Shown here: positions 1 to 64,000 of the stretch, piece by piece
Layout of the letters: every line of letters begins with the position of its first letter
Numbering within the stretch: the stretch's first letter is position 1
Sequence record: OZ346219.1
Direction: 5' to 3' (one strand)
Length of the DNA: 64,000 nt
Source of the DNA: a phage
Program-made: the position numbers and the translations under genes
Notes under the pieces: generated by a model
What the model was told of the DNA's origin: nothing
Seen by the model: only the letters and a program-made list of their open reading frames with translations
The model's database searches: none

Positions 1-2
1 CA

Positions 3-863
3 ATGCGTGATTATCTTTCTTTGCTGAAAGGTGATTATATCATTGCGATGGCAACTCATGGAGAATTGTTTGCAGATCCGATAAGTGATGTTGTATTTTC
101 TAAGATGGGATCGGTATCATTCCCGAATCACATTTTGTTACAGCAAATGCCTCGTGTATCATATGCAGCAATTTATTCTACTAAAATGGGTAAAATTGTG
201 TGCGAAGGGATGCAAGCAACTCACGGGGAAGGACAAGATTCATCTATACAAATTGAGAAAGTCTATGATACTATAGATGATCTTGCTATAACAGGAACAC
301 CACAACGATTTTTAGATTATCCGGTTGAGTATGTTAGCGAAGATGCCGAACATTTCGAGCTAATACAATGGCCTCGTGATGAGACCAGCGCCCCACTTGA
401 GGATTTTAACATAAAGACAGGTGACAAACTATCAATATCCTTTGAATTGTTCCGTGATAGTGCCGCAGCCGCAGCCAACGTAACAGCGCGTTTCTATCAC
501 AACTACTTCACCGATGGACAATATCAAACTGGTGTTCGATACAATGCCAGCAAAAAAGACCAATGGGAAAAGTTTGAAGCCGTCTATACCGTACCGGAAG
601 GAGTTGATAGTGTAGTAACTGGTTGTATCAGATATCCAACCAACTCCAATGAAGGTATTGTTAAAATTAGAAACATACTAATAACGCCGATCAGTGGAGT
701 CGTCAAAACTACTGGTCCTACTTCATTTGGTGTTAATGGTGTTAGAACAACTCATATTCAGGATAACGGTGATTTTACTAACCCTGTAATGAGTCTTCTT
801 AAACTACCCAGAGATAATAAACACATCACATCCAACAACTTTAAAGAGTTTGATGTTGATTAA
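3..863 (+). CDS. long tail fibre protein, gp35-like (or C-terminus of gp34); 5' end truncated by window edge
   Basis: Partial ORF running in from the left edge, immediately upstream of gp36/gp37 in T4 order; identity inferred from synteny only. Confidence 0.45.
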   Translation: MRDYLSLLKGDYIIAMATHGELFADPISDVVFSKMGSVSFPNHILLQQMPRVSYAAIYSTKMGKIVCEGMQATHGEGQDSSIQIEKVYDTIDDLAITGTPQRFLDYPVEYVSEDAEHFELIQWPRDETSAPLEDFNIKTGDKLSISFELFRDSAAAAANVTARFYHNYFTDGQYQTGVRYNASKKDQWEKFEAVYTVPEGVDSVVTGCIRYPTNSNEGIVKIRNILITPISGVVKTTGPTSFGVNGVRTTHIQDNGDFTNPVMSLLKLPRDNKHITSNNFKEFDVD

Positions 864-1024
864 CATTTTTAACAAGCCGATCCATGTGGTCGGCTTTATT
901 TTTATACAGTTGGTTAAATTGTAACCAAAACGAAGAAAGATCTTTAGAATAATAGAAAATTTGTTTCGGTTAAAAATTAGTCAGTGCCTACGGCACGTCG
1001 CGAAGCGATATTTTGTTAACATTC

Positions 1025-1032
1025 TATAAATA
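1025..1032 (+). promoter_or_regulatory. T4-type late promoter (TATAAATA) upstream of gp36
   Basis: Exact TATAAATA at 1025-1032, ~35 nt upstream of the gp36 ATG (1067); matches the T4 late promoter consensus recognised by gp55. Confidence 0.6.
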
Positions 1033-1066
1033 CTCGGAACTATAACTAATTTTTTGAGGTTACTTT

Positions 1067-2557
1067 ATGGCAGATTTGAAATATGGATCTACTGTAGGTG
1101 GATCTCCCATTTGGACGCAAGGAAATTTGACGATCCAGCCAGCGGGGGATCAGCTTTTCTACAAAGGTCATAAAATCTATACCGCTTTTGATAGACCTTC
1201 GGCTACCGATTTTGATGCTGTTAGTGCATCCGAAGGTGGCACATTTCAAAAGCAAGTTCATTTCGAGGAAGGTTTAAGCGTAGGTAGCGCATCGGCTGGA
1301 GAAACCAAAAAGAATGGTATCTTTAAAGGTCAGAGTGACGCTGCTAATTTTGACGGCGTAAGCTGGGGTTTGCATTCATGGAAGTCAATCGGCTTTGTTA
1401 ATGCCCGTGATGGCGTTATTATGGCGTATATTGACACCACAACGGGCGAATTTAAGTCTAAAGGGACTATCGAAGGGACAACCATTAAAGACACAGGTCA
1501 ACGCGTCTATAGCCCTGTTAATAAACCAACGAATAATGATTTGGATTTAGTTTCCCGTCGCGGTGATACTCTCACAGGAACATATAATTTAAACACTGTC
1601 ACTGTTAAACTATCGGTTGATTCGAAATTAATTGCAAGGGAACGTGATTTAATTAATTTTGATGCGACTAAGATCTATTATGGTAACGTTCTTGATACGT
1701 TGGTCTTCCGAAGTAAAGATGAGCCTACCATTTTTGTTAATGGCAAAGAAGGTCGTTTTTATCACACCAACAATAAACCAACTAAAGCCGATGTTGGGCT
1801 AGGCAATGTCACCAATGATGCACAGGTTAAACGTGCTGGTGATATTATGGAAGGTAACTTGCAAGCGCCTAGAATGTTGGCGACAAACGATCCTGCTGGT
1901 CCTAATGAATTGGTTCGTTTGAGCTACTTTGAGAGAAAATCAATGGTAGCAAATCCAACCATCATTGGAAACGTTGATTGGAACACTCTTATTAATCGCG
2001 GTATCTATCGTGTGGAAAATGCTGGATCAGGTACTAATAAACCGTCTGATAGCTATTATAACGGCGTTTTGATGGTATATCGCCCAGAAGATGCTGTTGG
2101 TACTCGTCGAATTGTTCAGGTGTATTATCCTGAATCTATTGACCATCCGATGTGCTGGCGTTCGTGTTCTAATGAATCATGGACTGCATGGAACTATGTA
2201 GATCACCGTAAATTAGCCGATATTCGCTATGTTAACGTCACTGGCGATACCATGACAGGACCGTTAACTGTTCCTGCTGCAAATGGCGTTAGAACAGCTA
2301 AAACTAACTATAACGGGGATAACTGTTATGCGGCGTTAAGCGGTGCTGATGGTACTGCTATGATTCACCGCATTAGTGATATTAAAGGGACCGAAAAGCT
2401 GGGGATCACCCACGACTCAAAGGTCGTGTTTTTCCGTTCTAGAAACAATACTCAAACCGTGGACCGCTATCAGCTTTATCATGAAGGTAATAAACCTACT
2501 CCGGCTGATGTTGGAGCGGTTCCACTTAATGCGGTGATTGATTTTGGTACTTTCTAA
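1067..2557 (+). CDS. gp36: long tail fibre subunit gp36 (496 aa, longer than T4 gp36)
   Basis: N-terminus MADLKYGSTVGGSPIWTQGN... matches recalled T4 gp36 N-terminus; sits between gp35-like and gp37. Confidence 0.75.
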   Translation: MADLKYGSTVGGSPIWTQGNLTIQPAGDQLFYKGHKIYTAFDRPSATDFDAVSASEGGTFQKQVHFEEGLSVGSASAGETKKNGIFKGQSDAANFDGVSWGLHSWKSIGFVNARDGVIMAYIDTTTGEFKSKGTIEGTTIKDTGQRVYSPVNKPTNNDLDLVSRRGDTLTGTYNLNTVTVKLSVDSKLIARERDLINFDATKIYYGNVLDTLVFRSKDEPTIFVNGKEGRFYHTNNKPTKADVGLGNVTNDAQVKRAGDIMEGNLQAPRMLATNDPAGPNELVRLSYFERKSMVANPTIIGNVDWNTLINRGIYRVENAGSGTNKPSDSYYNGVLMVYRPEDAVGTRRIVQVYYPESIDHPMCWRSCSNESWTAWNYVDHRKLADIRYVNVTGDTMTGPLTVPAANGVRTAKTNYNGDNCYAALSGADGTAMIHRISDIKGTEKLGITHDSKVVFFRSRNNTQTVDRYQLYHEGNKPTPADVGAVPLNAVIDFGTF

Positions 2558-2562
2558 TTTTA

Positions 2563-2587
2563 GCGGGGATTATCTCCCCGCTTTTCT
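2563..2587 (+). terminator. stem-loop (GCGGGGA-ttatc-TCCCCGC) followed by TTTTCT after gp36
   Basis: Perfect 7-bp GC-rich inverted repeat directly followed by a T-run, seen in sequence. Confidence 0.55.
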
Positions 2588-2627
2588 AAATAATATTATT
2601 CTAACAACCGTTTAAGGATTTTATAAA

Positions 2628-5564
2628 ATGGCAGATTTAAACAGAATCCAATTTAAACGTACTAGCACGAAAGGTCGTAAACCTGATGCTACTACAATGA
2701 CGCAAGGTGAACTTGCTATCAACCTGCATGATTATTATTTGTTTACAAAAAATGACTCTGGTTCTATTATTAACTTAAGCTGTCCTCCGATCTATGACCG
2801 CGATGTTATCATGGCTGGTAAAGTAAAGGGAGATTATTACATTTTAGGTAAAACCGCCAATTATCTTGAAGATCAGACAGCGAGAGACCTTAACCGTTTT
2901 GGGGCATTCCGTACCAACGGTCTAGATGGATTTTTAGATTTGACCTTGCATGTTCCTCATTCTGGTGGCGTTCAACATGGTCGAGGATTTACTTTCAATT
3001 ATGGACACACAGGACCGCGCGTAGAAACTTATGGATATAATGCACAGGGACAAAAAGCATTTAGTTATAAAATGTATCACGAAGGTGATAAACCAACTCC
3101 AGGAGAATTGAACGTCTATAGCAAACAAGAAGTAGATAGAATGTTTGTTAAGAACGTTAAACTTTCTACAGGTTCTGGTGATATCGTTGAAGGTTATTTT
3201 AAATTAGCGACTGCGATGATTCCACAAGACGGTCGTAGTGTATTTTTTCGTATTCATGGTGGTAACGGATATAACGTTACTGCATACGATCAAGTTGATA
3301 TTGTAGAAATTGTTATTCGCAGTGGAAATAATCGTCCTAAAGGTGTTAACGTTATTGCATACCGCCGAAATACAAACAAAGCATTTGATGTTTTGGCTGT
3401 TAATACTTCTGGTGATAACTATGATATCTACGTGAAATATCAGCGTTGCACTGATAACGTTATTGTTGAATTTGGTAAAAGTGTTGATGTTAATCTGGTA
3501 GTTCATGACGTTCCAGACTTTGTTGTTGATCGTCCTGTTGGCGATAATGTTATTGGCGGTCGCGCGGTAACTCTTTTCAACACCGAAAACAAACGAGGTG
3601 TGTTGAGTTTTGACGATAACACACAAAATAGTTATGATATTGTTCACTTGAGTAATGATAAGGGTACTGGACGAAAATATATTCGTAAATTCCGTAGTAA
3701 CTATAATGAAACGATCTGGCATGAGACGGTTCAAGGTAACGTATATCGTTTAGCTACTGGAACTACCGACGCAAACGAAGTTCTCAAAATTACCGACCGC
3801 ACGTTGCAAACTGGCAATGCTGTTTTTGATGGTGGTAATAATAATGTTCGTTTACATCGTAAAACCGGAAAAAGTAACTATCTGGAATATTATGATGCCC
3901 GTAACGGAGCAAATAAACGTCAGGGATATATTGGCTATGGTGATGCCACAACTAACCAGTTGTCAATTATTAACGAACTCTCCGAAGGTAATAACTCGAT
4001 TTTCTTTAACGAGACAGGTCAAATTTCACTTAACGTAGGAAAGACAAAAATTGTTCATAGCAACGGACAATATATTTCTACTAACGCCGATAACTATCGT
4101 ATAATTTATGGTAATTATGGAACATTCTGGCGAAATGATAGCGTTAAACTTTATCTCATGTCCACTGCCGAAAATGATAAATGGGGTACTTGGAATAGCT
4201 ATCGACCATTCATTTACAACCTAACCAACGGCGATGTTCAATTGGGTGGTGATGCCAATACAACCGTATTGACCTTAGAAGCAGCAAGCAAAATCTCAAG
4301 ATTTGGTGGTTCTGTTTATAGCGGTGGCGATTTTTATAATAAAGGCCAGTATATCATAATGGAAGCTGGGCGCGCTGGATCTCGCGATTATATTCGATTT
4401 AATCATTGGGGTGATAGTAATAATGCCCGTGATAACGTTTTGTACATAGAAGATAGTCAAGGCCGACATTTTAGCACAGAACGTGCGATGGGTACTGGTG
4501 CTCTTAAAGCATACTTCTTAGGCGATCTTGAAGTCGGTGGTAAGTTTACTTGGGGTAAAAATACAGCTACATCTAGCTTTAATATTCGTGCATGGGGTAA
4601 TGATTCCCGTAAACAAGTATTAGAATGCGCGGATGAAAGTGGGTGGCATTGGTACACACAACGAACGGGCGGTCCTGATACTTCTGCAATTGATTTTGCC
4701 ATCAATGGTACTGTTAGGCCTCAAGCAATTCACACTGGCGGTAATATCACGCTTAACGGTGCTGATATTGAATTTAAACGAAGCGGTAACAAGCATTTAT
4801 GGTTTAGAGATCCGAACGGCTTAGAGTTGGGTCTGTTGTACTGCGATGATGCTGGTGTTATGCGTATTCGTGGGGAGAAATCGACCGAAGTATGGAAATT
4901 CTCAGCAAAACAGATTCATCTGGAAACTGGTACTGCCGGAAATGGTGTAGGCTTGCTTCGTGGTGCTGTAGGTGGTGGCGCATGGACTCAATGGCGAGAT
5001 CGTGGCACTGGCTTGCAGGTTGATTGTCAGCAATCTGAAAACTCAGCGCATAACGTATGGAGAGCTACGCATCAAGGAAAATACCACATCGCGGCAATGG
5101 GTGTACACGTTCCTGGTGGTACTATCGGAAATGCTATGGTGCGTATTCACGTACACGATGCAACTTTTGACTTTAGCGCAACTGGTGATTTCCAAGCAGG
5201 TCGTAACGGTAATTTTAACGATGTGTACATTCGTTCTGATGCTCGCCTGAAAATCAATAAGGAAGAGTATAAAGAGAATGCTACCGATAAAGTTAATCGC
5301 TTGACGGTATACACCTATGACAAGGTTAAATCTTTAACTGACCGTACTGTCATTGCTCATGAAGTTGGTATTATTGCTCAGGATCTTGAGAAAGAATTGC
5401 CAGAAGCAGTAAAAACCTCGAAGATCGGCGACGGTGATACACCAGAAGAGATCTTAACAATTTCTAACTCTGCTGTCAACGCTCTTTTAATTAAGGCGTT
5501 TCAGGAAATGAGTGAAGAACTTAAAGCCGTTAAAGCTGAACTAGCGGAACTTAAAAAGAATTAA
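2628..5564 (+). CDS. gp37: long tail fibre distal subunit gp37 (978 aa) with C-terminal intramolecular chaperone (peptidase S74-like) domain
   Basis: N-terminus MADLNRIQFKRTSTKGRKPD...GELAINL matches T4 gp37. C-terminus ...SDARLKINKEEY...AHEVGIIAQDLEKELPEAV...LKAVKAELAELKKN fits the S-D-x-R-L-K autocleaving chaperone domain of endosialidase-type fibres and lacks the T4 HxH needle repeats. Confidence 0.85.
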   Translation: MADLNRIQFKRTSTKGRKPDATTMTQGELAINLHDYYLFTKNDSGSIINLSCPPIYDRDVIMAGKVKGDYYILGKTANYLEDQTARDLNRFGAFRTNGLDGFLDLTLHVPHSGGVQHGRGFTFNYGHTGPRVETYGYNAQGQKAFSYKMYHEGDKPTPGELNVYSKQEVDRMFVKNVKLSTGSGDIVEGYFKLATAMIPQDGRSVFFRIHGGNGYNVTAYDQVDIVEIVIRSGNNRPKGVNVIAYRRNTNKAFDVLAVNTSGDNYDIYVKYQRCTDNVIVEFGKSVDVNLVVHDVPDFVVDRPVGDNVIGGRAVTLFNTENKRGVLSFDDNTQNSYDIVHLSNDKGTGRKYIRKFRSNYNETIWHETVQGNVYRLATGTTDANEVLKITDRTLQTGNAVFDGGNNNVRLHRKTGKSNYLEYYDARNGANKRQGYIGYGDATTNQLSIINELSEGNNSIFFNETGQISLNVGKTKIVHSNGQYISTNADNYRIIYGNYGTFWRNDSVKLYLMSTAENDKWGTWNSYRPFIYNLTNGDVQLGGDANTTVLTLEAASKISRFGGSVYSGGDFYNKGQYIIMEAGRAGSRDYIRFNHWGDSNNARDNVLYIEDSQGRHFSTERAMGTGALKAYFLGDLEVGGKFTWGKNTATSSFNIRAWGNDSRKQVLECADESGWHWYTQRTGGPDTSAIDFAINGTVRPQAIHTGGNITLNGADIEFKRSGNKHLWFRDPNGLELGLLYCDDAGVMRIRGEKSTEVWKFSAKQIHLETGTAGNGVGLLRGAVGGGAWTQWRDRGTGLQVDCQQSENSAHNVWRATHQGKYHIAAMGVHVPGGTIGNAMVRIHVHDATFDFSATGDFQAGRNGNFNDVYIRSDARLKINKEEYKENATDKVNRLTVYTYDKVKSLTDRTVIAHEVGIIAQDLEKELPEAVKTSKIGDGDTPEEILTISNSAVNALLIKAFQEMSEELKAVKAELAELKKN

Positions 5565-5598
5565 GGAAACTCCCAGGGAAGGGAACTACTAAGGAGAA

Positions 5599-5844
5599 AT
5601 GGCTATGGTCTATAATATCGTCATTGGTGCTTTATCTAATTTCGGAATGAAATTATTGTCAAAGTTAATTAGTGAAAAGATGCTCACTAAAATTTTCTTC
5701 TATTGCGCTCGTCGTCTTGCGGCTTATACCAATACACCAATTGACGATCGTTTTGTGGAAGAACTTTATAAGGAGTTTAATAAAGACCAGTCAGAAGATA
5801 GTAACGAGCAAGATAAACCTAGTGATAGTCAACTACCTAAATAA
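5599..5844 (+). CDS. hypothetical small protein (81 aa), hydrophobic N-terminus, acidic C-terminus
   Basis: Strong RBS (AAGGAG) 5 nt upstream of the ATG; occupies the slot between gp37 and holin t where T-even phages carry gp38. Confidence 0.45.
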   Translation: MAMVYNIVIGALSNFGMKLLSKLISEKMLTKIFFYCARRLAAYTNTPIDDRFVEELYKEFNKDQSEDSNEQDKPSDSQLPK

Positions 5845-5877
5845 GAGTACACTGTCATAGTTATCTTAGGGCATTAT

Positions 5878-6534
5878 ATGCAAGTTTCTGAAAAAGGGAA
5901 AGACTTTGCTATCTCAAATGTCCTGCGCGCTATTTTCACAACTAAAAGCACGGAGTTGCTCGTACTTCGTGTTTTTGCTGCCGTCGTGTTGTCCATATTG
6001 GCATTTGTCGTTTATAGTAAAAACGAGTTATTTGCGCTTTATAAAGAGACTCGTTATGAGACTTATGCTCACATTCTCCAGGTAGAGAAAGACCGCAATT
6101 TTGATAATGCAGCACAGGAGCAGTTACAGATAGTTCATGTGTCGGCTGATGCCGATTTTTCTGCTGTTTTTAGTTTTCGTCCGAAAAACCTAAACTATTT
6201 TGTTGATTTGGTGGCATATGAAGGAAAGCTACCACACACAATCGATGAAAAAAATTTAGGCGGATTCCCTATCAATAAAACGAGTGAAGAATATCGTAGG
6301 CATCTTTTAGGTAAATCATATTTTACCGATAAAGATTTCCAGTATATTCCATCAAGAGAAAAGAAATTAGAGAATATCGATATAGGTTTCATGTATTCTT
6401 GTCCTATATTCAATCTCGATAATGTCTATTCTGGTAGTATCGCCATTTCATGGAAGAATAAACCGGATATTGACATTGAGAATTTAGATACTCTTTGCAA
6501 TCAATCTGCCAGAATCCTCGGAAGGATTAGATAA
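5878..6534 (+). CDS. t: holin t (218 aa)
   Basis: Same length as T4 holin; conserved stretches LQIVHVSADADFSAVFSFRPKNLNYFVD, YSCPIFNLDNVYSGSI, ARILGR match the recalled T4 T sequence. Confidence 0.9.
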   Translation: MQVSEKGKDFAISNVLRAIFTTKSTELLVLRVFAAVVLSILAFVVYSKNELFALYKETRYETYAHILQVEKDRNFDNAAQEQLQIVHVSADADFSAVFSFRPKNLNYFVDLVAYEGKLPHTIDEKNLGGFPINKTSEEYRRHLLGKSYFTDKDFQYIPSREKKLENIDIGFMYSCPIFNLDNVYSGSIAISWKNKPDIDIENLDTLCNQSARILGRIR

Positions 6535-6540
6535 CTTAAA

Positions 6541-6573
6541 GGGGAAGCCTTTCGGCCTCCCCTTCTTTTTATT
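6541..6573. terminator. bidirectional stem-loop (GGGGAAGCC-tttc-GGCCTCCCC) between holin t (+) and the convergent minus-strand block
   Basis: GC-rich hairpin with one internal mismatch, followed by TTCTTTTTATT on the + strand; lies between convergent genes. Confidence 0.55.
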
Positions 6574-6817
6574 GGCGCATAGACGCGCCTGAATCGCATT
6601 TTGACGCTGTATGATGAAAACAGGTAGCGTACCAGTCATCGGCTTGTTTGTCTTCGTCAGAAAACGCGTAATTGCGTTGTATGCCGTTTTCTACTTTGAC
6701 CAGTGCAATAGCTGTTTCTGGAAGATCAATCAATCGAACAAAATCACCATCTTCCCACTCTACACGAGCAATATCATAGCCCATCTCAAAGTATACAATC
6801 GCTTGTTCTAATTTCAT
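6569..6817 (-). CDS. hypothetical protein (82 aa)
   Basis: Track ORF; its ATG overlaps the stop of the upstream gene (ATGA), consistent with coupled translation. Confidence 0.45.
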   Translation of the reverse strand: MKLEQAIVYFEMGYDIARVEWEDGDFVRLIDLPETAIALVKVENGIQRNYAFSDEDKQADDWYATCFHHTASKCDSGASMRQ

Positions 6818-7143
6818 TCTGGAAACTTCCCGTAAACATTCTCTGCCAGCTTACGTGCATCTTTTACAATATCTTTCATGTAATGACTATAATTTTTAGC
6901 TAGATCAATTATGCAATCAACAAAGAAGTAATAGCGTCGCAGTGCTACCAGCTCAACATCTTCAAGATGACCATTTTCTCCAATCGCTGAAATATGTTTA
7001 AATTCCTTTCGGATCGCGTCCATCGCTACATTAACTTCTTTTATAATATCTTTCGTATTATATGCACCTCGACTAATCAAAATTTTGGTTAGGTCTTCTG
7101 CTTTTTCGTGAAAGTTGTCAATTTCAAACTCGATCATAATCAC
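6814..7143 (-). CDS. hypothetical protein (109 aa), paralog of 7252-7584
   Basis: C-terminal ...LAKNYSHYMKDIVKDARKLAENVYGKF resembles ...LNDHNYTMNMTKIIDEARIMTENIFGKF of the neighbour. Confidence 0.5.
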   Translation of the reverse strand: MIMIEFEIDNFHEKAEDLTKILISRGAYNTKDIIKEVNVAMDAIRKEFKHISAIGENGHLEDVELVALRRYYFFVDCIIDLAKNYSHYMKDIVKDARKLAENVYGKFPE

Positions 7144-7251
7144 CTCTCATAATTTCACGCTGTTGTTTCAACATTTTTTCGTGGTTTGCTAATTCTATAC
7201 CTTGTAATAGCATAACCAGTGCAATTTTCAATGATTCATCATCTTTCATAA

Positions 7252-7584
7252 TCAAAATTTACCGAAAATATTCTCTGTCATAATTCTTGCTTCGTCGATT
7301 ATTTTCGTCATGTTCATGGTGTAGTTATGATCATTTAGTGCCTTAATGACAACGAGCAAGGAATCTAAAAACACTCGATACCGGGTATATTCTACGCTAT
7401 TTGTGAATACCGATGTTTTCTCTACTTTATCGATCAGATAGCCTAAAGCCGATAGCGCCTCGTTTACTTCCCTTGTTACTTTATCGGCGCTAAACAACAC
7501 CGGATAAAGACGCGGTGTGATTAACCGCGCTGCCTCTTTCAATTCGGTCGCTTTCCATGATTCATATTTGTCATAGTTAAACAT
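7252..7584 (-). CDS. hypothetical protein (110 aa), paralog of 6814-7143
   Basis: Shared C-terminal motif with the adjacent ORF (tandem duplication). Confidence 0.5.
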   Translation of the reverse strand: MFNYDKYESWKATELKEAARLITPRLYPVLFSADKVTREVNEALSALGYLIDKVEKTSVFTNSVEYTRYRVFLDSLLVVIKALNDHNYTMNMTKIIDEARIMTENIFGKF

Positions 7585-7596
7585 TGTATAATCTCC

Positions 7597-7929
7597 TTAC
7601 AGATGAAAACCTGTTACGATCACCGCATCGATCATACCGCTAGGAATAAACGGTTCGCCCTCTTTTATTTCAACTTTGAATTGATGCCATTTCGCTAATA
7701 CTTCTTCCGGTACACCCAGCGATTCGGCGTCTGCTTTAGTTTCATCCATAATCCAACTAGGCTGCATGAGAGCATAGTTTACATAGTCCATTTCTGGGGT
7801 CATGTCATCAATGTTAATATATTTGCAGTTGACGCGTTTCAGAATTTCAAATTCTTTATTGTCAACCTGTACCATGTATAATTCAGTAGTTTCTGGAATC
7901 AGTTCCCACACAATCAGTACATTTTTCAT
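7597..7929 (-). CDS. hypothetical protein (110 aa)
   Basis: Track ORF in tightly packed minus-strand array; no motif recognised. Confidence 0.45.
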   Translation of the reverse strand: MKNVLIVWELIPETTELYMVQVDNKEFEILKRVNCKYINIDDMTPEMDYVNYALMQPSWIMDETKADAESLGVPEEVLAKWHQFKVEIKEGEPFIPSGMIDAVIVTGFHL

Positions 7930-7937
7930 AGTTCACC

Positions 7938-8306
7938 TCACTTAACAAAGATTTTCTTTAATGCTTTCAGGATCGTTGCTTCCGGCGCTTCTTCCGGTGG
8001 AGGAAGCAATTCTACCACTTCCTCTTCCAACTCGATATAGTCTACCAGATATTCTACATAGAATGCAAGTGCTTCCATGAAATTAGATGCTACATCCGAT
8101 TCACCACACGCGCCCACATGCATTGTATAAACATCACTGCGATCAAGTTTGTGGATACTGCCTAGATAGTTTCGGTTATACCAGACTTCCCACACTTTCA
8201 ACTTTCCGGTTTTGGTTGCTGTTTTATAATCGGTTTCGTAATGATGCAATTGACGTTGCAAATCATTGATAATAACACATTTTTCGTAATTGCTTTGAAT
8301 TTCCAT
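7938..8306 (-). CDS. hypothetical protein (122 aa), acidic/proline-rich C-terminus
   Basis: Track ORF in the packed array. Confidence 0.45.
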   Translation of the reverse strand: MEIQSNYEKCVIINDLQRQLHHYETDYKTATKTGKLKVWEVWYNRNYLGSIHKLDRSDVYTMHVGACGESDVASNFMEALAFYVEYLVDYIELEEEVVELLPPPEEAPEATILKALKKIFVK

Positions 8307-8316
8307 GATGTAATCC

Positions 8317-8508
8317 TCACTTATCGTTAAGAAGTTCTAAAACTTTCTGTCGTACTTTGTCGATATTAGTTGATTCAAAAACTGTACGGTATCCCCAGCT
8401 TTGACCGTATGAGCGGTTGCAATCTCCATATCCCCATTGTTCAACCTGATAATATTCAAGGAATGGGTGCTGCCGAACTATGATACCATCTCTATTAAAA
8501 ATTACCAT
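8317..8508 (-). CDS. hypothetical protein (63 aa)
   Basis: Track ORF in the packed array. Confidence 0.35.
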   Translation of the reverse strand: MVIFNRDGIIVRQHPFLEYYQVEQWGYGDCNRSYGQSWGYRTVFESTNIDKVRQKVLELLNDK

Positions 8509-8530
8509 AATATGATCCTCAAGTCAAAAC

Positions 8531-8812
8531 TTATCTTCGGTTGTACTTCTGCCACTTTCGGTAATACTGCTTGTAAACCTGTCTTGCGTTTTCACCATCT
8601 TTACTATACATGTTATCTACCATCAAGTCAATAAGACCTTCCGGTGTCTGGTAGTTCCCCGCTCGGATAAGTTCTTTAATTAAAGTGTCCTGATGATCTT
8701 TGTATACCACGTTAATGATGGTCTTTTCTGCTTTCTTCGTCCCGATCATCCGGTGGTTAGCTTTCATCGCATCCCACCAATCTTTTGTGATCTTCATGTT
8801 ATTGAATTGCAT
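8531..8812 (-). CDS. hypothetical protein (93 aa)
   Basis: Track ORF in the packed array. Confidence 0.4.
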   Translation of the reverse strand: MQFNNMKITKDWWDAMKANHRMIGTKKAEKTIINVVYKDHQDTLIKELIRAGNYQTPEGLIDLMVDNMYSKDGENARQVYKQYYRKWQKYNRR

Positions 8813-8823
8813 AATTTAACCTC

Positions 8824-9582
8824 TTACTTGCAAACGTATTGATCTACATCAATTGCGCCACCGAATGTAGGATGACGTTTTTCAAATCGAATAGTTCCGT
8901 CGTTTGGTTCGAAAACGGAGTATTCATATAGATCTTTCTTACCAACATTCTTATAAAACCCGCCTTTAGTCATAACGGTTTCTTGTACGTTTGCTTTGTG
9001 TACGTTGTATTCATCAATGTATACAAAATCAACCATCTTCCCATTTTTAATGGTTACTTTAAGATCTCCTGGTTGATTTCCATATTTGGCATACAGTGGC
9101 GCTTCTTTAATTTTTGTGGAAATTCCATCTTTCATACTCCACTCATAACGAACGGTGCATTGATAGGTAAAAGTTTCGACCTTCGGTTCTTCTACCACTT
9201 TTGCTTCCTGTTTCGGTTGTTCTTCTTCAACCTTCGCAGAAGTCTCTGAATCGCTTTCTGACGCGGTTTCTTCTTTAGGTAATACATTCATCAAGTTTTG
9301 GATTTGAGCGTTGTATACAGCCTCCAGTGGCTGAATCTGCCCGATATTGATCATTGTGTCACGAACAGTTTTATTCCAGTTTCGTTGCTCTTGTTTCAGA
9401 GACGGATCAATCTTAACAGCCTTAACATACACCTCATGAAGTTTAGAGTCCAGTGCGGAGATAGACTCATTAGCACAAATAAACTTCTCTGATTTGGTAG
9501 TAGCTTTAGCGCAATCAAAGGACGCAGCGTTAGCACCGAAAGCAGTAGCAGAAAGAACGATAGCAGCGATAATGTTTTTCAT
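8824..9582 (-). CDS. secreted protein with N-terminal LprI/DUF1311-like (lysozyme-inhibitor-type) domain
   Basis: Signal peptide MKNIIAAIVLSATAFGANA; then SFDCAKATTKSEKFICANESISALDSKLHEVY matching the C-x-x-A-x-T-x-x-E-x-x-I-C...LD..L...Y DUF1311 signature; own promoter and RBS GAGGAA. Confidence 0.6.
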   Translation of the reverse strand: MKNIIAAIVLSATAFGANAASFDCAKATTKSEKFICANESISALDSKLHEVYVKAVKIDPSLKQEQRNWNKTVRDTMINIGQIQPLEAVYNAQIQNLMNVLPKEETASESDSETSAKVEEEQPKQEAKVVEEPKVETFTYQCTVRYEWSMKDGISTKIKEAPLYAKYGNQPGDLKVTIKNGKMVDFVYIDEYNVHKANVQETVMTKGGFYKNVGKKDLYEYSVFEPNDGTIRFEKRHPTFGGAIDVDQYVCK

Positions 9583-9616
9583 AATATATTCCTCAGTGTT
9601 TTGTCTTGATGGGAGT

Positions 9617-9645
9617 ATCTTACTACTCCCTTAATCCGGTGTCAA
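9617..9645 (-). promoter_or_regulatory. sigma70-type early promoter (TTGACA-17-TAAGAT) with -10 inside a GGGAGTA/TACTCCC palindrome
   Basis: Read on the minus strand: TTGACAccggattaagggagtagTAAGATactccc, then RBS and ATG of 8824-9582. Confidence 0.55.
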
Positions 9646-9652
9646 CTACTTT

Positions 9653-9808
9653 TTAAATTTCTTCTACAGTAAAGTCTTCAATGTTGTTGTGCTCGGAGAA
9701 CGTTGCCAGACCAGCATTCCATGCATCATCCTCAGAGAAGAATACACCGTAACGTTCATATCCTTTAGCGCCTTCAAATTTAACCATTAATTTGTGAGTA
9801 TGTTTCAT
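9653..9808 (-). CDS. hypothetical small protein (51 aa; start moved to internal ATG downstream of promoter)
   Basis: The promoter at 9840-9868 lies inside the longer track ORF; RBS AGGAGA precedes the ATG at 9808. Confidence 0.4.
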   Translation of the reverse strand: MKHTHKLMVKFEGAKGYERYGVFFSEDDAWNAGLATFSEHNNIEDFTVEEI

Positions 9809-9839
9809 TTTGATTCTCCTTCGTTGTCTTGATGAGTTT

Positions 9840-9868
9840 AGTATAGGGGATCGCCGATCCCCTGTCAA
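9840..9868 (-). promoter_or_regulatory. early promoter TTGACA-17-TATACT whose spacer is the palindrome GGGGATCGGCGATCCCC (two GATC sites)
   Basis: Seen on the minus strand: TTGACAggggatcggcgatccccTATACT. Confidence 0.55.
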
Positions 9869-9882
9869 CCAGTTTTTAGAAA

Positions 9883-10143
9883 TTATTTTCGCCATTCACC
9901 TGAAACAATGAAGTTTGTAAAGTGATTGTGGTCCGTGATAATGTCATTAAGTACCATATGCGGATATGCTTTAGTGTAATCACGTTTACGATCAGTCATC
10001 CAACCAACGAAAGTCGGTGCAAAGTACGGCACACCGTCAGACGATGCCATATTAAACCCTTTGTCAGCCATAAATGCAGCCGCCCTAAGATTTTTAATTG
10101 AAGTAGTGCGACTAATTTCAAAAACTTTATCGGTAAAATTCAT
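9883..10143 (-). CDS. hypothetical protein (~86 aa; track ORF extends to 10164)
   Basis: ATG at 10143 lies just after the upstream stop with a G-rich RBS; the alternative start at 10164 overlaps the upstream gene. Confidence 0.4.
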   Translation of the reverse strand: MNFTDKVFEISRTTSIKNLRAAAFMADKGFNMASSDGVPYFAPTFVGWMTDRKRDYTKAYPHMVLNDIITDHNHFTNFIVSGEWRK

Positions 10144-10144
10144 T

Positions 10145-10354
10145 TTAAGCCCCCGCTCGTGCATTAATACGCATTTTCTGCATAGCCATGATCTGGCTTA
10201 CTGCTTCTTCTTTACGTTCTTGCGTGATAACGTGACCAGATTCCGCAAACTCTCCCGCAACTTCTTCTACAATCTCGCGAACTTGAGAACGTCCAAAGAT
10301 GCGGTTTCCTTCGTAGCTCATAAATTCAGTCACTACTTGCTCAATAGATTTCAT
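10145..10354 (-). CDS. hypothetical protein (69 aa)
   Basis: Preceded by promoter 10387-10415 and RBS AAGGGGAA. Confidence 0.45.
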   Translation of the reverse strand: MKSIEQVVTEFMSYEGNRIFGRSQVREIVEEVAGEFAESGHVITQERKEEAVSQIMAMQKMRINARAGA

Positions 10355-10386
10355 GTGATTCCCCTTCTTTCGTTTGGTATGGGAGT

Positions 10387-10415
10387 ATATTACTACTCCC
10401 GTTTCTTTACGTCAA
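10387..10415 (-). promoter_or_regulatory. early promoter TTGACG-17-TAATAT with GGGAGTA/TACTCCC palindrome around -10
   Basis: Minus strand: TTGACGtaaagaaacgggagtagTAATATactccc. Confidence 0.5.
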
Positions 10416-10422
10416 CTCGTTT

Positions 10423-10665
10423 TTAGAAATTTTTCGCTTCTTCTTCGGTCATCATAACCGCGCATTCGTGCATAACTTTGAAAACCGGATCAATCATGTC
10501 GAATGCTTCGCGGGACAGTTTACGAGAAGCGATTTTGATTGCTTCTACGTCTTCTACTACAGGAACAAAAACAGTTTTCAGTTCGTCGAGGACGGCAGCT
10601 TCTTTTTCATTCAGGAAGATCCCAGCGTCGTACAGTGCAACTTCGATAACATTAACTTTAACCAT
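10423..10665 (-). CDS. hypothetical protein (80 aa; start at MVKVNV...)
   Basis: RBS GGAGGA 7 nt upstream of the ATG at 10665; promoter 10699-10727 upstream. Confidence 0.45.
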   Translation of the reverse strand: MVKVNVIEVALYDAGIFLNEKEAAVLDELKTVFVPVVEDVEAIKIASRKLSREAFDMIDPVFKVMHECAVMMTEEEAKNF

Positions 10666-10698
10666 TTTTATTTCCTCCAGTTCGTTTCGGTATGGGAG

Positions 10699-10727
10699 TA
10701 TAATACTACCGATGACCTTTGGCGTCA
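10699..10727 (-). promoter_or_regulatory. early promoter TTGACG-17-TATTAT (degenerate palindrome copy)
   Basis: Minus strand: TTGACGccaaaggtcatcggtagTATTATactccc; overlaps the last codons of 10706-10930. Confidence 0.45.
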
Positions 10728-10930
10728 ACTAGTTTTTTGTTATTTTCGTGAAATTTTTTCGTCGCCTCATGTGCTTTTCGCTGGGCTTCTTGTTGTGCTT
10801 GCTGGCGTGCTGCCTCTTGCGATGCCATAACAGACGCATTTGCAGCAGTTACAGCCGCGACCATCGCTGCGGTATTAGCATTTACCGTACATGCACTAGC
10901 CAGCAAAGCAATCGCAATCATTTTCTTCAT
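10706..10930 (-). CDS. small secreted protein (74 aa), signal peptide plus Ala/Gln-rich region
   Basis: N-terminus MKKMIAIALLASACTVNA is signal-peptide-like; low-complexity body, so coding status is uncertain. Confidence 0.35.
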   Translation of the reverse strand: MKKMIAIALLASACTVNANTAAMVAAVTAANASVMASQEAARQQAQQEAQRKAHEATKKFHENNKKLVDAKGHR

Positions 10931-11166
10931 AGTTTCCCCTTTAGGTTATCTTCGACCTTCACCCATTCCGCGTATTCTTGCGCGGCTACTTTCGGATTTA
11001 GGCCATCTTCGTACATTGCATCAAGTAATTCTTTGTCGGTTGGCTTATACCCTAGATAAGCCTCCACCTGATTTTTCCAAATTTTATACCAGTTCATATT
11101 ATCACCAATCAAGAGCGCGTGTCCCTGCGTCTTCCCATGCTTGATCCATAACAGCCTTGAAAACAT
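10927..11166 (-). CDS. hypothetical protein (79 aa; possible internal start at 11097)
   Basis: Track ORF; the alternative ATG at 11097 directly follows the upstream stop. Confidence 0.4.
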   Translation of the reverse strand: MFSRLLWIKHGKTQGHALLIGDNMNWYKIWKNQVEAYLGYKPTDKELLDAMYEDGLNPKVAAQEYAEWVKVEDNLKGKL

Positions 11167-11374
11167 ATTCTAGAGTATCATCTTTAGAGAATCCGAAGAC
11201 TTTAGACGGAATATCTTCGATTGCTACTCCCGCAACTTCTGCATTACGCGCTTGGCAATAATGCAACTCTAAGTTATCGAGATAGCGACCGCCTAATTTC
11301 TCCATATCATCCCAGCATTTCCAGTAACCTACTTTATCTGCAATTGCCAACACTTTGCTGTTTTCGTTGTTCAT
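11102..11374 (-). CDS. hypothetical protein (90 aa; start at MNNENSKV...)
   Basis: Promoter 11396-11424 and RBS AGGAGA precede the ATG at 11374. Confidence 0.45.
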   Translation of the reverse strand: MNNENSKVLAIADKVGYWKCWDDMEKLGGRYLDNLELHYCQARNAEVAGVAIEDIPSKVFGFSKDDTLEYVFKAVMDQAWEDAGTRALDW

Positions 11375-11395
11375 CTTTGATTCTCCTTTTGTTTG

Positions 11396-11424
11396 GTATG
11401 GGTGTATTATGCAATGTTGGATTC
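11396..11424 (-). promoter_or_regulatory. early promoter TTGACT-17-CATAAT
   Basis: Minus strand: TTGACTtacagaatccaacattgCATAAT, followed by RBS and ATG. Confidence 0.45.
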
Positions 11425-11484
11425 TGTAAGTCAACAACTTTTTAAAATAAAAAAGCCGACCACACGGATCGGCTTAATAATCAG

Positions 11485-11880
11485 TTACTTACTAAATTTC
11501 TTTTTGGCTTCGTCTACTGCATGAGATGCCAGCACCGCTGCCGCATGTGCACTTTTATCTGTGTTGCATAGAACACCCAGATAAACATCACGCCAAAGTT
11601 TAATCATCTCGTAGATCATATCAATATCATTTTCTTGTTTGTTGGCGATACTATTCGTCGTTATCTGGTAAGGCAACGGCTTGATCTGTACTGGTTCCGC
11701 CATCGGGCTAATCGGTTTAGGATCAGTCATAATAGGTGCTGTTGTTGGTGGTGTTTTCCATACGCCATTATTCCACGGTTTAATCGTTGTATCGTAAAGT
11801 TTATAAGGATTTTTGTCTGGGTCAACCATCCATGCATGATGAGTACCCAAACCATTTGAAGTAATGCGTCGTTCAGTCAT
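11485..11880 (-). CDS. hypothetical protein (131 aa)
   Basis: Track ORF, packed array. Confidence 0.45.
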   Translation of the reverse strand: MTERRITSNGLGTHHAWMVDPDKNPYKLYDTTIKPWNNGVWKTPPTTAPIMTDPKPISPMAEPVQIKPLPYQITTNSIANKQENDIDMIYEMIKLWRDVYLGVLCNTDKSAHAAAVLASHAVDEAKKKFSK

Positions 11881-12082
11881 ACTTTCCCTCCAAAAATTCT
11901 TTCATCAAATAGTCTATCGTTGCTCTGTGTTCTGGTGTGTTTGTTATCTCTGCTAACTTGTTCAGAGATTCAATAGTGATCCGGTTGGCTTCTTCCATAG
12001 TCTCAACGACCATCGGTACAATCTTTTTATTGTTGTACACGAAAGCCACATAACCGCCTTCTGGATATTCTTTCATAATCAA
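11873..12082 (-). CDS. hypothetical protein (69 aa)
   Basis: Track ORF, start overlaps the gp52 stop. Confidence 0.4.
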   Translation of the reverse strand: MIMKEYPEGGYVAFVYNNKKIVPMVVETMEEANRITIESLNKLAEITNTPEHRATIDYLMKEFLEGKYD

Positions 12083-13440
12083 CCCTTCTTAAGTTCTTTA
12101 AGATCTTTCTTATATTCCTTCATTGCGGTCGTCTTTGTCCAATACTCATATTCACTATGATGTTTATCGGCATCTTTGACCAGTCGATCATACTCTTCTT
12201 GAGTAACGCTATACAATGGCATAGAAACGAGCTTATCGGCATATGGGCGAAGTTTTTCATGTTCATTGATGGATTGCATTACCTCGGCCTTTTTCTTGCC
12301 CTGTAGCTCGATTTCGCCCTTAATTACGCGGTCTATAAATTCAGCTTTAGCCATTGCATAATTGTATGCTTCCAGTGTTTCCGCTTGCATCAATTCAATG
12401 CGTTTATCTACATAGCCTAATCGGATTTCGACGAATCGACGGATCAGATCGCTCGCTTTCTCGAATACTTCTACTAAACCACGTTCGTTAACTACTACGA
12501 TATTCTGGGCTACTAACTGCGTTAGTTTAAAATCCTTCATGATTTGCTCATGTCGAGCGGATTCATCTTCGCTTTTGAAATAATCGCGTTTCAGTGTTAC
12601 TTCAAATCTGAATCCGTCCTTAGAGCAACGGTCATTATACGATACAATCAGATCTTTTTCTTCCAGTGCATCCAGTACCGCTACATATTCTTCACGGTCG
12701 AACTTATAAGGAACTTCTGATATTGTCAGCTTAGTCTTGCCGTTTAGTTCATATGTACCCTCAAGAATCACACCATCGCGGTCATCACGAGGGATAACTT
12801 TACCCGTGAATTTCGGGAATTGAACACTAGGTTCTTTATCCAGTTTTCCGGCAAGTGCTAGCTCTGTGCATTCAATAAGGCTTTCCAGTGAATGCGGTAA
12901 AATGTCAGTTTTATACCCTGTAGCAATACCACTAATACCATTAGCCAATACCATTGGCACAACTGGCAAGTAGAACGCTGGCGGGATGTGTTCCAGATCT
13001 TCGTGCTTAGGTGCGCAATTCATATCTTTATAGATTTTAAAGAAGTTTTCATGCACACGAGCAAAGATATAACGTGCTGCACCTGCTTTCTGGACTAAAC
13101 GAGATCCGAAGTTACCTTGACCGTCAAGCAGTGGAGTATTATTGCTCCATGTATTCGCCATGAGTGATCCGGCTTCTACGGCATTAGTTTCCCCGTGGTG
13201 ATACCCCAACTCAGCAACACCAGATCCAATATCTGCCATCTTACGGAATTTCTTACGGTCGCCTTTACTCTTTTGAAGTGCGCACTCCATAACAAAGCGT
13301 TGTACTGGTTTAAGCCCATCTACCAATTGAGGAATCCCGCGTTCCTCGGCAGAATAGATCGCATATTCCTTAGCTTCATTATGTACAATGCTTTCAAGGC
13401 TGCGGTAAGTAACTGATTTATTCATCTTCACCTCATACAC
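12079..13440 (-). CDS. gp52: DNA topoisomerase II medium subunit gp52 (GyrA-like)
   Basis: 453 aa; ...PQLVDGLKPVQRFV...GYHHGE...LLDGQGNFGS... are GyrA/ParC N-terminal motifs and match recalled T4 gp52. Confidence 0.85.
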   Translation of the reverse strand: MYEVKMNKSVTYRSLESIVHNEAKEYAIYSAEERGIPQLVDGLKPVQRFVMECALQKSKGDRKKFRKMADIGSGVAELGYHHGETNAVEAGSLMANTWSNNTPLLDGQGNFGSRLVQKAGAARYIFARVHENFFKIYKDMNCAPKHEDLEHIPPAFYLPVVPMVLANGISGIATGYKTDILPHSLESLIECTELALAGKLDKEPSVQFPKFTGKVIPRDDRDGVILEGTYELNGKTKLTISEVPYKFDREEYVAVLDALEEKDLIVSYNDRCSKDGFRFEVTLKRDYFKSEDESARHEQIMKDFKLTQLVAQNIVVVNERGLVEVFEKASDLIRRFVEIRLGYVDKRIELMQAETLEAYNYAMAKAEFIDRVIKGEIELQGKKKAEVMQSINEHEKLRPYADKLVSMPLYSVTQEEYDRLVKDADKHHSEYEYWTKTTAMKEYKKDLKELKKG

Positions 13441-13795
13441 GCTTACAAATCACATTCTTTACTTTATCAGATTTATCCGCCCAATCCAATAGCCATTTTA
13501 ACGGAAGGATTGAAACAATAAACGGGGCAGCAATCAAAGCAAACATGATACACCTGATAATCAGGAAAACGCAAGTGACAAAACTAGCGATAGTGATCCC
13601 GACAAAACAAAATACCATAGAAAACAGAGTAATGATATAGAAAGGCCAGAATACCCACTCCCGCATCTTAACGCCTTTGTATTCTCTGAATTGCTTAAAA
13701 TCTACAAACAACTCTCGGATAGACGCGTACAGGACCGAAAAATCATCTTTCATTGCTCTGAATGAGCAATCTTCTATTTTAGAATGACCTAGCAT
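13433..13795 (-). CDS. small integral membrane protein (120 aa, 2-3 predicted TM helices)
   Basis: Long hydrophobic stretches (FYIITLFSMVFCFVGITIASFVTCVFLIIRCIMFALIAAPFIVSIL). Confidence 0.45.
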   Translation of the reverse strand: MLGHSKIEDCSFRAMKDDFSVLYASIRELFVDFKQFREYKGVKMREWVFWPFYIITLFSMVFCFVGITIASFVTCVFLIIRCIMFALIAAPFIVSILPLKWLLDWADKSDKVKNVICKRV

Positions 13796-13797
13796 TA

Positions 13798-14091
13798 TTA
13801 ACCGCCTTTCATCATTGATACTGGAATTGTTTTCTGATTTGTGTATAACTGGCCTACTTCAATTTTTTCTTGAATCACCACGACGTTACAATATCCACTG
13901 TCTTTAAGTTTTCTGATAATGTCTCGCTTTTGTTCGTCGGTGATAGGATTGACGGTTCTCACCAATTCACCGCAAATAATAGCACCATCTTTACAATTAC
14001 CAGTAACTTTCATGCTACGACCGTGAACAACAACCACATCACCGTAAATCACATTTTCGTCGTCGTATTTGGTAATAATCGTGACCGTCAT
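13798..14091 (-). CDS. hypothetical protein (97 aa)
   Basis: Track ORF. Confidence 0.4.
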   Translation of the reverse strand: MTVTIITKYDDENVIYGDVVVVHGRSMKVTGNCKDGAIICGELVRTVNPITDEQKRDIIRKLKDSGYCNVVVIQEKIEVGQLYTNQKTIPVSMMKGG

Positions 14092-14100
14092 AATGTTATT

Positions 14101-14130
14101 CCCTCTAAGAAAGGCCGCGCAAAGCGGCCT
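14101..14130 (-). terminator. stem-loop (AGGCCGC-gcaaa-GCGGCCT) with flanking T-rich tracts
   Basis: 7-bp perfect inverted repeat between two minus-strand genes; T-rich on both sides. Confidence 0.4.
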
Positions 14131-14137
14131 ATGTTTA

Positions 14138-14470
14138 TTATTGTTCTACAGTATAGCCGTTGTTTTCAAGCCATGCAATAACAATCTTTTCGCCAATTTC
14201 ATCGAGCATTTCATCAGCGCCATATTCTTTAATGAAAGTCGATGGATCATTATTGCTTACTACGTGCTGGATCACAACATGTTCAGGAATTGCGTCTAGC
14301 AGTTCGCTATGATCATACTCATTAACGATATCTTCAACACTAACATTATTAACCAAATCAACATCATCCATAGTCACAGTAACGCGACCGGACGGACGCA
14401 ATGAATATTGGCTACTTTCAACTTCAACATGTGCACTTTCGCAAGTAACTTTCATATCAACCATAATCAA
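14138..14470 (-). CDS. highly acidic hypothetical protein (110 aa)
   Basis: By my count ~23 Asp/Glu versus ~5 Lys/Arg. Confidence 0.45.
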   Translation of the reverse strand: MIMVDMKVTCESAHVEVESSQYSLRPSGRVTVTMDDVDLVNNVSVEDIVNEYDHSELLDAIPEHVVIQHVVSNNDPSTFIKEYGADEMLDEIGEKIVIAWLENNGYTVEQ

Positions 14471-14478
14471 TTCCTCTG

Positions 14479-15480
14479 TTAGTAATGGCTAAAACCTTCG
14501 GTCACATCTTCAACCACATAGTAACGATGACAGCGCATTTTGGCATTCGCATAATCTTTCGGGATACTTACAACGTGACGCGGATCAACTTTGCATTTAA
14601 TGATTCGGCCTCGCCCACCGCCATAGTGCGGAATGTAGTGTTTCGCTGCAACGTGGAGGCCATTAGAGCAAGTGCGGTCATCATCTGGGTCCACGTCTTT
14701 ACGCTTCATTTTAACCGTGCGCCCTGGGCTATTATCAAACGTATGCGTAAAGAAATCTTTATAATCAACATCAACACGTTTCCATGCATAGAAACAACCG
14801 TCTTCCACGATCTCAATGTCGTTGTGCTCTAAGAAGTCAAACAGACGATCTACCGCCTTACGGCTAGGGTTTTTCTTGCACTTCTCAAAGAAGTTCAGAT
14901 AGTGCGTATATGGCTTATTCTCTTTAATCGACTCCACAACTCGACGAGTCAGATTATTATCAAGAACAATATTATGATAATACACAATACCATTTTCGAT
15001 ACGGAAAGCGCCGTGATAATATACTTCAACCGCTTTCTTAATGTCAATCAGCGTAATTGCTTTAATAAAATCATTCTTCTTAACTGCTTCCAGTGCTTCC
15101 TTAAAGTTAACATGTGATGGATCAGCAGTATAAACAATGTCACCACATGTAATAGTAATAAACTTAGTTGAGGCTATGGCTACGATTTTTGAGGAAGTAG
15201 TCACGGGCTTTTTTGCGCGTTCACCGCCTTTTCCTTTACTGGTTTTACGGCGTGCTTTACGTTTTTCTAGTGCCTTGCGACCTTCCGCTACTGCGTCTTT
15301 CTGAATCAGTAATACACGGGAGGCAGTGCGACGAGATACACCAAATGCTGCCGCAAGTGCTTCGCGGGTAGTAAACTTACCTTCTCCCCACTGTTTAGCC
15401 AGTTTGATTTGTTTCGCAGAATCCAGACATTGAACGTTACGGTCAGAGACGGTGATTTTTGCTTTAGTCATAGTATTCAT
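14479..15480 (-). CDS. rIIB: rIIB protein (probable true start at ATG 15471, MTKAKITV...)
   Basis: C-terminal half (PSRKAVDRLFDFLEHNDIEIVEDGCFYAWK...FDNSPGRTVKM...DDRTCSNGLHV...VVEDVTEGF) matches recalled T4 rIIB; lies next to rIIA. Confidence 0.85.
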   Translation of the reverse strand: MNTMTKAKITVSDRNVQCLDSAKQIKLAKQWGEGKFTTREALAAAFGVSRRTASRVLLIQKDAVAEGRKALEKRKARRKTSKGKGGERAKKPVTTSSKIVAIASTKFITITCGDIVYTADPSHVNFKEALEAVKKNDFIKAITLIDIKKAVEVYYHGAFRIENGIVYYHNIVLDNNLTRRVVESIKENKPYTHYLNFFEKCKKNPSRKAVDRLFDFLEHNDIEIVEDGCFYAWKRVDVDYKDFFTHTFDNSPGRTVKMKRKDVDPDDDRTCSNGLHVAAKHYIPHYGGGRGRIIKCKVDPRHVVSIPKDYANAKMRCHRYYVVEDVTEGFSHY

Positions 15481-15532
15481 TCCTCTAATAGTGGGCGACT
15501 CTCGCCGCCCGATTCACATCATTATACCAGAA

Positions 15533-15664
15533 TTATTTTGCTTCTACAACCTTGCGGATTGTGCGGTCTGATACATTATAGATTCGTGCCAGTTCGCCTT
15601 TAGTCAAGCCGCGAGCGTATTGTTTACGGATGGTTTCTTTCTGGATAGCGGTCAGTTTAGTCAT
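15533..15664 (-). CDS. small HTH-like ORF (43 aa) between rIIA and rIIB; not in the ORF track (<60 aa)
   Basis: Hand-translated on the minus strand: MTKLTAIQKETIRKQYARGLTKGELARIYNVSDRTIRKVVEAK; resembles the rIIB N-terminus (MTKAKI...TTREALAAAFGVSRRTASRVL). Confidence 0.4.
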   Translation of the reverse strand: MTKLTAIQKETIRKQYARGLTKGELARIYNVSDRTIRKVVEAK

Positions 15665-15675
15665 AATATCACCTC

Positions 15676-17784
15676 TTAAAATTTAACATTCTTAACCAGT
15701 TTCATAAAGTCTTGTGCGCGTTTGTCATTATGCAGAATACGATACCAGTTATCGACAATATCATACAGTAACGGGCTATTCTCTTTAAACTTCGCACAAA
15801 CTGCTTTAATTCGTTCGTTTGCTGCCGTGAATTTTTCATCACAGATCTTTTTAGTTTCTTCGTCCATAATCCAACGAGTACGAAGGAGTAACTTGGAAAC
15901 CTCTTTATTATAATGACGACCGTACAGTCTGTCAATAAATTCTGGAACACAGCGTTCTAGTTCATCGTCATGAAACAACATAGTGATCACACCCAGATAT
16001 TCGCCATACCCCAGATGATTGGTCTTAACCTTCTTAGCCAGACCAGCCAGCTTACCGCGAACAAATTCTAGCGCACATTCCAATTGTTCGTCAACGAGAT
16101 ATTTTTGTGTCTCATTACGGGTAATAATATACTTTGTTACCCCGAAGTAGTCAAGCGCCGTGTGTAATGTATTTTCATTATAGATCGATTGACGGCTACG
16201 GCTTTCGAATGCATCACCCACGCGGAACATGTGCAAGCCTGATAACTCGCGAATCTCTGCCGCTTTCATGTGATGGCTGGTTTTATGCCAACTGTCACCA
16301 ATCTTTTCCATGATATACACGTTAGGCAGCTTGGGAGTAGCTTCACGTTGTGTACGCTCGGTCTTTTCCGGTTTAACTGCTTTGGCACGCAGATCATCTG
16401 CCTCGGATACCTTAATCACGGTCATTTCAGATTCATCATAATACTGTTTGATGTACTCGAAAGTCTCCATATGTTTTTCGTTGCGCTGACGGAACACCAA
16501 TACCTTTTTATTGATTCCGTATTCCTGGACCATGCCGTTAAGAGTCAGTGCACGCAGTTTCGGTTTATCGGTATCATCAATAAGACACGTAATATCTTCT
16601 TTATGCATCCATACAAAATGCGTAATGTTGTATTGACTGCTAACGAAAGCAGGGCGCAATTTACTGATTGTGTGACGAGTACGATACAGAGTATACACCT
16701 GACCTTCTACGTCATTTGGCGAATCTTTACCCGCATTCACAAACTTATTATAGATTGCTACCGGATCATCCCACTGCCCGATCTTACCCATCTTGCTAAT
16801 AATATTGCGTTGAGTCGATGAATACTCGCTCATAAATTGCGCAAGTTTACGCTCTGTTTTAATGTTGGCGATCTTCTCTTTAACCTTTTCCAACATCATT
16901 TCATTGATTTCTGCAATGCGTTTTTCGATGTTCGCTTTAGTCTCAATTGACAAGTGAACTTCTTCACGCGATGGCATCAGGTCCAGATCACCCAACTCAA
17001 AATTAATGTAAATTGTCTGGTGCTGGCGGTTTACAGCTTCTAACCATGTTCCGCGAACATATTCATACGGGATCGGATACTGGATCTTACCCATGATTGC
17101 ATATACTACATAGGAATCGTTATCGCGCCCATTACACACATAATAATTATCAAAGCTAGGAAAATAATTAATTTCGATTGCGTTGATATTCGGTTTGTGT
17201 TCCCCAAAATGACGCAGTACAAATTGTGCTTCTCGATGCCATGTCTGAATGTCTTTTTCTTTCACCGGAATAGTGATTTTCAGACCATTGTCTTCATAGG
17301 TCGGTTCGTCGAAAATCTGCACCATTTTCGGCATAGAGTTTTGCACAAATGCAGTAAAGCCATAAGCGCGACCATTGTAGTAGTTTACGATTGTAAAGGT
17401 GTCAGTATAGCTATAAGCAGACTTCGCACCTAAACCAAAAGATCCGATATAATCATTAGTCTGGTCTTTTGTTGATTCAAAGTAAACCGTAAACAGTTGT
17501 TCTAATTCTTTCTTAGACGGAATACCCGTACCATAATCACGCACAGAAAAATACGGTTCGATTGCAGTCGGTAAATGAATATCAAACGGACGATCTAAGG
17601 TTCCGGCTTCTTTGTGAGTGTCGGTAGCATTGCACGAATACTCACGGACGCAAGCACGCTCACAATATTGATAAGTGTTCTTAGAAAGCACCATAAAAGC
17701 CTTGCTACTTGCTTTCAGTGAAAAATCAACCGCACCGCTCAAGTCACTGCCAAATACTTCTTCATTATCAATATGCATTTTCAT
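15676..17784 (-). CDS. rIIA: rIIA protein (702 aa)
   Basis: YFESTKDQTNDYIGSFGLGAKSAYSYTDTFTIVNYYNG matches recalled T4 rIIA (GHKL ATPase-like region); ATG with RBS GTGAGGA. Confidence 0.85.
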   Translation of the reverse strand: MKMHIDNEEVFGSDLSGAVDFSLKASSKAFMVLSKNTYQYCERACVREYSCNATDTHKEAGTLDRPFDIHLPTAIEPYFSVRDYGTGIPSKKELEQLFTVYFESTKDQTNDYIGSFGLGAKSAYSYTDTFTIVNYYNGRAYGFTAFVQNSMPKMVQIFDEPTYEDNGLKITIPVKEKDIQTWHREAQFVLRHFGEHKPNINAIEINYFPSFDNYYVCNGRDNDSYVVYAIMGKIQYPIPYEYVRGTWLEAVNRQHQTIYINFELGDLDLMPSREEVHLSIETKANIEKRIAEINEMMLEKVKEKIANIKTERKLAQFMSEYSSTQRNIISKMGKIGQWDDPVAIYNKFVNAGKDSPNDVEGQVYTLYRTRHTISKLRPAFVSSQYNITHFVWMHKEDITCLIDDTDKPKLRALTLNGMVQEYGINKKVLVFRQRNEKHMETFEYIKQYYDESEMTVIKVSEADDLRAKAVKPEKTERTQREATPKLPNVYIMEKIGDSWHKTSHHMKAAEIRELSGLHMFRVGDAFESRSRQSIYNENTLHTALDYFGVTKYIITRNETQKYLVDEQLECALEFVRGKLAGLAKKVKTNHLGYGEYLGVITMLFHDDELERCVPEFIDRLYGRHYNKEVSKLLLRTRWIMDEETKKICDEKFTAANERIKAVCAKFKENSPLLYDIVDNWYRILHNDKRAQDFMKLVKNVKF

Positions 17785-17798
17785 AATATAATCCTCAC

Positions 17799-18056
17799 TT
17801 AATTAAAATCTTCTTTGTCCATCTCTGCGTAAATTACATCCCACGCCCATAAATCAATAAACGCATTATATGTCACGGTGCAATCGTTGTCAATCACTTC
17901 TTTCGCATATTTCTTGATGTTTTCGTAGGAAACTTGCGGATCAATTTTGTGTTTACGAAGATGCGCATATTCATACCTCAAACACTCCATAAACAGGTCC
18001 ATCGATTTCTTTTCTCGATGACACTTGGCGATCAGAAAATCAAAACTTCGACTCAT
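17799..18056 (-). CDS. hypothetical protein (85 aa)
   Basis: Track ORF between rIIA and gp39. Confidence 0.4.
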   Translation of the reverse strand: MSRSFDFLIAKCHREKKSMDLFMECLRYEYAHLRKHKIDPQVSYENIKKYAKEVIDNDCTVTYNAFIDLWAWDVIYAEMDKEDFN

Positions 18057-18066
18057 TTTCTACTCC

Positions 18067-18261
18067 TTATACATTTTCAATCACCCATTGCAGATGGGCT
18101 TCTGCGTCAACCAGTTCAGCGCGGCTTTTCTCTAAGCACTTGCTGTATTCTTTACGTTCCCAATCAGCAATTTCGTTTTTCAGGACTTCTTCATAGTAAG
18201 CAATTACGCCTTTCAGGTCTGAAACTTTACGGCTTGCCAGTTCGATGTAATGGTTACGCAT
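18067..18261 (-). CDS. hypothetical protein (64 aa)
   Basis: Track ORF. Confidence 0.35.
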   Translation of the reverse strand: MRNHYIELASRKVSDLKGVIAYYEEVLKNEIADWERKEYSKCLEKSRAELVDAEAHLQWVIENV

Positions 18262-18457
18262 TTTGATTCTCCTTTGTTACTAGATAACGAATTTGGTCTT
18301 GCATTGCAATCAGTTCCCAGCGTGCTACTTTCATCATGGAAACTGCCTCTTTGAACATAATATTAGCCTTTTCCTTCTCTCCTGTCAAGTAGATTTCTGC
18401 AATTTTTTCACAAAATTTTTGAGTTTCTTCATTCTTAAACGGTTTCATATAAGTCAA
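18254..18457 (-). CDS. hypothetical protein (67 aa)
   Basis: Track ORF preceded by promoter 18479-18507. Confidence 0.4.
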   Translation of the reverse strand: MTYMKPFKNEETQKFCEKIAEIYLTGEKEKANIMFKEAVSMMKVARWELIAMQDQIRYLVTKENQNA

Positions 18458-18478
18458 CCTTTTGTTTTCGATGGGGAT

Positions 18479-18507
18479 ATTATTCTATATCCCCTATCTG
18501 GTGTCAA
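18479..18507 (-). promoter_or_regulatory. early promoter TTGACA-17-AATAAT within a GGGGATAT/ATATCCCC palindrome
   Basis: Minus strand: TTGACAccagataggggatatagAATAATatcccc. Confidence 0.4.
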
Positions 18508-18514
18508 CAGATTT

Positions 18515-18814
18515 TTAATCTTTTTTCAGGGCATCCATTACTCGCTCTGCGATCAGTTCTCGTAAGCACTGATAGCCATGATATTTGATGGCAATGTCAC
18601 GCAGATCATTAACCAATTCCCGTACTTCATGGTCTTTCAAATCGTCTCTGTATTTCGATTTAACCGTGTCTTTAGGTGGATTGTGGATAACCTGAAAACC
18701 TTGTTCTGCAATCACTGCGGCTTCGCGCTGGCGTTCATGCTGTACTGTATTTTTGATCAGGTCTGCTTCCATGAACTTTGCCATACTCATCATCATGTTA
18801 TTCTTTTTGCTCAT
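18515..18814 (-). CDS. hypothetical protein (99 aa; start at MSKKNNMMM...)
   Basis: The promoter at 18849-18876 lies inside the longer track ORF, so the start was moved to the ATG at 18814. Confidence 0.4.
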   Translation of the reverse strand: MSKKNNMMMSMAKFMEADLIKNTVQHERQREAAVIAEQGFQVIHNPPKDTVKSKYRDDLKDHEVRELVNDLRDIAIKYHGYQCLRELIAERVMDALKKD

Positions 18815-18848
18815 TATTAAATCCTCATAAAAGAAAAGGGAGACTCCC

Positions 18849-18876
18849 ATTATAGAGAATCTCCCTTGTATGTCAA
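18849..18876 (-). promoter_or_regulatory. early promoter TTGACA-16-TATAAT flanked by AAGGGAGA/TCTCCCTT palindrome
   Basis: Minus strand: TTGACAtacaagggagattctcTATAATgggagtctccctt. Confidence 0.5.
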
Positions 18877-18879
18877 GTG

Positions 18880-20703
18880 TTATGATTGCATCCAAATTTT
18901 GCGCTGATCTGCATCTTCACTATAGAGCAAATCGAATAGCTCTTTATAGTTTTCCGGTAACGTGATGATCTCCATTACAGGATCGTTGATCACGCGATGA
19001 TAGTCTGATTCTGTGAGCGATGCTAAACCTTTGATATATCGAATATTATAACCTTTGATATTATCTCGATCGTTCTCGAAATCTTCTAGGTCATAATACC
19101 ATCGAACATCATCACCTTTCTTTGGTTCAGCAATGATAATAGGTGTTTTGATAAACCGGATTCGTCCATCTTCGAACAATTCAGGCCAACGTGCAAAGAA
19201 AGAGATCAGACTAGGCTTAATAGACCCGATCCCGTCGGTATCAGCGTCTGTCATAATCGCAATATTTTTGTATTGCATAACTTCCAATGCATCAACACCA
19301 AATTGCAAACCAGTGATCGCCATGATGTTAAAAATTTCGGCGTTCTTAACGATCTTTGCCTCTGGTTGCTCCCACGTTGTAAGAGTTTTACCTCGCAACG
19401 GGAAACCGCCATGTAAATCTTGATCACGTACAGAGATCAGATAGTTGATTGCGGAATCACCTTCCGTCAAAAACAGGGTAGTTTCTGCGTCAGTTCCAAT
19501 AAGGTTAGCTTTAACGTGCTTTGCTACCTTAGCCCGTTTTGCTGCCTTTGCTGCCTTAGTCGCTGCCGCTTTATCTGCTGCCTCTTTGCGTGCCAGGACG
19601 ACAGCAATAATAGGCATGATAATGTTTTCTTTCTTCGCAATGACTTTAGCCAGTTTTTTAAAATCCAGATCAATGTGTCGCTTGATATCACCAGTTGGGT
19701 TAGTCAAGCGTTCTTTTGTCTGTGAATCAAAACGAAGGTTAGGCAATTCACGAACAATAAGAATACAGGTCAATCCAGATTTAACCGCAGCTTTAGTAAC
19801 ATCAACCTTATATTCTTTCTTGATTCGTTTTACAATCTCTTCACAAAGATCATCTGTCACATAATCAACGTGTGTTCCCCCGTTTTTGGTAAACAGACCG
19901 TTAGCAAAGGATACTGATTTAAAACCTTCTCCCTCGACCGCCGGAACTAGGGCAAGTGAAAAGTTTTTATCTTCAATGACAAACGGATCATCATTGTATA
20001 GTTTAGCATAATCCTTGAACTTACTAACAATACGTTTACCATTAAACTTAAACGTGATCTTAGGAAATATTACGCTCAATGATTGCAGACGATCATGAAC
20101 AATATCTAAAACAGAGTTGTCCATCATATAACCTTCGAAGTGGTCGAAGTCTGGGCAAAATGTAACCTTTGTTCCCTTCAATTTTGATGGTTTTGATGAC
20201 CATGTGATATTTTCAGCACCGTTTGTGCATTGAACGGTCATTTCTGTTTCGCCGTCACAGGTCACACCAGTAAACCAATCGCTAAAGAAATTTGATAACG
20301 ACGACCCAACACCGTTCATCCCTTGCGTTAATCGATTGGTATCATCAAAGTTAGACCCTGCTTTTGTTCGTGTCCATGCGGCTACAGGTTGCGGAATCTG
20401 CGTGCCCTCTGGGGTAGTAACCATATGTTGAGGAATACCGCGACCATTGTCTGTTACCGTAACAATATTGTTTTGGATATCGACGCTAATCACATTGGCA
20501 AATTCAAAATTAGTGCGGATCGCCTCGTCTACAGAGTTGTCGATGATCTCATCAATGATTTTCACCAGTCCAGGAACATATGAAATTTTTGTCCATTTAC
20601 CGAACAGGAAACGTTGATGTTCTTCGTAAGTTGTTGATCCTATATACATTCCTGCACGCTTAAGGACATGCTCACGATCAGATAAAATGCGAAACTCACT
20701 CAT
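18880..20703 (-). CDS. gp39: DNA topoisomerase II large subunit gp39 (GyrB-like ATPase; 607 aa, consistent with an unsplit gp39+gp60)
   Basis: N-terminal GHKL motifs (EHVLKRAGMYIGS, IDEIIDNSVDEAIR, VTDNGRGIP); length exceeds T4 gp39 (516 aa), so no separate gene 60. Confidence 0.85.
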   Translation of the reverse strand: MSEFRILSDREHVLKRAGMYIGSTTYEEHQRFLFGKWTKISYVPGLVKIIDEIIDNSVDEAIRTNFEFANVISVDIQNNIVTVTDNGRGIPQHMVTTPEGTQIPQPVAAWTRTKAGSNFDDTNRLTQGMNGVGSSLSNFFSDWFTGVTCDGETEMTVQCTNGAENITWSSKPSKLKGTKVTFCPDFDHFEGYMMDNSVLDIVHDRLQSLSVIFPKITFKFNGKRIVSKFKDYAKLYNDDPFVIEDKNFSLALVPAVEGEGFKSVSFANGLFTKNGGTHVDYVTDDLCEEIVKRIKKEYKVDVTKAAVKSGLTCILIVRELPNLRFDSQTKERLTNPTGDIKRHIDLDFKKLAKVIAKKENIIMPIIAVVLARKEAADKAAATKAAKAAKRAKVAKHVKANLIGTDAETTLFLTEGDSAINYLISVRDQDLHGGFPLRGKTLTTWEQPEAKIVKNAEIFNIMAITGLQFGVDALEVMQYKNIAIMTDADTDGIGSIKPSLISFFARWPELFEDGRIRFIKTPIIIAEPKKGDDVRWYYDLEDFENDRDNIKGYNIRYIKGLASLTESDYHRVINDPVMEIITLPENYKELFDLLYSEDADQRKIWMQS

Positions 20704-20802
20704 TATTAAACCTCTTCATAACATAACCATAACTTACTGCAACCGCCACAAAGACGGCTGCAACAATCATATTAAAAATTGAGTGATTGTCAAGTATATG
20801 AC

Positions 20803-20976
20803 TCATGACACGCGCACATTTTTATCATAGTACCCGCCATTAATACCGCGCGGGGCAGTTAATCCCTGTTTGCATTCTTTACCACATTCAGGGCATTCTG
20901 CCTTTTCACGTTCGGAAATTTTGCGGATTTTCTGAAATTGACCGTGTTCTTCACAAGAATAATCATATAATGGCAT
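20803..20976 (-). CDS. small zinc-ribbon protein (57 aa)
   Basis: MPLYDYSCEEHG...CPECG: two C-x-x-C(H) pairs; RBS AAAGGGGA; start abuts the dexA stop. Confidence 0.45.
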   Translation of the reverse strand: MPLYDYSCEEHGQFQKIRKISEREKAECPECGKECKQGLTAPRGINGGYYDKNVRVS

Positions 20977-20977
20977 A

Positions 20978-21646
20978 TTATCCCCTTTGTTTCTTAACTG
21001 AATTTGGATCTGGATTTTCTGGCAAGTCTTCCAGACCCATAGCATAACGTTGTGCATAGATTAGCATAAGAATATCGCGAGCGCAATCATGAATTGCGTC
21101 ATGCGCGATAAATCCGTCTAGCGTACCCATTGGTAACGGGCATTCACACATACCACGATGCATCAATGTACGCTCAATGGCGGTGCGAACATCTCGGATA
21201 TTCCAGAATCGCACAGGTTCAAGGCTGAACGTCTCTCGTGTATTGTGTGCACGGCGGATCATATCAACTAGTAACGGAATATCAAACGCATTACCGCGTG
21301 ACCACATTACGGATTTAACCGGATCTACTCCTACGGCTTCACAGAATGCGTTAAAACGCGCTAAACCTTCTTTAGTTGATACTTCCGTACCATTTGTGAT
21401 TAATTGCTTTCTCATGCCTTCTGAGGTGGTATTCTTCCACCATTCAACCACACCATGATCAAACACCCTTACACCTTTCTGGGAAGGAATATCAAATTTT
21501 ACCAGAAAGGAATTGTCAACCAGTTCTTTAAATGTAGGTGGATTGTGCGGATCTTCTTTAAATCCGATTGCCGCCATATTGATAACCGCCCCATCAGGCG
21601 GATAACCTAAACTTTCAAAGTCAATCATTAAATCCACTGGAAGCAT
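20978..21646 (-). CDS. dexA: exonuclease A (DexA, 3'-5' DEDDh-type)
   Basis: LMIDFESLG, FKLEPVRFWN, GTLDGFIAHDAIHDCARDILM, YAMGLED match recalled T4 DexA; start fixed at the ATG with RBS GGAGGA. Confidence 0.8.
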   Translation of the reverse strand: MLPVDLMIDFESLGYPPDGAVINMAAIGFKEDPHNPPTFKELVDNSFLVKFDIPSQKGVRVFDHGVVEWWKNTTSEGMRKQLITNGTEVSTKEGLARFNAFCEAVGVDPVKSVMWSRGNAFDIPLLVDMIRRAHNTRETFSLEPVRFWNIRDVRTAIERTLMHRGMCECPLPMGTLDGFIAHDAIHDCARDILMLIYAQRYAMGLEDLPENPDPNSVKKQRG

Positions 21647-21647
21647 T

Positions 21648-21890
21648 TTAAATATCCTCCGCGATATGCCGGAACAACTCCAGATCGTTTTTATCCAGAA
21701 TGAAACCGCTACAATCAATAATCCCGTTACCGTAATTATCGGTTAACAGTCGTTCCGTTGCCATGTATGCGCGTACTTTGTTGTTAAAATTCATTACATG
21801 TTGTGCATAGTCACAATGAATCTTTTGACGGTTCCACGCGACAATTGATTGTAGATGTATTACATTAGCCACATTATTAATAACAACCAT
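21648..21890 (-). CDS. hypothetical protein (80 aa)
   Basis: Track ORF between dexA and dda. Confidence 0.4.
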   Translation of the reverse strand: MVVINNVANVIHLQSIVAWNRQKIHCDYAQHVMNFNNKVRAYMATERLLTDNYGNGIIDCSGFILDKNDLELFRHIAEDI

Positions 21891-22069
21891 ATCAAAACCC
21901 TCGCTTAGTGAAATGCTCGATCATTTTATTGATACATGCAGCTTCACTATCGCCGGACACGTTCCAGCCGTATAGACCCCATCTAAAGCACATGGTAACA
22001 GTTCCATTGTGACGGCTTACCGTCACATCATTAAATTCTGGGATACTTCGCATAATCATAATAATTTCC

Positions 22070-23461
22070 TCAAATATAGTCTACTCGATACCGCGCACGG
22101 GTAACACCCACATATAATAACTGCATTGCCAATTCAAAGTCAACATTGTCTGTACACATGCAAGGAGTATACAGGAACACGCGGTCTACGCTGATCCCTT
22201 GTGACTTATGAATAGTGCAAGCTGGTAATGCTTTTACATTTAAAAACATACGTTTCATCGTCCAGAAAGAGTCCCAATCTGGTTTAAATTTTGGATTCTC
22301 TTTCTTCATTTCGCGATAATGTCCGGCGACCGTATTCAGATAGATAGAGAAAATGTTCTTCTGACGTTGTTCTGTCAGAATGTTGATTTCTACCAAATCC
22401 GGTTTATCTGTAGTGATTCCGACTGCATCTAAACCGACTTTCTGATTTAGGATTTCTTTGTCTTCGTCATCATCGACGCTTTCCACTTTCAGAGTATAGC
22501 CTAAAACTGGTTGCGGATCTACCCCCGTGCAACGTAATGTAAATTCACGCGGTATAACCTCTTTAACTCGGATCATCTCGCCATTGTTAAAAATAACATT
22601 GGGAATCTTCTTTCCGCGTTCATCTCGCAGATATTCGATTAACGGTTCCTGAGTAACCAGAATTTCATCTACAATCACTGGTTCATCGGTGTTATAAACG
22701 CGCTTGCGCACAATTTCATTGAGTTTTTCGACGCTCTTGTTAGTGTAAGCCAGAATACGGTTTTCTAGAAGGTCTTCCGGCGTTTTAACTGTTTCGAAAT
22801 AATGCTTCATAAACTCCGGCAGAGTTGAGCTATGGAATACACCCTCGTTGCCGCACTGCTTTTCGAATACCCATTTACCATTACGGACAGCGGTCGCCAC
22901 ATCAATGATCGGTGCATTAGATCGTTTAATTTCTGTCAACTCCACGTTTTGAAAATTTTCGTCCGTGAAGAAAGGAGAAATTGACGTTGCACCGCTCGGA
23001 TCAACTGGTCGTAACTGGTGTGGATCGCCAACTGCAATAACAACAATTCGACCATTGATACTCTTCATGAGAATATCAAATAGTTTCTTATCGACCATAC
23101 TCGCTTCATCAACAATGATGATCTGAACATCATCTAGCTTAGGAGTATCTTTTTGCTCAAATACTTGAGTATCTTCATAGTTGGTCGGGTTAAGACGCAA
23201 TAAAGCATGTAAAGTAAATGCTTGACGACCTACCGCTTTACTCAAAACTTTTTTAGCCTGGTGGGTAGGCGTTGCCAAAACCACACCAGTTACACCACGG
23301 CGGACCATTTCCTGAACAATGAATTTCATCATTGCGGTTTTACCAGTACCCGCCGCACCACGGACAGTTGTATGCTTCTTTTGTTCAATGCGTTTCATTA
23401 GAACATCAAAAGCATGTTTTTGTCCGTCTGTCAACATATCGAAAGTTAATACTCTGCTCAT
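22070..23461 (-). CDS. dda: Dda DNA helicase (SF1)
   Basis: LTDGQKHAFDVLMK...GAAGTGKT...ATPTHQAKKVLSK...IIIVDEASM...GDPHQLRPV matches recalled T4 Dda and SF1 helicase motifs. Confidence 0.85.
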   Translation of the reverse strand: MSRVLTFDMLTDGQKHAFDVLMKRIEQKKHTTVRGAAGTGKTAMMKFIVQEMVRRGVTGVVLATPTHQAKKVLSKAVGRQAFTLHALLRLNPTNYEDTQVFEQKDTPKLDDVQIIIVDEASMVDKKLFDILMKSINGRIVVIAVGDPHQLRPVDPSGATSISPFFTDENFQNVELTEIKRSNAPIIDVATAVRNGKWVFEKQCGNEGVFHSSTLPEFMKHYFETVKTPEDLLENRILAYTNKSVEKLNEIVRKRVYNTDEPVIVDEILVTQEPLIEYLRDERGKKIPNVIFNNGEMIRVKEVIPREFTLRCTGVDPQPVLGYTLKVESVDDDEDKEILNQKVGLDAVGITTDKPDLVEINILTEQRQKNIFSIYLNTVAGHYREMKKENPKFKPDWDSFWTMKRMFLNVKALPACTIHKSQGISVDRVFLYTPCMCTDNVDFELAMQLLYVGVTRARYRVDYI

Positions 23462-23775
23462 TATCCTAAAATCCTCACCTTGCGAACACAGATAGTATTG
23501 AGTTCTCGCCGTACCCGTTCTTTTTCATATTCAGGAATTTTATATTCGATACCATCCCGAACAATTTCAGAAGACCGGATTATACCAAATTTTCGTTTAG
23601 GCACAACCTTGTATTTCGGTTCACCTGCCAATAGACTCTCACAATAATCTATCTGATCACACATTGACGCTAACGCAGCATCATGTGTTTCGCAAGTTAG
23701 GACGCGACCTTTCGCGTCCACTGAGTATTGAAAGAATCCGTCTTTATCACGATAACATACAGCAAATACATGCAT
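23461..23775 (-). CDS. hypothetical protein (104 aa; positional equivalent of T4 dda.1)
   Basis: Track ORF, ATG overlaps the upstream stop. Confidence 0.4.
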   Translation of the reverse strand: MHVFAVCYRDKDGFFQYSVDAKGRVLTCETHDAALASMCDQIDYCESLLAGEPKYKVVPKRKFGIIRSSEIVRDGIEYKIPEYEKERVRRELNTICVRKVRILG

Positions 23776-24530
23776 TATAAACCTACCTTAGCTTTCATCA
23801 ATTCAATCCACGACGCATCAATCGGAAGCCCGTATTTCACGCGTTCTTTTTGTGCTGGCGTTAAGTTCTCATACTTAGAAAGAGATTCAATCAAAACGCT
23901 GGTATATTTTAGCACGATTTCGGTATTGTTTGCAATAGCCTTTAGTTTTTCCTCTTTCTTGTTGATTTCGCTAAGGGCTTGCTTGAGATCTGCAATTTTC
24001 TGATAACGTTCTTCCATACGGAAGAGAGTATTTTTAATCGCTCGCTCTGCTGCCTCTGCTTTCTCCGGTTCGTTGTGCTTTTTGTGGCGCTCGATTGCTA
24101 ATTTCTTTTCTTCGATTGCCATTTCCTGATTTTTGATGCGATTCTCGTTAAGTTCGATCCACTCGATGTACTTCGCACGTAGGGCAATTTCATCATCAGA
24201 AAGTTTACCGTTAGTTCCTAGTTCCTGGATCTCTTTAAGAGATTCGATAGTGTGATTGCCACGGAAAGAATTGTATTTCAGTTTAACCGGAATTACATTG
24301 CCATCAACATATCCCAGATTGCAATCAATGCGCTCTAAGGAGAGTCCGTCATCACCTTCACCGAAAGCCTCACCTGAATAGGCACAATGAGTCTGGCGGT
24401 AAATGTTACGAACAGTGACTAAGCTCATAGAGAAGTCTTTGTTGCGACGTGAAGCACCAGCCATGATAGAGTTCAGCCGGAAAACAACCAGCGCCAATTC
24501 TTCGTTAGATTTAAAAGCAAACAGTTTCAT
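23775..24530 (-). CDS. hypothetical protein (251 aa), coiled-coil rich; possibly Srd-like by position
   Basis: Position after dda matches T4 srd; the long Lys/Glu-rich helical region was not matched to any sequence I can recall. Confidence 0.3.
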   Translation of the reverse strand: MKLFAFKSNEELALVVFRLNSIMAGASRRNKDFSMSLVTVRNIYRQTHCAYSGEAFGEGDDGLSLERIDCNLGYVDGNVIPVKLKYNSFRGNHTIESLKEIQELGTNGKLSDDEIALRAKYIEWIELNENRIKNQEMAIEEKKLAIERHKKHNEPEKAEAAERAIKNTLFRMEERYQKIADLKQALSEINKKEEKLKAIANNTEIVLKYTSVLIESLSKYENLTPAQKERVKYGLPIDASWIELMKAKVGL

Positions 24531-24591
24531 AATTGATTCTCCTTAGTTGGCATGTGTGTATTATTGTCTATCTGGTTTGTGCTGTCAACAC

Positions 24592-25095
24592 TTAAATTAA
24601 AGAAAATTTGTAAATCTCTATCAGATCGCCATTACACGCGTAAACTTCCTCGATCTCATCAAGGATCATGGTCGTCCCTGTCTTGTATATGCACTCGCGC
24701 TCATCTGCCAACATAGCATACAAAGACAGTCGAGTAGTCGGATTGTCATACTCTTTAGACACCACTCGGTCAATAGCATGTTCGTAATAATTCATGCAAG
24801 GCTTGGTAGGTTTTATTGCAATAATCTTTCCTGTTGCATAAACATCGGTTGCAAAGTCCTCTGCTGTTGATTGCAGTGGCGTAAAGCTCATAGGACGCTC
24901 TACAACGAAAGAATCACCCACAATTAAGGTATCCAGCTTACGGCCTTCTCTTTTTCTCACACCGCGATACAAGGCTTCATGATGCACTAACCGCTCAGTC
25001 TTTTCAATCAATCCATTAAGGATCGACATATCGATATTTTCTTTAGAGTTCATCACTTCATCAATGATGTTAAGTTCTTCTGGTGTAAATTGCAT
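24592..25095 (-). CDS. putative ADP-ribosyltransferase (ModA/ModB-like, 167 aa)
   Basis: Position corresponds to T4 modA/modB; candidate R-S-E triad (YRGVRK, MSFT, DERE); motif-level only. Confidence 0.4.
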   Translation of the reverse strand: MQFTPEELNIIDEVMNSKENIDMSILNGLIEKTERLVHHEALYRGVRKREGRKLDTLIVGDSFVVERPMSFTPLQSTAEDFATDVYATGKIIAIKPTKPCMNYYEHAIDRVVSKEYDNPTTRLSLYAMLADERECIYKTGTTMILDEIEEVYACNGDLIEIYKFSLI

Positions 25096-25128
25096 AATAA
25101 AAAAGCCTCCAATCTTTCGACGGGAGGC
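25096..25128 (-). terminator. stem-loop (GCCTCC-12 nt-GGAGGC) plus U-run between gp56 and the downstream gene
   Basis: 6-bp GC stem followed on the minus strand by TTTTTTATT and then the ATG of 24592-25095. Confidence 0.5.
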
Positions 25129-25157
25129 ATAATAAAACCATTATAGAGTAGTGTCAA
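25129..25157 (-). promoter_or_regulatory. early promoter TTGACA-17-TATTAT immediately upstream of the terminator hairpin
   Basis: Minus strand: TTGACActactctataatggtttTATTATgcctccc; predicted start site falls inside the hairpin's left arm. Confidence 0.45.
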
Positions 25158-25164
25158 CTAATTT

Positions 25165-25689
25165 TTAGTAGCCGCGTTCTTGACGGGCGAAGTTTTCAGC
25201 ATTTTTCAGATAGTACAGAATAAAGAGTTCTTGAGCGTCAATACCCAGCGGGATCATCTTTGACAGAATGAAGTGGATCGCGTCCACAAATTCAAATTTC
25301 ACTTCAAGCTGATCTTCCGGTGACAGTTCAGAGAATTTACGCGCTCGCGCTTCTCCGTGGTTCTTTTTCCACATTTTCCAGATTGCACTTGCATCTTTAC
25401 CATTGGACATTCCACCCAGCGATGTGTAAAGCTCTCGTGTTTCGTCTGCGATAGCGTCATCCATCCGTTGCATCCAATCCAGCATTTCACCGCAAGTCTC
25501 TAGCTTAGTTGGATTTGGGACCCAATCAAATTTTTCGGATAATGCAACCTGCAAACCAGTTTGCATTTCGAGCATCACCTGAAACGGATCTTTACCTTCT
25601 GCAATCGCGTGATGATATGCGGCGATAGCCGCGTTAATATCTTTTTCGTTAACCAGACCAGCACAAGAATTAAATTCTGACATATTCAC
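25165..25689 (-). CDS. gp56: dCTP pyrophosphatase gp56 (MazG-like)
   Basis: GKDPFQVMLEMQ, KLETCGE, SPEDQLEVKFEFVDAIHFIL, LYYLKNAENFARQERGY match recalled T4 gp56. Confidence 0.75.
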   Translation of the reverse strand: MNMSEFNSCAGLVNEKDINAAIAAYHHAIAEGKDPFQVMLEMQTGLQVALSEKFDWVPNPTKLETCGEMLDWMQRMDDAIADETRELYTSLGGMSNGKDASAIWKMWKKNHGEARARKFSELSPEDQLEVKFEFVDAIHFILSKMIPLGIDAQELFILYYLKNAENFARQERGY

Positions 25690-25697
25690 CTCATTAA

Positions 25698-26726
25698 TTA
25701 AAATTTACAATATTTCATAAACCGCATTTTAGCCATCAGACCTTGTACGGTGTTCTCTTTGATATATTCCATGATCTGGTCGCGTGTAGCGCCCTCGTCC
25801 TGAATCATGGCGTTAACGTCTTTAGAATGCCACGGGCAACGGTCCCACAAAACAATCTTTTCCCCTGCATTGATAAACTTTTCCAGTCGGTGCATTGTAT
25901 CGGCAGACCGTGGTTCCGCATCAAGTACAAACACTCGCTGATCAGGGAAAGGAATTTCATCTAATCCCAAAGTACCGCCAGTAATTGCACACCCGTTATC
26001 AATAAACAATGAATCGATCGGACCTTCTAAGAAATACACTGGTTTACTCGGATCGGCGCGTTCAAGACCATAGACCTTACTCGCTAACTCATGAGTTTTA
26101 ATCGTCATATATTTGGTCTTTCCGTAGTCCTTTCTCAATGCTCGCCCCTGAATGGATTCTATCTTGTTCTCGCGGTTAAAGATAGGAATCACTAAACGCG
26201 GTTCAGGTTGTGGATTCTTGAAAGTATCAGCCTTAATGTGATTTGCTACCTTTTGCCATTCTCTCGTGAAATACAGAAGATCCCATTTATCGTGGGGAAT
26301 GCAACGATCACTGACATACTTTATTATAGGATGATTAGCCGGAAGAGTATCTAATCTCTCGCAGAAAGGCAATGTTTGCACTTTCTTAATCTCCGGCTTT
26401 TCTACCTTTTTCAGTGGCTTGAACGTGGTGTTCTTGTGGTCTCCTTGTTCCTTCCGTCGTTCCATAAGCCATTCCCTGAATAGGTCTGGCTTATATTGTT
26501 TAAGAAATTCACCTAACGGCTGATTGTAGTTACAGTTGAAACACGATGCGCGTAACGAGTCTTTATAAGTGTAGATTCTGAAACGCGCCATTGTGCTATT
26601 CTTTTTGGAATCTCCGCAGATCGGACATGAGCATACCAATGTAAATGATTGAGTGTGTAGGCGTTTAAAGTTTCTCTCACCATATATCGCCTTCTCTGCA
26701 ATCTCACAATCTGCGTAGTATATCAT
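25698..26726 (-). CDS. gp61: DNA primase gp61
   Basis: 342 aa as in T4; zinc-ribbon CSCPICGDS...CFNCNY, catalytic GPIDSLFIDNGCAITGG, C-terminal MEYIKENTVQGLMAKMR match T4 gp61. Confidence 0.85.
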   Translation of the reverse strand: MIYYADCEIAEKAIYGERNFKRLHTQSFTLVCSCPICGDSKKNSTMARFRIYTYKDSLRASCFNCNYNQPLGEFLKQYKPDLFREWLMERRKEQGDHKNTTFKPLKKVEKPEIKKVQTLPFCERLDTLPANHPIIKYVSDRCIPHDKWDLLYFTREWQKVANHIKADTFKNPQPEPRLVIPIFNRENKIESIQGRALRKDYGKTKYMTIKTHELASKVYGLERADPSKPVYFLEGPIDSLFIDNGCAITGGTLGLDEIPFPDQRVFVLDAEPRSADTMHRLEKFINAGEKIVLWDRCPWHSKDVNAMIQDEGATRDQIMEYIKENTVQGLMAKMRFMKYCKF

Positions 26727-26730
26727 AATA

Positions 26731-27285
26731 TCACCTCTCTTTATATCGTGATGTTCTGGTCTGACTCTTCCATATTCTTCTTATGGTTATCGTGTGCACT
26801 CCGTATATTATAGCAAGTTCTTTTACAGACGCAACACCCTGTTTAGACCTGATCTCTTCTACTTGATGGTCAGTTAACTTTGCGTTTCCGTGTGTTTCTC
26901 CATAGTTTTTGTTCAATCCTTCTTCTTTAGCGTGTATAAGATTTTCTCTTTGTGTTGTCCACTCAAGGCCATACAGATCAAAATCCTTTTTATCACCAAA
27001 TTTGTGATTTACTACAGGGTAGTTGTTTGGATTTGGTATAAATGCTTCTGCTAATGCCCTATGAATATAAACGCCGACGGTCTTTGGCTTGCCCGACTTT
27101 GTTCTGTTGGCGTAATCTCTTATATTACAAGAGACATAACCTTTTGTTATTTTAGTTGATCTGACCTTGCCAGTGGCTTTATTTCTTAGTTTACCATAAG
27201 AACTAATTTCATATTCTGGATACGATACGCCCATATAAACAAGGTCTTTCCATTCTTCTGGATGTTCATCACAATACCGTTTCAT
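26731..27285 (-). CDS. HNH homing endonuclease (NUMOD4-like N-terminus plus HNH_3-like core)
   Basis: W..L..GVSYPEYEISSYGKLRN (NUMOD4-type) and VNHKFGDKKDFDLYGLEWTTQREN (HNH-type) motifs. Confidence 0.7.
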   Translation of the reverse strand: MKRYCDEHPEEWKDLVYMGVSYPEYEISSYGKLRNKATGKVRSTKITKGYVSCNIRDYANRTKSGKPKTVGVYIHRALAEAFIPNPNNYPVVNHKFGDKKDFDLYGLEWTTQRENLIHAKEEGLNKNYGETHGNAKLTDHQVEEIRSKQGVASVKELAIIYGVHTITIRRIWKSQTRTSRYKER

Positions 27286-27300
27286 GATGTTATTAACCTC

Positions 27301-27504
27301 TTATAGCTCAAATTTCATGAAAGTTCCTACACTTTCATTTTCATTCTCTCCGTTTTCATCTAAGCCAAATTTGTAGACACTACCATCTGGCGATGTGTAA
27401 GAGAATACACGAAAACGGCCTACCGAATCAAGTTCTGTAAATTCATATTCTTTTCCGGCTTCAAAAAGTGCATATGTGCTTTTAAGACATTTCATCGTAA
27501 TCAT
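27301..27504 (-). CDS. hypothetical protein (67 aa)
   Basis: Track ORF. Confidence 0.4.
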   Translation of the reverse strand: MITMKCLKSTYALFEAGKEYEFTELDSVGRFRVFSYTSPDGSVYKFGLDENGENENESVGTFMKFEL

Positions 27505-27644
27505 TTAAGCGCCACCGACAACAGAATGAGAACTACACCAACATACATTGTGATCTCGGATAACTTTTCTGTTTTTGTTTTGTGTCCAGATAATCCGAAA
27601 ACAACAACACCGATAATAGCGGACAGCAAGCCAACGATAAACAT
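27501..27644 (-). CDS. possible small two-TM membrane protein (47 aa; alternative GTG start at 27659); not in the ORF track
   Basis: Hand-translated: MFIVGLLSAIIGVVVFGLSGHKTKTEKLSEITMYVGVVLILLSVALK; its stop overlaps the downstream ATG (ATGA). Confidence 0.3.
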   Translation of the reverse strand: MFIVGLLSAIIGVVVFGLSGHKTKTEKLSEITMYVGVVLILLSVALK

Positions 27645-27824
27645 GATGATACTAAGCACCGTCTTTCTCCTTTTTGCGTTTTTCTTTACCCGCTACACTA
27701 GGTCCACGATTGGTAATAGATCCGCTCGTTTCACCTGCTGCGATCTTCTCAGGATTGCCGCCAGCATCGCCAGCGGTCATATCTTCTTTGAGTTTATTTT
27801 CTTCAACAAACTGTTTAAAGCCAA

Positions 27825-28202
27825 TCATAGAATAATCTCTTTCAGTAAGTCAACAATCTGGTCTTTCGTCAGTTTATCCTGATTCTCTACAATCTTGATA
27901 ACACAAGCGTTAACATCTTTTCGAGTAACGCGGGAGATCGTTTTAATACGATGAAACGGTTCGTAGAAATATACTGCTTCATTATAGAGCGCAGCAATTT
28001 TTCGACGCATTTGATCTTTATCTGACAAGAAAACAAGTGCTGTTTTATGACCTTCTACACCCGCCACGTTATATAGTTCAGCAACACCCCAGCGACCTTC
28101 CGGTTCAATCATTCCGGCGTGTTTACCGTCGATAAAAATAAGAATATCTCCGTTGAATGCGGTTTTGAATGCTACATCTTCCGGCGTAATCATATTTTTC
28201 AT
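27825..28202 (-). CDS. hypothetical protein (125 aa)
   Basis: Track ORF between gp61 and gp41. Confidence 0.45.
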   Translation of the reverse strand: MKNMITPEDVAFKTAFNGDILIFIDGKHAGMIEPEGRWGVAELYNVAGVEGHKTALVFLSDKDQMRRKIAALYNEAVYFYEPFHRIKTISRVTRKDVNACVIKIVENQDKLTKDQIVDLLKEIIL

Positions 28203-28232
28203 AATATAGTCTCCTTAGAGTTTCATTATAGA

Positions 28233-28868
28233 TCAAGCGAATGTAGAAAGCAAATGTTTTGTTTCTTTCAGTTGTCGTTCAAGATCTTTGCGTTTCTCTT
28301 TAAGTTGCATTTTAGCATTATTTCGCTGTTTTTCAACATCTTTATCAATGCTCTTATTCCAGTTATCAATATCAGAATAAGTTGGCATACCCAATTCTAG
28401 ACCTAATGCGGTTGGATACAGGGTAACAGTCCATAAACCGCTAATCTTCTTAAATAGGTCTGGGTGTAGTGTACTATCTACATCTTCTGGTGTCAACTCT
28501 TTTTCTTCTTTCAGTGGTGGGATCTCGTCATATGGTTCCAGTGCATTTACTTTAATATCAGATACCTCATCAAAGAATCCGCGTACATCCGCAGGAAATA
28601 CACAAGCAATTTCCCAACCGTGATCACGCAGAGAAGTAATATTTTTCACTCCCCCACCATGTGTGATGATTGATGTGACATTGCCATCAAGGTCCACCGA
28701 ATTTACGAGAAATGGCTTATCGTCTGTCAGATCATTATAAAACTGTGCTTCGGCTGTAGTCATCTCCAGAAACAGATCTCGGATCGTACGACCATCAGGT
28801 GCGTTACCTTCCTTGAGAGTATAAAAGCGACTTACGATCCATTTTGGCGGTAAAGCATTAGCGATCAT
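28233..28868 (-). CDS. hypothetical protein (211 aa)
   Basis: Track ORF. Confidence 0.45.
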   Translation of the reverse strand: MIANALPPKWIVSRFYTLKEGNAPDGRTIRDLFLEMTTAEAQFYNDLTDDKPFLVNSVDLDGNVTSIITHGGGVKNITSLRDHGWEIACVFPADVRGFFDEVSDIKVNALEPYDEIPPLKEEKELTPEDVDSTLHPDLFKKISGLWTVTLYPTALGLELGMPTYSDIDNWNKSIDKDVEKQRNNAKMQLKEKRKDLERQLKETKHLLSTFA

Positions 28869-28918
28869 GTTATATCTCCTATCAAATCATTCACCAGCGC
28901 CCCGCAGGGCGCATTTTA

Positions 28919-30331
28919 TTAGAAAGTCATGTTATTTGCTAGCTCGTCGAGTTTTTCTCGTTTCTCGGCTTGCTGTGCGCTTTGTGGTTTAACTTGTGCA
29001 TTCTCCTGATCTGCGATCTGGTTTGGTACTTCATACCAACGCTGATTGCCTTTTTTCACACCAACGTTAAACCGTGAATAATAGTTCTTATCACCGTAAC
29101 GAGACTTGATCTGCTTCATGAGTTGGACGCCCATTTTAGCCAGGTCTTCGGTTTCGATAACACCCAACATAAAGTCGGCAGTAGCCGGAAGACCTGCTGA
29201 TTCAGCGGTATCACTCATGTTAAGGTCGGAAGCATCCCAACCCGCGCGGGTAGTCTGTGCCGCAGTCCAACCAACAACATCCCACTTAACAAAAAATCCT
29301 CGCAGTTCTTCCGCAATCGCCTTAACTAGTGTGTAACTATTTTCAGAGTATACACGCAAGCGAGACGATGCGCAAATCCCCAGATAGTCAACAATCACAA
29401 CATCAGGTTTAAACTGTTTCTTGAGTCGCAATTCATTCATTAACGCCTCAAAGTGATTGGAGTTCGCGCCACCAGTCGGATACTGCTTGATCATCAATTT
29501 TCCAACCGGACGATCTCCGATCTTCTTATTCTTAACACGCTTCATACGTGCGGAATATTCCGCAAAAGAAACATTACCATTATCCAATTCATCTAATGTA
29601 ATGTCAAGCAAGTTTGCGTCGATACGTTTGGCTACGACATGCTCTGCCATCTCCATTGAGATATACAATACATCATAACCACATTCCATATAATCCGCAG
29701 CAAGAGAACATAATCCAAGCGATTTACCAACATTTACACCAGCAAGCAACACATTTAGCGTTTTTCTTTCCGCACCTCCTTTCGTGATTTTATTCAACAT
29801 CGGCAGCTTAAACGGGATCTTATTCGCCTTAGTCTGATATAGCAAGAATCGTTTTTCAAAGTCATTAAACCAGTCATGACCTACATCAGAATCAAACGTA
29901 ATGGATAGTGCTTCCTGCATGATCTCAGGAATAGCACCCTCACTCGGCAATTTCTTATTCTGTTTCTCTTTTGGTAGTTGTGCGTTCGCCTGAATCTCTA
30001 GCGCCCGTGACATTGCATTATACATGGCACGGTCACGAATAAATTTTTCGGTTTCCTTCATTAACCAATCAAGGTCTTCCGGTGTATTCTCCAGCGAATC
30101 GAGAAGAGTTTTCGCCCCTTCATATGTTGTCTGATTGCCTCTCTCCTTGTCTAAAGCAATCTGTAATGCTGTTGGCGTAGGAATATTGGAATATTCGTCT
30201 ACGTGCTTTTTAATCAGCTTATAAATCAGTTTTTCTTCGTCTTCGGTGAAGTAGTCCGCTTTAAGGTGAGGCCATACATTCGTAAAGAATGCGCCATTGT
30301 AAATCAACTGTGAAAAGATAGTTTTAATCAT
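28919..30331 (-). CDS. gp41: replicative DNA helicase gp41 (DnaB-like)
   Basis: 470 aa; Walker A region GVNVGKSLGL and an N-terminus resembling T4 gp41. Confidence 0.85.
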   Translation of the reverse strand: MIKTIFSQLIYNGAFFTNVWPHLKADYFTEDEEKLIYKLIKKHVDEYSNIPTPTALQIALDKERGNQTTYEGAKTLLDSLENTPEDLDWLMKETEKFIRDRAMYNAMSRALEIQANAQLPKEKQNKKLPSEGAIPEIMQEALSITFDSDVGHDWFNDFEKRFLLYQTKANKIPFKLPMLNKITKGGAERKTLNVLLAGVNVGKSLGLCSLAADYMECGYDVLYISMEMAEHVVAKRIDANLLDITLDELDNGNVSFAEYSARMKRVKNKKIGDRPVGKLMIKQYPTGGANSNHFEALMNELRLKKQFKPDVVIVDYLGICASSRLRVYSENSYTLVKAIAEELRGFFVKWDVVGWTAAQTTRAGWDASDLNMSDTAESAGLPATADFMLGVIETEDLAKMGVQLMKQIKSRYGDKNYYSRFNVGVKKGNQRWYEVPNQIADQENAQVKPQSAQQAEKREKLDELANNMTF

Positions 30332-30645
30332 ACATAGCCCCCAACTACACGCATAACAAAGGTCTTGAGTTTATACCAGAAAGTTTCTTTTTTCAACTTT
30401 TCTTCTGCTTCTTTGATCTGCGCGGTTAACGCCTTAATGACGTGTGGATATACCACATCACGATCTGACGGCGTGGAGTAGTCGACCACAATACCTTTAG
30501 TGTCTGGATCGTATTCAACATTATGAATATAGACAATATGATGTTCTCCCTCTTCATCAACAATTATCAATTCCTGAATAACTGTCTTCATTGCTTCTTG
30601 AATCAAGCCGTGTGCTTCTTCTAAACTTGTTGGCTTCTTATCCAT
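30328..30645 (-). CDS. gp40-like protein (105 aa)
   Basis: Position between gp41 and uvsX as T4 gene 40; C-terminal hydrophobic tail. Confidence 0.4.
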   Translation of the reverse strand: MDKKPTSLEEAHGLIQEAMKTVIQELIIVDEEGEHHIVYIHNVEYDPDTKGIVVDYSTPSDRDVVYPHVIKALTAQIKEAEEKLKKETFWYKLKTFVMRVVGGYV

Positions 30646-30700
30646 AATATAATCCTCTCTAGATATGAAAAAGGGGCACGTAGCCCCTTTACTACCATTG

Positions 30701-31771
30701 TTATGCTAACATATCTTCGATTTCTTTGTCAACTGATTCGTCGCTGATCACTTGCCCCAGCTTATAATGATCGTTGATCGCTTCGTTAAACTTATCGTTT
30801 GTCAGAAGTGGTTTCCAGAACTCAACGCTATTGGTTTCTTTAGCACGGAACTTGCGTTCTTCGGTTTCCATCTCTCCGGTCTCAGTATTCAGGATTGAAC
30901 GAGAATACCAGCCGTTTGACGGTTTCACTACCCAACCTAACTCTACAGCCAATTCCAGCAAGCCAGAATAAGGATCGATGCCACCGCTAAATGTTACGCT
31001 AATCGGGAACTTAGATTTTTCTTTAACGGTTCGTGATTTTTCCGCATTCAGGATAAAATCATAACCAGTAATTTCGGTTCCTTCTTTCTGCTGACGACGA
31101 CCAATAATGAAAACTTCATTGGCTGAATACATCGCGCCCGTACCGCCGGACATAACGGTCTTACTAAACATTTCTTGCGTTTCGTAAGTGTGGTTAATAG
31201 CGATGCACGGGATATCATTCATAGTCAGATACGGCGTAACCATACGGAACAAGCCTTTAAGTGCTTTAGCTCGCGTCATATCCTGTGCGGATTTCTCATT
31301 AATCGCGTCTTCAACTTCTTTTTTACTTGCTAAGTTACCGATTGAGTCAATAAAGATGATCACTTTATCTTCACGGGTAATTTGCTCAAGCTGGTTCATG
31401 ATTTCAAATTTAAGTTCTTCGATGTTCTTGATTGGAACATGCACCACGCGATCAGGATCTACACCCATAGATTCAAGATAAGCGGATGTAATACCGAACT
31501 CAGAATCAAAGAACAAACACGCCGCATCAGGATTCTGTTTCATGTATGCACTAACACAGGTTAATCCCATGTTTGATTTAAAGTGCTTAGACGGACCAGC
31601 AAAGAAAATCAGACCAGATTGAAAGCCTTTTTTAAGATCACCCGAAAACGCAATATTCAGCATCGGGATCTTAGTGCGAGTATTTGTTTTTTCGTTAAAG
31701 AAGCTGGATTTAGACAGTACCGCAGTAGTTTTCAGGGTAGAGTTCTTTTTCAGTTTTTCCAGTACAGACAT
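30701..31771 (-). CDS. uvsX: UvsX recombinase (RecA-like)
   Basis: FFNEKTNTRTKIPMLNIAFSG, GPSKHFKSN, CIAINHTYETQEMFSKTVM, KSRTVKEKSKF match recalled T4 UvsX. Confidence 0.85.
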   Translation of the reverse strand: MSVLEKLKKNSTLKTTAVLSKSSFFNEKTNTRTKIPMLNIAFSGDLKKGFQSGLIFFAGPSKHFKSNMGLTCVSAYMKQNPDAACLFFDSEFGITSAYLESMGVDPDRVVHVPIKNIEELKFEIMNQLEQITREDKVIIFIDSIGNLASKKEVEDAINEKSAQDMTRAKALKGLFRMVTPYLTMNDIPCIAINHTYETQEMFSKTVMSGGTGAMYSANEVFIIGRRQQKEGTEITGYDFILNAEKSRTVKEKSKFPISVTFSGGIDPYSGLLELAVELGWVVKPSNGWYSRSILNTETGEMETEERKFRAKETNSVEFWKPLLTNDKFNEAINDHYKLGQVISDESVDKEIEDMLA

Positions 31772-31782
31772 TATTAATACCT

Positions 31783-32010
31783 CTATTCAGTTAATCCGTA
31801 ATACTTTAATTGCTTCATTGTTATTCGATCTTTGTAGTGCTCTTGAATTAACTTTTTCATCGCATCAACATCGATCGTCACAAATACTTCGTTGCTGTGA
31901 TTTCCGTGAACTTTCTTGAAATGCTCTATGCCTTCCTCACGTTCACGTTTAATCTTTTCAATGTCTCTCATCATATATTTCTCACGTTGGCGGGTATCGT
32001 CACCCAACAC
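31783..32010 (-). CDS. hypothetical protein (75 aa)
   Basis: The only ORF between uvsX and gp43. Confidence 0.4.
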   Translation of the reverse strand: MLGDDTRQREKYMMRDIEKIKREREEGIEHFKKVHGNHSNEVFVTIDVDAMKKLIQEHYKDRITMKQLKYYGLTE

Positions 32011-32032
32011 CCGCCATTATACACACTTTATC

Positions 32033-34711
32033 TTAAATGTCAAACAGGTCTGTAAGAGATGCCACTTTTTCATATTGCAGCTTTGCAGCCGTGGTAATGT
32101 TCTCCAGTGGTTTGACGAAAGTCTTATTAAACAACAAAGGCCAGTCCAACCACTTCAACACCTCTGATTCAATTTCTGGAGGAATACGAGTACCAGACAA
32201 CCAACCAAAACAGATTTCTCCAAACGGATTTCGATCTTTCAGCGGTACAATCATAACCTTCTCGCCTTCACGAATCGGATCTAGTCCGAATTTTCGAGCA
32301 TTACGATTATAACACAATACACTCTTAACCGCATATGGACAACCCTTAATCGGATACCCGTTTGAATCGCTGTATTTCTGTAGGTTGTTTGCAGATGATA
32401 CCGCAGCAACCTCAAGATAATCAAGTTTTCTAAATTCTTGCTCAAAAATACCGTAGTATTCCTGCAATGACTCTTCACCTTCCTGCAACATACGGCGAAT
32501 ACATTCTTTCAGTGATTTCTGACATGCTTTAGGGGTGGAGCTACGTTGCGTTTCCAAGCCCATGATTTTTAGCTTAGGTTCAGCAAAGCGCGTTCCTTCC
32601 ATATCCCAAACATTAAGAGCATAACGCTTTTTACCAGTCCAGAATCCACCGATACCCGCAGATTTCAATGGAGGACCAGCAATTGCCTCACGGTCCATAA
32701 ACATCAAGTGCTCATAGTTGTTCATGTACTCGCATAACTCGCGATATCCCTTGTCGATAATAGGTTCCATTCGATGTTTACCGAAATTATCAAGGAAGTC
32801 AACAAGTTTTTCGGTATCGTCGAAACGGTCTTCCCCGCCAACCTTATCAACAACATTGTTAACCAGCACATAAACGGAGTCAGTATCACAATAACGAACA
32901 TATGCAAAATCGGTTGTTCCACAAAGCTCGTTTAAGTATTCGTTAATCTTACGCTCAATCCACTGAATTGCAAGCTGACCAAACAAGGTGATCGCACTAG
33001 CGTTACGGAGATCATAAAAACGGAATTTAGGATTCCCCAACGCACCATAAAGGGAGTTGATCAAAACTTTACGAGAAAGCTGGTTTGTATTGCACAAGAT
33101 CGACTCGTCTTTACATTCTTCCAGCAATTTCTCTAAGGCATCTTTACTTAATTCAGAAAGCATCGATTTAAACGCTTCATCAAAGTCGTGACGCACTTCA
33201 ACGCTATAGTTAATGGTTCCTCCATAAACATGATTTTCATCGTGTAGAATCGCTTTACAGAGTTCAGCATTGCGATCACATGCCAACATCATGTTTTTGT
33301 ACTGCTTACGCTGATCGAATACCTTTTTAATCTCAATCGGTACGATACCGTGAATATCTTTTCTATACATCCATCCGTTAGGCGAGCAAGAATACTCATC
33401 ACTCGGACGTGGTGCAGTTTTATTGATATACTCGTGCATCGGTGCAGCATCAAAAGATCCAGCGATTGTTTCAGGCGAAATATTAACCTGTCGAATAATA
33501 GATGGGTACAGACTTGTTAAGTCAAAGCTCATCATCCAACGGTAAGCATTCGGCACAGGTTCTTTTACGAATGCGCCTGGATACGTCTGCTTAGGCTGTA
33601 TCTTATTTTCCGGTACTACTTTACCCTCAGCTTTCAGAGATCCGAAGATAATAGCATCCCATACTTTCATCGGGTTATAAACATGGTTAAATTTAATCTT
33701 TGCATAGAAACATAGACTATACACAAGATCGATAAATCCACGCTTTTTATCAATCGCCAGCACACGATCAACGTCGCCGATGTTATAATCGATGTAAAGT
33801 TGATGGTTGTCATCACGCAATTTCTTTAACGGACCATCATAATCAACCTTACCGATTCCTGTCTCATATTCAGCAACATAATCTAATGCATATGTTGGTT
33901 GAGTCGTAAAGCTAAATTTCTTGTACAGGTCAATATAATCAAGGCTTTCGATCCCCATGATCGTAAATGCTTCACGCTCGTTGCCAAAATCATCCTGTGA
34001 GATTCGGGATTTAATCTTACCGCACGGGCTTAGACGGTTAGCGGTTCTACTTCCGAACTTATTACTGATACGTTTAATGATATATGGAATATCGAATGTT
34101 TCTGTGTTCCAGCCAGTGAAACCAACGGGTCGGTTTTCCTCAAAGAATCGGATGTATTCTAACAGCAATTCATCTTCTGTGTCATAGACGTTATAAACAA
34201 CGCGCTCTACAATATCAGGTCGAAGAATAGACTTGCTTGCTTCCCAGATTTCACCGTTTTTTCCTTTCAAATCAAATACAAAGAAACGATCATGTACGGA
34301 ATCATAATGCGTAATTGCATCGATAGGATATTTCGCTTCTTCTGGTTTAGGAAATTCCGGTGCAGTGACCTCGATATCAACCCATGCTACACGGATTTTA
34401 TTTCGGTCATATCGAATCTCGCCTTTATATGTATCGGACAGATAGGAGATGATAAAATCATCCATCCCTAGTGCCTCCTGCCCCATTTCTCCCATCTTTT
34501 TACGCCATTTGTTGGCCTCGTTCATAGAGGGGAATTTTTTAGCAATGCAAGGCTTGCCATAGATATCTTTATAATTCGTAACCATACCAGGCGCGGCATG
34601 ATGAAATAAAGTTGGCGTATATTCAACGTAACGCTCTTGTTCTTGTCCAGCATCATCAATATAACGCTCGTAGATCTTATCACCTACTCGCTCACATGAC
34701 AGAAAATACAT
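32033..34711 (-). CDS. gp43: DNA polymerase gp43 (family B)
   Basis: ERYIDDAGQ, exonuclease region, SFDLTSLYPSIIRQVNISPET, INSLYGALGN, YCDTDSVYV match T4 gp43; start set to the ATG at 34711 with RBS AAGGAG. Confidence 0.9.
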   Translation of the reverse strand: MYFLSCERVGDKIYERYIDDAGQEQERYVEYTPTLFHHAAPGMVTNYKDIYGKPCIAKKFPSMNEANKWRKKMGEMGQEALGMDDFIISYLSDTYKGEIRYDRNKIRVAWVDIEVTAPEFPKPEEAKYPIDAITHYDSVHDRFFVFDLKGKNGEIWEASKSILRPDIVERVVYNVYDTEDELLLEYIRFFEENRPVGFTGWNTETFDIPYIIKRISNKFGSRTANRLSPCGKIKSRISQDDFGNEREAFTIMGIESLDYIDLYKKFSFTTQPTYALDYVAEYETGIGKVDYDGPLKKLRDDNHQLYIDYNIGDVDRVLAIDKKRGFIDLVYSLCFYAKIKFNHVYNPMKVWDAIIFGSLKAEGKVVPENKIQPKQTYPGAFVKEPVPNAYRWMMSFDLTSLYPSIIRQVNISPETIAGSFDAAPMHEYINKTAPRPSDEYSCSPNGWMYRKDIHGIVPIEIKKVFDQRKQYKNMMLACDRNAELCKAILHDENHVYGGTINYSVEVRHDFDEAFKSMLSELSKDALEKLLEECKDESILCNTNQLSRKVLINSLYGALGNPKFRFYDLRNASAITLFGQLAIQWIERKINEYLNELCGTTDFAYVRYCDTDSVYVLVNNVVDKVGGEDRFDDTEKLVDFLDNFGKHRMEPIIDKGYRELCEYMNNYEHLMFMDREAIAGPPLKSAGIGGFWTGKKRYALNVWDMEGTRFAEPKLKIMGLETQRSSTPKACQKSLKECIRRMLQEGEESLQEYYGIFEQEFRKLDYLEVAAVSSANNLQKYSDSNGYPIKGCPYAVKSVLCYNRNARKFGLDPIREGEKVMIVPLKDRNPFGEICFGWLSGTRIPPEIESEVLKWLDWPLLFNKTFVKPLENITTAAKLQYEKVASLTDLFDI

Positions 34712-34793
34712 AATATAAACTCCTTCACTTACGAAAGACACTCATTATAGGGGAATCGACTTAGTTTGTCAATACCCCTATCCCATCAGTATC

Positions 34794-35156
34794 TTATCGC
34801 CCGATCTGATATTTCTCGATCAGCGTCCACTCTTCTTTCTGTTTGAAAGACAGTACACGGAAATTATTAACTTCGGTAGTTTCAAAATCACTATCAATCA
34901 GGGTACACAGATTCCACTGCGCCAGAAGTTTTGCAATGTTATTACGGCGTAATTCATCTTCCCACGTCATTTTAACACTACGACCATCTAATTTCAACAA
35001 CTCCTTGAAATGAACGATGTAATAGCGCCCCTTCTTCTGGAGAATATGACAAGACTGATACAGTGTCTTGTCTCGATTGTTGGCAATGCCGCAGCGGGTT
35101 AAAGTCTCCTTAATTTTAAGGAAGTTTTCAGGACTAATCAAATTAATTTCAATCAT
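34794..35156 (-). CDS. regA: translational repressor RegA
   Basis: KETLTRCGIANNRDKTLYQSCHILQKKGRYYIVHFKE closely matches recalled T4 RegA. Confidence 0.85.
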   Translation of the reverse strand: MIEINLISPENFLKIKETLTRCGIANNRDKTLYQSCHILQKKGRYYIVHFKELLKLDGRSVKMTWEDELRRNNIAKLLAQWNLCTLIDSDFETTEVNNFRVLSFKQKEEWTLIEKYQIGR

Positions 35157-35157
35157 T

Positions 35158-35736
35158 TTACCACCTTTCTATAATCTTTTTAAGTCGTTTCCTTTCTGTC
35201 TGATTCTTAGTAACACCCGCCAAAAGTTCATCGGTCGCATACGGTTTAATGTGCTTCAATAACTTGTCCATATATCCCTTTTCATTAGCCAAATCGAGAT
35301 AAAACCGGGCGTCATCCATATTTACACAATATGCTTTCGCCACTGCCATTAAAACCAATTTTTGGTCCAATTCTTCTGTTAGTTTAGCCCATTTACCGTA
35401 TCGTTTCCCCTTAGAAATACTCTGTAAGAGATAATCAAAATGCATTTGATCTGGGAGGCCATGACCGATTAAATTCATCACATACGCGCTATATAGGCAA
35501 TCTGCGTGCTGGGAAAGAGCGGTGTTAATCCATCTCTGGTTATATGCAGAATTGTTTCCCACATTAACGCGCTGTTTATCTAAGGTGATATGATCCATCA
35601 GAGCAAATAATGCATTGTCGGTTTTCTCGGTGAATGTATCCGCTAATTCAGACACCTTTTCCCAATCACGAGAGCGCCATGCAATTTCATGCTCGTTTAA
35701 TTGTGTATCATCTTCACCGAAAAATTGACCTAACAT
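35158..35736 (-). CDS. gp62: clamp loader subunit gp62
   Basis: QLNEHEIAW, GKRYGKWAKL, C-terminal TKNQTERKRLKKI..W resemble T4 gp62; position between regA and gp44. Confidence 0.75.
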   Translation of the reverse strand: MLGQFFGEDDTQLNEHEIAWRSRDWEKVSELADTFTEKTDNALFALMDHITLDKQRVNVGNNSAYNQRWINTALSQHADCLYSAYVMNLIGHGLPDQMHFDYLLQSISKGKRYGKWAKLTEELDQKLVLMAVAKAYCVNMDDARFYLDLANEKGYMDKLLKHIKPYATDELLAGVTKNQTERKRLKKIIERW

Positions 35737-36710
35737 TATACGAACTCCAATTCAACCATTAATTGCATTAACAAAAAGACAATGTGAATCTCTTTATCAG
35801 CCGCGTGTGCAAACATCTGATTATTTTCACCGATAATCTCGGTCAGACGGATAATCGACGCTGGCTTAACTTGAGTATACAACTCATTATAAAGTTTCTT
35901 GACAAATTGAGCGTATGTATTGGTATATCGCGGTGCAAGTTTACGCACATTAGCAAACTGTTTAGTTTTAAGTGCTTCCACCACATCTGTTACTTCGGTA
36001 TTGCTACTTTCGATAACCATGCTCAATACGCCAGCATCAATTTTGCCATGTTTAGCGTAGCGATCCAAAAGTTTCATTACGCGCCGGAAGTCTGGGAAGT
36101 TCTGCTTAACCAGTTCCGCTAATACGCGCATTTCTTCTACTGGCACACCTTCTTTATCAAGAATTGCTTTACACCGGACGATCATTTCTTTCATCATGCG
36201 AAGCTGATCATCTTTAGTCGGAGATCCAAACGTGATGGGGTCAAATCGAGATCGTAACGCTGGGATAATACCTTCTAGATCGTTTGCTGTGATAATGAAT
36301 GTCACGTTGTTTGAGTATGCCTCAGAGAAACTACGCAAGTGTCTTTGAGCATCAGCTAGCCCCGCTCGGTCATACTCATCGATAATAACAACTTTGCCTT
36401 TTTCTCTTTTTTCTTCATCGAGTGATACACTCTGCGCAAAGCGTGTAATCTCATCGCGGATAAAATCAATCTTACAATCTGCGCCGTTAACAAACAGATA
36501 ATCAACACCCACATCTTCGCAAAGCGCCTTAGCAACGGTTGTTTTACCAGTACCTGGCGATGGGCTATGCAGGATCATAGAAGGGATTCGGCCTTGCTTA
36601 ACAATCTGCGCGAAGATCTTTTTATCTGCTTCCGGCAGAATACATTCAGAAATTGATTTCGGACGGTATTTCTGTTCCCACTGAAACTCATTTTCATTAA
36701 CACTCAGCAT
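35736..36710 (-). CDS. gp44: clamp loader ATPase subunit gp44 (AAA+)
   Basis: EQKYRP...HSPSPGTGKTTVAKALC...IIDEYDR matches T4 gp44; the track start at 36725 is a GTG, so I use the ATG at 36710 with RBS GAGAGGTGA. Confidence 0.85.
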   Translation of the reverse strand: MLSVNENEFQWEQKYRPKSISECILPEADKKIFAQIVKQGRIPSMILHSPSPGTGKTTVAKALCEDVGVDYLFVNGADCKIDFIRDEITRFAQSVSLDEEKREKGKVVIIDEYDRAGLADAQRHLRSFSEAYSNNVTFIITANDLEGIIPALRSRFDPITFGSPTKDDQLRMMKEMIVRCKAILDKEGVPVEEMRVLAELVKQNFPDFRRVMKLLDRYAKHGKIDAGVLSMVIESSNTEVTDVVEALKTKQFANVRKLAPRYTNTYAQFVKKLYNELYTQVKPASIIRLTEIIGENNQMFAHAADKEIHIVFLLMQLMVELEFV

Positions 36711-36776
36711 ATAATCACCTCTCACAAATTACATCATTAAAACGGGGAGTATTTTATACTCCCCACAAACATTATA

Positions 36777-37466
36777 TTAGTCGGTGTAGCTGGAGTCAAG
36801 GTCACACGCGATCATATAAGATACGGTTTCACTTGCCAGCCATACAGCCTTACGGCGAGTGAAGCTCAGTTTGTAATCGCCGAAGTCAGTAGCAACCAGT
36901 TTCATGTTATCTTTACGAATAAAGAAATGGAAGTCTGCGGTTCCGGTATATTCGCCCATGTCAAGACAAAACATCTCATTAGGATTATTTTTGTCAATCT
37001 CTTCCCAACCTTTGATCATCAGACGACCATCAATCGGAAGAAATTCAAGGCGGTCCACTTTAAGCTGATTGCTCATTTTCATAAGCTGTTTCAGATCGTC
37101 GTTGCTCAGTTCGTAATCTACATCGCTTGCAGGTGGAGTAACTCGGCCTTTCGGTGATACGATAGCAGCAGCACTAGCACCAGGATAATTAATTTTCAGA
37201 CGATCATTAGACACACGAATGTTTCCGGTGCGGTCATCAACCGTAATATCTGCTTCATCGCCTACCAGATTCAGAATACCCAAGAAAGAGTTAAGATCAT
37301 AGATCCCAATTTCGTGTTCCAGTTCTTGATTCAGAGTCGCTTCACCATATACAACGTTTGTCATGTTTTTGGTGATCAGGACGTTTCCTTTTTTCAGGAT
37401 GATACCTGGGTTAATAGCGGAAAAGTTTTTCAGGGTAGCAATGGTTTCTTTAGTCAGTTTCATCAA
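36777..37466 (-). CDS. gp45: sliding clamp gp45
   Basis: 229 aa; MMKLTKETIATLKNFSAINPGIILKKG resembles the T4 gp45 N-terminus. Confidence 0.8.
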   Translation of the reverse strand: MMKLTKETIATLKNFSAINPGIILKKGNVLITKNMTNVVYGEATLNQELEHEIGIYDLNSFLGILNLVGDEADITVDDRTGNIRVSNDRLKINYPGASAAAIVSPKGRVTPPASDVDYELSNDDLKQLMKMSNQLKVDRLEFLPIDGRLMIKGWEEIDKNNPNEMFCLDMGEYTGTADFHFFIRKDNMKLVATDFGDYKLSFTRRKAVWLASETVSYMIACDLDSSYTD

Positions 37467-37493
37467 ATCACCTTTATCATGTTAATCAATTAA

Positions 37494-37892
37494 TTACGGG
37501 TTTACTTCGTGCTCATTTTGAATCTTTAGCATTCTTTCGATAAATTTTTTCTCGGCTTCCTTGTCGGATGAGTGAGTATACTTCAATCCAATGTAAGCTG
37601 TCAAGTATTGTTGCAGAGCATAGACAGTAACAGGATTCTTTGCGGTCTTTTTGCCGTCGAGATATACCAGATCACCACGAACATCAAACGCAAGTTTACG
37701 ACGAATCACATCATCAACAAATTTATCTAGGACAAAATACCACTCAATACATTCTATCCCGTGACGGTAGTTCATTACATCATTATCTTTGATATAGTCA
37801 AACGGAATATGACATAATTTACGATTTTGTAGGATGAATAGCATTTGTTCTTTTAAGCTCATACGTTTCATTCCATCACTTCCCATCAGCAA
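37494..37892 (-). CDS. rpbA: RpbA-like RNA-polymerase-binding protein (132 aa)
   Basis: Size and position (downstream of gp45) match T4 rpbA; no sequence check possible. Confidence 0.45.
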   Translation of the reverse strand: MLMGSDGMKRMSLKEQMLFILQNRKLCHIPFDYIKDNDVMNYRHGIECIEWYFVLDKFVDDVIRRKLAFDVRGDLVYLDGKKTAKNPVTVYALQQYLTAYIGLKYTHSSDKEAEKKFIERMLKIQNEHEVNP

Positions 37893-38268
37893 TTGCGATC
37901 AGACGAGTTACTACTACGCTAGCGGCTTCAATCAGCAGTTCATCAGTGTCAATCTGATAACCCTTTTCGAGAATATCTTTACCTCGAATAGTTTTAGCAC
38001 CTTTAGCAATTGAATCATCGTAATACTTGCGCATTGCCGCGATCCATTCTTTTTGCACCATATCATCAATATGCGCGTACAGTTCAAAGCGTGCTTGCTG
38101 CGGGATAACCTTCATTTTAGCTTTCTCGCTTTCTGGCATTTGTAGTACCCACGCTTTACGGATCTTGTTCATTGCTCGGTCAAATTCGAGACTGGTTTTC
38201 TTGTTCTGAATGTCTGCTACAGTAATTTTAGCCAGGTTTGCGGAAGTAGTCATAATATTAATCTCCAA
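37876..38268 (-). CDS. hypothetical protein (130 aa)
   Basis: Track ORF. Confidence 0.4.
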   Translation of the reverse strand: MEINIMTTSANLAKITVADIQNKKTSLEFDRAMNKIRKAWVLQMPESEKAKMKVIPQQARFELYAHIDDMVQKEWIAAMRKYYDDSIAKGAKTIRGKDILEKGYQIDTDELLIEAASVVVTRLIAIADGK

Positions 38269-38283
38269 AATAAAATCAGTATA

Positions 38284-38514
38284 TCACGTTCTAAAGTTTG
38301 TTGCAACCCCAGCATCAGGGTAATCAAGTTTATCAAAGTTGGGGACCAGCATAAACTCATGATGACGGCAAGACAACATTTTTGTTATGTCTTCATCGCT
38401 GTATATGCTGTTTTTCATATCCCCCATACTAACTACATATTCTTCACCGGAATATAGATTGATTAATGTATACAATTCTAACTCCGGCTGCGTTACTCTG
38501 TCAAATGTTAACAT
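38284..38514 (-). CDS. hypothetical protein (76 aa)
   Basis: Track ORF. Confidence 0.35.
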   Translation of the reverse strand: MLTFDRVTQPELELYTLINLYSGEEYVVSMGDMKNSIYSDEDITKMLSCRHHEFMLVPNFDKLDYPDAGVATNFRT

Positions 38515-40183
38515 TCATTTCAGTGAATCGCCCACGTTTAACCATCTTGAGATGACGGCTAAAATCATCAGGGTTATGGTCACGATGGCTGATAATATAC
38601 ACGTTATCATCTAACTTGTCAATGATGGAATCAAGTGCTTTTACGCCCTGAACGTCCGTAGCCCCATCATAAATTTCGTCGAGTACCAACAAAGAAATAT
38701 TAGTACCAGATACTTTACCAGCAACATCACGCCATGTAAAGAGCATCGCAAGGTCAATACGTGCTTTTTCGCCTTGACTGAATGATGTATACGAAAACGA
38801 TTCACGCCCCCGTGATTTGATTGTTTCGTTAAACTCTTCATCTAGCGTAAAGATATAATCCGCTTCCATGATATCTAGATAATACGCAATCCGATCATTG
38901 AAATATGGAATATATTTCTTGACGATAGACGCCTTAACACCGGAATCTTTCAACATTTCTGTTACAAATCCACGGTGATATTTTTCAAGAACTAGCTTTG
39001 ATTTTTCATTAGTGATCTCTACCAGTTCGTGTTCCAGTTTAGCAAGTTCTTCGGAATTGTCAACCCTTTCTTTTTGCAATTCTTGCATTGCTTTCTGGAT
39101 CTGTTTAGCCCGACCTACAGATGCCGTTAAATTCGCTCTCTGTGACTCTATAGCGCGTTTAATTTCCAAGACCTTAGTTTGTGCTGTCTGGAAAGAATTG
39201 GCTTTCTCTGCGTATTCTACGCGTTTCTCGTCAATAAGAGACAGTTTATGTTCGGCTTGTGCTTTTTGTTCGCGTACAGCCTGATCATTACCCTGAATGA
39301 TCGGTTGTGTGCACGTAGGACAGATCCCGCCTTTCTCGTGCATATGGATAACACGGTCAAAGTTCTGGATCTGCGCACCAATCTGTGCGATAGCAGTATT
39401 AATTTTAGCCAATGCTGCGCTAGGATCTTCCGGCATAACAACAGCCAATAGCTCATCGGTCAAGCGCGTTTCTTCGGCTTTAAACGCTTTAGCTGATTCT
39501 ACTTCTTTCTCGTACATATTCTGCAAACGCTGTAGATTCTCGGCACTCGCCTTGCTAGCGTCTTCTATGTACTTTTTATGAGTGTTGATTTGTTGCTGAA
39601 CGTGATTAGCTTTCATTTCCTGCATTTGGATATTCTGGGTAATCTCGCGCACATACGCTTTATTCAGTTTATCCATTTCGCCTAGCGTAGCAATATCAAG
39701 CAAATCCTCGACCAGTTTACGGCGACCCGCTGCCGGAAGACTCATAAACGGAACATAACCAGCAGTGCCTAAAACAACGATCTGTTTAAAGCTGGCTAGG
39801 TTCATTCCTATGATACCTTCAAAATATTCCTGAAAGTCTTTGGTGCTTGCGCTCTCGTCGATCTTTTGACCGTCGCGATGCACTTCGAAGACTTCCGGTT
39901 TTTGACCACGTTTGATATAAAACTCTTTTCCGTCCAGTTCAAACCAGACTTCGACTAACAGTTTCTTTTTGTTGACGCTGTTAATCAATTGGCCTTTCTT
40001 GATACTACGAAACGGTTTACCGAACAACACAAAGCAAAGCGCCTCGATCATTGTTGATTTACCAGCACCGTTAACACCAGTGATTAGTGTCTTTTTGAAT
40101 CCGTCTAGCTGAATCTCAACAGGTTCAGCACCCACGCTCATTATATTTTGATAGCGCAAGGTTTTAAAATTTAACTTTGCCAT
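38501..40183 (-). CDS. gp46: recombination endonuclease subunit gp46 (SbcC/Rad50-like)
   Basis: NIMSVGAEPVEIQLDGFKKTLITGVNGAGKSTMIEAL, long coiled coil, C-terminal FSQGEKARIDLAMLFTWRDVA...LVLDEI match T4 gp46; ATG at 40183 with RBS gives 560 aa. Confidence 0.85.
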   Translation of the reverse strand: MAKLNFKTLRYQNIMSVGAEPVEIQLDGFKKTLITGVNGAGKSTMIEALCFVLFGKPFRSIKKGQLINSVNKKKLLVEVWFELDGKEFYIKRGQKPEVFEVHRDGQKIDESASTKDFQEYFEGIIGMNLASFKQIVVLGTAGYVPFMSLPAAGRRKLVEDLLDIATLGEMDKLNKAYVREITQNIQMQEMKANHVQQQINTHKKYIEDASKASAENLQRLQNMYEKEVESAKAFKAEETRLTDELLAVVMPEDPSAALAKINTAIAQIGAQIQNFDRVIHMHEKGGICPTCTQPIIQGNDQAVREQKAQAEHKLSLIDEKRVEYAEKANSFQTAQTKVLEIKRAIESQRANLTASVGRAKQIQKAMQELQKERVDNSEELAKLEHELVEITNEKSKLVLEKYHRGFVTEMLKDSGVKASIVKKYIPYFNDRIAYYLDIMEADYIFTLDEEFNETIKSRGRESFSYTSFSQGEKARIDLAMLFTWRDVAGKVSGTNISLLVLDEIYDGATDVQGVKALDSIIDKLDDNVYIISHRDHNPDDFSRHLKMVKRGRFTEMNVNI

Positions 40184-40427
40184 TAATCCACTCCGCAATC
40201 ACACATTCCATAATATTAAATGCTAACACATCTTCATCAATATTGTAAACACTTGCCGCCTTCACTTTAACTAGTGTGTCTCTGCGATCTGGCAACATGA
40301 TCACATAATCCAGTGTCGCCGGATCATATGTCATAAAGGGATCAACATAAATCCCTTTATTCAATGCCAGATATTCGCGAAGACCTTCTATAACCCTGTG
40401 TCTAAGGTAGGTCATCGATAGAATCAT
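40164..40427 (-). CDS. hypothetical protein (87 aa)
   Basis: Track ORF between gp46 and gp47. Confidence 0.4.
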   Translation of the reverse strand: MILSMTYLRHRVIEGLREYLALNKGIYVDPFMTYDPATLDYVIMLPDRRDTLVKVKAASVYNIDEDVLAFNIMECVIAEWINGKVKF

Positions 40428-41008
40428 TTTAGTTTATGTTCCTCTAAAAATTCTTCAATTTCACCTTGCAGGTCTTCCGCTTGCTGTTCCAGAATATCGC
40501 GAAATTCACCTACAGTCAAGCGGTAATCGCATTTCACCAGTCGATGCGGGAGAATATACCCTTTATACATTGTCTCTGACGCTTCCAGGAATACCCCACT
40601 ATGCATGACAGAGATCCAACCTGTTAACGTCAATGGAGTATTCGGAAAATAATACTTGCCGGATTGTTTCCACTGTACGAAAGCACCATATACAATCGGA
40701 TTATATTCACCAACCACACTCTTAATAATGGATTCTACTTTGTCTTTTACAAAGTCGCCAATGTCCATAGTTATCATCAACTCTTTTGGATTAATGATTT
40801 TAAGGTAACGACGGTAGCCGTCATCATACCACATCTTAACAACTGACCGATCAATATTCGCTTTCAGATAGCCATAGATCGGATTCTTGTAATATGATTG
40901 TTTTAGTGTGTATGTGTGCACCAATTTAATAAAATGTTCCATTACCAACAAATCAGAATCAGCCGCGACCATAGTCGTATTCATAATATGTTCCTCGTTC
41001 AATCTCAT
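40424..41008 (-). CDS. hypothetical protein (194 aa)
   Basis: Track ORF between gp46 and gp47. Confidence 0.45.
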   Translation of the reverse strand: MRLNEEHIMNTTMVAADSDLLVMEHFIKLVHTYTLKQSYYKNPIYGYLKANIDRSVVKMWYDDGYRRYLKIINPKELMITMDIGDFVKDKVESIIKSVVGEYNPIVYGAFVQWKQSGKYYFPNTPLTLTGWISVMHSGVFLEASETMYKGYILPHRLVKCDYRLTVGEFRDILEQQAEDLQGEIEEFLEEHKLK

Positions 41009-41276
41009 ATTGTTTCAGGTCTTCTAAAAGTTCATCCACTGCTTGTTTCAGCACATGACGCAGCGTAAAGTAATAGCTTTCATCAAATTCTATTTCCGCG
41101 CGAGGAATAGAACGAAACTTACACTTAACCGTAGTATCGGTGAGTCGCTTTTCGACCATCATCCGAACTTCTTCATGCTCTTTGGAATACCATACATCAA
41201 CGGAGATCCCCTTGCGTCGAGCAAACATAGGCAATGCCGCATTAAATTCCATTACCTTTTGTGCAAGTGTTTTCAT
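40959..41276 (-). CDS. hypothetical protein (105 aa)
   Basis: Track ORF. Confidence 0.4.
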   Translation of the reverse strand: MKTLAQKVMEFNAALPMFARRKGISVDVWYSKEHEEVRMMVEKRLTDTTVKCKFRSIPRAEIEFDESYYFTLRHVLKQAVDELLEDLKQYEIERGTYYEYDYGRG

Positions 41277-41536
41277 CGTACAGACTCCATAGATCCACGC
41301 GCAATAACATTCTGGGTAATATCAGCAACCTTACGGGATACGATGTTTGTTAGCCCATCTTTGGTGATATTTTCACGATCAAATGGGATTTCGTCATGAG
41401 TCCACAAACCATAGTTAGATCGAAATGATAGCATATACTGACCATCTCGCACAACCTCAAATACATGGATCTTAGTGAATTTCGATAAACCTTCGTTGAT
41501 TTCTTTCAATGCATTAGTAATCATAACAACCTCCAA
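41273..41536 (-). CDS. hypothetical protein (87 aa)
   Basis: Track ORF. Confidence 0.4.
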   Translation of the reverse strand: MEVVMITNALKEINEGLSKFTKIHVFEVVRDGQYMLSFRSNYGLWTHDEIPFDRENITKDGLTNIVSRKVADITQNVIARGSMESVR

Positions 41537-41578
41537 TCAATTTTTAGAGAGTATAACGGGGATTTCTCCCCGCGTCAA

Positions 41579-42604
41579 CTAACTTTTTGCGCTATTTACC
41601 TCGGCTAAAAGTTCATCAGAAATACGCTTGACCGCCGCAAGTTCTTCCGGTTCTAGGTTTTGTTCTTCCAGATATTCATAGACCATCTGAATAGTGCTTT
41701 TAACTTCAATAACACCTGTTTCCTGTGATGCGCTACTCTCCAGCTTATGGACCACTTTTAGCTTGTGTACAACGGCCTCTAAAGCGCTTTCTAACTTAGT
41801 TAACCCATTATCAGCGACCGTTGCGATAAGACGCACACTAAGCCCCTTAAAGCGTTCTACATCGATTTTATCATCTGACGGGTAAGTGATACGCACATGA
41901 TAAGTTTTGTCATTCTGGATAAACTCCTTTTTGTGTGTATCGGTATCGAATACCCAAAAACCACGCGGATCGTTTTCGTCACCAGCCGTTAGTGTGTATG
42001 GTGTACCAATATACGTTACGTTACCGCCATCACTGATAGTATGAAAGTGACCAGAAAACACTTCACGGTATTTCTTGAGGAAGTCCGCGCTATAACCTTC
42101 TGATTTTAGACCTTTATAGAAATAGTAACCGGACAATTCCCAATGGCCTACACAATATTCGCTGAATGAGTTTTGAATAAACTCTAAAATCTCTGATTTA
42201 TTGTCATCACAAAACCACGGGAACAGATCAAATGATACACCATCAAAGGTGACTGTTTCCGGTTTATCGATAACCTTAATGCAATCATACTGGCTTAACA
42301 CTTCACGCGGTGCGTTAGGCTGGATCTTGTTTCGTTTAAACATATCATGGTTCCCGACCGTGATATAACAAGTAATTCCAGCCTCTTCCAGTAATGGGAT
42401 GACCTTAGTACGGTTAAATTTCATGGTTTCATGGGTAATTGCTTTTCGGCAATCAAACCAATCCCCTGTTTGAATCCATGTCTTAATATTATGCTCTTTG
42501 GAGTATTCAACCGCCTTCTTGATGGTATCAAGAATATACTCATGCACCCACGGATCATCGCCACCGATACCAGTATGCAGATCACCTAAAAGCAAAATTT
42601 TCAT
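41579..42604 (-). CDS. gp47: recombination endonuclease subunit gp47 (SbcD/Mre11-like)
   Basis: MKILLLGDLHTG...TWIQTGDWFD...VGNHD...FSGHFHT are calcineurin-like phosphoesterase motifs matching T4 gp47. Confidence 0.85.
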   Translation of the reverse strand: MKILLLGDLHTGIGGDDPWVHEYILDTIKKAVEYSKEHNIKTWIQTGDWFDCRKAITHETMKFNRTKVIPLLEEAGITCYITVGNHDMFKRNKIQPNAPREVLSQYDCIKVIDKPETVTFDGVSFDLFPWFCDDNKSEILEFIQNSFSEYCVGHWELSGYYFYKGLKSEGYSADFLKKYREVFSGHFHTISDGGNVTYIGTPYTLTAGDENDPRGFWVFDTDTHKKEFIQNDKTYHVRITYPSDDKIDVERFKGLSVRLIATVADNGLTKLESALEAVVHKLKVVHKLESSASQETGVIEVKSTIQMVYEYLEEQNLEPEELAAVKRISDELLAEVNSAKS

Positions 42605-42694
42605 AGTCTCTTCCTCTCTTCGTTTTCGATGCTCTCACTATATCACAGAAAAATAAAAAGGGAAACCCCTTTCAGAGTCTCCCCTATAAAGCCA

Positions 42695-42982
42695 TTACAG
42701 CATACTTAATACCGTTTGCCGTGTACTAATCCACATAGCAGAAAGCAGTTCTGGCGTGTGTGGCTGTTTGTAGATATCACGTAACTTTCCGATAGCGTAG
42801 ATATACGCATCACGGTTATCATCGATGATAGCTTGTTCAGCCCACCGCTTAAGGCGTGCAATCTCTCGCGAGTTCTTACGCAAGATCTTTTCCGCTTTCT
42901 TAGCGGCTTTAGCCTCTAGTTCTGCTTGTACTTTGTCTACTTCATTCACTGCAATCTGGTCATGCTGTTCATCGTAAGTCAT
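42695..42982 (-). CDS. hypothetical protein (95 aa)
   Basis: Track ORF between gp47 and gp55. Confidence 0.4.
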   Translation of the reverse strand: MTYDEQHDQIAVNEVDKVQAELEAKAAKKAEKILRKNSREIARLKRWAEQAIIDDNRDAYIYAIGKLRDIYKQPHTPELLSAMWISTRQTVLSML

Positions 42983-42983
42983 G

Positions 42984-43217
42984 TTATTTTCCTTCTGGGA
43001 TATAGTCGATGATTAAAGAAAATTCATCTTCTGATACATTATAGCTATGTGAGATTGTACCCGTAAAGACCTCAAGATCCGGTGATTTGATATTGCACGG
43101 ATCGATAATCACCGGAACGCCGCAATCTCTCAAAAATAATTTGGCGAAATACGGCACAAGGTCAGTTTCAAACTCTGCTTCTTCCAGCAAACGGGAAATG
43201 TTAATTTTCAATCTCAT
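42984..43217 (-). CDS. hypothetical protein (77 aa)
   Basis: Track ORF. Confidence 0.35.
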
Positions 43218-43734
43218 AAAATTGGTCCAAGCTAGGCAATTCCTCGGTCAATACATCTTCAACCTTTGGCGCTTTCGGTTTATTGACCGATTCCTCGTAG
43301 TTGTTGATTTTATCGTAAATGTCCTGTATGAATGCCTCATCAGCAATCTGGCACATATCAGCGTCGCGTTCGTCATATACATGATGCACAAAATATTTGT
43401 ATTTTGCGGCTGTCGCTGTTCTCTCTTTTTTAATGCGCTGTACAAAAGCATTAAAGCACGCTTGCGTGATGTAAGCATGAGGATTTTTATACTTTGTCTC
43501 GTCAAAATTAATCAAACCCTTGACCGCCGCTTCGATTCCGTCGTCGATCATTTCTTCGCGCCACGTTTGACTATAACCAGAAAAGTTAAAACGACGTGAT
43601 AGATTTTTAGAGATTTGCATAATTGCTAGGCCGATTTGATCGCTCATTGGAACTTGCCGACCTTCTGCTGCAATTTGTTGTTTCCAACGGCAAATTTCTT
43701 CGTAAAGCTCTTTATTGTTTACATAATCAGACAC
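43201..43734 (-). CDS. gp55: late-transcription sigma factor gp55
   Basis: [58 protein letters not shown] is near-identical to recalled T4 gp55. Confidence 0.85.
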
Positions 43735-43774
43735 TTCGCACCCTCGCTATTATTTAGGAAATAACCCTTTCGGG

Positions 43775-45244
43775 CTATTCCCCATTACCATTATACTTTC
43801 TTTGCTTAGTTATCCACACTCTAACCATCTCTACAGATTCGCCGTCAGACGGATCAAGAGTTTTTCCTTTTTTCTTCATGCGGTACTTAAATCCGTTAAA
43901 TCTTGCATTCTCTTGCTCGTTAAAGTCGAACATCTTTTTAAATGATTTTCGCCCTTTACGTTCACCACATTCTAGCGGAATCATTCGATCTGTTATTACA
44001 TTGGCATTAGGCAGAAACGTTTTTAGATAATCCACCAACGCCCAATCAGGAACATATAGATTAACATTCTCCTTGCTCTCGTTGTCTCTCAGGTTACAAC
44101 GCAAACATAATTGAAATGCTGGTTCCAGATAATCAGACACATGACGCGCTTTCAAAAACTCGTTTGTCGGGAGATCACAACTATTAGCAAGACCTTTTAA
44201 AATATCAATCTCCCATCGTTGAGGGTTAAAGCTGAACATCACAGCAACATTTTTATGATGAATGTAAGAGTTAAGACCATAAGACCCGTAAGGTATCCGC
44301 TCACCAATACCATTTGTACACGCTTCACGGTCCCGATTCACGGTATAAATGAAGTCATCGCCACATTCATTTTTAACCATATCAACAAGACGTTCAAAGG
44401 TATTGTTTGTTTCTGACTGGTGACGCGACCATCGTTCAGAGTCCGTCATAAGGATGATATTAACTCTATCTGTATTTTTATACTCTTTGAAATATAGTCT
44501 GGATTCTAGCGCACTCGGAACAAAATCGCAATTTGCATAGTATCGTAGATACTTCCCACTATATGTATCAAAGAGATTTGCACATGCTATCGTAACCTTT
44601 TTAAAGTCTCCCCACGTACCGTGTTTGTTATCGTTCAAGAAAACAATTTTCGACCCATTCTTCCGGTGTCCTTCGTTATGTTTTACCATAACGTTGATTT
44701 TCTTCTCTAATAACGCCTCATAAAGCCCTCTAAGAGAAGAATCGATCATATCAGTACCATCCTTCGCACTTTCTATCTTTTCTTTGATAGCGGCCTTCTC
44801 AGAGTCTTTTAGAACTAAGTTCTGTAGGCATTCCGATTCGTCGGCGATTGGTTCGCAATGCTTAGTGATAAGTTCAAGATTAGACTTAAACGGATACTCA
44901 TTAAATTCAACCAGTTGAGGAACTTCATCAATGTAAAGAGCATAATCACCAAACATTTTTGAACGTTCCATATTAGATAACGCTGTATGTGTAATGAATA
45001 TCACATCAGCACCATCTTTAACTGATTGCATTATCGACGCTTGCACTGTCTTAAGGCTTCTTAGTCTTGTGCTATCAATCAAGACAGCACGACCGCCCAT
45101 TCTTTTAAACTTATTGTAAGATTGTTCACTTAAAACACGAGATGGCGAAGCAATAACCGCTTTTTCTTTTGTCTCTAGGACGTGGGAAAGTATAGCATCA
45201 GTTTTCCCCGCCGCTGGCAATGCGATTAATGTTTCAATCTTCAT
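43775..45244 (-). CDS. uncharacterised P-loop NTPase (489 aa) with helicase-like motifs
   Basis: Walker A LPAAGKTD (res ~9-16), motif Ia-like IASPSRVLSEQ, Walker B-like YIDEV (~res 105); not matched to any T4 protein I can recall. Confidence 0.5.
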   Translation of the reverse strand: MKIETLIALPAAGKTDAILSHVLETKEKAVIASPSRVLSEQSYNKFKRMGGRAVLIDSTRLRSLKTVQASIMQSVKDGADVIFITHTALSNMERSKMFGDYALYIDEVPQLVEFNEYPFKSNLELITKHCEPIADESECLQNLVLKDSEKAAIKEKIESAKDGTDMIDSSLRGLYEALLEKKINVMVKHNEGHRKNGSKIVFLNDNKHGTWGDFKKVTIACANLFDTYSGKYLRYYANCDFVPSALESRLYFKEYKNTDRVNIILMTDSERWSRHQSETNNTFERLVDMVKNECGDDFIYTVNRDREACTNGIGERIPYGSYGLNSYIHHKNVAVMFSFNPQRWEIDILKGLANSCDLPTNEFLKARHVSDYLEPAFQLCLRCNLRDNESKENVNLYVPDWALVDYLKTFLPNANVITDRMIPLECGERKGRKSFKKMFDFNEQENARFNGFKYRMKKKGKTLDPSDGESVEMVRVWITKQRKYNGNGE

Positions 45245-45549
45245 TAGAAACCCTTACGTCGTTCTTTCTGGCATTTCTTGATCATTTTATCAGAAATTTC
45301 GCGCTTAGGTGCAATCTCTTTCACACCGAAAGCACTAATGCCAAATTCAGAGAGAATATATTCAACCAACAATTCACGCACACGCGCTTTACCGATATTC
45401 ACGCCGTTATTTTTCAGATATGTCTGGCCTTCGACTTGCATCAGATCTAAATCTGCGTCGGTAATATTGATTTCTTCCATGCGCCCAAATCGAGAATAAA
45501 CCATGTGTGCGATTGCATTGTGTACTAACATAATATATTCCTCACTCAA
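45244..45549 (-). CDS. hypothetical protein (101 aa), translationally coupled to the NTPase
   Basis: Its stop overlaps the NTPase start codon. Confidence 0.45.
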   Translation of the reverse strand: MSEEYIMLVHNAIAHMVYSRFGRMEEINITDADLDLMQVEGQTYLKNNGVNIGKARVRELLVEYILSEFGISAFGVKEIAPKREISDKMIKKCQKERRKGF

Positions 45550-45552
45550 GAA

Positions 45553-45711
45553 TTACTTAATGATACTTACTTTACCAGATCCATGACAATGAGCGCAACA
45601 CCCATCACCACGCAATCCTGTTCCGTTACAGTGTTTACACTTCTTCAACGGTAAAGCCATTATAGCAAATAAAGCAATAATGAATACCGAAACTAAATTC
45701 TCAATAATCAT
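45553..45711 (-). CDS. possible small membrane-anchored protein with two C-x-x-C-x-G-x-G zinc-finger motifs (52 aa); not in the ORF track
   Basis: Hand-translated: MIIENLVSVFIIALFAIMALPLKKCKHCNGTGLRGDGCCAHCHGSGKVSIIK; hydrophobic N-terminus then CKHCNGTG / CAHCHGSG. Confidence 0.35.
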   Translation of the reverse strand: MIIENLVSVFIIALFAIMALPLKKCKHCNGTGLRGDGCCAHCHGSGKVSIIK

Positions 45712-45970
45712 AAATCGCCCTCAGTTCTTTATAGCCTCCAATGTGCTCGTTGTCAATGAATATCTGGGGGTATACAAACCGGAGGCTCTTTGAGTTCAGC
45801 CTCCCCGCCAGTTCTTCAATCATATCACGGTCGGGAATAATGTCAACCCCGACCTGCTTGAATACTGGTTTAAGTGTATATGGAATACCCAGATCATCCA
45901 GTAGCTTCATTGCACTAATACAACCATAACAATGATAAGCCTCTTTCGGTATACCGTATATCTCGATCAT
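45701..45970 (-). CDS. nrdH: glutaredoxin-like protein (NrdH-like)
   Basis: 89 aa with CYGC redox motif near the N-terminus; position before nrdG as in T4. Confidence 0.55.
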   Translation of the reverse strand: MIEIYGIPKEAYHCYGCISAMKLLDDLGIPYTLKPVFKQVGVDIIPDRDMIEELAGRLNSKSLRFVYPQIFIDNEHIGGYKELRAIYDY

Positions 45971-46467
45971 TTCTCAGCCTTTAATCTTTCTAGTTCTTCT
46001 TCCAGTTCCTTGATCCGTTGGTCACGTTCAAAGTCACGCTGCAACTTAGTGGCGAATACTCGTTTAAACTGATTGTAATCATCGATTTTAAACACTTCTT
46101 CTTCGCCATAGCGACGCACAGAAACTTCGTAGTTATTGAAGAATTGTTGCATCATTGCTTCGGATGATAGTTCTGCTGATACTACTTTAAAATATTGATC
46201 TTCGGTAGGTGAAAACCAATTACAAGCATAAAGATAAACCTTTTCATTGTCTGGACACTGGTAAGCCTTACCATCGATTTCAATCACAGAAACATATTCA
46301 GGTATAGTAGATGAATCAATAGCTAAGACTTTAAACTGACGGTCCCCGATAAACTCGGAGATCACACGATTCGCATCACTGGTTGCAAAGGCTTTACGCG
46401 CTTGTTCGTTTTTCCACTGATAGGTCATGCCAACAACAAACATATTACCAACCTCGCTCTTTACCAA
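45967..46467 (-). CDS. hypothetical protein, divergent member of the W-E-V-G-K-T-Y paralog family
   Basis: N-terminus ...VVGMTYQWKNEQARKAF plus VSVIEIDGKAY and a coiled-coil C-terminus, similar to the three following ORFs. Confidence 0.45.
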   Translation of the reverse strand: MVKSEVGNMFVVGMTYQWKNEQARKAFATSDANRVISEFIGDRQFKVLAIDSSTIPEYVSVIEIDGKAYQCPDNEKVYLYACNWFSPTEDQYFKVVSAELSSEAMMQQFFNNYEVSVRRYGEEEVFKIDDYNQFKRVFATKLQRDFERDQRIKELEEELERLKAEK

Positions 46468-47269
46468 TCAAAAATTCAACTTCACGACGTTTAATGTCTT
46501 CTTGAAGGTCTTTAATCTTCTGGCGATCTTGCATTATTTCGTCCATCTTGTCAAGTGCTGCGATGAAATCATCGAAACGTTCAAAGGTTTTACCTTCATT
46601 TGCTTCGCTAAATTTAACCATTGTCAGGCCATAACGACTACTAAACAGACGTTTCAACTGTCCAACGATCTTAGAATCAGTGGTTATAACTTCCAATTCT
46701 TCTACTTCACGAAAGAATTTTCTATCAGAATCAATAAACCAGCTAGTTCCTTTATGGTCGCTATCTTCGGTTGCACTCATTAGAGTATGGTCTTTACCAT
46801 CAATTTCAATTACATTAACTTGCCCACATAGACTAACATTTTTAACAGTAAAAGGTCTATAATTTATTGCTCGTGCAATAACATAATTAAGGTTAGATAC
46901 GTTTTCAGCATAATGACAGAAGTCGGTCATAGCATTCGCATCTTTCCAAGTATAAGTTTTACCAACTTCCCATTTCTGGGGAACTTCTTCAACTTCACGA
47001 AAGAATTTTCGATCGAATGGACTAAAGAAATATGTTGCAGTCCAAATGTCTTTTCCTGTAGCAGTTTTCGCCGTATGATAAACACCGTCTAGCTCTATTG
47101 CATTAATCCAACCGTTACCCTCGATCTCGATGATGGTAAATGGCTTGTCACCAATAGCTGCACTAATATCGCTGTTAAGTGGAGAAAGAACACCTTCTCC
47201 GTTAGTAATAAACTCAGTTTTAGAGTTTTCATCTTTCCAAGTGTAAGTTTTACCAATTTCCCATTTCAT
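46445..47269 (-). CDS. hypothetical protein with internally duplicated W-E-(I/V)-G-K-T-Y-T-W-K-D domain (274 aa)
   Basis: MKWEIGKTYTWKDENSKTEF... and ...QKWEVGKTYTWKDANAMTDF..., each followed by PFT(I/V), IEIDG and RKFFREVEE. Confidence 0.5.
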   Translation of the reverse strand: MKWEIGKTYTWKDENSKTEFITNGEGVLSPLNSDISAAIGDKPFTIIEIEGNGWINAIELDGVYHTAKTATGKDIWTATYFFSPFDRKFFREVEEVPQKWEVGKTYTWKDANAMTDFCHYAENVSNLNYVIARAINYRPFTVKNVSLCGQVNVIEIDGKDHTLMSATEDSDHKGTSWFIDSDRKFFREVEELEVITTDSKIVGQLKRLFSSRYGLTMVKFSEANEGKTFERFDDFIAALDKMDEIMQDRQKIKDLQEDIKRREVEFLIGKERGW

Positions 47270-47281
47270 AATATATTCCCC

Positions 47282-47761
47282 TTAACCGATTTTATCAAGT
47301 TCGTTTAATGCTTTCTCTGCTTCCGGTATAGCTTGCACCCTTTCCGGCATTTTGTCAAGAAAATCTTTCAACTCTTCAAAACTGGAGATATGACGCAAGG
47401 CATTAGCACCGATAGCCGCATGTGATTTGCATTCAAAGCGAATTTTATAATTATCCATAGCCAATTTGAGAAGATCAATTAGTTTAGATTCTTCTGGAAT
47501 AATAATTTCTTCAAATCTGCTACGGTCGTGACACAGAAACCAACAATATAGACCTACATCGGTTGAACTCATATAAGTTCCATCATGAAGATATACAGAT
47601 CGCACGTATCCTTTTTTCGCATCAACCGACGCAACTTTAAACGGTAATCTCAGATATTTCAAATAATCAACATCATACCATTTAAAAAATTGTTTTGCAT
47701 CTTTTACATCTTTCCACGCATAGGTCTTACCAACTTCCCATTTCATAATATCATCTCTCAT
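47282..47761 (-). CDS. hypothetical protein, W-E-V-G-K-T-Y family paralog (159 aa)
   Basis: MKWEVGKTYAWKDVKDAKQFF at the N-terminus. Confidence 0.5.
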   Translation of the reverse strand: MRDDIMKWEVGKTYAWKDVKDAKQFFKWYDVDYLKYLRLPFKVASVDAKKGYVRSVYLHDGTYMSSTDVGLYCWFLCHDRSRFEEIIIPEESKLIDLLKLAMDNYKIRFECKSHAAIGANALRHISSFEELKDFLDKMPERVQAIPEAEKALNELDKIG

Positions 47762-48287
47762 TTTTGATACGTGATTCTAATTGGATCATACGGTCGCGCG
47801 TTTGCTTATATTCTCGGATAGCACCGATCCGGCTAGGCATACCATCCAGTACGCTCTTAATACCTTCTAGGGTAGTGATTTTAGCAATGCTATTATGTAA
47901 CCCCATCTTATCGATCAACTGAATGTCGTAGGCTTCCATAAGCAGACCCAGGAGTTCTAAAGTTAGGTCTTCTTCTTTTTCTTCCGATTCTGGAATCTTA
48001 GGTTCAATAGTAACTTCGGTAAAGAAACGACGCTCACCAGACCAAAACCACACACCGGAACAGCCAATAGGGGATTCTTTTAACGTCATAGAGTCGTAAC
48101 CACTTCCGATAATAGTAATTTCTCTAACATCACCATCATCGTCAATGTCTTCTACCATAAACGGGCGACCAGCCAACAGGTCCACAATACATCTGTTAAT
48201 AGACGACGAAAATTTAGTCAGTTCGGCTTTCGACGCTTCACATTCAATCTTGTAAGTTTTACCAACTTCCCATTCCATAATAATCAC
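47751..48287 (-). CDS. hypothetical protein, W-E-V-G-K-T-Y family paralog (178 aa)
   Basis: MEWEVGKTYKIECEASKAEL at the N-terminus; RRFFTEV motif. Confidence 0.5.
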   Translation of the reverse strand: MIIMEWEVGKTYKIECEASKAELTKFSSSINRCIVDLLAGRPFMVEDIDDDGDVREITIIGSGYDSMTLKESPIGCSGVWFWSGERRFFTEVTIEPKIPESEEKEEDLTLELLGLLMEAYDIQLIDKMGLHNSIAKITTLEGIKSVLDGMPSRIGAIREYKQTRDRMIQLESRIKNER

Positions 48288-48288
48288 C

Positions 48289-48798
48289 TCAAATAATTTT
48301 CACTGGAATACTATTAACAATCTTGTATTGTACTTGATTGTCAGACCCCCGCCACGGCTTCTTCGTTGGCATATCTTTAATATAACGCCCATCGATGAAC
48401 ATGTCAACAGATTCTACAATTTTTCTTTGCTCATCATTCAATTGGTCAAGGGTATAACCAGACCATAGCCAAATATCTTTATTTGGCATCCATGATTTTA
48501 CTTCATCGATGATCCGCTGTACACCCTTTAAATTGCGTTTATACAATGGATCGCCACCTAAGAATGTTAGTCCCTGAATAAAATCAGGTCTAAGCAGATC
48601 CAGAATCAATCCCATTGTATCATCGGTGAATGGTTCCCCGTTCTTAGGATTGAGTAGGCTAGCATTAAAGCAACCATCACATGCGTGTGAACATCCGGTA
48701 ACGTAAAGGGAGACTCTCACTCCCTCACCGTTAACCATATCACAATCTTTAATATCGGCATAGCGTAGTTTGCCGTATGTATCAGAACTCATATTCAA
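48289..48798 (-). CDS. nrdG: anaerobic ribonucleotide reductase activating protein NrdG (radical SAM)
   Basis: VTGCSHACDGCFN cluster and LTFLGGDPLY...KDIWLWSGY...KPWRGSDNQ match recalled T4 NrdG. Confidence 0.8.
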   Translation of the reverse strand: MNMSSDTYGKLRYADIKDCDMVNGEGVRVSLYVTGCSHACDGCFNASLLNPKNGEPFTDDTMGLILDLLRPDFIQGLTFLGGDPLYKRNLKGVQRIIDEVKSWMPNKDIWLWSGYTLDQLNDEQRKIVESVDMFIDGRYIKDMPTKKPWRGSDNQVQYKIVNSIPVKII

Positions 48799-48934
48799 TT
48801 ACCCCGAACTCGTTTACAATCTGCGCTTTATAGTAACCACCGCGAGATGCTAATAGATAAGCTGGGCTTAGGTATTCGTATTCACGGATTTCTACTTGTG
48901 CGTTTTCAGTTTCCCAAATCAGTAAAGTCCACAT
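48782..48934 (-). CDS. hypothetical small protein (50 aa; start moved to internal ATG after promoter)
   Basis: The promoter at 48977-49005 lies inside the longer track ORF; RBS AGGAGA precedes the ATG at 48934. Confidence 0.35.
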   Translation of the reverse strand: MWTLLIWETENAQVEIREYEYLSPAYLLASRGGYYKAQIVNEFGVIEYEF

Positions 48935-48976
48935 ATTTGATTCTCCTGTAAAGTTGTATCTCGTCTTGATGAATAT

Positions 48977-49005
48977 AGTATAGGGGATCTCGCGATCCCC
49001 GTCAA
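48977..49005 (-). promoter_or_regulatory. early promoter TTGACG-17-TATACT with palindromic spacer GGGATCGCGAGATCCCC (two GATC)
   Basis: Minus strand: TTGACGgggatcgcgagatccccTATACT. Confidence 0.5.
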
Positions 49006-49009
49006 GCAT

Positions 49010-49558
49010 TTATTTTAAATTTTTTCGAATGTAGTCAGACCATTCCTTCCCTGTCAGTTCGGTCCCATTCTGGAAACTGAAATATTCATACGGCATCGAG
49101 TCAAGATAAAACAGGATCATACATCGCGCCATATAATACCAATCACGATTAAAGTAAACTACGTTATCGCCAGTACCATCAGCACCTTTATCATAACCAT
49201 CGCGGGTACGGGCGACCCATTGAATAGTATCATTTTTCTCACGGATCGTAACAGGTTCCCAATATCCAGCACATCCAGCATGACCACACGAACAAGTAAG
49301 GAAATATTGTCCTTTTGCTTTGTTGTCGTCCCATTCACGATGGATTGGTTCGATCTCGTGAAACAGTGCTAAGCAATCATGATTATGCAACACTGGCTTA
49401 CCATCAATCAATGCATGGAATGTATACAAACGACCCGTAGACAAATAGCTATCCTCACGCTCAACCAGTTCAATAGCAATCTTTTTAGCTCGTTCTTTGT
49501 GTCGTTGTGCTTTACGCTTACGGTTTAATGATTTCATATTCACCTCACACATTATCAA
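49010..49558 (-). CDS. hypothetical protein (182 aa)
   Basis: Track ORF between nrdG and nrdD, where T4 has mobC. Confidence 0.45.
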   Translation of the reverse strand: MIMCEVNMKSLNRKRKAQRHKERAKKIAIELVEREDSYLSTGRLYTFHALIDGKPVLHNHDCLALFHEIEPIHREWDDNKAKGQYFLTCSCGHAGCAGYWEPVTIREKNDTIQWVARTRDGYDKGADGTGDNVVYFNRDWYYMARCMILFYLDSMPYEYFSFQNGTELTGKEWSDYIRKNLK

Positions 49559-50094
49559 AGGTCGCGATATAGTACATTATGAAAATGAGAACTTGCATTA
49601 CCAATATTGTAGATAATAAATTCTTCATCCGGCGCTTGCGCTACAAATTGAGTATGAGCAACCGCCACAACCTTAAAAATACGATCCGTGATCTTGTGTT
49701 TAATTTCTGCCCCTACTTCCATAGGAACATATTCATTTGTTTCTGTTTCAGTCGCAAAACAGCCATCTTCTTCATAAGCACGAACAAATCGATCGCAATC
49801 AGTACGCTTAACAAATTCAAGAGTATACAATTCTCGTGAATTGTCGGTATAGACCAATACAGAATTATTATGATAGCGAATCACATACAGGTTATTATCA
49901 TCGTCAATTACGCAAAAGCTACGGATTCCTTCGCCTTTACTCCAGCAGATATTAACCACCGTTCCTCTAATAAAAAAACTTTCCTTTAAATTAAAACTAG
50001 TCAATGTGCTAGCGTGCATTTTAACAACAACACCATCGCCAATTTCCAGTTTACGAAGTTTAACTTCTTTGTTCAGTACACAAAACATCATCAT
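49555..50094 (-). CDS. hypothetical protein (179 aa)
   Basis: Track ORF preceded by promoter 50124-50151 and RBS. Confidence 0.45.
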   Translation of the reverse strand: MMMFCVLNKEVKLRKLEIGDGVVVKMHASTLTSFNLKESFFIRGTVVNICWSKGEGIRSFCVIDDDNNLYVIRYHNNSVLVYTDNSRELYTLEFVKRTDCDRFVRAYEEDGCFATETETNEYVPMEVGAEIKHKITDRIFKVVAVAHTQFVAQAPDEEFIIYNIGNASSHFHNVLYRDL

Positions 50095-50123
50095 GTTGTC
50101 CTCTCGTTGTTTTCGATGTGAGC

Positions 50124-50151
50124 ATTATACATTAGCTAATCATGTTGTCAA
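50124..50151 (-). promoter_or_regulatory. early promoter TTGACA-16-TATAAT
   Basis: Minus strand: TTGACAacatgattagctaatgTATAAT, directly downstream of the nrdD terminator. Confidence 0.55.
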
Positions 50152-50189
50152 CACCCCAAAACGAAAAAGCCGACCCTTTCGGATCGGCT
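50152..50189 (-). terminator. rho-independent terminator after nrdD (AGCCGATCC-gaaa-GGGTCGGCT plus U-run)
   Basis: 9-bp stem with one mismatch followed on the minus strand by TTTTTCGTTTTGG. Confidence 0.6.
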
Positions 50190-50194
50190 GAAAT

Positions 50195-52057
50195 TTACAT
50201 GTGCTTAACGCGGTTTACCATCTCGGAGTGTTTCCCGTGGTTGAATGGACGCAGATCAACAGATCCAAGATATCCACTAACGCGACGGATAACATTCATC
50301 TTTTCCAGATTGTCATTACCGCAATCAGGACAAACAAAACCAGACTCGGTCGCTCTCATTTCCTTAGTAGATCCGCATACATGACATACATCAGAAGGAG
50401 TATTAACACCGAAGTAGTGCAATTTATCCATTGCATAGTCTACTACAGTTTCAAGACCTTTCAGGTTGTTTTTCATGTCTGGGAACTCAACATAAGAGAT
50501 CATGCCACCGGACGCCAGCCAGTGATAATCTTTCTCAAAGTCAATTTTCTCAAATGGAGTGACTTTCCGGTCTACGTCAAGGTGGAATGAGTTGGTGTAC
50601 CAGTCTTTATCGGTAGCACCCTTAACAATACCAAATTGCTCTCGGTCCAGTCGATTAAATCGATAGCAAAGGCTCTCGGCTGGAGTGCCGTAAAGACTAA
50701 ACCCAAGTCCGGTTTCGTCCTTCCATTTTTCAGTATAATGACGCAAGATCTTAAGAATATGTTTACCGTATCGCTGCGCATCTTCCGAATCAAACGGATG
50801 AACACCAAACAGGACGCTCAATACCTCATGTAAACCAATATATCCAAGAGAGATACTAGCGCGACCATCTTTCAACACTTCCAAAATTTCATCGTTTTGA
50901 TGAATACGGAAAAACGCACCTTCGGTATACAGCACCGGAGCAACATTGGCTTTAGCCCCTTTTAAAGCGTCTACGCGACTCATGAGCGCATCAAAGCAAA
51001 TAGGCATACGATTGGCTAGCTCTTGTTCGAATAGCTCAATTCTGCGCATTACAGACGCTTTACCAGCACGACGCGCGGCAATAAGGGCAATACGCGGAAG
51101 ATTCAGGGTCACAACACCCAAGTTATTACGTCCGTCTAATACTTCTTCGCCTTTCTCATTATGCCACACACCCAGGAAGCTACGACAACCCATCGGGCTA
51201 ACCGGAACACTAGATCCGGTGATACTACGGTTATTCTTCGCAGAGATATAATCAGGGTAAAGACGCTTACTAGAACATTCCAATGCAAGTTGCTTAATGT
51301 CGTAGTTCGGATCTTCCGGTTTAAGGTTTAATCCTTCTTCTAAGAACATCACCAGCTTAGGAAACACCGGAGTGATACCATCTTTACCTAAACCTTTAGT
51401 TCGAACGTTCAGGATCGCTTTCTGAATCAGTTTTTCTTCCCAGCTAGTACCCATACCAAAGGTTAAAGTCACAAAAGGCGTTTGACCGTTGGTGGAGAAC
51501 AAAGTGTTGATTTCATATTCCAACGCTTGATACCCGTCTAAAGTTTCTTTTTCTGTCTTCTCTTGTGCATAGAGAGTATCAGCTTTGATTCCGTAGGTTT
51601 CGGCATCAGCAAGGTGTTTATGATATGTTTTCTCAACATACGGTGCTAACACCTGATCGATGTTTGCGATTGTGGTCCCGCCATATTGATGACTTGCCAC
51701 CTGTGCGATAATTTGAGCGGTTACAGCACAAGCAACGCCGATTGATTTCGGACTTTCGATTTGTGCGCTACCCAATTTAAAACCATTCTCTAACATGTCT
51801 TTGAGATTAACAAGACAGCAGTTAGTAAACGGCATAGCGGGTGCATAATCCATATCATGATAATGAATGTCACCGTCTACATGCGCTTTATAGATGTGCT
51901 CAGGTAACACGGTTTTAGCAATCTGTTTAGACACAGCACCAGCAATCAGATCTCGACGTGTCGGGAATGTTCGCGCGTCTTTGTTCGCGTTCTCTTTGCT
52001 TACTTCGTTTTCTTTACCCGTTGCGATCTCTGTAATGTCTTTGATTAGTTTTTCCAT
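50195..52057 (-). CDS. nrdD: anaerobic ribonucleoside-triphosphate reductase NrdD (no intron)
   Basis: 620 aa; ENANKDARTFPT...PFTNCCLVNLKDMLENGFKLG...C-terminal CHVCGSTKEM...CPDCG...RVSGYLG match recalled T4 NrdD; one continuous ORF. Confidence 0.85.
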   Translation of the reverse strand: MEKLIKDITEIATGKENEVSKENANKDARTFPTRRDLIAGAVSKQIAKTVLPEHIYKAHVDGDIHYHDMDYAPAMPFTNCCLVNLKDMLENGFKLGSAQIESPKSIGVACAVTAQIIAQVASHQYGGTTIANIDQVLAPYVEKTYHKHLADAETYGIKADTLYAQEKTEKETLDGYQALEYEINTLFSTNGQTPFVTLTFGMGTSWEEKLIQKAILNVRTKGLGKDGITPVFPKLVMFLEEGLNLKPEDPNYDIKQLALECSSKRLYPDYISAKNNRSITGSSVPVSPMGCRSFLGVWHNEKGEEVLDGRNNLGVVTLNLPRIALIAARRAGKASVMRRIELFEQELANRMPICFDALMSRVDALKGAKANVAPVLYTEGAFFRIHQNDEILEVLKDGRASISLGYIGLHEVLSVLFGVHPFDSEDAQRYGKHILKILRHYTEKWKDETGLGFSLYGTPAESLCYRFNRLDREQFGIVKGATDKDWYTNSFHLDVDRKVTPFEKIDFEKDYHWLASGGMISYVEFPDMKNNLKGLETVVDYAMDKLHYFGVNTPSDVCHVCGSTKEMRATESGFVCPDCGNDNLEKMNVIRRVSGYLGSVDLRPFNHGKHSEMVNRVKHM

Positions 52058-52101
52058 TGTATCACCTATGAAAAAGCGGGATTTCTCCCGCTCGTTGATA
52101 G

Positions 52102-52596
52102 TTATTTTACCAGTTCTGCTAATTCTTTTTCTTTAGCTTCTAGTTCAGCTTTAAGCTGTTTAATCTCTTGTCGCTTCTTATTAGCGGCTTCCTGCTTACT
52201 ATTTCGGATAACCTGATCTAGATACAACTCCCAATCCTGAATATTTTTGATAATGTATCCGTCAACATTAATTGGTCGGAGATTCAGTACAGCTTCCAGT
52301 TTAGTCGCAAAAACTTTAATTGCTGGCGTGAAGTATTCATATTCGTTATCTTCAAACCAATAACCTAGACTTGCATTATCAATACGAAGACGAAGTTCAA
52401 GATCAAGGTCTTTATCTTCGGTGTAAAGATCTTTCACCTGACCCAGCGAACTAACAACAACTTTAAAACGAATTTTATCTACACCACCAAACACATCAGT
52501 AAGTATACCAGCAATTGAGCTATTAGCGCAAGATTGGTCGCTGAATGCGTCAAGGTTTTCTTTAGTTACAGTATACCAAACATCTTGTACCCACAT
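52102..52596 (-). CDS. hypothetical protein (164 aa), coiled-coil C-terminus
   Basis: Track ORF with promoter 52628-52656 upstream. Confidence 0.45.
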   Translation of the reverse strand: MWVQDVWYTVTKENLDAFSDQSCANSSIAGILTDVFGGVDKIRFKVVVSSLGQVKDLYTEDKDLDLELRLRIDNASLGYWFEDNEYEYFTPAIKVFATKLEAVLNLRPINVDGYIIKNIQDWELYLDQVIRNSKQEAANKKRQEIKQLKAELEAKEKELAELVK

Positions 52597-52627
52597 AATA
52601 TAATCCTCTCGTTGTTTAGATGGGAGT

Positions 52628-52656
52628 ATCTTACTACTCCCGTTTCATCATGTCAA
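52628..52656 (-). promoter_or_regulatory. early promoter TTGACA-17-TAAGAT with GGGAGTA/TACTCCC palindrome
   Basis: Minus strand: TTGACAtgatgaaacgggagtagTAAGATactccc; the -35 overlaps the upstream stop codon. Confidence 0.5.
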
Positions 52657-53237
52657 GCGTTAAATGACTTTTGGATCTCTTTCAGTTCAGCTACTTTATC
52701 GGCGCTGAATTTAGCGTAGGTATCATGTCGAATAATTTCACTTTCAAGAAAGGTTTCCAGCCGAGATCTATTTTCAATAAGGAACTCTTTCAGGTCTTCC
52801 GCGTTCTTGATAAAGATTTTATTGTCGGTAATGTCATCTTCAATCGCAAAGGAGATAGAGCGAACTTTACCAAACAAGTTAATCAGATCTTCCAGAGATT
52901 CTTCTTTCTTAACTGGTTTCATTTCTTCAAACTGCTTTTTAGTGATGCGTTTAAAGTATTTGCGCTCGCTTGCATCAATCATGATTGACGCACCCTCATA
53001 ATCATGAGTTTCTACCAAATACACTTTACCCATAACATTAACCGTAAGAACTTTAAAGCCCCTGTGAAGCACACCATACAGGAACTTGTTATGTTGTGGG
53101 TAGCGTTTAACAAATTCCTCTGCGGACTCAGCATTACGGAAAGTGTAATAACGACCTCGTTCAAAAACAGCATCAGTTGAAGACTTAACCGGATACAATT
53201 TATACGTTTTCTGTACCATAATATAATCCTCTATCAT
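52653..53237 (-). CDS. hypothetical protein (194 aa)
   Basis: Track ORF. Confidence 0.45.
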   Translation of the reverse strand: MIEDYIMVQKTYKLYPVKSSTDAVFERGRYYTFRNAESAEEFVKRYPQHNKFLYGVLHRGFKVLTVNVMGKVYLVETHDYEGASIMIDASERKYFKRITKKQFEEMKPVKKEESLEDLINLFGKVRSISFAIEDDITDNKIFIKNAEDLKEFLIENRSRLETFLESEIIRHDTYAKFSADKVAELKEIQKSFNA

Positions 53238-53506
53238 TTCACTAATTGAACAGCACGGAACAGAATGCGCTCACACGGAAGCAGCATAAATTCCCAACGC
53301 GGATCAAAGTCTTTAGCGGTGTATGTTTTCCCATCAACCGAGATTTCACTTACATAACCAACAGGTGACACTTTAAGAACAGTAAACCCATTCTTGATGA
53401 CTTCGTAGGTATCTTTCACCCCTTCGTATTCATCATCTAAGAAGTCTTTATGTGCTTGCTCAGATTTAAAAACATAGGCAACACCGGATTTAAACATCTT
53501 ACGCAT
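53234..53506 (-). CDS. hypothetical protein (90 aa; start moved to MRKMFKSG...)
   Basis: The promoter at 53538-53566 lies inside the longer track ORF; RBS AAGGAGA precedes the ATG at 53506. Confidence 0.4.
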   Translation of the reverse strand: MRKMFKSGVAYVFKSEQAHKDFLDDEYEGVKDTYEVIKNGFTVLKVSPVGYVSEISVDGKTYTAKDFDPRWEFMLLPCERILFRAVQLVK

Positions 53507-53537
53507 TGTTGATTCTCCTTCTTGATTAGATGGGAGT

Positions 53538-53566
53538 ATTTTACTACTCCCATTTCTTATTGTCAA
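53538..53566 (-). promoter_or_regulatory. early promoter TTGACA-17-TAAAAT with GGGAGTA/TACTCCC palindrome
   Basis: Minus strand: TTGACAataagaaatgggagtagTAAAATactccc. Confidence 0.5.
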
Positions 53567-53569
53567 CTA

Positions 53570-54058
53570 CTATCTTAATCTTTGTATGAATTGTTTCTTA
53601 TACTTCTTCGTGATCTCTTCTCTTGTATCAGCGTCACAATAATCGAAACCTTCTGCGTCCATAATAGCAACCATCTCCGCGCGTGTCAAGCGTGAAAATC
53701 GTTTTACTTTATCAACAGCATATTGAGGATGTAAATGATTGTTGGTGTAGTCTCCTTTGATGTAATTAACATAGTTTGTAGCCCAAACAACGAAATCAGC
53801 ACCTAAAGCACCAACACCAAACCGTTTAAAGTCTCCGGTCAACGATCCTTCTAGGCGGTTGCAACACGAATGAAGCAATCCCCTTACGCGGCCTTGCCCT
53901 TTCCCATCTAGATCGTGGTCGTGGTCAAGATGGTTTTTGCTCATATCCTCAAAAAGTGGCAATTGACAAAGGGGGCAAATGCCCCCCTGTTTTTCGAATA
54001 GTTCTTGTTTGTACTCTTTAGCACTCTTAGCAGTCAGTAACATAAATTCACCCTCCAA
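53570..54058 (-). CDS. gp49: endonuclease VII (gp49) Holliday-junction resolvase
   Basis: CPLCQ...HLDHDHDLDGKGQGRVRGLLHSCCN matches the T4 endo VII zinc/H-N-H-like core. Confidence 0.75.
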   Translation of the reverse strand: MEGEFMLLTAKSAKEYKQELFEKQGGICPLCQLPLFEDMSKNHLDHDHDLDGKGQGRVRGLLHSCCNRLEGSLTGDFKRFGVGALGADFVVWATNYVNYIKGDYTNNHLHPQYAVDKVKRFSRLTRAEMVAIMDAEGFDYCDADTREEITKKYKKQFIQRLR

Positions 54059-54067
54059 AGAAGGTAT

Positions 54068-54361
54068 TTAACCATTAATCTTGTTTTTGACTACAAAGGA
54101 TCGGAACTCATCAAAACCACCGATATAATCACCATCATAGAAAATCTGCGGCATGGTGGCAATAACTTCTACCCCTGCGCGATCCTGAATATCGGCAATG
54201 ATAGAATCAATCTTTACCGGACGACCGTTTTCGTCCACACCATCATTAACCGGAATGTAGATGTAAGGGATCTTACGCGATTCACAAAGGCGCTTTGCAT
54301 TCTGGCAATACTTACAGTTGTAACCTTCAAAACCAAAAATTTCTACCATGTTATACCTCAA
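54068..54361 (-). CDS. nrdC: glutaredoxin/thioredoxin NrdC-like
   Basis: CKYC redox motif near the N-terminus, MPQIFYDGDYIGGFDEF resembles T4 NrdC. Confidence 0.65.
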   Translation of the reverse strand: MRYNMVEIFGFEGYNCKYCQNAKRLCESRKIPYIYIPVNDGVDENGRPVKIDSIIADIQDRAGVEVIATMPQIFYDGDYIGGFDEFRSFVVKNKING

Positions 54362-55170
54362 TCTACGTTAGTTACATAAACTTCTTGTGTATCAGAAGAC
54401 TTGCCACCTGAACGATCTAGGCAATAGGTCTTATTCAACAGGACGCAGTTTAAATCATTCCGCTTGATAAAGTCAAGAAGATGATCATTTACCTTTCCCT
54501 TATGATGTGTGACATTACTTATACCAAACTGAAAACCACGCGCCATAATAGATTCTACCCACTGATAGAATTTAATCTCTTCCTCGTCACTCCAGAACTT
54601 ATTATATTCCGCAGAAGTGATAAGGTACGGCGGGTCCAAATAAACGAAATCACCTGGCAAGATCTCGATCTCGTCATAACGACCAGACGTAAAACTGATT
54701 CGACCGTCTTTGTTTTCTTCCTTAAAATTCAGGACACGCTCTACCGCGTTTTCGTTAAAAGTCCGGCGACCAAAATTAGCATTAAATTCGCCCTTCCTGT
54801 TATGACGGTTAATGTTGCTAAAACTGTGCTGAATCAGAACAAACAGAGATAGCGGATCTGGATTCTCATTATACTTCTTACGGAATGCCATGTAAGCATC
54901 TTTATCATCACGAGACAAACCATTTTCGGCAATAATCCTCTTGATCATAAAAACCGGATCAGGACACTCATCAATGACCTTGTAAGCGTCAATTAAGCGG
55001 TGATCATAGTCATTAGCCAGCACATCCCCTTCGACGTACAGAGACACGCTCAAGCCACCACAAAAGGCATCGACAAAGCGGTTATAGTGCTTAGGGAAAT
55101 ACTTACTAACACCAGGCAATAACTTTTCCTTATTGCCCGTATAGGGAATTAAACCTAATGCTTTCTTCAT
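54358..55170 (-). CDS. dam: DNA adenine methyltransferase (Dam-like, N6-A MTase)
   Basis: SAM-binding FVDAFCGGLS and catalytic YLDPPY motifs with Dam-like spacing. Confidence 0.8.
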   Translation of the reverse strand: MKKALGLIPYTGNKEKLLPGVSKYFPKHYNRFVDAFCGGLSVSLYVEGDVLANDYDHRLIDAYKVIDECPDPVFMIKRIIAENGLSRDDKDAYMAFRKKYNENPDPLSLFVLIQHSFSNINRHNRKGEFNANFGRRTFNENAVERVLNFKEENKDGRISFTSGRYDEIEILPGDFVYLDPPYLITSAEYNKFWSDEEEIKFYQWVESIMARGFQFGISNVTHHKGKVNDHLLDFIKRNDLNCVLLNKTYCLDRSGGKSSDTQEVYVTNVD

Positions 55171-55604
55171 TATCCCTTCCTCAAATAAGTTCTTTCAATT
55201 TCTACCAGTTCGAAAAATTCTTCCCAATCACACGGAAAATTGCAGTTTCCAAAATGGTCTTCATTGTAAAGTTCTTTACCGGATGGCAACTTAATATCTG
55301 TTACAGTATACCAACCGCAACAATCGCAATCACCCTCAGCAACAGAAACTTTCGTAGGAATTTGCATCATTGCAAGATACAAAGGCACGTCGGACTGTTC
55401 AAAGATCATGTAACCTTCATGGTCAAACGAAACAAAATTATCATCACCCAAAAAAGGGATATAGTGGTCATAGTCAGTAACAGGTTGACCGTGTAATTCC
55501 CATTCTACAATATTAATCTTACCGCTAAAAGTGATACCCATCATATCAACCATAAAATGGGTATCATCGATGTAAATCTTACTAGGAGTTGGATAAACCA
55601 TCAT
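55170..55604 (-). CDS. hypothetical protein (144 aa)
   Basis: Track ORF, hyperplastic region between dam and tk. Confidence 0.4.
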   Translation of the reverse strand: MMVYPTPSKIYIDDTHFMVDMMGITFSGKINIVEWELHGQPVTDYDHYIPFLGDDNFVSFDHEGYMIFEQSDVPLYLAMMQIPTKVSVAEGDCDCCGWYTVTDIKLPSGKELYNEDHFGNCNFPCDWEEFFELVEIERTYLRKG

Positions 55605-55611
55605 ATAATCC

Positions 55612-55908
55612 TCATATCTCAGAGAATAGAATCTCTGTTAATCGTACTGACTGCTCTCTGAATGTTAGCGTATACTCGAAAGGAAAGTCAACACCTAATT
55701 TCATAAGAGAATAGCCTACCGCCTCTTTATGCTTGTCTGTTAGGGCAATCCTAACCAATTCCCGTTGAATCTCTTTAGGCGGTGAATGGATAGTAACACG
55801 GGTATCATGTAATGTCCAGTCACCATTTCGAATTAAGATTAACGGTTTATCATCATTGAAGATCACCGACCCCTTTCCGGTCGGTGAGTGTTTTATACTA
55901 ATCATCAA
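55612..55908 (-). CDS. hypothetical protein (98 aa)
   Basis: Track ORF. Confidence 0.4.
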   Translation of the reverse strand: MMISIKHSPTGKGSVIFNDDKPLILIRNGDWTLHDTRVTIHSPPKEIQRELVRIALTDKHKEAVGYSLMKLGVDFPFEYTLTFREQSVRLTEILFSEI

Positions 55909-56119
55909 ATTCTAAGAAATATTCTGGAACGATATAACCGTTAAAGTCATTACACTTATAAAAATGTGGTGCATTTAATGCTGGATGAGCATTAGTAAAG
56001 AGTTTACCCTCTAGAAACAGAATGTAATTAATAGGTCTAATACCTACAGAATCAGGGTCTAAACCTTTTTCTTTCAGTTCAGCCAGCGTTAAAACTCGTC
56101 CAGATCGTAACTTAGCCAT
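55898..56119 (-). CDS. hypothetical protein (73 aa)
   Basis: Track ORF. Confidence 0.35.
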   Translation of the reverse strand: MAKLRSGRVLTLAELKEKGLDPDSVGIRPINYILFLEGKLFTNAHPALNAPHFYKCNDFNGYIVPEYFLEFDD

Positions 56120-56405
56120 GATTTACCCCTAATTCATCAAGATTATGTCGCAGCATTTCAGAGTATTTTTCTACTTCCTTGATCTTAGTGTGGATCTCCA
56201 CGATCTCATCTTCACTATCAGATAGTTTAATGGCAATAGCGAGCGTGCTTTTACCAGCTTTCATAGTCTCTTTCCGTTCAACCAATAGATCCGCGTGTTT
56301 CAATAGCAATTCTTCACGTCGAACATAAGCGACGGTCAAAGCCTCATCAGCGATTTCTAAAGCATTTTCAGCGACACCAACAACCATTTTACGAGTAGAC
56401 AGCAT
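56112..56405 (-). CDS. hypothetical protein (97 aa)
   Basis: Track ORF. Confidence 0.4.
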   Translation of the reverse strand: MLSTRKMVVGVAENALEIADEALTVAYVRREELLLKHADLLVERKETMKAGKSTLAIAIKLSDSEDEIVEIHTKIKEVEKYSEMLRHNLDELGVNHG

Positions 56406-56419
56406 AAATTCACCTCACA

Positions 56420-56683
56420 TTATTTCACGTTAACGCCGTTATCAATCCAGCCGACGCTATTTGGTTTAACAGTTTTACCATAGGATGCATACTTAATCAA
56501 GCATGGTTTAACATCATTATCAAATCTTCCTAAACGTACTCCCAAATCAGGAATATCCATGTATGCGGCTTTATATCCCCATGTGCCATATTCAGAATCA
56601 ATCTCAACCGGACGGCCTTTAAAAGCATACACTACACCGTGACGGTCAACGATAACATAGCAATAACCAGCCGGAAGATACAC
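56420..56683 (-). CDS. hypothetical protein (87 aa)
   Basis: Track ORF. Confidence 0.4.
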   Translation of the reverse strand: MYLPAGYCYVIVDRHGVVYAFKGRPVEIDSEYGTWGYKAAYMDIPDLGVRLGRFDNDVKPCLIKYASYGKTVKPNSVGWIDNGVNVK

Positions 56684-56798
56684 AGTTTAGCCGTAAACTT
56701 TAACTGGAGTAGCAGAAGAGATAAACATAATATAATCCTCACATCGTTCATTTGATGCGGTCATTATATGATAACCGCATTTTCATGTCAACAGTTTT

Positions 56799-57173
56799 TT
56801 AAAAATCTTCTTCCGGTTTATATCGACCGTCATCGACTGGTTTTGGACTGAATCCTTTATGCGTGCGCGGCTTCGCTTCCGGTTTACCAGCAATCATCAA
56901 ACCAAAACATTTCAGCCCCTTATAACACATAACAATATCAACCACGGTCCACGTTATAGGCCAGACGATTGCAGCAATACAAAATGCTCCTGTATCGACC
57001 TCTTTGGTGTCCTTGTCGAATCTGGCATACAAGCAGAATACTAGATACGAGATCATTGCACCAGTAATCCAGATATAAAGTACATTAACAATATCTTGTG
57101 TTGTCAAATTGTCCTCCTTACATGTCTTGCAGTGCATAAAAGCATTTTTCTTCGTAGTCATAGAAAATGTCAA
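56799..57173 (-). CDS. hypothetical membrane protein (124 aa; start uncertain)
   Basis: Hydrophobic helices (VLYIWITGAMISYLVFCLY; AFCIAAIVWPITWTVVDIVMCY). Confidence 0.4.
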   Translation of the reverse strand: MTFSMTTKKNAFMHCKTCKEDNLTTQDIVNVLYIWITGAMISYLVFCLYARFDKDTKEVDTGAFCIAAIVWPITWTVVDIVMCYKGLKCFGLMIAGKPEAKPRTHKGFSPKPVDDGRYKPEEDF

Positions 57174-57396
57174 AGTATGCTTTTTCTACATACTCGCCAT
57201 TGATCCAAGCGGCAGTAACAATCAGAGTGGTCCAGGTAGATCCGCTCTCAACGGTAAAGGTTTTAATACCCAGCTTCGCTGCCAAGTCGAACGCAAACCG
57301 GACGCAACCACGACAGGAAGTGATGTTGGAAGTTTTGATTTTAAAGCCACCGCGAGTTTTAGAAATTTCTACTTTAGCGAAAGACAGGTTGCTCAT
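57118..57396 (-). CDS. hypothetical protein (92 aa; start at MSNLSFAKV...)
   Basis: Promoter 57439-57467 and RBS AAGGAGA precede the ATG at 57396. Confidence 0.45.
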   Translation of the reverse strand: MSNLSFAKVEISKTRGGFKIKTSNITSCRGCVRFAFDLAAKLGIKTFTVESGSTWTTLIVTAAWINGEYVEKAYFDIFYDYEEKCFYALQDM

Positions 57397-57438
57397 TTTG
57401 ATTCTCCTTAAGAAAGTGTGTTTCGTTTTGATGTGTGT

Positions 57439-57467
57439 AGTATAGGGGATCACCGATCCCCTGTCAA
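57439..57467 (-). promoter_or_regulatory. early promoter TTGACA-17-TATACT with palindromic spacer GGGGATCGGTGATCCCC (two GATC)
   Basis: Minus strand: TTGACAggggatcggtgatccccTATACT. Confidence 0.55.
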
Positions 57468-57483
57468 CAACTTTTTTATGATT

Positions 57484-57741
57484 TTAGTGAATTAACTCTA
57501 CACCAAAATGAGGCACAGAGAACGCCTTACAAAACACATATTCATCATGTTTAGGAATCGCCCCTAACCGCTCTATTTCGCTCGCTAACACTATAAACTG
57601 TTTATCTGGTGCATATGCCTTGCGTGCTTCAACAACGCACGGAAAACGCGTTTTAGAGAGTTCTGGATAGTTTTCCGAATCCAGCAGGACAATGAATACC
57701 CTGTTACATTGATTGTAGAATCCTGTTTTTGATTTCATCAA
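57484..57741 (-). CDS. hypothetical protein (85 aa)
   Basis: Track ORF. Confidence 0.4.
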   Translation of the reverse strand: MMKSKTGFYNQCNRVFIVLLDSENYPELSKTRFPCVVEARKAYAPDKQFIVLASEIERLGAIPKHDEYVFCKAFSVPHFGVELIH

Positions 57742-58045
57742 GTTTTCCTCTCAGTACAATTCGTGAAATCTTCCCTTCATGATTTCGTTGGTTCTTGTCT
57801 TCACAGTTTACCCATTCAACAAGGTCTTTACCTAACTCGAAAGCCCATTCTCGGTCCTGCTTTACGTTTTGTAGGTATGGACTTTCTGACACTCTACGAA
57901 GTGATGTTGTCGTAACAAGAATGATCTCAGGAATGGTCGGATGTTCTTTTCCATATACAATAGGACGCGAGTCACTATCAATACCTTGTAAGAAGGTGTA
58001 TCCTGAATCACTTAGAATCATATACTTTTTCATTTCACACATCAC
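57704..58045 (-). CDS. hypothetical protein (113 aa)
   Basis: Track ORF. Confidence 0.4.
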   Translation of the reverse strand: MMCEMKKYMILSDSGYTFLQGIDSDSRPIVYGKEHPTIPEIILVTTTSLRRVSESPYLQNVKQDREWAFELGKDLVEWVNCEDKNQRNHEGKISRIVLRGKLDEIKNRILQSM

Positions 58046-58299
58046 AGTTTCCTCAACCAGTTATTAAAGCTAGCAAACCATGATGCTTTTCGTGCTTCTT
58101 TTACTTTATGTGCACGTAAACCACTGAAACACCATTCATAATCATCACTGAAACATGATTCAACAGGAACACCCGCATTTCGTAGTTCTCTGGTCTTTAT
58201 CATGAATCCTTGACATAATGGGCGACCTTCAACAATGATAGGAAGTTTAACTTTTTCCATGAAAGTATACCCAGCACGGTCAATAATTTCAATCTTCAT
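58042..58299 (-). CDS. hypothetical protein (85 aa), MKIEIID family paralog
   Basis: MKIEIIDRAGYTFMEKVKLPIIVEGR... is shared with 58318-58515 and, more distantly, 60632-60853. Confidence 0.45.
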   Translation of the reverse strand: MKIEIIDRAGYTFMEKVKLPIIVEGRPLCQGFMIKTRELRNAGVPVESCFSDDYEWCFSGLRAHKVKEARKASWFASFNNWLRKL

Positions 58300-58317
58300 A
58301 ATATAATCCTCAATTAG

Positions 58318-58515
58318 TTATACCGCCCAGGCTTCATTTGCACGAAAACACCATTCATATTCAGGAAAATAACCTTTAATTGGTACGCCAGCTTTTTGTA
58401 GTTCCTGCGTTTCTACAAGATAATCAAGCCCATAACGACGACCTTCCACGATGATAGGAAGTTTAACGCCATTCATGAAAGAAAATCCACCGTCATCAAT
58501 AATTTCAATTTTCAT
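58318..58515 (-). CDS. hypothetical protein (65 aa), MKIEIID family paralog
   Basis: MKIEIIDDGGFSFMNGVKLPIIVEGR...QELQKAGVP. Confidence 0.45.
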   Translation of the reverse strand: MKIEIIDDGGFSFMNGVKLPIIVEGRRYGLDYLVETQELQKAGVPIKGYFPEYEWCFRANEAWAV

Positions 58516-58759
58516 TTACATTGTCTCCATAGATCTTTCCAGCAATATCAATTTCACCAGCGCGAACATCTAGGATAAGATGCGGTAGGTGTATGCAGTT
58601 TTCCCACCCTACGCGCTTCATTTCTGAAACAGTGACGTAAGCCCATCCGTTCGCTGTAATAAAGTCTACTTCAACCTTGAGAGGAAAGCAAGACTTTTCT
58701 ATGTCTTCGAATCCGATAATGTGTTTTGTCGTTGAATATGGAATATATCCGGTGATCAT
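58505..58759 (-). CDS. hypothetical protein (84 aa)
   Basis: Track ORF. Confidence 0.4.
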   Translation of the reverse strand: MITGYIPYSTTKHIIGFEDIEKSCFPLKVEVDFITANGWAYVTVSEMKRVGWENCIHLPHLILDVRAGEIDIAGKIYGDNVNEN

Positions 58760-59217
58760 TTTGTGATCTCCTTATACTCAACACACCATAAGCGGGTAGC
58801 CCATGATAAACGCTCATAACGCTGGCAGAAATCGGACCATAGATATTGTGCACCGTTCGGCATAGTTGAAATATGCGTTTTCTCTCCAACTTTCACGAAA
58901 GAAGTATTCGATTTTGTGATCTCGACCGGAGTATATCCGAAAGCGGGTTCCAAGCCAACATCTGAACTAAATGCCAATTTAACAGAATTTGTTTTTCTGA
59001 CCGCTGTCCGGTTTCCTTCTGGGTATAGTACAGCAGGTTTAGCGCCTAAGCGGATAAACTCAGTGTTTTTAATAAACAGAATATCATGATAACCGTCATA
59101 TTCCGACACTTCCATAGTAACAGGAAAATCGACATGTGCTAAACCTGGTAGATCTCGCATATCATGAAAGGTCGCCATCAACTTTTTCATTCTATATTCC
59201 TCACTCTTCTGTTTCAT
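58756..59217 (-). CDS. hypothetical protein (153 aa)
   Basis: Track ORF. Confidence 0.4.
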   Translation of the reverse strand: MKQKSEEYRMKKLMATFHDMRDLPGLAHVDFPVTMEVSEYDGYHDILFIKNTEFIRLGAKPAVLYPEGNRTAVRKTNSVKLAFSSDVGLEPAFGYTPVEITKSNTSFVKVGEKTHISTMPNGAQYLWSDFCQRYERLSWATRLWCVEYKEITK

Positions 59218-59437
59218 TTCTTTTATATGGTACTATAACAGGATTAATACAGCAAGCACCAATTACGTTATGAGCACCACAATTTAAGCATTTATAATCA
59301 TGGAACTTATTAAGGAATCGCCCGAACTCATAACCGACTAGCGCCGCATGTACTTGAGTCTCGATCTCATCCATATCAGCCAATGTTTTAACCTTCATAA
59401 TATAATCCTCAAATTGTAGTTTTGCGAAGATGGTCAT
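59201..59437 (-). CDS. hypothetical protein (78 aa) with C-x-x-C pair
   Basis: Track ORF; contains CLNCGAHNVIGACC. Confidence 0.35.
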   Translation of the reverse strand: MTIFAKLQFEDYIMKVKTLADMDEIETQVHAALVGYEFGRFLNKFHDYKCLNCGAHNVIGACCINPVIVPYKRNETEE

Positions 59438-59699
59438 TACATGCTTTTAATGCATCGGTCGCGGTGTCATAGCGAGTATTATCATAGCACCAATAACCAT
59501 CTGTCAACTGATAAATTAATCCATCCTTTTTAGCTTCGATGAAAGATAACTCTTTGAAAGTTTCTACTTTCTTTGCTGATAATCCACGGTCACGGCGCTT
59601 ATAGAGTTTAGCCAAAATGCGTTCAGCTTGTTCCTCTTTATCACCAGACAGATCCCAGATGATGTTTCGGATATGCTTGATTAATTGTTCAGTGGTCAT
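59409..59699 (-). CDS. hypothetical protein (96 aa)
   Basis: Promoter 59729-59756 and RBS AAGGAGA upstream. Confidence 0.45.
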   Translation of the reverse strand: MTTEQLIKHIRNIIWDLSGDKEEQAERILAKLYKRRDRGLSAKKVETFKELSFIEAKKDGLIYQLTDGYWCYDNTRYDTATDALKACNDHLRKTTI

Positions 59700-59728
59700 C
59701 TTTGATTCTCCTTAGTTGGTATGCGTGC

Positions 59729-59756
59729 ATTATAGCATTGTGATTATCTTTGTCAA
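59729..59756 (-). promoter_or_regulatory. early promoter TTGACA-16-TATAAT
   Basis: Minus strand: TTGACAaagataatcacaatgcTATAAT. Confidence 0.55.
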
Positions 59757-59792
59757 CACCCAAAAACAAAAAAGGCTACCCCGAAGGATAGC
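59757..59792 (-). terminator. rho-independent terminator after the gp38-like gene (GGCTATCC-ttcg-GGGTAGCC plus U-run)
   Basis: Hairpin followed on the minus strand by TTTTTTGTTTTTGGG; same architecture as 50152-50189 and 62165-62200. Confidence 0.55.
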
Positions 59793-59800
59793 CCATAAAA

Positions 59801-60577
59801 TTACACGCGAGCACCGTAGATCGTGCCTACTTTATCCCAGCGAGGGGCATTACCAGTAACAGCTTTACCCGCAGCACCACCGTTATATTCTGTACCGTTC
59901 CCCTGAGTATTACATCTTCCTCCAGCAGCACCAACGTTACCGCCCGCACCACCTGTATATGCACTAAGAGACCCCTTACCAACAGATCCTTTACCCGGAG
60001 CGGAAATGGAGCCAGCGGTTGCACCAGAACCCATATTAGAGGAAGACCCGGCAGCACCGAATGGGCGACCACCGCCGCCACCAAATACTAGTCGACCCCT
60101 GTTACCGCCGCCACCGCCACCACCGCCGCCAGCGATAGCACCGTTATTTGTAATTCGTAGACGTGTACCGATAGCGTTATTGATTGCGTTTCCACCAGCA
60201 GCGCCAGCAGCGTTACTACCACCATTACCCCCACGTCCGTAGACAGTCACACCGGAGTTAATGATCAATGTTACATATTCGTTTGTTAACGAGCTAGGGA
60301 AGTCAAGACAAGGAACGCCAGTAGATTGGGAAACAATATTACCTGTGATAGTAATTACTACCGGAGTAGATCCTTGTGCTTTCATCCAGTTAATAAGAGT
60401 GTCTTTATTGTAAGAGTTACTAGCACCAATGCTATAATGAATCTCTTTAGAACGTCCGACCATTGCTGACATATACGCCGGACGACCTAAGCGAACAGCT
60501 TGCATTGCGGCGCTCATCCACCGTTGACCAGTCTCGGACACAGCAGATGATCCTACCCATCCAGAAGATATTGCCAT
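59801..60577 (-). CDS. glycine-rich protein resembling the T2/S16-type gp38 tail-fibre adhesin (258 aa)
   Basis: N-terminus SSGWVGSSAVSETGQRWMSAAMQAVRLG then repeated poly-Gly motifs (GRGGNGGSN, GGGGGGGGGNRG, FGGGGGRPFGAAG) separated by short variable segments; assignment from recalled family features only. Confidence 0.5.
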   Translation of the reverse strand: MAISSGWVGSSAVSETGQRWMSAAMQAVRLGRPAYMSAMVGRSKEIHYSIGASNSYNKDTLINWMKAQGSTPVVITITGNIVSQSTGVPCLDFPSSLTNEYVTLIINSGVTVYGRGGNGGSNAAGAAGGNAINNAIGTRLRITNNGAIAGGGGGGGGGNRGRLVFGGGGGRPFGAAGSSSNMGSGATAGSISAPGKGSVGKGSLSAYTGGAGGNVGAAGGRCNTQGNGTEYNGGAAGKAVTGNAPRWDKVGTIYGARV

Positions 60578-60581
60578 AAAA

Positions 60582-60613
60582 TTTCCTCACAAGAAAAGCC
60601 CCAATTAAGGGGC
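60582..60613 (-). terminator. stem-loop GCCCC-ttaatt-GGGGC plus U-run immediately upstream of the gp38-like ATG
   Basis: 5-bp GC stem followed on the minus strand by TTTTCTTG, RBS GAGGAAA and ATG. Confidence 0.4.
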
Positions 60614-60631
60614 ATTGATTGATAATATTAC

Positions 60632-60853
60632 TTAGATGACCTCTGCTTCACCATCCAGGAAGAAAGACCATGTTTTGTTAGGATAGCGAAGCGCCCATGA
60701 TTCAGCAGTTTTAACACCCGCTTCGAACAATTGACGGCTGGTTACTTTAGCCATACCATCTTCGATGGCAACGTTTTCAATAATCATCGGGTACTTAGCG
60801 CCACGCATGAAACCGAAACCAGCGGAAGATTTGATAATTTTAACAGTTGCCAT
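60632..60853 (-). CDS. hypothetical protein (73 aa), distant MKIEIID-family member
   Basis: MATVKIIKSSAGFGFMRGAKYPMIIENVAI...LFEAGV parallels the 58042/58318 paralogs; promoter and RBS upstream. Confidence 0.45.
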   Translation of the reverse strand: MATVKIIKSSAGFGFMRGAKYPMIIENVAIEDGMAKVTSRQLFEAGVKTAESWALRYPNKTWSFFLDGEAEVI

Positions 60854-60894
60854 TTTTGATTCTCCTAGAAAGTGTATCTCGTTTCGATGGGTGT

Positions 60895-60923
60895 ATTATG
60901 CAATAACACCGGATCGCTGTCAA
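60895..60923 (-). promoter_or_regulatory. early promoter TTGACA-17-CATAAT
   Basis: Minus strand: TTGACAgcgatccggtgttattgCATAAT. Confidence 0.5.
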
Positions 60924-60940
60924 CACTTTCTAAGAAATTT

Positions 60941-61225
60941 TTAAACTAATCGAATATAGCCCAGAATTTCAGCACTTTTAGCCAGATCTAAAACTTCCCA
61001 TTCAAGGTCTCCATAGTCATAATTTGCAACCATCAACTGACCATTTTTCATGCAGCAATCATGAGAGAAAATTTGCCCCGCATAAACTACGATAGTGATA
61101 AACTTTCCTGATTCTGGCGGTGTGGAAGACAAAGCGACCATATGACCATTCAGCTTAGTCACCAGTGATGGAACAATAAAATTCGGGCTTACCTTAATAC
61201 CGTTAAATTCGTTTGTGTCTTTCAT
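60941..61225 (-). CDS. hypothetical protein (94 aa)
   Basis: Track ORF. Confidence 0.4.
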   Translation of the reverse strand: MKDTNEFNGIKVSPNFIVPSLVTKLNGHMVALSSTPPESGKFITIVVYAGQIFSHDCCMKNGQLMVANYDYGDLEWEVLDLAKSAEILGYIRLV

Positions 61226-61572
61226 GCCAGACCTCGCAAAATACTAATAGCATAATCATGCTGGTTATTCATAATATCAATTGCATTGTGATAACGAGCT
61301 AAACCATCAAGGATAAATTCTTGTTTATCCTGTTTCAGTTTGGTATCACGCGCAGCCATAAGAGCATCAAGAACAGGTCCAAAGTGATTATCTAATTCAT
61401 CTTCGGTTGCAATATTTCCTATTGCCTCGTCGATCCGTGATTCTAATGCTTGCTTTTCGTTGATCACTTGCTGGGTATATTCCAACACATCAAGAATATC
61501 GCGGGTAACGTCGCCATGATAAGGTATTCCCGCATGAAGGTGATCAATTAGTCGTTGAATGTCAATGTTCAT
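61222..61572 (-). CDS. hypothetical protein (116 aa)
   Basis: Track ORF. Confidence 0.4.
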   Translation of the reverse strand: MNIDIQRLIDHLHAGIPYHGDVTRDILDVLEYTQQVINEKQALESRIDEAIGNIATEDELDNHFGPVLDALMAARDTKLKQDKQEFILDGLARYHNAIDIMNNQHDYAISILRGLA

Positions 61573-61907
61573 TTGTAACCCTCCTCTGAAAGCACATCCC
61601 AGATCGTTGAGTCAAGGTGCATTAAATTCCACATAATAGAGTCATAACTAACGAAGCCAGAAGTAAAAATTACATCACACTGGCGATAGGTCTTATGAAA
61701 ATCGGTGGCTGTCTCTGCATCAATAGGCATATCGTCACCGGAAAGCACCAGACATTTAAGAATCATAACTCTGTTAGCCGTTGGCGCTTGCTTAGTCTTT
61801 TCAGCATATTTTTCGATGATCCGTTTTGCCTTTTCTTCTTTGATACGTCCAGACCAAATCCGGTTTCGGTATTGATTCATAATAATTTCAATCACATCAT
61901 TTTGCAT
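61569..61907 (-). CDS. hypothetical protein (112 aa)
   Basis: Track ORF. Confidence 0.4.
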   Translation of the reverse strand: MQNDVIEIIMNQYRNRIWSGRIKEEKAKRIIEKYAEKTKQAPTANRVMILKCLVLSGDDMPIDAETATDFHKTYRQCDVIFTSGFVSYDSIMWNLMHLDSTIWDVLSEEGYK

Positions 61908-62106
61908 TCTTCACGGTCTCCATAATGGTTTTGTAAGCCAGTTTAAGATGATCACCGAAAAACTTTGCGGTGTTACCCTTCGGATCGCGGAGCATGGTTT
62001 CTACGATCTCATCGGCAGCAACAATTTCTCCTTTCTTTGCTGCATGTTCTACCATATACTTCAAAGTTTCTTCGGAAGCAAGTGCTGCGGCTACTGGATT
62101 AATCAT
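61897..62106 (-). CDS. hypothetical protein (69 aa)
   Basis: Promoter 62136-62164 and RBS AAGGAGA upstream. Confidence 0.4.
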   Translation of the reverse strand: MINPVAAALASEETLKYMVEHAAKKGEIVAADEIVETMLRDPKGNTAKFFGDHLKLAYKTIMETVKNAK

Positions 62107-62135
62107 TTTGATTCTCCTTTGTTGTCGATGTGTGC

Positions 62136-62164
62136 ATTATGATATACCCTATTCCGGTTGTCAA
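62136..62164 (-). promoter_or_regulatory. early promoter TTGACA-17-CATAAT
   Basis: Minus strand: TTGACAaccggaatagggtatatCATAAT. Confidence 0.5.
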
Positions 62165-62200
62165 CACCTAAAAACGAAAAAGCCACCCTTTCGGATGGCT
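62165..62200 (-). terminator. stem-loop AGCCATCC-gaaa-GGGTGGCT with U-run; near-duplicate of the nrdD terminator
   Basis: Close copy of the 50152-50189 element (aaaacgaaaaagcc...ccctttcgga...ggct). Confidence 0.55.
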
Positions 62201-62433
62201 TTTGATTATATTTTATTCACGTCCATTTGTATAGTAGTGTTTGAATCGACCTTTGCTAAACTAGTTAAACATAGTAACCAATTCACCATCCCTTTCCAAT
62301 GATAACCCTTCCTCGTCTTAGACGGGTCTTCCGATTCGGCAGTAATTGAACACGCGAAAGTATGAGGAAGCCAAATAGTTGTGTTAATGCTAGTATTCTT
62401 TTACTTCTGGTATGCATCCCACGGTGACTAACA

Positions 62434-62832
62434 TTAAGACAGTCGAGTGAGTTTATAAATTGTTTTAAAACATAGAGCTTTGATATCGTCTAAAACGCTC
62501 TGTAACGAGCTATCAACATCATTATAAATCTCACTAGCCATTTGCGTTAACTCTTGCAAATAGGCAATTTCGCTAATCTCCTTGCGGACGACCAACGTTG
62601 GCTGATAACGACCAGTGATCCCAATATTGGTTTCAGTGAAATCATCAACCAATTCTTGCATTTCAAGATAGAACTCTTCTAGAGCCTTATGTTTTGCATA
62701 AGATCCAGGACCAGTTACCCCAAAATGCGCAGAATGCATATAAGTAACACTCATCAGACATTCACCGATAAAGCGGTCAACTTTATTAGCTTTCCCCTCT
62801 TCGGACGTCTTTAGAAAATCAATGAATTTCAT
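62434..62832 (-). CDS. hypothetical protein (132 aa; positional equivalent of T4 rI.-1)
   Basis: Track ORF trimmed to the internal ATG (MKFIDF...) to avoid a long overlap with the rI-like gene. Confidence 0.4.
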   Translation of the reverse strand: MKFIDFLKTSEEGKANKVDRFIGECLMSVTYMHSAHFGVTGPGSYAKHKALEEFYLEMQELVDDFTETNIGITGRYQPTLVVRKEISEIAYLQELTQMASEIYNDVDSSLQSVLDDIKALCFKTIYKLTRLS

Positions 62833-63121
62833 GTTCTCTATTCTCCATATTATGCAACATAACAAACTGTTGTGCGGCATATTCCCCCATAATAAAACAC
62901 TGCTTAGAATCCATACATTTACTACGAGCATACATCTTCATAATATGGGCATGAAATTTCTGGCTGGTTTCAATGGAAGGAGATATTTTGTTTACATATA
63001 CTATCATTGCACCGTCGAAATAATCAGTAAAGTCACCAGTTGGATCATATTGATCAGCACTGACACTTCCGACCGCAGTCAAGCATATTGCCGCTGTTAG
63101 AGTTTTACGAATAAATGACAT
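62819..63121 (-). CDS. rI: RI-like antiholin (lysis-inhibition) candidate (100 aa)
   Basis: N-terminal signal/anchor MSFIRKTLTAAICLTAVGSVSA plus ~75-aa periplasmic domain; immediately next to tk as rI is in T4. Confidence 0.45.
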   Translation of the reverse strand: MSFIRKTLTAAICLTAVGSVSADQYDPTGDFTDYFDGAMIVYVNKISPSIETSQKFHAHIMKMYARSKCMDSKQCFIMGEYAAQQFVMLHNMENREHEIH

Positions 63122-63189
63122 AAGTCATTCCCCCAGATTTAAAATATTCAGTTATATTTATAATCTGGGGCTTTATTTATGATTAACTC

Positions 63190-63786
63190 TTAGTTGGTAG
63201 TGCCATCAATAAAATGTTTACGGCACACAGAAACATATTTATCCTCTGCACCAACTTCGATTTGAGCACCATCGCGAATAACATTACCCTCTTTATCTAC
63301 ACGAAGGACCATTGTTGCTTTCTTGCCACAATGACAAATACCCTTCATTTCGACCAGTTTATCAGCAAATGCCATCAATGCCGCAGATCCTTCAAATAGA
63401 TTGCCCTGAAAGTCAGTGCGAAGGCCATAGCACAGTACAGGGATATTTGCATCATCAACAAGCGCACACAAGCCTAAAACATGCTCTTTAGTCATAAATT
63501 GGGCTTCATCTACAAATACAGCATCAGGACGCCAGAGATCTGGTCTACGCTTACCTAACGATTCACGATAAACCAAGTCGAAAAGATCATCCGATTCCGT
63601 GAAGGTGATTGCGGGAGCACTTAGACCAATTCGTGAAACAACTTCACTTTCTGAATCTCGATTATCAATCGCTGGCTTAAGAATTAATACTCGCATATCA
63701 CGTTCGGTATAGTTATAAGCACTTTGTAACAGAGAAGTTGATTTGCCAGCGTTCATAGATGCATAGTAGAAATATAGTTGCGCCAT
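63190..63786 (-). CDS. tk: thymidine kinase
   Basis: YFYYASMNAGKSTSLLQSAYNY...VLILKPAIDNRDS...VFVDEAQF...CYGLRTDFQGNLFEGS...CHCGKKA matches T4 Tk. Confidence 0.85.
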   Translation of the reverse strand: MAQLYFYYASMNAGKSTSLLQSAYNYTERDMRVLILKPAIDNRDSESEVVSRIGLSAPAITFTESDDLFDLVYRESLGKRRPDLWRPDAVFVDEAQFMTKEHVLGLCALVDDANIPVLCYGLRTDFQGNLFEGSAALMAFADKLVEMKGICHCGKKATMVLRVDKEGNVIRDGAQIEVGAEDKYVSVCRKHFIDGTTN

Positions 63787-63989
63787 TAATTAATCTCCAA
63801 AAATCCAGCAAGACCTAAACCGATATAAGTCCAGATACAAAGGAAAAAGAAGCAAACACCCATAGCAAAGATAAATCCGCGTAGTGTCTTTGGATAACCT
63901 ACCCAATATTCCCGACCATCTTCTAACCGGATCAACTTATTGCCTTGCGAGTCCATATCAACTACAACATGTTTATTTCGAGATTGCAA
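63786..63989 (-). CDS. small membrane protein (67 aa)
   Basis: C-terminal hydrophobic helix FIFAMGVCFFFLCIWTYIGLGLAGFL; stop abuts the tk start. Confidence 0.4.
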   Translation of the reverse strand: MQSRNKHVVVDMDSQGNKLIRLEDGREYWVGYPKTLRGFIFAMGVCFFFLCIWTYIGLGLAGFLEIN

Positions 63990-64000
63990 TAGATATTGTT

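Follow-up and report, generated by a model that had tools for sequence, protein, structure and literature searches.

A helicase-like SF2 ATPase gene, a 55.2 orthologue and a predicted membrane zinc-knuckle gene between nrdH and gene 55 of an RB49-like phage

The interval between nrdH and gene 55 in the window (the whole stretch of 64,000 nucleotides of phage DNA analysed) probably holds three independent early-region genes, which encode an SF2 translocase or helicase of 489 aa, an orthologue of T4 gp55.2, and a 52-aa membrane zinc-knuckle protein (Table 1). The 489-aa product would be an ATP-driven nucleic-acid translocase or helicase with two RecA-like motors, an inserted accessory domain and a basic C-terminal tail. 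It may act as an accessory DNA helicase on phage replication or recombination intermediates, working alongside gp41, Dda and UvsW and not in their place.

The phage was RB49-like and belonged to Krischvirus (99.9% to phage kaaroe and 98.9% to RB49). The three open reading frames (ORFs) were found where an earlier note on this DNA had placed them, all on the minus strand, and all scored above chance (PHROG 2467, E 3e-175; DUF7570, 9e-29; PHROG 3931, 4e-10). The 3' end of nrdH shared 11 nt with the 52-aa ORF, which was preceded by a GAGGG Shine-Dalgarno sequence. The stop of the middle ORF and the start of the 489-aa ORF overlapped by 1 base (TAATG), with AAGGG 6 nt 5' of the start codon of the latter. 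Such head-to-tail packing is usual for genomes of this kind. The locus had been equated with the place of alpha-gt and the 55.x ORFs of T4; its T4 counterpart was the 55.1-55.6 interval only, as alpha-gt lay on the opposite side of gene 55. A role of the helicase-like gene as a stand-in for alpha-gt or hmC modification was rejected on account of this position and because Erwinia phage IT22 had both genes. The idea of T4 gp55.1 as a remnant of the helicase found no support, as gp55.1 resembled none of the loci compared.

Table 1. Features in and around the nrdH-gene 55 interval of the window
Feature	Coordinates	Strand	Remarks
Gene 55 (late sigma factor), downstream neighbour and synteny anchor	43201..43734	-	PHROG 234, E 4e-63; RB49 annotation
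Hairpin between helicase-like gene and gene 55	43755..43784	-	13 bp, GAAA loop
489-aa SF2 helicase-like ATPase (RB49ORF044c; PHROG 2467)	43775..45244	-	ATG start
gp55.2 orthologue, 95 aa (by sequence)	45244..45531	-	ATG start; open frame reaches TTG 45549 (101 aa)
101-aa open frame (longest version of middle ORF)	45244-45549	-	TTG start
52-aa protein (RB49ORF046c; PHROG 3931)	45553..45711	-	ATG start; predicted TM helix and zinc knuckle pair
nrdH glutaredoxin, upstream neighbour	45701..45970	-	Pfam Glutaredoxin, PHROG 22; annotation
Sigma-70-like promoter match inside nrdH	45819..45846	-	TTGACA, 16-nt spacer, TG-TATGAT; 11/12; consensus match only

The 489-aa protein contained the motifs quoted in the earlier note, namely LPAAGKTD (Walker A; residues 9-16), IASPSRVLSEQ (Ia-like; 31-41) and YIDEV (Walker B; 104-108), and its description as helicase-like held. 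The remark that nothing further could be matched did not hold, as SF2 motifs III (TIAxAN), V (HGLN) and VI (QxxxRxxxR) and a second RecA-like domain were also present. Motifs I, Ia, II, III, V and VI were conserved across 29 homologues (PAAGKT, SxSRxLSxQS, YIDEVP, TIAxAN, HGLN and FQLCxRxNxR, including the arginine fingers). Residues K14, D106, E107, G323, N325, Q378, R382 and R386 were invariant in 185 representatives at <=50% identity, and also in 82 relatives; invariance of these ATP-site and motif residues in the representatives argues for what would be a working ATPase. The protein passed the Pfam DEAD model (27.3 bits; cut-off 26), and its AF2 model (pLDDT 87.9) contained two tandem RecA-like domains. 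By its motifs and its two RecA-like domains it is a helicase-like member of SF2.

Foldseek with the AF2 model, a comparison that the earlier note had called for, gave XPD, DinG or CasDinG as all of its best 13 matches, and two independent methods of structure comparison both put XPD-family structures clearly at the top. The predicted structure had an Arch-like insertion (residues ~110-215, ~105 aa) between motifs II and III, and the protein ended in a basic two-helix C-terminal tail (~430-489). Motif Ia was followed by motif II with no Fe-S domain inserted, and residues 43-102 were free of cysteine; C130 and C380 were the only invariant cysteines among close homologues, and none was invariant family-wide. 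The Pfam models DEAD_2 and Helicase_C_2 did not match the 489-aa protein and were not among the matches listed for the 82 relatives (the 25 families matched by most of them). Sequence searches of the PDB gave no match with the single protein or with the 29-sequence profile, and generic RecA1 domains only with the 82-sequence profile (best PriA, DDX, Mfd and UvrB; E about 1e-6). The likeness to XPD therefore rests on predicted structure, because the sequence matched the generic SF2 RecA1 domain only and not the XPD/DinG Pfam models. NCBIfam and PADLOC gave no informative match.

The family of the 489-aa protein was large (1322 cluster representatives), virus-associated and experimentally uncharacterised. 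A homologous C-terminal module of ~350 aa was present in 66 of 189 family proteins. In 11 of 16 members this module matched 'DNA primase' PHROGs (best E 2e-9), and in two of the 16 it matched PriCT_1. Ten of 82 short forms had an HTH_23-type domain at the C-terminal end, and two of 82 relatives matched Herpes_ori_bp weakly (PF02399; E 1.4e-3), with no such match for the window protein. The T4-like members had neither the primase module nor a detectable HTH in the C-terminal tail, in a search in which positive controls from distant relatives scored; functions inferred from the fused relatives may thus not carry over to them. The neighbours of the gene in the distant relatives PH357, Atu_ph07, SCTP-2 and one metagenome contig were unannotated.

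A reading in which the SF2 motor has no DNA-unwinding activity, and is a dsDNA translocase or protein-displacing remodeller of the Snf2, Mfd or PriA kind or else acts on early transcripts as an RNA helicase, was considered unlikely. The 489-aa protein lacked the signatures of DEAD-box proteins (Q motif, DEAD, SAT, HRxGRxGR) and had DEVP, xAN and QxxxRxxxR instead, the XPD family ranked first in both structural comparisons, and the primase fusions of relatives imply a DNA-replication context. The preferred reading of an accessory DNA helicase takes DNA rather than RNA as the probable substrate, and replication or recombination as the probable role. As a replacement for Dda the protein was rejected, since Krischviruses also carry Dda (46% identity).

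The helicase-like gene was widely conserved in phages, with hosts that included Escherichia, Aeromonas, Proteus, Serratia, Erwinia and Cronobacter, and it lay directly upstream of gene 55 in Krischvirus, Pseudotevenvirus, Tulanevirus, Bragavirus, Roskildevirus and Cinqassovirus, with the exception of RB16, in which the downstream part was rearranged. It occurred in at least 244 T4-type phage records, the 55.2 family in 1093 phage records and the 52-aa family in 109, and these different evolutionary distributions do not agree with the single three-gene module that the earlier note had proposed. That the three genes would form one anti-defence or host-manipulation system was judged highly improbable, and no evidence for it was found. 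Their distributions were unrelated, and the 52-aa gene was missing at the locus outside Krischvirus. The helicase kept its position in genera whose hosts differ (Escherichia, Aeromonas, Proteus, Erwinia, Serratia and others), which a phage-internal DNA function would fit better than a host-specific countermeasure, and relatives were fused to primase modules. PADLOC, whose library excludes anti-defence genes, gave a chance-level match for the helicase (E 0.009, 13.6 bits), and neither of the small proteins had a match.

The middle gene had a recognisable T4 counterpart, which the earlier note had not seen: its 95-aa product was 42% identical to T4 gp55.2 over the whole length (E 3e-20) and matched DUF7570 (99.8 bits; cut-off 27), and the same gene is annotated as 55.2 in RB49, JSE, Phi1 and RB16. 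By sequence, it is an orthologue of T4 gp55.2. The open frame of 101 aa described earlier does run from TTG 45549, but the start is most likely ATG 45531 (95 aa), because this codon was preceded by a GAGG Shine-Dalgarno sequence 8 nt upstream, the TTG had none, and RB49 is annotated in this way. The gene lay between nrdH and gene 55 in T4, RB49, RB16, phage 25, Pm5461, IT22 and Ah1. T4 gp55.2 binds DNA and inhibits E. coli topoisomerase I (PMC4396842), and by homology the 95-aa protein may bind DNA and damp host topoisomerase I. The two products share the DUF7570 family and the position between nrdH and gene 55; the window product was 13 residues shorter at the C-terminus, and DNA binding and topoisomerase I inhibition have been shown for the T4 protein only.

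A functional pair of gp55.2 and helicase was held to be quite unlikely. Blocking of host topoisomerase I by gp55.2 would raise negative supercoiling or the load of R-loops, and an XPD/DinG-like helicase would exploit or resolve the R-loops or unwound regions on phage DNA, for example in origin firing or in clearing transcription-replication conflicts. In four of six genera sampled (the window, RB16, Pm5461 and Ah1) the two genes were direct neighbours whose stop and start overlapped, and 55.2 was within about 1.5 kb of the helicase in all six helicase-positive loci. The action of T4 gp55.2 on DNA topology (PMC4396842) also speaks for the pair, and so does the action of E. coli DinG on R-loops and at transcription-replication conflicts (PMC2770101). 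However, T4 and about 850 further records had 55.2 but no helicase, gp55.2 works alone in T4, and the non-T4-like relative PH357 had no 55.2 nearby. Two ORFs lay between 55.2 and the helicase in phage 25 and five in IT22. The coupling noted earlier between the 489-aa and the middle ORF is real as a TAATG overlap, but the helicase start overlaps any ORF lying upstream, a different one in phage 25 and IT22, and shows no specificity for 55.2. In Aeromonas phage 31, the gene preceding the helicase has been labelled 'DprA-like', a label that was set aside, as the corresponding gene of phage 25 was blank in Pfam. A bolder version was very improbable, in which an Fe-S-less, XPD/DinG-shaped helicase and gp55.2 would be a DNA-topology unit of two parts that is ancestral in T4-like phages. 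Negative supercoils and R-loops would build up on phage DNA as gp55.2 blocks host Topo I, the helicase, guided by its basic tail, would use or clear them to start or protect replication, and in T-even phages the helicase would have been lost, with 55.1 in its place.

As regards the third of the independent genes, the membrane anchor and the two C-x-x-C-x-G-x-G boxes described earlier for the 52-aa protein were both recovered. Its N-terminus was strongly hydrophobic (Kyte-Doolittle, 19-residue mean >2.0), and the boxes were CKHCNGTG and CAHCHGSG (pattern KKCxxCNGxG ... CCxxCxGSGK). The product is predicted to be a membrane-anchored peptide with one zinc knuckle pair after an N-terminal TM helix. 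The central domain of DnaJ has four CxxCxGxG repeats and two zinc centres; the 52-aa protein resembled DnaJ and anti-TRAP in its two boxes, which are enough for one zinc centre, and matched both models weakly (PF00684, DnaJ: 14.6 bits, cut-off 32.7, two repeats only), and it differed from DnaJ in its single zinc centre, its TM helix and its lack of a J domain. Homologues occurred in Felix-O1-like phages, with that of the Felixounavirus Bas63 45% identical, of the same layout and upstream of rIIA. The gene was absent from the corresponding locus in RB16, Pm5461, Ah1, phage 25 and IT22 (five other genera), and at the nrdH-gene 55 locus it appears to be a genus-specific insertion of Krischvirus only. 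The two findings that the earlier note had named as telling against its reading, clear T4 homology at the locus and small ORFs not conserved in relatives, were both obtained.

The stem-loop said to separate the three genes from gene 55 at ~43737-43770 does exist, but lies at 43755-43784 and covers the stop codon of the 489-aa ORF (dG -20.3 kcal/mol, z -2.8 by fold computation). It is no canonical intrinsic terminator, since it overlaps this stop codon and has no U-tract, and it was not listed by a terminator scan. Four other genera had hairpins at a similar place that were unrelated to it. An Rfam scan of 42500-46500 gave no match above noise. The promoter match inside nrdH is a candidate early promoter of the three genes; a single site is weak evidence, as the consensus scan found 23 sites against 16.3 expected. 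The surroundings of the locus had no TATAAATA late promoters. Early expression of the three genes is suggested by the consensus promoter matches and this absence of nearby late promoters only.

T4-like phages are the reference system for replication and recombination, and gp41, Dda and UvsW are, to our knowledge, taken to be their full set of helicases. A fourth helicase-like motor, with an apparently intact ATPase site, would be carried by at least 244 of the T4-type phages sequenced. The role of a family with more than 1300 clusters, often primase-fused, could add to the T4 model a replication or repair step that it lacks, and the predicted fold could explain how a motor of XPD shape does without an Fe-S wedge. 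At present the result is a better annotation and no new kind of system, and a weak DEAD-box match has been on record since 2006: a table of that year gave RB49ORF044c a Pfam DEAD match with E 0.069 (PMC1524935), the sole mention of this ORF found in the literature.

One study predicted a new helicase family that is specific to viruses and plasmids and fused to AEP primases, with its closest homologues in some T4-like phages (PMC5862659). These helicases (pVOG1685/pVOG9714; Kazlauskas et al. 2018, PMC5862659) resemble the present family by description only, through the primase-like module in 66 of 189 relatives, and differ in order, with primase then helicase there and helicase then primase here. 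Some relatives with a C-terminal DNA-binding HTH had a layout like that of UL9, the herpesvirus origin-binding helicase. The 489-aa window protein differed from the UL9 and pVOG helicases in having no primase module, no detectable HTH and no Herpes_ori_bp match.

Helicases of the XPD/Rad3/DinG type (SF2B) translocate 5'-to-3' on ssDNA; in XPD/DinG the Arch domain separates motifs II and III of motor domain 1, and the Fe-S (or pseudo-Fe-S) domain, with four cysteines, lies between Ia and II. These were the closest structural neighbours of the 489-aa model, which has its predicted insertion at the place of the Arch domain. In contrast to them, the 489-aa protein had no Fe-S or pseudo-Fe-S domain, a much shorter insertion (~105 aa), the motif variants DEVP, xAN, HGLN and QxxxRxxxR, an extra basic C-terminal tail, and no sequence membership in DEAD_2 or Helicase_C_2. 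Relatives without Fe-S are known in the XPD/Rad3/DinG family, namely CasDinG and 'short DinG' (sDinG) (PMC11981726), and from sDinG the 489-aa protein differed in that its ATP-site residues were intact.

Megablast assigned the window to the RB49 group (genus Krischvirus, Straboviridae). Over 3.5 kb spanning the locus, identity was 99.9% to kaaroe and 98.9% to RB49, with full coverage by 59 phage records. All three minus-strand ORFs of an earlier note were found where it had placed them, together with the motifs it quoted. A good Shine-Dalgarno preceded each ORF, and one base was shared by the TAA of the middle ORF and the ATG of the 489-aa ORF. The locus had been set against T4 alpha-gt, mistakenly: in T4 that gene lies beyond gene 55, on the opposite side, so that the locus is equivalent only to the T4 55.1-55.6 interval.

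The 489-aa protein (RB49ORF044c) was rightly called helicase-like, and motifs that the earlier note could not assign were also present. When 29 homologues (32-74% identity) were aligned, Walker A, Ia and Walker B were joined by motifs Ib (VIFITHxAL), III (TIAxAN), V (HGLN) and VI (FQLCxRxNxR). Relatives numbered 1322 when 1.84 billion cluster representatives were searched with a profile. Residues K14, D106, E107, G323, N325, Q378, R382 and R386 were invariant in 185 relatives, and again in 82 short forms of the family, as would be expected if the ATPase works. On its motifs, the protein is a complete SF2 motor.

The closest structure matches were Finegoldia DinG (18.3; 349), XPD (18.0; 323), Type IV CRISPR CasDinG (17.5; 330), Rad3 (17.4; 332) and Xpd4 (17.0; 316), followed by Chd1 (14.6; 263) as the first non-XPD match. 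Foldseek ranks 1-13 for the model were XPD, DinG or CasDinG throughout. An insertion of ~105 residues separated motifs II and III, where XPD/DinG have their Arch domain; XPD/DinG also have an Fe-S domain between motifs Ia and II, whereas the 489-aa protein had neither insertion nor cysteine there. DEAD_2 and Helicase_C_2 did not match the protein, nor were they among the Pfam matches listed for 82 relatives, and an 82-sequence profile found only generic RecA1 domains in the PDB (PriA, DDX, Mfd, UvrB; E about 1e-6). By sequence, the protein is not a DinG. It is therefore classed here as an SF2 helicase of a separate family, XPD/DinG-like in its predicted build and lacking the Fe-S domain.

Homologues occurred in 244 phage records (tblastn), with at least 99% identity in Krischvirus and 35-42% in T4-type phages of Aeromonas, Cronobacter, Enterobacter, Citrobacter, Klebsiella, Serratia, Proteus, Erwinia and others. 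T4 lacked the helicase gene and had the small gene 55.1 in its position. The helicase gene position was common to the six genera compared: nrdH, 52-aa ORF, 55.2, helicase, 55 in the window and RB49 (Krischvirus); nrdH, 55.2, helicase, rearranged downstream, in RB16 (Pseudotevenvirus); glutaredoxin, 55.2, helicase, 55 in Pm5461 (Bragavirus); nrdH, one ORF, 55.2, helicase, 55 in Ah1 (Cinqassovirus); 55.2, two ORFs, helicase, 55 in phage 25 (Tulanevirus); and 55.2, five ORFs, helicase, 55 in IT22 (Roskildevirus). The helicase start overlapped the 3' end of any ORF directly upstream. The proposed translational coupling thus held as a stop/start overlap but not as a specific link to 55.2, and reflects ordinary T4-style gene packing; that the helicase and gp55.2, despite their overlap here, form a functional pair is unlikely. 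Substitution for alpha-gt or for Dda was ruled out, as IT22 also carries alpha-gt and Krischviruses also encode Dda; the helicase gene stands in for neither.

ATG 45531 is the most likely start of the middle ORF, which would then encode 95, not 101, aa; GAGG sits 8 nt 5' of this ATG, the RB49 annotation uses the same start, and TTG 45549 had no Shine-Dalgarno upstream. The earlier note saw no recognisable T4 function in the module, yet this gene is the orthologue of T4 55.2: its product matched Pfam DUF7570 (99.8 bits, cut-off 27) and, over its full length, T4 gp55.2 (42% identity, E 3e-20). It is annotated '55.2' in RB49, JSE, Phi1, RB16 and phage 25, and homologues occurred in 1093 phage records, T2 and T4-type phages among them (tblastn). 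The 52-aa protein had the strongly hydrophobic N-terminus, taken earlier for a membrane anchor, and the one pair of CxxCxGxG boxes described; it matched PHROG 3931 (E 4e-10) and scored far below the cut-off of the DnaJ zinc-finger model. Among T4-type phages its gene was restricted to Krischvirus; homologues in Felix-O1-like phages (42-45% identity) shared the layout but lay elsewhere, upstream of rIIA. The gene is genuine but belongs to no conserved trio. The observations behind the proposed three-gene anti-defence module therefore stood, and its interpretation in part, but not the three-gene system, nor the anti-defence role, for which a PADLOC search, with models covering defence rather than anti-defence genes, gave no supporting evidence.

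A mutually homologous C-terminal extension of ~350 aa with a DxD-type motif was present in 66 of 189 helicase-family proteins. Of 16 members, 11 matched 'DNA primase' PHROGs (best E 2e-9) and two matched Pfam PriCT_1; a 'replicative helicase-primase' PHROG was hit once. HTH_23 matched 10 of the 82 short forms, and related HTH models others, in the C-terminal tail in both short forms scanned for location. T4-like tails were equivalent in position, basic and helical, and the same scan found no HTH in them. Primase and HTH fusions speak for a role in the initiation of DNA replication or in fork metabolism, not in RNA work or host manipulation. On the preferred reading, the 489-aa protein would be an accessory DNA helicase acting on replication or recombination intermediates; its polarity would be 5'-to-3' if XPD-like and 3'-to-5' if UL9-like.

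About one third of the family, among the metagenomic relatives P0043-P0188, were ~750-890-aa proteins with an N-terminal SF2 helicase and a C-terminal primase-like plus PriCT-1 module, whereas primase-helicases usually have the two parts the other way round. P0126 and P0151 had unexplained N-terminal extensions of 370-420 aa in place of that module.

The stem-loop before gene 55 exists, but not at ~43737-43770 as first placed; it had 13 bp, a GAAA loop, dG -20.3 and no U-tract. In each of the five genera folded, a stable hairpin separated the helicase-like gene from gene 55; these hairpins were unrelated in sequence, with promoter-like AT-rich sequence sometimes 3', sometimes 5' of them; the hairpin is annotated as a terminator in Pm5461 and Muldoon, and the T4 55.1-55 spacer had a weak hairpin only. 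Two sigma-70-type near-consensus matches are possible early promoters within coding sequence. Transcription of the unit that contains gene 55 and the three genes of the locus probably stops at the terminator-like hairpin between a-gt.4 and gene 47. RB49ORF048c-051c form, on their repeats, a tandem paralogue array with five copies of a ~90-aa domain starting (M)KWEVGKTYxWKD, two of them in the 274-aa gene; the 166-aa product weakly matched 'goF mRNA metabolism modulator' PHROGs. RB49ORF040c, between gene 47 and a-gt.4 in RB49, was cleanly missing from the window phage, which looks like presence/absence polymorphism of a mobile homing-endonuclease gene.

Coordinates of features in the window and comparison loci
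Feature	Sequence	Strand	Position
489-aa ORF	window	minus	43775-45244
Middle ORF (55.2), as first drawn	window	minus	45244-45549
52-aa ORF	window	minus	45553-45711
Spacer hairpin	window		43755-43784
Spacer hairpin	L005		~3925-3947
Spacer hairpin	L006		~4056-4076
Spacer hairpin	L007		~4000-4019
Spacer hairpin	L008		~3955-3992
Sigma-70-type match in nrdH (TTGACA, 16-nt spacer, TG-TATGAT)	window	minus	45819-45846
Sigma-70-type match in 52-aa ORF (TTGTCA, 18-nt spacer, TATCAT)	window	minus	45560-45589
Strong intrinsic-terminator-like hairpin with U-tract	window	minus	42654-42685
RB49ORF048c-051c, adjacent (166, 274, 159, 178 aa)	window	minus	45967-48287
HNH/AP2 endonuclease gene RB49ORF040c	L001 (RB49)		2037-2601
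Site lacking RB49ORF040c	window		42601-42605

The function of gp55.2 in T4 is already known (DNA binding, block of relaxation by E. coli topoisomerase I, measurable fitness gain; PMC4396842), as is the weak DEAD match of RB49ORF044c, listed in 2006 (PMC1524935). Still noteworthy is an orphan helicase family, found widely among T4-type phages, whose gene keeps its place beside gene 55. Kazlauskas et al. (PMC5862659) had already noted fusions of AEP primases with a remote SF2-like helicase; that helicase probably belongs to the same family, but the domain order differs. CasDinG and 'sDinG' (review, PMC11981726) are Fe-S-less and comparable in plan to the 489-aa protein, which, unlike 'sDinG', has an intact ATP site.

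Follow-up and report, generated by a model that had tools for sequence, protein, structure and literature searches.

The window, i.e. the whole stretch of 64,000 nucleotides of sequence record OZ346219.1 that was analyzed, comes from a Krischvirus (RB49-like coliphage). Between its nrdG and nrdH genes, four open reading frames are tightly packed on the minus strand, where a preliminary description of the sequence had placed them. The frames are unbroken in all records examined, and each has its own ribosome-binding site. The start codons given below were chosen from the ribosome-binding sites and the RB49 annotation and are likely the true starts.

48289-48798, nrdG, one flank of the four-gene array.
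47751-48278, minus strand, array gene 1, an open reading frame of 175 aa starting at ATG 48278 (ribosome-binding site GAGGTG), orthologue of RB49p051, PHROG 5347 E 3e-66; one GoF-type module (nt 48000-48278), then a C-terminal domain.
47282-47746, minus strand, array gene 2, an open reading frame of 154 aa starting at ATG 47746, orthologue of RB49p050, module HMM E 3.5e-26; a single module (nt 47492-47746), then a C-terminal domain.
46445-47269, minus strand, array gene 3, 274 aa starting at ATG 47269, orthologue of RB49p049, two HMM domains with E 3.6e-31 and 7e-34; module a (46982-47269), module b (46688-46981) and a C-terminal domain (46448-46687).
45967-46443, minus strand, array gene 4, an open reading frame of 158 aa starting at ATG 46443, orthologue of RB49p048, module HMM E 1.4e-30; one module (nt 46165-46443) and a C-terminal domain, with the stop codon overlapping the nrdH start.
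45701-45970, nrdH, the other flank of the array.

The five modules align across ~95 columns, with the motifs WE[VI]GKTY.WKD, PF.[VI], [IV]EIDG and [RK]FF.EV. Smith-Waterman comparison of module pairs against 300 shuffles gave z = 4.4 to 40, with z = 40 and 49% identity for the two modules of the 274-aa protein. All four array proteins match PHROG 5347 (E 1e-57 to 1e-90), and because these matches cover the full protein lengths, homology extends to the C-terminal tails. The genes form a tandem set of four paralogues, each encoding one or two ~90-aa modules and a homologous C-terminal domain of ~65-80 aa. The formal alignment, with its significant similarity among the members, and the two HMM domains of the 274-aa protein thus bear out the preliminary description of a paralogous array of four genes with five module copies, two of them in one protein. 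It was also right that T4 has no such array at this position, the T4 nrdH-nrdG interval holding only the 70-aa gene 55.8.

AlphaFold2 predicts the module to be an SH3-like barrel, an answer, at the level of prediction, to an earlier query whether it might be SH3 or KOW-like; a KOW motif is absent. The predicted topology is b1, two helices, b2-b3-b4, a short helix and b5. The best domain-level structural match is FeoA, and the module is thus predicted to have the bent, five-stranded antiparallel barrel, nearest among solved structures to FeoA-type SH3-like domains, of the GoF family discussed below, FeoA having likewise been published as a structural match of the GoF barrel (PMC12152347). The conserved module columns correspond to the hydrophobic core residues Y9, F20, F44 and F90. 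A PDB sequence search with the module profile returned nothing below E 0.15. The model of the array gene 3 product has a mean pLDDT of 86.4, with block means mostly around 90 in both barrels, followed by a helix, a hairpin and a long helix; the block means of the N-terminal domain of the array gene 1 product are mostly 72-91. The C-terminal tail, first described as helical, does contain helices and is not purely helical, since the better model (73 sequences) has a helix, a beta-hairpin and then a ~40-residue helix. It supersedes an initial model built from 26 sequences, in which the tail looked all-helical and had low confidence. Dimerization through a coiled coil of the C-terminal helices was considered and is not claimed, because heptad periodicity, crudely tested, did not reach significance (p 0.07-0.68).

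The array modules are very probably the N-terminal domain of the T4 GoF/Frd.2/MotB.1 family, which was recognized in 2025 (Kim et al. 2025, PMC12152347). With the five array modules as its only input, an HMM matches T4 GoF with 26.9 bits over residues 3-91, and Frd.2 and MotB.1 more weakly, so that similarity to these proteins extends over the N-terminal ~80-90 aa. PHROGs 2980 and 13003 ('goF mRNA metabolism modulator') match the array proteins with E about 1e-9. Among the best 120 matches of a profile search, most are 134-141 aa long, and 'mRNA metabolism modulator' is the name of many of those that have one. The array proteins also have the architecture of the family, that of a small protein of T4-like phages in which a linker joins an N-terminal barrel to a C-terminal domain of variable form; the 274-aa member is an exception in having two barrels. 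In Pfam, three of the four array proteins have no match at E <= 1 and the fourth has only a chance match to DUF4686. None reaches membership of FRD2 (PF03197) at the gathering score; this entry matches 13 of 129 distant representatives of the module profile. The module family had been taken for lineage-specific. That view does not hold, since T4 has the family too, elsewhere in its genome and as three single copies.

The family occurs almost only in T4-like phages. Among 1.84 billion representatives, 135 clusters were found (36-392 aa), none with an enzyme fusion and 27 of them with 2-3 modules. A scan of IMG/VR with a narrow alignment retrieved only three Krischvirus loci. Our literature search on goF, frd.2, motB.1 and RB49 found only PMC12152347 and the PeSL papers, neither of which mentions the array.

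The four genes do not exhaust the family in the window, which holds four more diverged members, listed here with the PeSL (promoter/stem-loop) cassettes beside them.

28233-28868, minus strand, diverged member of 211 aa, orthologue of RB49 Dc2 by the RB49 annotation; E 5.8e-7 with a module HMM built without it.
52102-53566, minus strand, second cluster, three diverged family genes between gene 49 and nrdD; array-only HMM E 4.4e-9, 2.1e-4 and 9e-3.
53234-53566, minus strand, second-cluster gene encoding a module only.
52653-53237, minus strand, second-cluster gene of 194 aa.
52102-52596, minus strand, second-cluster gene of 164 aa.
53528-53566 and 52618-52656, PeSL cassettes in the second cluster.

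The 211-aa gene adjoins the gene 41 helicase, immediately downstream of it, and 'Dc2' of phage ECD7 is a Foldseek match. The RB49 orthologues of the second-cluster genes carry the RefSeq name 'goF mRNA metabolism modulator'. The window is without an orthologue of the three-module gene RB49p058, the whole gene having been removed by a crossover inside two PeSLs. A complete Krischvirus genome carries 12 modules in 9 genes, versus three genes in T4.

In five Krischvirus genomes compared, the genes flanking the array are 97-100% identical and the array genes are down to 67-77%. The dS of the array genes reaches 0.3-1.1 and their dN/dS is 0.17-0.57, below 1 throughout, which indicates purifying selection. 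The array locus is present in 57-59 sequenced Krischvirus genomes, and the three-module gene is also kept in all 59 records. Copy number varies in relatives, as the preliminary description had proposed to examine: the 274-aa gene has one-module variants both in phage AV108 and in metagenomes, and one metagenomic contig has a collapsed array, in which a module is chimeric and truncated and the fourth gene is apparently frameshifted. This natural contig hints that the array may be dispensable. Two families of direct repeats mark the module boundaries.

46920-46976, 47211-47267, 47688-47744 and 48220-48276, direct-repeat family D1, four copies of 57 nt encoding the N-terminal motif KWE[VI]GKTY.WKD in four of the five modules.
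46697-46726 and 46985-47014, direct-repeat pair D2, 30 nt, 93% identical and 288 nt apart, encoding DRKFFREVEE at the end of modules a and b.

The junction of one one-module variant (P0026) lies inside the D1 patch, and in another (P0083) module a is joined straight to the tail at D2. These comparisons show D1 and D2 as the two crossover sites for module loss. They also show that the array has originated by tandem duplication and been remodelled by recombination at the conserved DNA patches of module starts and ends, together with allele replacement of single genes. Such recombination and replacement make the array a variation hot spot in the nearly invariant nrdG-nrdH backbone. A regulatory or translation-initiation function of the N-terminal patch was also considered and rejected, as conservation of the patch is just as high at the internal module b, and its codons track amino-acid conservation and codon bias.

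One candidate for the expression of the array lies upstream.

50124-50189, minus strand, downstream of nrdD, terminator-like stem-loop and after it a promoter (50124-50151) with the perfect sigma-70 consensus (TTGACA-16-TATAAT).

This is probably the early promoter of a unit with nrdG, the array and nrdH. No terminator-like site was found on the minus strand from this element down to position 45000, and the Makalu_003 record has a terminator annotated directly after nrdD, at a position corresponding to this stem-loop. The early expression of the array is read solely from consensus promoter matches, of which the region has 36, barely above the 27.3 (sd 5.2) expected by shuffle.

On the whole, we consider it somewhat more probable than its opposite that the array is a set of tandem GoF-family paralogues, remodelled by recombination, which may serve as early protein-binding adaptors. 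Most likely they would be small early adaptors that bind proteins and in this way influence RNA metabolism or host takeover. T4 GoF is early, non-essential and present at about 20,000 copies per cell, has been seen as monomer and dimer, and in a pull-down had no reported partner except GoF itself (PMC12152347). The sole functional data on the family concern mRNA stability with mutant GoF: GoF(D25Y) stabilizes mRNA with the gene 41 leader and lengthens the half-life of a reporter mRNA, and wild-type GoF and MotB.1 have little effect in the reporter assay (PMC12152347). The array proteins are acidic (pI 4.7-5.0, with one exception near neutral). A mechanism in which they are early, protein-binding acidic scaffolds tuning mRNA levels can be offered as a tentative proposal. 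Judging by the T4 members, early transcription of the genes would probably start at the promoter after nrdD, and their products would be small acidic proteins, made in abundance and not essential. As a scaffold, the barrel would combine a conserved hydrophobic core with a variable surface for binding a partner, and this partner could more readily be a host protein of RNA metabolism or of the transcription machinery than naked RNA. The C-terminal domain may serve self-association. Levels of phage or host mRNA would thereby be tuned post-transcriptionally, and the paralogues would differ in the partners they address.

We regard as rather unlikely that the array is instead a counter-defence battery, whose paralogues bind, neutralize or decoy different host immunity proteins and whose allele turnover reflects an arms race. 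The mosaic allele replacement within a 97-100% identical backbone would suit such a battery, as would the gain and loss of copies, the hyperplastic region with its PeSL cassettes (PMC2839356) and the character of the proteins, which are small, acidic, phage-restricted and dispensable in T4 (PMC12152347). However, an arms race is at odds with dN/dS below 1 throughout, and we found no phenotype, partner or literature tying the family to any defence system. PADLOC, with a library of defence proteins rather than anti-defence proteins, gave no match. The retention of the array locus and of the three-module gene in 59 Krischvirus records fits a conserved accessory role equally well.

Direct RNA binding, with the modules as true LSm/Hfq-like RNA chaperones that protect phage transcripts, perhaps as rings or dimers, and with tandem copies providing several RNA-binding surfaces, appears improbable. 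The family has been named 'LSm-like' and GoF(D25Y) prolongs the life of its reporter mRNA (PMC12152347). At the counterpart of the GoF suppressor G84R, 51 of 142 family modules have K or R, among them three of the array's five. Three of these five also have an aromatic residue at the counterpart of D25, not necessarily the same three. Against this, the modules are acidic (pI 4.4-5.1) except that of gene 2 (8.5), wild-type GoF and MotB.1 are nearly inactive and AlphaFold3 oligomers of GoF are not confident (PMC12152347). The modules do not show the LSm/Hfq pattern of an N-terminal alpha-helix followed by a five-stranded sheet with Sm1 and Sm2 motifs: the N-terminal helix is absent, two helices are inserted between b1 and b2 instead, and the array proteins have no match to Pfam LSM or Hfq. 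The D25-equivalent column, moreover, varies across the family (R, E, D, Y, L and others over 151 modules), and an aromatic residue there is kept as a lead only. That the array is decaying duplicated DNA without current function is highly improbable, the truncated and apparently frameshifted metagenomic contig and the laboratory dispensability of the T4 homologues (PMC12152347) being outweighed by frames intact in every record examined with their own ribosome-binding sites and tight spacing, by purifying selection (dN/dS 0.10-0.57), by well-folded AlphaFold2 models and by the presence of the locus in 57-59 genomes.

Returning to the protein-binding adaptors, a further-reaching version is speculative and rather doubtful. 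Krischviruses would have exchanged the single goF at its canonical locus for a battery of nine GoF-type genes with 12 barrels, subject to fast turnover of surfaces and copy number. The paralogues would share one binding scaffold and differ in specificity, each directed at another host protein of RNA metabolism or immunity. Several would natively have K or R at G84 and an aromatic residue at D25, changes that T4 GoF acquires only as gain-of-function suppressors, and would therefore possess the mRNA-stabilizing activity that wild-type GoF lacks. The Krischviruses offer material beyond T4, namely nine paralogues, one-, two- and three-barrel forms, natural deletions and divergent alleles in a near-isogenic background. 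With this set it becomes testable whether the barrel binds RNA or protein and whether the goF suppressor residues mark the active surface. Should the paralogues prove to act on different host factors, the array would be a case of a phage diversifying one small scaffold; otherwise the result is one of routine annotation, in which 'hypothetical proteins' are relabelled GoF-family proteins.

We have compared the array with known systems. T4 GoF (ComC-alpha, 'mRNA metabolism modulator', 141 aa) shares the ~90-aa barrel at the N-terminus, is 23-29% identical to module a, and like the array proteins consists of barrel, linker and small C-terminal domain, is acidic and belongs to Straboviridae. However, GoF is encoded by a single gene adjoining gene 39, a locus at which RB49 has no family member, whereas the array has four adjacent genes between nrdG and nrdH, one of them two-barrelled. 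The C-terminal domain of the array proteins is longer (helix, hairpin and 40-residue helix) than that of GoF (short strand and helix), and the N-terminal motif WE[VI]GKTY.WKD is specific to the array subgroup. T4 Frd.2 (PF03197, FRD2) and MotB.1 belong to the same superfamily according to PMC12152347 and a joint alignment, with weak matches to the array-only HMM. They are only 18-23% identical to the array proteins and lie at other genomic loci, and the array proteins have no PF03197 match even at E <= 1. With FeoA and SH3-like barrels (CATH 2.30.30.90), Tudor and KOW domains, the array modules share no more than the fold (8-15% identity). They have no Pfam match, no sequence membership of FeoA (PF04023), no metal-binding histidines and no KOW motif, and they carry two helices between b1 and b2. 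Modular shuffling mediated by PeSLs has been described in the hyperplastic regions of RB49 and phi1 (Arbiol et al. 2010, PMC2839356). The second GoF-family cluster at 52.1-53.6 kb resembles these regions in being flanked by PeSL cassettes, whereas the four-gene array is without PeSL and rearranges at the conserved coding patches of its module boundaries.

The four-gene, five-module array proposed in the preliminary description is present in the window. Within the genus Krischvirus (Straboviridae), RB49, JSE, phi1, kaaroe and others are 97.5–98.5% identical to the region, at least 80% of which is covered in 57 of the 59 matching records.

45967-48287, minus strand: four array ORFs, between nrdG and nrdH
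48289-48798: nrdG, flanking the array
45701-45970: nrdH, flanking the array

The ORFs correspond to RB49p048-p051 and are annotated as hypothetical proteins in all records. On the minus strand, a separate Shine-Dalgarno sequence precedes every gene, the spacing between genes is ≤12 nt, and the last gene overlaps nrdH. From their likely starts the proteins measure 175, 154, 274 and 158 aa, the 274-aa protein carrying two copies (a and b) of the ~90-aa module. The five modules can be aligned across ~95 columns, in which all the previously named motifs were recovered, and their similarity holds under formal alignment (pairwise Smith-Waterman against shuffled controls, z = 4.4–40). The match to PHROG 5347 spans all four proteins end to end (E 1e-57 to 1e-90), so module and tail were duplicated together as one unit, not the module alone.

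The array module is a member of an already described family, found in T4 too. The array proteins also match PHROGs 622, 3710 and 5804, as well as 2980 and 13003, both named 'goF mRNA metabolism modulator' (E about 1e-9). Trained on just the five array modules, an HMM scores 26.9 bits against T4 GoF across residues 3–91 and finds Frd.2 and MotB.1 more weakly; core columns Y9, F20, F44 and F90 are retained in a 12-sequence alignment. When the module profile was searched against 5.8 billion proteins, the best 120 matches were mostly of 134–141 aa, with many of the named ones called 'mRNA metabolism modulator'. Their identity to module a is 23–29%, with 98% of that module's length aligned. The closest solved structures to the GoF-family domain are FeoA-type SH3-like domains (Kim et al., PMC12152347); that paper makes no mention of RB49 or of tandem or duplicated family members. 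The novelty is modest: the 'hypothetical' array genes are identifiable as GoF-family members.

The earlier guess at the fold, an SH3- or KOW-like beta barrel, was right. In the AlphaFold2 model of the 175-aa protein (26 sequences) the barrel is confident and the tail weak. The model of the 274-aa protein (73 sequences, mean pLDDT 86.4) has two barrels, each composed of b1, two helices, b2, b3, b4, a short helix and b5, followed by a C-terminal domain of a helix, a beta-hairpin and a ~40-residue helix. Its pTM of 0.49 suggests that the domains do not keep a fixed arrangement relative to one another. A Foldseek search of BFVD gave 70 matches at E ≤ 0.001, all of them uncharacterised proteins; T4-like phages that infect Escherichia, Aeromonas, Proteus, Pectobacterium, Serratia or other hosts account for nearly all of these.

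A HMMER scan of the complete set of 1.84 billion cluster representatives yielded only 135 clusters (E ≤ 0.001), with lengths of 36–392 aa; none of them has an enzyme or another known domain fused to it. Two or three modules per protein occur in 27 of the 135, and tandem barrels are therefore recurrent in the family and not peculiar to the 274-aa gene. PHROGs place the family representatives in the same few families; of 129 representatives, 13 match Pfam FRD2, and the remaining Pfam matches are single chance ones.

The array-only HMM, run across the window, matched four additional genes.

53234-53566, minus strand: family gene of a second cluster (E 4e-9)
28233-28868, minus strand: diverged Dc2 orthologue, 211 aa (E 6e-7)
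52653-53237, minus strand: family gene of the second cluster (E 2e-4)
52102-52596, minus strand: family gene of the second cluster (E 9e-3)

The second cluster lies between gene 49 and nrdD, and two of its genes in RB49 already bear the RefSeq label 'goF mRNA metabolism modulator'. The Dc2 orthologue is directly downstream of the gene 41 helicase; gene 41 mRNA is also what the T4 GoF(D25Y) phenotype bears on, which may be coincidental.

Downstream of nrdD, a terminator-like hairpin is followed by a perfect TTGACA-16-TATAAT promoter (50189-50124, minus), and no minus-strand terminator-like site was found from there to position 45000, which makes it probable that the array is co-transcribed with nrdG and nrdH from this early-type promoter. 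Only its consensus match marks this as a promoter, and the number of promoter-like sites in the region barely exceeds shuffle expectation. The second cluster contains PeSL cassettes, in which a sigma-70 promoter has an embedded stem-loop, of the same kind as described for RB49 and phi1 (PMC2839356). The stem-loop motif GGGAGTAGTAARATACTCCCATCT occurs four times in the window, where chance predicts no copy; two of the four lie within TTGACA-17-TAARAT promoters upstream of GoF-family genes.

9607-9630, minus strand: PeSL motif
10377-10400, minus strand: PeSL motif
52618-52641, minus strand: PeSL motif
53528-53551, minus strand: PeSL motif

Missing from the window is a 392-aa GoF-family gene with three modules (RB49p058, 'frd.2'), which is present in 59/59 Krischvirus records. 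The deletion site (52594-52660, minus) falls between the 52653-53237 and 52102-52596 genes, and its junction was found as a single contiguous match in 0/59 Krischvirus records of the phage collection. In the stretch upstream of the 52102-52596 gene, the window is identical to the upstream region of p058 in RB49. Because the crossover falls within a shared PeSL/ribosome-binding-site repeat, the loss is a PeSL-mediated deletion.

To follow the dynamics of the array, the window was compared with RB49, AV108, FL04, ECD7 and Makalu_003. The flanks (nrdG, nrdH, 55.2 and a 489-aa gene) are 97–100% identical, with dS of 0.00–0.21, mostly <0.1. Individual array genes fall to 67–77% identity (dS 0.3–1.1, dN/dS 0.17–0.57), and the genes affected differ from phage to phage. 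This pattern indicates that single array genes have been swapped for divergent alleles, with purifying selection acting on them less strictly than on the flanks. The RB49p054 orthologue upstream of nrdG (49010-49537, minus), 97–98% identical in four Krischvirus genomes and only 51% in Makalu_003, is a further case, within the array's transcription unit, of one gene replaced by a different allele. The 489-aa protein (43775-45244, minus) is encoded between gene 55 and 55.2, shows 99% conservation across the Krischvirus genomes compared and has no T4 counterpart at that position; for its orthologue on the Logan contig there is only a weak DEAD-helicase Pfam hint.

Copy-number variation, which the preliminary description had proposed looking for, is documented. 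The 274-aa gene is present in AV108 as a one-module, 177-aa gene, and the ELT4 match is similarly short. Two metagenomic variants represent both possible module deletions: in P0026 the N-terminal motif comes from module a and the body joined to it from module b, and in P0083 the tail directly follows module a. Their junctions coincide with the array's only extended DNA repeats, namely a 57-nt family coding for KWE[VI]GKTY.WKD and a 30-nt pair coding for DRKFFREVEE, the spacing of 288–291 nt being exactly one module. On Logan contig SRR11185258_147272 the array has collapsed to a gene 1/gene 3 chimera with a truncated barrel; beside this truncated module, the gene 4 orthologue (4443-4935) is split into two frames of 72 and 123 codons, either by pseudogenisation or by assembly error. 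New here is the recognition of the array as a hot spot of recombination for which natural copy-number variants are documented.

In T4, GoF is an early and abundant protein that the phage can do without; both monomer and dimer are seen, and the only partner reported from a pull-down was GoF itself (PMC12152347). The array proteins are acidic (modules mostly pI 4.4–5.1), and their conserved positions are core hydrophobic residues in an otherwise variable sequence. Together with the lack of domain fusions, these features speak, only weakly, for a scaffold that binds proteins and against a general RNA binder. The leading, still tentative, reading is that the array proteins are small early adaptors acting on RNA metabolism or host takeover via protein contacts. 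Counter-defence, raised earlier from the lineage-specific expansion, is rather unlikely. Direct RNA chaperoning is quite unlikely: GoF(D25Y) lengthens the half-life of mRNA with the gene 41 leader, an effect that does not depend on Hfq, but wild-type GoF and MotB.1 have little effect in that assay (PMC12152347). Decay is highly improbable for genes in which purifying selection is indicated. The two positions altered in the classic goF suppressors might offer a lead. The G84 equivalent is K/R in 51 of 142 family modules, including 3/5 array modules, so that G84R converts GoF to the family's commonest residue type there. The D25 equivalent is Y, W or F in 3/5 array modules; the lead stays hypothetical because this column is variable across the family.

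T4 has three genes of the family, each single-module (PMC12152347), and, in line with the preliminary description, no array between nrdH and nrdG, where it has only the 70-aa gene 55.8. The complete Krischvirus assembly OZ035808 has 12 modules in 9 genes at three loci within 27 kb, with no family modules elsewhere in the assembly. This three- to four-fold expansion with multi-barrel proteins in Krischvirus is new here. In T4, goF and motB.1 are located between gene 39 and dexA. The corresponding interval of RB49 (3205-5971 of its record) is devoid of GoF-family genes, and none of cef, motB, motB.1 and motB.2 is annotated there; the family has been relocated in RB49 rather than simply amplified. 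Yersinia phage MHG19 (Tevenvirinae) has an independent four-gene, five-module array of the family, one member being a two-module protein, at the canonical goF locus (2918-5744 of its record), adjoining topoisomerase gene 39. Local arrays of the family have therefore arisen more than once.

Follow-up and report, generated by a model that had tools for sequence, protein, structure and literature searches.

Predicted terminator-promoter cassettes of a Krischvirus genome: an upstream-hairpin subclass of promoter-early stem-loops at the borders of gene modules

Introduction

Promoter-early stem-loops (PeSLs) were defined in the coliphages RB49 and phi1 by Arbiol, Comeau, Kutateladze, Adamia and Krisch (Genome Biol Evol 2:140; Arbiol et al., 2010, PMC2839356), and the work was extended by Comeau et al. 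(2014, PMC4122927). They are composite units, about 50 per genome and conserved over about 100 bp, in which an AT-rich stretch, a sigma-70-like early promoter and a stem-loop lie between an upstream stop codon and the SD and ATG of the downstream gene. The stem-loop can take five positions, one of which is described as "upstream of the -35 box." PeSLs concentrate in hyperplastic regions, upstream of ORFans; known genes are rarely found with them, nrdD being one of the few. Promoter and terminator activity has been shown for PeSL211/210, 206/205 and 193/192, and PeSL mini-circles (the ORFan192 and ORFan210 circles) have been reported. Recombination between PeSLs, mini-circles included, was proposed as a driver of modular shuffling (Arbiol et al., 2010).

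Signals of this kind had been annotated in RB49 before PeSLs were named. At the RB49 orthologs of the three cassettes that we call A, B and C, Nolan et al. (2006; PMC1524935, additional files 3 and 6) placed terminators at 34499-34518, 45339-45360 and 47750-47767, paired with the early promoters Pe:34495, Pe:45336 and Pe:47746, respectively. These TransTerm terminators have a score of 100 and lie 3-4 nt upstream of the early promoter. Mapped 5' ends fit the early-promoter consensus of RB49, in which -12 is T or C (Nolan et al., 2006).

Here we describe cassettes A, B and C, together with a more divergent fourth copy, D, in a stretch of 64,000 nucleotides of phage DNA (record OZ346219.1), which is referred to throughout as the window. 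The window is from a Krischvirus: its nrdD is 99.9% identical to that of Escherichia phage kaaroe and 98.6% identical to that of RB49, and identity with RB49 is 96.9% across the whole 15 kb compared. An earlier note on this DNA had described A, B and C as near-identical units that move or recombine and may have carried adjacent ORFs with them. The class of element is already known, and the note amounts to its rediscovery in the genus where PeSLs were defined.

Anatomy of the cassettes

Cassettes A, B and C have one layout in common. When they are aligned on the minus strand, each runs from a stop codon through a G+C hairpin, a T-run and the motif (G/A)GGTG to TTGACA. The downstream half continues with a spacer of 16-17 nt, (T/C)ATAAT, a leader, an SD and an ATG. 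The units fully occupy their intergenic spaces, being bounded by the stop codon on one side and the SD/start codon on the other. The hairpins are of 9-11 bp, with free energies of -14.7 to -16.6 kcal/mol and z values of -2.6 to -4.3, and all three are held in the register -38 to -17 relative to the -35 hexamer.

Cassette A (50095-50194, minus strand, as are all the cassettes) fills the intergenic gap from the nrdD stop to the start of ORF055 (49555-50094, minus), an ORFan predicted to be driven by it. Its hairpin is at 50168-50189 (AGCCGATCC-GAAA-GGGTCGGCT; dG -16.6, z -2.6) and its T-run at 50156-50167. The predicted promoter consists of the -35 TTGACA (50146-50151), a 16-nt spacer and the -10 TATAAT (50124-50129), and is followed by the SD GAGAGGA and the ATG at 50092-50094.

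Cassette B (59700-59800) reaches from the gp38 stop to the start of ORF078. Here the hairpin, at 59773-59794, has a different loop (GGGCTATCC-TTCG-GGGTAGCCT; dG -14.7, z -3.1), and is followed by a T-run, TTGACA at 59751-59756, again a 16-nt spacer, TATAAT at 59729-59734, the SD AAGGAGA and the ATG at 59697-59699. Cassette C (62107-62210) lies upstream of ORF084, directly after the rI.-1 region. In its hairpin (62178-62203; AAAAGCCATCC-GAAA-GGGTGGCTTTT; dG -16.6, z -4.3) the A-tract pairs with the T-tract. The -35 is TTGACA (62159-62164), the spacer has 17 nt, the -10 is CATAAT (62136-62141), and the SD AAGGAGA precedes the ATG at 62104-62106.

Copy D (11375-11484) is of the same subclass and matches A, B and C at E of 1e-3 to 1e-5. 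It has a hairpin at 11452-11475 (AAGCCGATC-CGTGT-GGTCGGCTT), a T-run, the -35 TTGACT (11429-11434), the -10 CATAAT (11406-11411), an SD and an ATG at 11372-11374.

The three units are thus present where the earlier note had put them, and it was right in placing one after nrdD and another after gp38. The sequence string that it gave does identify the units, but as a plus-strand reading it is the reverse complement of the functional orientation, the cassettes and the genes being on the minus strand. In a blind consensus scan the promoters of A, B and C score 12/12, 12/12 and 11/12, and in the same scan the three sites are the best terminator-like sites of the minus strand within 44-64 kb. Each bears the usual mark of an intrinsic terminator: behind a gene, and on the strand that is transcribed, a G+C-rich hairpin leads directly into a U-tract. 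The GenBank record of GEC-3S annotates a terminator and a promoter at all three orthologous sites. The motif scans, the pairing-preserving hairpin variants described below, the GEC-3S record and the annotation of Nolan et al. (2006) all agree with the proposal that the units are terminator-promoter pairs.

Judged by sequence, A, B, C and D are PeSLs, and belong to the subclass with the stem-loop upstream of the -35 box. In A, B and C we find a consensus promoter, a stem-loop, the intergenic bounds and the ORFan/nrdD setting that characterize PeSLs. The likeness extends to the many dispersed copies, the conservation over about 100 bp and the indels or replacements bounded by PeSLs.

Conservation of the hairpin

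The hairpin is under selection. All 13 distinct variants found among orthologs and paralogs fold alike, and each substitution keeps the pairing. (Pairs were tabulated from individual folds, the stem of copy C being one pair shorter and mis-gapped by MAFFT.) The paralogs differ by three compensatory swaps that alter both sides of a pair, and by one paired deletion. The orthologs have four changes on one side only, which interchange G.U and Watson-Crick pairs, and no pair is broken. A G.U wobble at one stem position is common to all four window copies, the stem AGCC(G)ATCC...GG(G)T(C)GGCT is common to A, C and D, and A, B and C have tetraloops, either GAAA or UUCG. The kept pairing, the wobble and the tetraloops point to a function at the RNA level, that of a terminator, and suggest that A, C and D, at least, have a common origin.

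A similar hairpin is found on the other strand. The late-strand terminator hairpin after gene 35 (873-895, plus; AAGCCGATCCATGTGGTCGGCTT) is identical at 22 of 23 positions to the hairpin of copy D (11452-11475, minus). Each of the two follows its own direction of transcription, so that both RNAs keep the G.U wobble. The hairpin is therefore a dispersed module that does not depend on the early promoter.

Similarity among the copies

The copies are related, as the earlier note had it, but near-identity is not borne out: identity over the core is 79% between A and C, 74% between A and B and only 64% between B and C. Relatedness was assessed by a leave-one-out similarity test, in which each single copy was used as the sole query against the window (nhmmer E-values). 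Each of A, B and C finds the other two as its top non-self matches in the window, with E of about 1e-10 for A-C and about 1e-6 for A-B and B-C. Generic early promoters score behind them, at 1e-3 or worse. Identity among the three copies is therefore above that of other promoters rather than at the generic level, and a comparison of the window with itself likewise recovers them as a dispersed repeat family (D5).

The similarity is not evenly distributed along the unit. In the 16 nt before the -35, each of the three pairs has 88% identity; among the other gene-linked promoters the same stretch averages 39% and reaches 69% at most. A, B and C are also alone among the strong sigma-70 sites in having a hairpin upstream of the -35 in one register. 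The leader of A, B and C, CATCGA.AAC...AAGGAGAATCAAAATG, is common to many other early promoters in the window, so that likeness in the leader and SD is a family-wide trait of many promoters. The hairpin half of B, when taken alone, is marginally similar to A and C (E 0.02-0.6), and part of the likeness could accordingly be due to functional convergence.

The early-promoter family and its distribution

Cassettes A, B and C are part of a larger family of early promoters. In a relaxed census of the 64-kb window, 19 sigma-70 promoters are linked to genes, and every one of them is on the minus strand. Hairpins accompany 14 of them and fall into recurrent sequence subfamilies; in four the hairpin is upstream of the -35. 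An unbiased self-comparison returned these units as the three largest dispersed repeat families of the window, D1 (6 copies), D2 (5 copies) and D5 (A, B and C). Sigma-70 consensus matches of at least 11/12 in the window are likewise confined to the minus strand (27 of 27); several of them are inside coding regions (e.g., at 15935, 17893, 29607 and 38622). Translation-initiation regions of the GAGGATTATATTATG type recur as families D4, D6 and D8, and a tandem paralogous family of small genes downstream of nrdG (46697-48276; the ORF048-051 region of RB49) gives families D3 and D16.

The flanking ORFs, ORF055, ORF078 and ORF084 among them, matched no family in a Pfam search, and the RB49 orthologs of these three are annotated as hypothetical proteins. 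Rfam, searched over the whole window at gathering thresholds, gave zero family matches. An exact-pattern scan of IMG/VR for the hairpin/-35 linker returned two matches, both on a single contig of 164,706 bp, and no new contexts.

The A/B/C subclass was found only in 59 Krischvirus records, with 3-4 copies per genome at orthologous sites. Such fixed positions in 59 genomes suggest that exchange is rare.

A transposon or MITE was considered and rejected: in addition to the fixed orthologous sites, there are no terminal inverted repeats and no target-site duplications. The sole inverted repeat of A, B and C is the terminator hairpin, and the flanks are not duplicated. Of the proposal that the cassettes move or recombine, recombination is upheld by the breakpoints and mosaics at the cassettes that are described next, and transposition is not, given the fixed sites.

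Recombination at cassettes A, B and C

Comparison of the window with eight relatives, region by region, places the boundaries of indels and swaps of flanking genes at cassettes A and B. In FL15 and G2248, a module of 909 bp is missing that comprises a weak terminator, gp38 and the hairpin, -35 and spacer of cassette B. At the cassette B site these two phages have a PeSL of a different subclass, TTGACA-CGGGGAGAAATCCCCG-TATAAT, and their homology with the window restarts at the -10 box/leader of cassette B (breakpoint 59723). The left edge of the module is a stop codon, with no recognisable PeSL there. The gp38 adhesin gene (59801-60577, minus), which has its own weak terminator upstream (60598-60613), is thus the cargo of a variable module bounded by cassette B. 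In kvi there is no gp38 at the cassette B locus; a gp38 homolog with 68% identity is found on the late strand, in the canonical order g37-g38-dc5-t (L013 3980-4759).

In the window gp38, which encodes a late-function adhesin, is located in an early-gene hyperplastic region between the weak terminator and cassette B. A search for the T4-type late promoter TATAAATA gave none near gp38. There are only two in the window, at 1025 (plus) and 63155 (minus), and the nearest on the strand of gp38 (63155-63162) is upstream of two terminators. The central part of gp38 (59881-60112) differs from that of kaaroe. In gene 37, which encodes the distal tail fibre, the segment 3760-4380 has no megablast match to RB49; this is a host-range hypervariable region.

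At cassette A, the variable gene is ORF055. JK32 has a divergent allele (48-82% identity, between flanks of 96-100%) that is bounded on its upstream side by cassette A, and the JSE allele is partly divergent. Cassette A itself is mosaic in these phages: that of JK32 (L006 2644-2693) has a C-type T-run/-35 segment, GTTTTTAGGTGTTGACAACC, and that of JSE (L005 2150-2199) a C-type AACCGGA patch in the spacer. These A/C mosaics point to gene conversion, the two paralogous cassettes lying 12 kb from each other. Both the presence or absence of the gp38 module and the ORF055 swap in JK32 support the idea that the cassettes carried adjacent ORFs with them, which is in essence the published PeSL model.

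The situation at cassette C is different. An allele of a 712-aa gene in JK32 diverges right up to the cassette C hairpin. A cassette-mediated indel upstream of C in the window and RB49 was considered and discarded, since the apparent spacer is the remnant of the 712-aa gene after an internal deletion. In this remnant (62213-62412), about 120 nt of the 5' end, with the start ATG changed to ATA, and about 39 nt of the 3' end survive. The ORF is intact in G2248 (L008 14862-17006) and JK32 and matches no Pfam family.

Loss of frd.2 and other indels

The window differs from its relatives in the loss of frd.2 (1179 nt, goF-like), a gene present in 59 of 59 Krischvirus records and flanked in RB49 and kaaroe by two similar PeSLs. 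What is left in the window is a chimeric PeSL of another subclass (52597-52652, minus; block overlap 52594-52658), in which the hairpin GGGAGTAGTAAGATACTCCC overlaps the -10. The chimera matches the upstream unit through the ATG and then runs on as the downstream gene, which places the crossover inside a 23-nt identical leader/SD/ATG block, AACAACGAGAGGATTATATTATG, of the flanking PeSLs. As far as a junction sequence can tell, this shows recombination between two PeSLs in the window genome itself. The junction was found in 0 of the 59 Krischvirus records, and a relative that retains both parental PeSLs is 99.6% identical across the nrdD-side flank. The loss could be a genuine natural deletion mediated by PeSLs or an assembly collapse or error. 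A sub-threshold match of frd.2 to RecT in Pfam was disregarded.

When the window is compared with RB49, all three indels that do not involve homing endonucleases adjoin a PeSL. Two insertions are specific to the window in this comparison, one at 9869-10152 (a single ORF of about 86 aa) and the other at 10416-10940 (two ORFs of about 74 and 80 aa); one of these ORFs has a signal-peptide-like N-terminus. Each insertion has the upstream stop codon on one side and, on the other, the AT-rich/-35 edge of a PeSL, and each ends with the motif AAAA(T)TTTCTAAAAAC.

Indels in which PeSLs have no role are of three kinds: homing endonucleases, a crossover between the paralogs ORF073 and ORF074, and the internal deletion of the 712-aa gene. 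ORF073 and ORF074 are in tandem and have a 77-nt repeat in common (58223-58299 and 58439-58515, 79% identical). ORF074 is missing from JSE, JK32, FL15 and G2248, which is consistent with unequal crossover between the paralogs and not at cassettes. As to endonucleases, an ORF that appears endonuclease-like by eye, from its translation, lies between gp61 and ORF017 (26738-27291), and the RB49 HNH gene ORF040c is missing in the window (at about 42601-42605). In GEC-3S an HNH gene separates nrdC from dam (L004 8095-8850), and in JSE nrdD is split by a homing endonuclease (L005 3336-3857).

Proposed mechanism and its alternatives

We favor the view that PeSLs are at once a terminator, an early promoter and a recombination linker, and put its probability at about 0.85 overall. 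The regulatory part we would rate higher than this, and the recombination role of the A, B and C copies somewhat lower. The anatomy of the cassettes, the selection on their hairpins, their dispersal and the breakpoints that fall on them are plain from the comparisons above. We infer termination and initiation at the A, B and C sites, as well as the pathway of recombination.

The hairpin in the RNA, a stem of 9-11 bp closed by a GAAA or UUCG tetraloop, would act with the U-tract to terminate the upstream early transcript on the minus strand. About 16 nt further on, the consensus sigma-70 promoter would restart transcription by way of unmodified host RNA polymerase, and the new transcript would serve the small ORFan that follows, with its strong SD. 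The T-tract of the terminator, at about -41 to -52, may double as an UP-like A/T element, and this would explain why the register of the hairpin is fixed. With termination and restart in each unit, each module would be transcriptionally autonomous.

Similar stretches of 60-110 bp are repeated in many of the intergenic spaces, and for this reason PeSLs may also act as short homology patches or "linkers" for the homologous recombination machinery of the phage. The genes uvsX, gp46/47 and gp49 are encoded in the window. By exchange at the patches, self-contained gene modules would be lost, gained or replaced by another allele. The sites of crossover vary (the leader, the -10 box, an AT-rich stretch), which favors homologous over site-specific exchange.

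A simpler proposal would be that A, B and C are independent terminators and consensus promoters that came to look alike because strong signals do, with no role in recombination. The -35, the -10, the SD and much of the leader are indeed common to many early promoters of the window, the T-run can be explained by function, the hairpin half of B matches A and C at E of only 0.02-0.6, and the positions are stable across the 59 genomes. Regulatory convergence does not, however, account for a linker before the -35 that is 88% identical as against 39% in other promoters, for a single hairpin register, or for a G.U wobble at the same stem position in A-D and a stem common to A, C and D. Full-length queries with single copies give E of 1e-6 to 1e-10, cassette A of JK32 and of JSE is mosaic for A and C, and breakpoints fall at cassettes A and B. 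We consider convergence unlikely as the whole explanation. The copies might instead be relics of segmental duplication, left when whole segments, each a gene with its regulatory region, were copied in tandem and the genes then diverged; the cassettes would in that case not be linkers. This is hard to reconcile with a similarity among A, B and C that ends at the downstream ATG and the upstream stop codon, with neighbors that differ (nrdD, gp38 and the rI.-1 region; ORF055, ORF078 and ORF084), with distances of 2.4 to 50 kb between copies and with the same hairpin on the opposite strand after gene 35. Duplication is plausible for the frd.2 paralog cluster: the PeSLs around frd.2 sit among goF-like paralogs, ORF057 and frd.2 are both VOG4723 in the kaaroe record, and RefSeq gives a goF-match naming to both genes (frd.2/ORF059). 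Tandem paralog families are found at 46.9-48.3 kb and in ORF073/074 as well. As an account of the cassettes, it appears highly improbable.

The reading that we find least probable of all is that the hairpins are integron attC-like sites, recognised by a phage protein that excises and inserts mini-circles of a PeSL plus an ORF. The frd.2 crossover is in the 23-nt leader/SD/ATG block, away from the hairpin; the gp38 breakpoint is at the -10 box/leader; and the window-specific insertions adjoin an AT-rich stretch. Junction positions that vary in this way are what homology-driven exchange predicts, and the tetraloops and strand-specific G.U wobbles indicate a function in RNA. The idea was raised by Arbiol et al. 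(2010), who reported the mini-circles, and it is in keeping with hairpins that belong to a few discrete, conserved sequence families, yet the annotation of the orthologous RB49 regions, where many ORFs are uncharacterised, has neither an integrase nor a recombinase. It is also very unlikely, if slightly less so than duplication, that the upstream-hairpin subclass (A-D and the gene 35 hairpin) is a module that is actively copied or targeted by a phage factor, making integron-like PeSL+ORF cassettes. If it were, the frd.2-less window genome would be a fresh natural product of that system.

We return to the preferred reading of PeSLs as terminators, early promoters and linkers for homologous exchange. 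If the published model is true, PeSLs let T4-type phages shuffle accessory genes while leaving transcription units unbroken. The host-range adhesin gp38 is among the genes shuffled, and the model therefore bears on the evolution of host range and on phage therapy. The window adds nothing new in kind; it provides extra examples in the frd.2 deletion, the gp38 boundary inside cassette B and the A/C mosaic of JK32.

Comparison with known systems

The terminator and promoter pairs described here are orthologous to ones that Nolan et al. (2006) annotated in RB49. Terminators and promoters were treated there as separate signals, and neither the repetition of the pairs nor a role in recombination was remarked upon.

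Self-contained gene modules with their own promoter and terminator are also known as the morons of lambdoid phages (Hendrix et al., 2000), and the arrangement of weak terminator, gp38 and cassette B resembles a moron. Morons often deviate in G+C content and orientation, whereas here it is the regulatory unit itself that would provide the homology for exchange. The "linker" sequences of Botstein and Campbell, from the theory of modular phage evolution, are like PeSLs in being short conserved intergenic sequences that target the homologous exchange of neighboring modules. The elements at the internal-protein loci of T-even phages (Repoila et al., 1994) are PeSL-like, but have T4-type early promoters and weak AT-rich hairpins. 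They are considered analogs of PeSLs and not homologs (Arbiol et al., 2010).

The closest system remains the PeSLs of RB49 and phi1. Cassettes A, B and C are like them in genus, layout, location in hyperplastic regions, the company of ORFans and nrdD, and the association with indels that separate close relatives. The loss of frd.2, the boundary of the gp38 module and the JK32 mosaic are seen here and are absent from Arbiol et al. (2010). That paper stresses GGGG...CCCC stems that lie between the promoter boxes or overlap them, whereas A, B and C represent the rarer subclass with the hairpin upstream. This subclass resembles a classical intrinsic terminator with its U-tract, and in nothing essential does it differ from the PeSLs as they were first described.

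Follow-up and report, generated by a model that had tools for sequence, protein, structure and literature searches.

Gene 38 and its product

The window is a stretch of 64,000 nucleotides of sequence record OZ346219.1, whose closest matches, in DNA and protein alike, are coliphages of the RB49-like genus Krischvirus. On its minus strand, an ORF of 258 amino acids with an ATG start occupies positions 59801-60577, the end coordinate including the stop codon. The gene and its product comprise the following features:

59801-60577, minus strand: gene 38 (g38), long-tail-fibre tip adhesin, from Pfam, PHROG, 6F45_D and identity to RB49 AAL15128.2
60458-60577, minus strand: Gp38_N, the gp37-attaching domain, codons 1-40 (Pfam PF21721, E=3.9e-18, model positions 1-40 of 40)
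59804-60445, minus strand: GP38 region, codons 45-258 (Pfam PF05268, E=5.3e-72, model positions 1-218 of 218)
60104-60130, minus strand: glycine run G150-G158, read from the sequence
60068-60082, minus strand: second glycine run G166-G170, read from the sequence

The translated N-terminus of gp38 reads MAISSGWVGSSAVSETGQRWMS, and its glycine motifs are GGGGGGGGGNRG at amino acids 150-161 and FGGGGGRPFGAAG at amino acids 165-177. Glycine makes up 23% of the whole protein and 33% of amino acids 115-258. The GP38 region, in which glycine-rich motifs alternate with hypervariable segments, forms the receptor-binding domain. A Pfam search with E values up to 1 returns only Gp38_N and GP38 and no tail-fibre-assembly family, and gp38 further matches PHROG 2056 ('tail fiber protein; host specificity') with E=2e-98. 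The crystallised gp38 of Salmonella phage S16 (PDB 6F45 chain D) aligns with amino acids 1-256 of the window protein (E=1e-49), and it is this full-length match that settles the family. The motif GW[VI]GSSA..ETGQRWMS is common to gp38 of the window, kvi and S16. A preliminary description of this DNA had pointed to a gp38-adhesin-like N-terminus followed by glycine motifs, and both are present as described; it had also named a lack of similarity to gp38 adhesins as counter-evidence, and what the formal search returns is similarity in Pfam, PHROG and the S16 structure alike.

The window protein has the same two-domain plan as gp38 of S16, T2 and T6, with N-terminal attachment followed by glycine motifs and variable segments, and differs from them in its loop sequences, as adhesins for different receptors should. 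The alignment with 6F45_D over the full length and the published models of RB49 gp38 (PMC9569957) suggest that it would adopt the polyglycine-II sandwich fold; a single-sequence AlphaFold2 model of the window protein has a mean pLDDT of 35.9.

The gp37 partner and the canonical slot

The tail-fibre genes lie at the other end of the window on the plus strand:

1025-1032, plus strand: late promoter TATAAATA upstream of g36-g37, exact motif
1067-2557, plus strand: g36, preceded by the end of g35 and the late promoter
2628-5564, plus strand: gene 37, distal long-tail-fibre subunit of 978 amino acids and partner of gp38 (Peptidase_S74, match to 6F45_A)
5235-5414, plus strand: Peptidase_S74 self-cleaving chaperone domain, gp37 amino acids 870-929 (E=1.2e-11; cleavage predicted)
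5599-5844, plus strand: dc5-like ORF of 81 amino acids in the usual place of g38, annotated Dc5 in RB49 and kvi
5878-6534, plus strand: holin gene t, following the dc5-like ORF, which gives the order g37, dc5-like ORF, t

The stop codon of g37 (5564) and the start of g38 (60577) are separated by about 55 kb and lie on opposite strands, the distance given in the preliminary description. A position directly downstream of g37, which is typical of g38 without defining it, is thus not found in the window. In S16, T2 and T6 g38 directly follows g37 and the two have a late transcript in common, whereas in the window 55 kb separate the two, which lie on opposite strands, and g38 stands behind a sigma-70 promoter unit. 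In the canonical slot, g38 would be served by the late promoter at 1025-1032 together with g36 and g37. Between g37 and holin t of the window there is no gp38, just the dc5-like ORF, and a tblastn search for a second gp38 across the 64-kb window finds none, gp38 being encoded in one place only. The complete genome of KFS-EC likewise has one place for gp38.

Like S16 gp37, gp37 of the window carries a C-terminal chaperone domain, as had been anticipated, and its C-terminus matches S16 gp37 (6F45_A) with E=1.7e-4; the tip upstream of the chaperone domain gives no sequence alignment with S16 gp37. Adhesins of the T2/S16 gp38 type are normally partnered by a gp37 with a self-cleaving chaperone domain, and after the removal of this domain one gp38 monomer attaches per fibre (Efimov 2022; PMC9569957). 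The self-chaperoning of gp37 therefore means that gp38 is needed and not redundant. The term orphan, which the preliminary description had applied to g38, does not suit the sole gp38 of a window with no gp38 in its canonical slot and a gp37 of the type that normally partners gp38. Nor does the window hold a second copy for which g38 could act as a spare module for host-range switching, another option that had been raised. Taken together, there is little doubt that the gene is g38 of an RB49-like Krischvirus, encoding a single-copy adhesin of the T2/S16 type which caps the long tail fibres and binds the host receptor.

KFS-EC joins an RB49-type displaced gp38 (L001 10799-11575) to a kvi-like gp37 (L005 1770-4894) which is 82% identical to that of kvi and has a tip very unlike that of the window gp37. 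One type of gp38 thus sits on two very different gp37 tips, which means that the interface for docking tolerates such differences or is only partly understood. The canonical slot of KFS-EC holds an ORF of 107 amino acids, considered as a gp38 remnant and ruled out on finding no BLASTP similarity and no Pfam or PHROG match. With its kvi-like gp37, this unrelated ORF and a displaced g38, KFS-EC looks like an intermediate.

Relatives with a displaced gene 38

Gene 38 of RB49 (AAL15128.2) encodes a protein of the same length which is 98% identical to gp38 of the window (254/258) in a gapless alignment. The four differing residues are positions 4-5 (KA in RB49, SS in the window), 176 (G and A) and 201 (E and K), of which the last, a glutamate in RB49 and a lysine in the window, falls inside the receptor-binding half. 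The KFS-EC homologue is 99.6% identical. The g38 locus (1.6 kb) is syntenic in at least 44 records at 89-99% identity, counting matches with at least 80% coverage; RB49, Phi1, JSE, GEC-3S, ECD7, Cognac, Whisky and Brandy are among them, and several carry the annotation gp38 or adhesin. RB49 gene 38 and its Krischvirus orthologues (Phi1, JSE, GEC-3S, ECD7, Cognac49, Whisky49, Brandy49, FL37 and FL38) occupy the displaced locus as in the window, with flanking ORFs, two hairpins and promoters all alike.

The possibility that g38 is a relocated adhesin, raised in the preliminary description, is borne out by the gp38 family match and by the published relocation in RB49, the exception among phages whose g38 adjoins g37 (Trojet 2011; PMC3157838). 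The displaced position is typical of the genus and has been in print since the genome of RB49 was described; for RB49 and Phi1, the literature and GenBank already record the gene, what it does and where it lies. The primary source on the relocation of RB49 g38 and on RB49 transcription is reportedly Desplats 2002, as named in Trojet 2011. What is added here are the exact junctions of an 872-bp segment that carries g38, the likeness of its 5' hairpin to that between g37 and g38 in T2, T6 and kvi, and the distance of 2.6 kb to a late promoter.

Hairpins, promoters and expression

The surroundings of g38 contain the following elements, listed in the direction of transcription:

63155-63162, minus strand: nearest late promoter on the g38 strand, TATAAATA, 2.6 kb upstream and before the rI antiholin gene (62819-63121)
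62203-62178 and 62164-62136, minus strand: terminator and promoter of an upstream PeSL (promoter-early stem-loop), between rI.-1 and four small ORFs
60895-60923, minus strand: nearest upstream sigma-70-type promoter (TTGACA, 17 nt, CATAAT), annotated as a promoter in GEC-3S
60598-60613, minus strand: 5' hairpin GCCCC-TTAATT-GGGGC followed by TTTTCTT, between a 73-aa ORF and g38
60588-60584, minus strand: Shine-Dalgarno (SD) sequence GAGGA of g38
59773-59794, minus strand: 3' terminator hairpin with a 9-bp stem, UUCG loop and T-run (-14.7 kcal/mol, z=-3.0), annotated as a terminator in GEC-3S
59729-59756, minus strand: PeSL sigma-70 early promoter with an extended -10 (TTGACA, 16 nt, TG-TATAAT; 12/12 match)

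The order along the minus strand is tk, the late promoter (63162-63155), rI antiholin, rI.-1, the upstream PeSL and four small ORFs, followed by the sigma-70 promoter (60923-60895), the 73-aa ORF, the first hairpin (60613-60598), the SD, g38, the second hairpin (59794-59773) and the last promoter (59756-59729). It had been claimed that g38 lies on the minus strand amid small early-type ORFs with terminator-like hairpins on either side, and this is indeed its setting. The authors of the GEC-3S record annotated an identical layout of terminator, g38, terminator and promoter. Several of the neighbouring small ORFs (57484-59217 and 60632-60853) look paralogous, a small-protein family repeated in the hyperplastic region around g38: examples begin with MKIEIIDRAGYTFMEKVKLPIIVEGR, MKIEIIDDGGFSFMNGVKLPIIVEGR and MATVKIIKSSAGFGFMRGAKYPMIIENV, they have the motif ELxxAGVP in common, and the 73-aa member belongs to PHROG 7345.

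The promoter at 60895-60923 heads the 73-aa ORF (60632-60853) and is a likely source of transcripts that read through into g38, and the hairpin at 60598-60613 is a probable attenuator between the two genes. It is invariant in six Krischviruses and carries a terminator annotation in GEC-3S. The promoter at 59729-59756 drives the next ORF (59409-59699) and not g38. A late promoter before g38 was sought up to 61266 as exact TATAAATA, as one-mismatch variants and in the (A/T)ATAAATA form reported for RB49, and none was found; the nearest on the strand is that at 63162, which bears out the earlier remark that no late promoter could be found for g38. TATGAATA at 61273 was rejected as a late promoter, as it lies inside an ORF and its fourth base is off consensus. 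The late promoter at 63162 corresponds to Pl:48756, the predicted late promoter which is closest to g38 in RB49 and likewise lies 2.6 kb upstream (Nolan et al. 2006), and two terminator-like hairpins separate it from g38. Because there is no late promoter within 2.5 kb and two hairpins intervene, the late expression that is expected of a virion protein is left unexplained by the sequence. Exact copies of TATAAATA number two in the 64-kb window, at 1025 (plus) and 63162 (minus), against an average of 5.75 in shuffled sequence, so that it is, if anything, scarcer than expected in what is largely an early region.

A short GC-rich hairpin between the g37 stop codon and the g38 ribosome-binding site is also seen in kvi, 310Ecol104PP, T2 and T6; the pre-g38 hairpins are located at 60598-60613 in the window, about 5181-5199 in L003 (kvi), about 3450-3467 in L010, about 553-570 in L011 and about 1222-1238 in L012. 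By analogy, the architecture of hairpin, SD and g38 may have travelled with the gene; the likeness is an analogy only, because sequence homology between the hairpins is not demonstrable. The pre-g38 hairpin may set the ratio of gp37 to gp38, as a conserved element for attenuation or stability. An RNA fold in which the g38 leader pairs over the SD and AUG is not claimed here, its z being only -2.2 with 7 of 200 shuffles folding equally well; as the flank is invariant, the leader fold shows no covariation.

The 872-bp segment and the origin of the arrangement

Alignment of the window with kvi, a phage of the species Krischvirus RB49, delimits the unit in which g38 is carried:

59760-60631: 872-bp segment (hairpin, SD, g38, hairpin) missing from kvi

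One junction lies one base past the upstream stop codon and the other at the -35 box of the PeSL. In kvi a lone PeSL (L002 1868-1928) connects the flanking ORFs, and 13 genomes have such a displaced site with the flanks only, all of them with a non-RB49 3' end of g37. FL37 and FL38 are among the cassette-bearing matches and FL15 and FL20 among those with an empty site. Some Krischviruses have been briefly reported, for the FL phages, to keep g38 beside the holin and others not (Lutz 2025; PMC12032242). In kvi, the one empty-site genome that was inspected for g38 after g37, a g38 of 259 amino acids directly follows a different gp37 in the order g37, g38, dc5, t (L003 2406-5991); FL04, FL15, FL20, G2248 and others are grouped with it as Krischviruses with a canonical g38, whose genus and backbone are those of the window. 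The C-terminal half of gp38 is about 90% identical by eye between the kvi type and the window over amino acids 136-245, whereas gp37 of kvi has only 44-49% identity to that of the window, and the 3' end of g37 and 5' end of g38 in kvi have 83-88% nucleotide identity to RB14, T6 and fPS-65. The last four codons and the spacer of an RB49-type g37 (AAAAAGAATTAAGGAAACTCCCAGGGAAGGGAACTACTAAGGAGAAA; window 5553-5600) recur as non-coding sequence after kvi g38 (L003 5992-6050). Because this remnant sits downstream of g38, the kvi arrangement is probably secondary: a foreign g37-g38 module would have entered a backbone of the RB49 type, after which the displaced copy would have been lost.

PeSL elements mediate the shuffling of cassettes in RB49 and phi1, where mini-circles have been shown for other ORFs (Arbiol 2010; PMC2839356). 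At g38 a consensus sigma-70 promoter and an adjacent GC stem-loop lie together between genes in a hyperplastic region of small ORFs, as in the PeSL of that work, and the 3' hairpin of g38 is the stem-loop half of the element as defined there. Like the cassettes described by Arbiol 2010, the PeSL at g38 marks an insertion or deletion boundary between close relatives; the PeSL cassettes of RB49 and phi1 carry ORFans, whereas the segment of the window carries a presumably essential virion gene, and unlike the PeSL-plus-ORFan units it brings no promoter in front of that gene.

Boundaries of this kind invite the explanation that the hairpin-g38-hairpin unit is a mobile host-range cassette which is moved, or lost and regained, among co-infecting Krischviruses by PeSL recombination or mini-circles, and that its position is adaptive. 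The presence or absence of a segment that ends at a stop codon on one side and at a PeSL on the other, the empty site of 13 genomes which all have a different g37 3' end, the g38 that follows g37 in kvi, the intermediate-like KFS-EC and the mini-circles of other RB49/phi1 ORFs would all suit such traffic. However, the flanks and both hairpins are nearly invariant across the cassette-bearing genomes, as would be expected if the gene had been relocated once, long ago, and then passed on vertically; the lack of an own promoter departs from the described units, the PeSL paper of 2010 is silent on g38 (PMC2839356), and variation in specificity is accounted for by recombination within the gene. An adaptive mobile cassette is therefore an unlikely explanation, compatible with the boundaries and not required by them, as one old relocation fits the invariant flanks equally well.

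Recombination of the latter kind is apparent in the Krischvirus subgroup of kaaroe, Brandy, FL37 and FL38, where the flanks are kept and the differences lie inside g38. These within-gene differences are the glycine-motif-mediated swapping of gp38 segments described by Trojet 2011 (PMC3157838). The receptor-binding part of g38 has 83-92% nucleotide identity to g38 of PaulHMueller, 310Ecol104PP and 236Ecol005PP, so that the displaced gene draws on a common gp38 pool. The best match, at 92%, is to a confirmed Tequatrovirus with g38 in the canonical slot; gp38 of 310Ecol104PP, a confirmed Tequatrovirus, has 88% protein identity to the window in a genome of the order g37-g38-t.

Function and proposed mechanism

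The evidence for a role of this gp38 in host range comes from RB49, of which mutants selected on a resistant host differ from the wild type only by gp38 E230K, or by E230K and Y231S, and for which OmpA is reported as the receptor (Efimov 2022; PMC9569957). The gapless RB49 alignment places these residues in the window:

59885-59890, minus strand: codons E230-Y231, sites of the RB49 host-range mutations, wild type in the window

From homology and the literature, gp37 would trimerise with the aid of its own C-terminal Peptidase_S74 domain, which would then be cut off, and one gp38 monomer would dock on the exposed tip through its N-terminal domain of about 40 residues. The variable loops presented by the C-terminal glycine-rich sandwich would then bind OmpA and certain O antigens. 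With g38 out of the g37-t slot and now in a hyperplastic early region, where the 872-bp hairpin-g38-hairpin segment abuts a PeSL, transcription may proceed by read-through of the weak upstream hairpin, from the early sigma-70 promoter, the rI late promoter 2.6 kb upstream, or both. A tentative and rather doubtful extension is that the displaced gene is expressed mainly by attenuated read-through of the early sigma-70 unit, so that adhesin would be stockpiled by RB49-type phages before fibres are made, and that hairpin-g38-hairpin, next to a PeSL, would serve as a host-range cassette exchanged among members of the genus.

An early receptor-blocking or exclusion protein had also been suggested. 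Such a protein would act against superinfecting phages in place of, or besides, serving as a virion adhesin, and in its favour are the location of g38 among early ORFs on the early strand, a sigma-70-type promoter (60923-60895) as the nearest upstream and the lack of a late promoter nearby. Such a role is highly improbable and finds no support in the window. Neither a signal peptide nor a membrane segment is apparent on reading the N-terminal sequence of gp38, which thus lacks an evident route to the outer membrane; the protein is the sole gp38 of a window whose gp37 is of the type needing a gp38 tip, both of its domains are intact including that for gp37 attachment, and host-range mutants of RB49 map to gp38 (PMC9569957).

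That g38 encodes a T4-type assembly chaperone, which has nothing in its favour but the inherited label 'distal long tail fiber assembly catalyst' of the RB49, JSE and GEC-3S records, has practically no likelihood, as only two adhesin families match at E up to 1, the alignment with the S16 adhesin runs end to end, g38 of T4 and g38 of T6 do not complement each other, the T4 version having been replaced by an unrelated lambda-derived sequence (PMC3157838), and the RB49 record itself bears the note 'similar to T2 and RB69 gp38 adhesin'.

Annotation and implications

The 'assembly catalyst' label is a name carried over from the unrelated gp38 of T4. In the Phi1 record g38 is annotated as 'gp38 distal long tail fiber adhesin', and the orthologue is a 'hypothetical protein' in MH560358 (KFS-EC), MZ504876-8 (Brandy, Cognac and Whisky), OX001802, OZ034687 and PQ306574. 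Both 'hypothetical' and 'assembly catalyst' are annotation errors.

A mislabelled g38 conceals the receptor-binding protein from automated host-range tools, and pipelines that seek the receptor-binding protein beside g37 will miss g38 in most Krischviruses.
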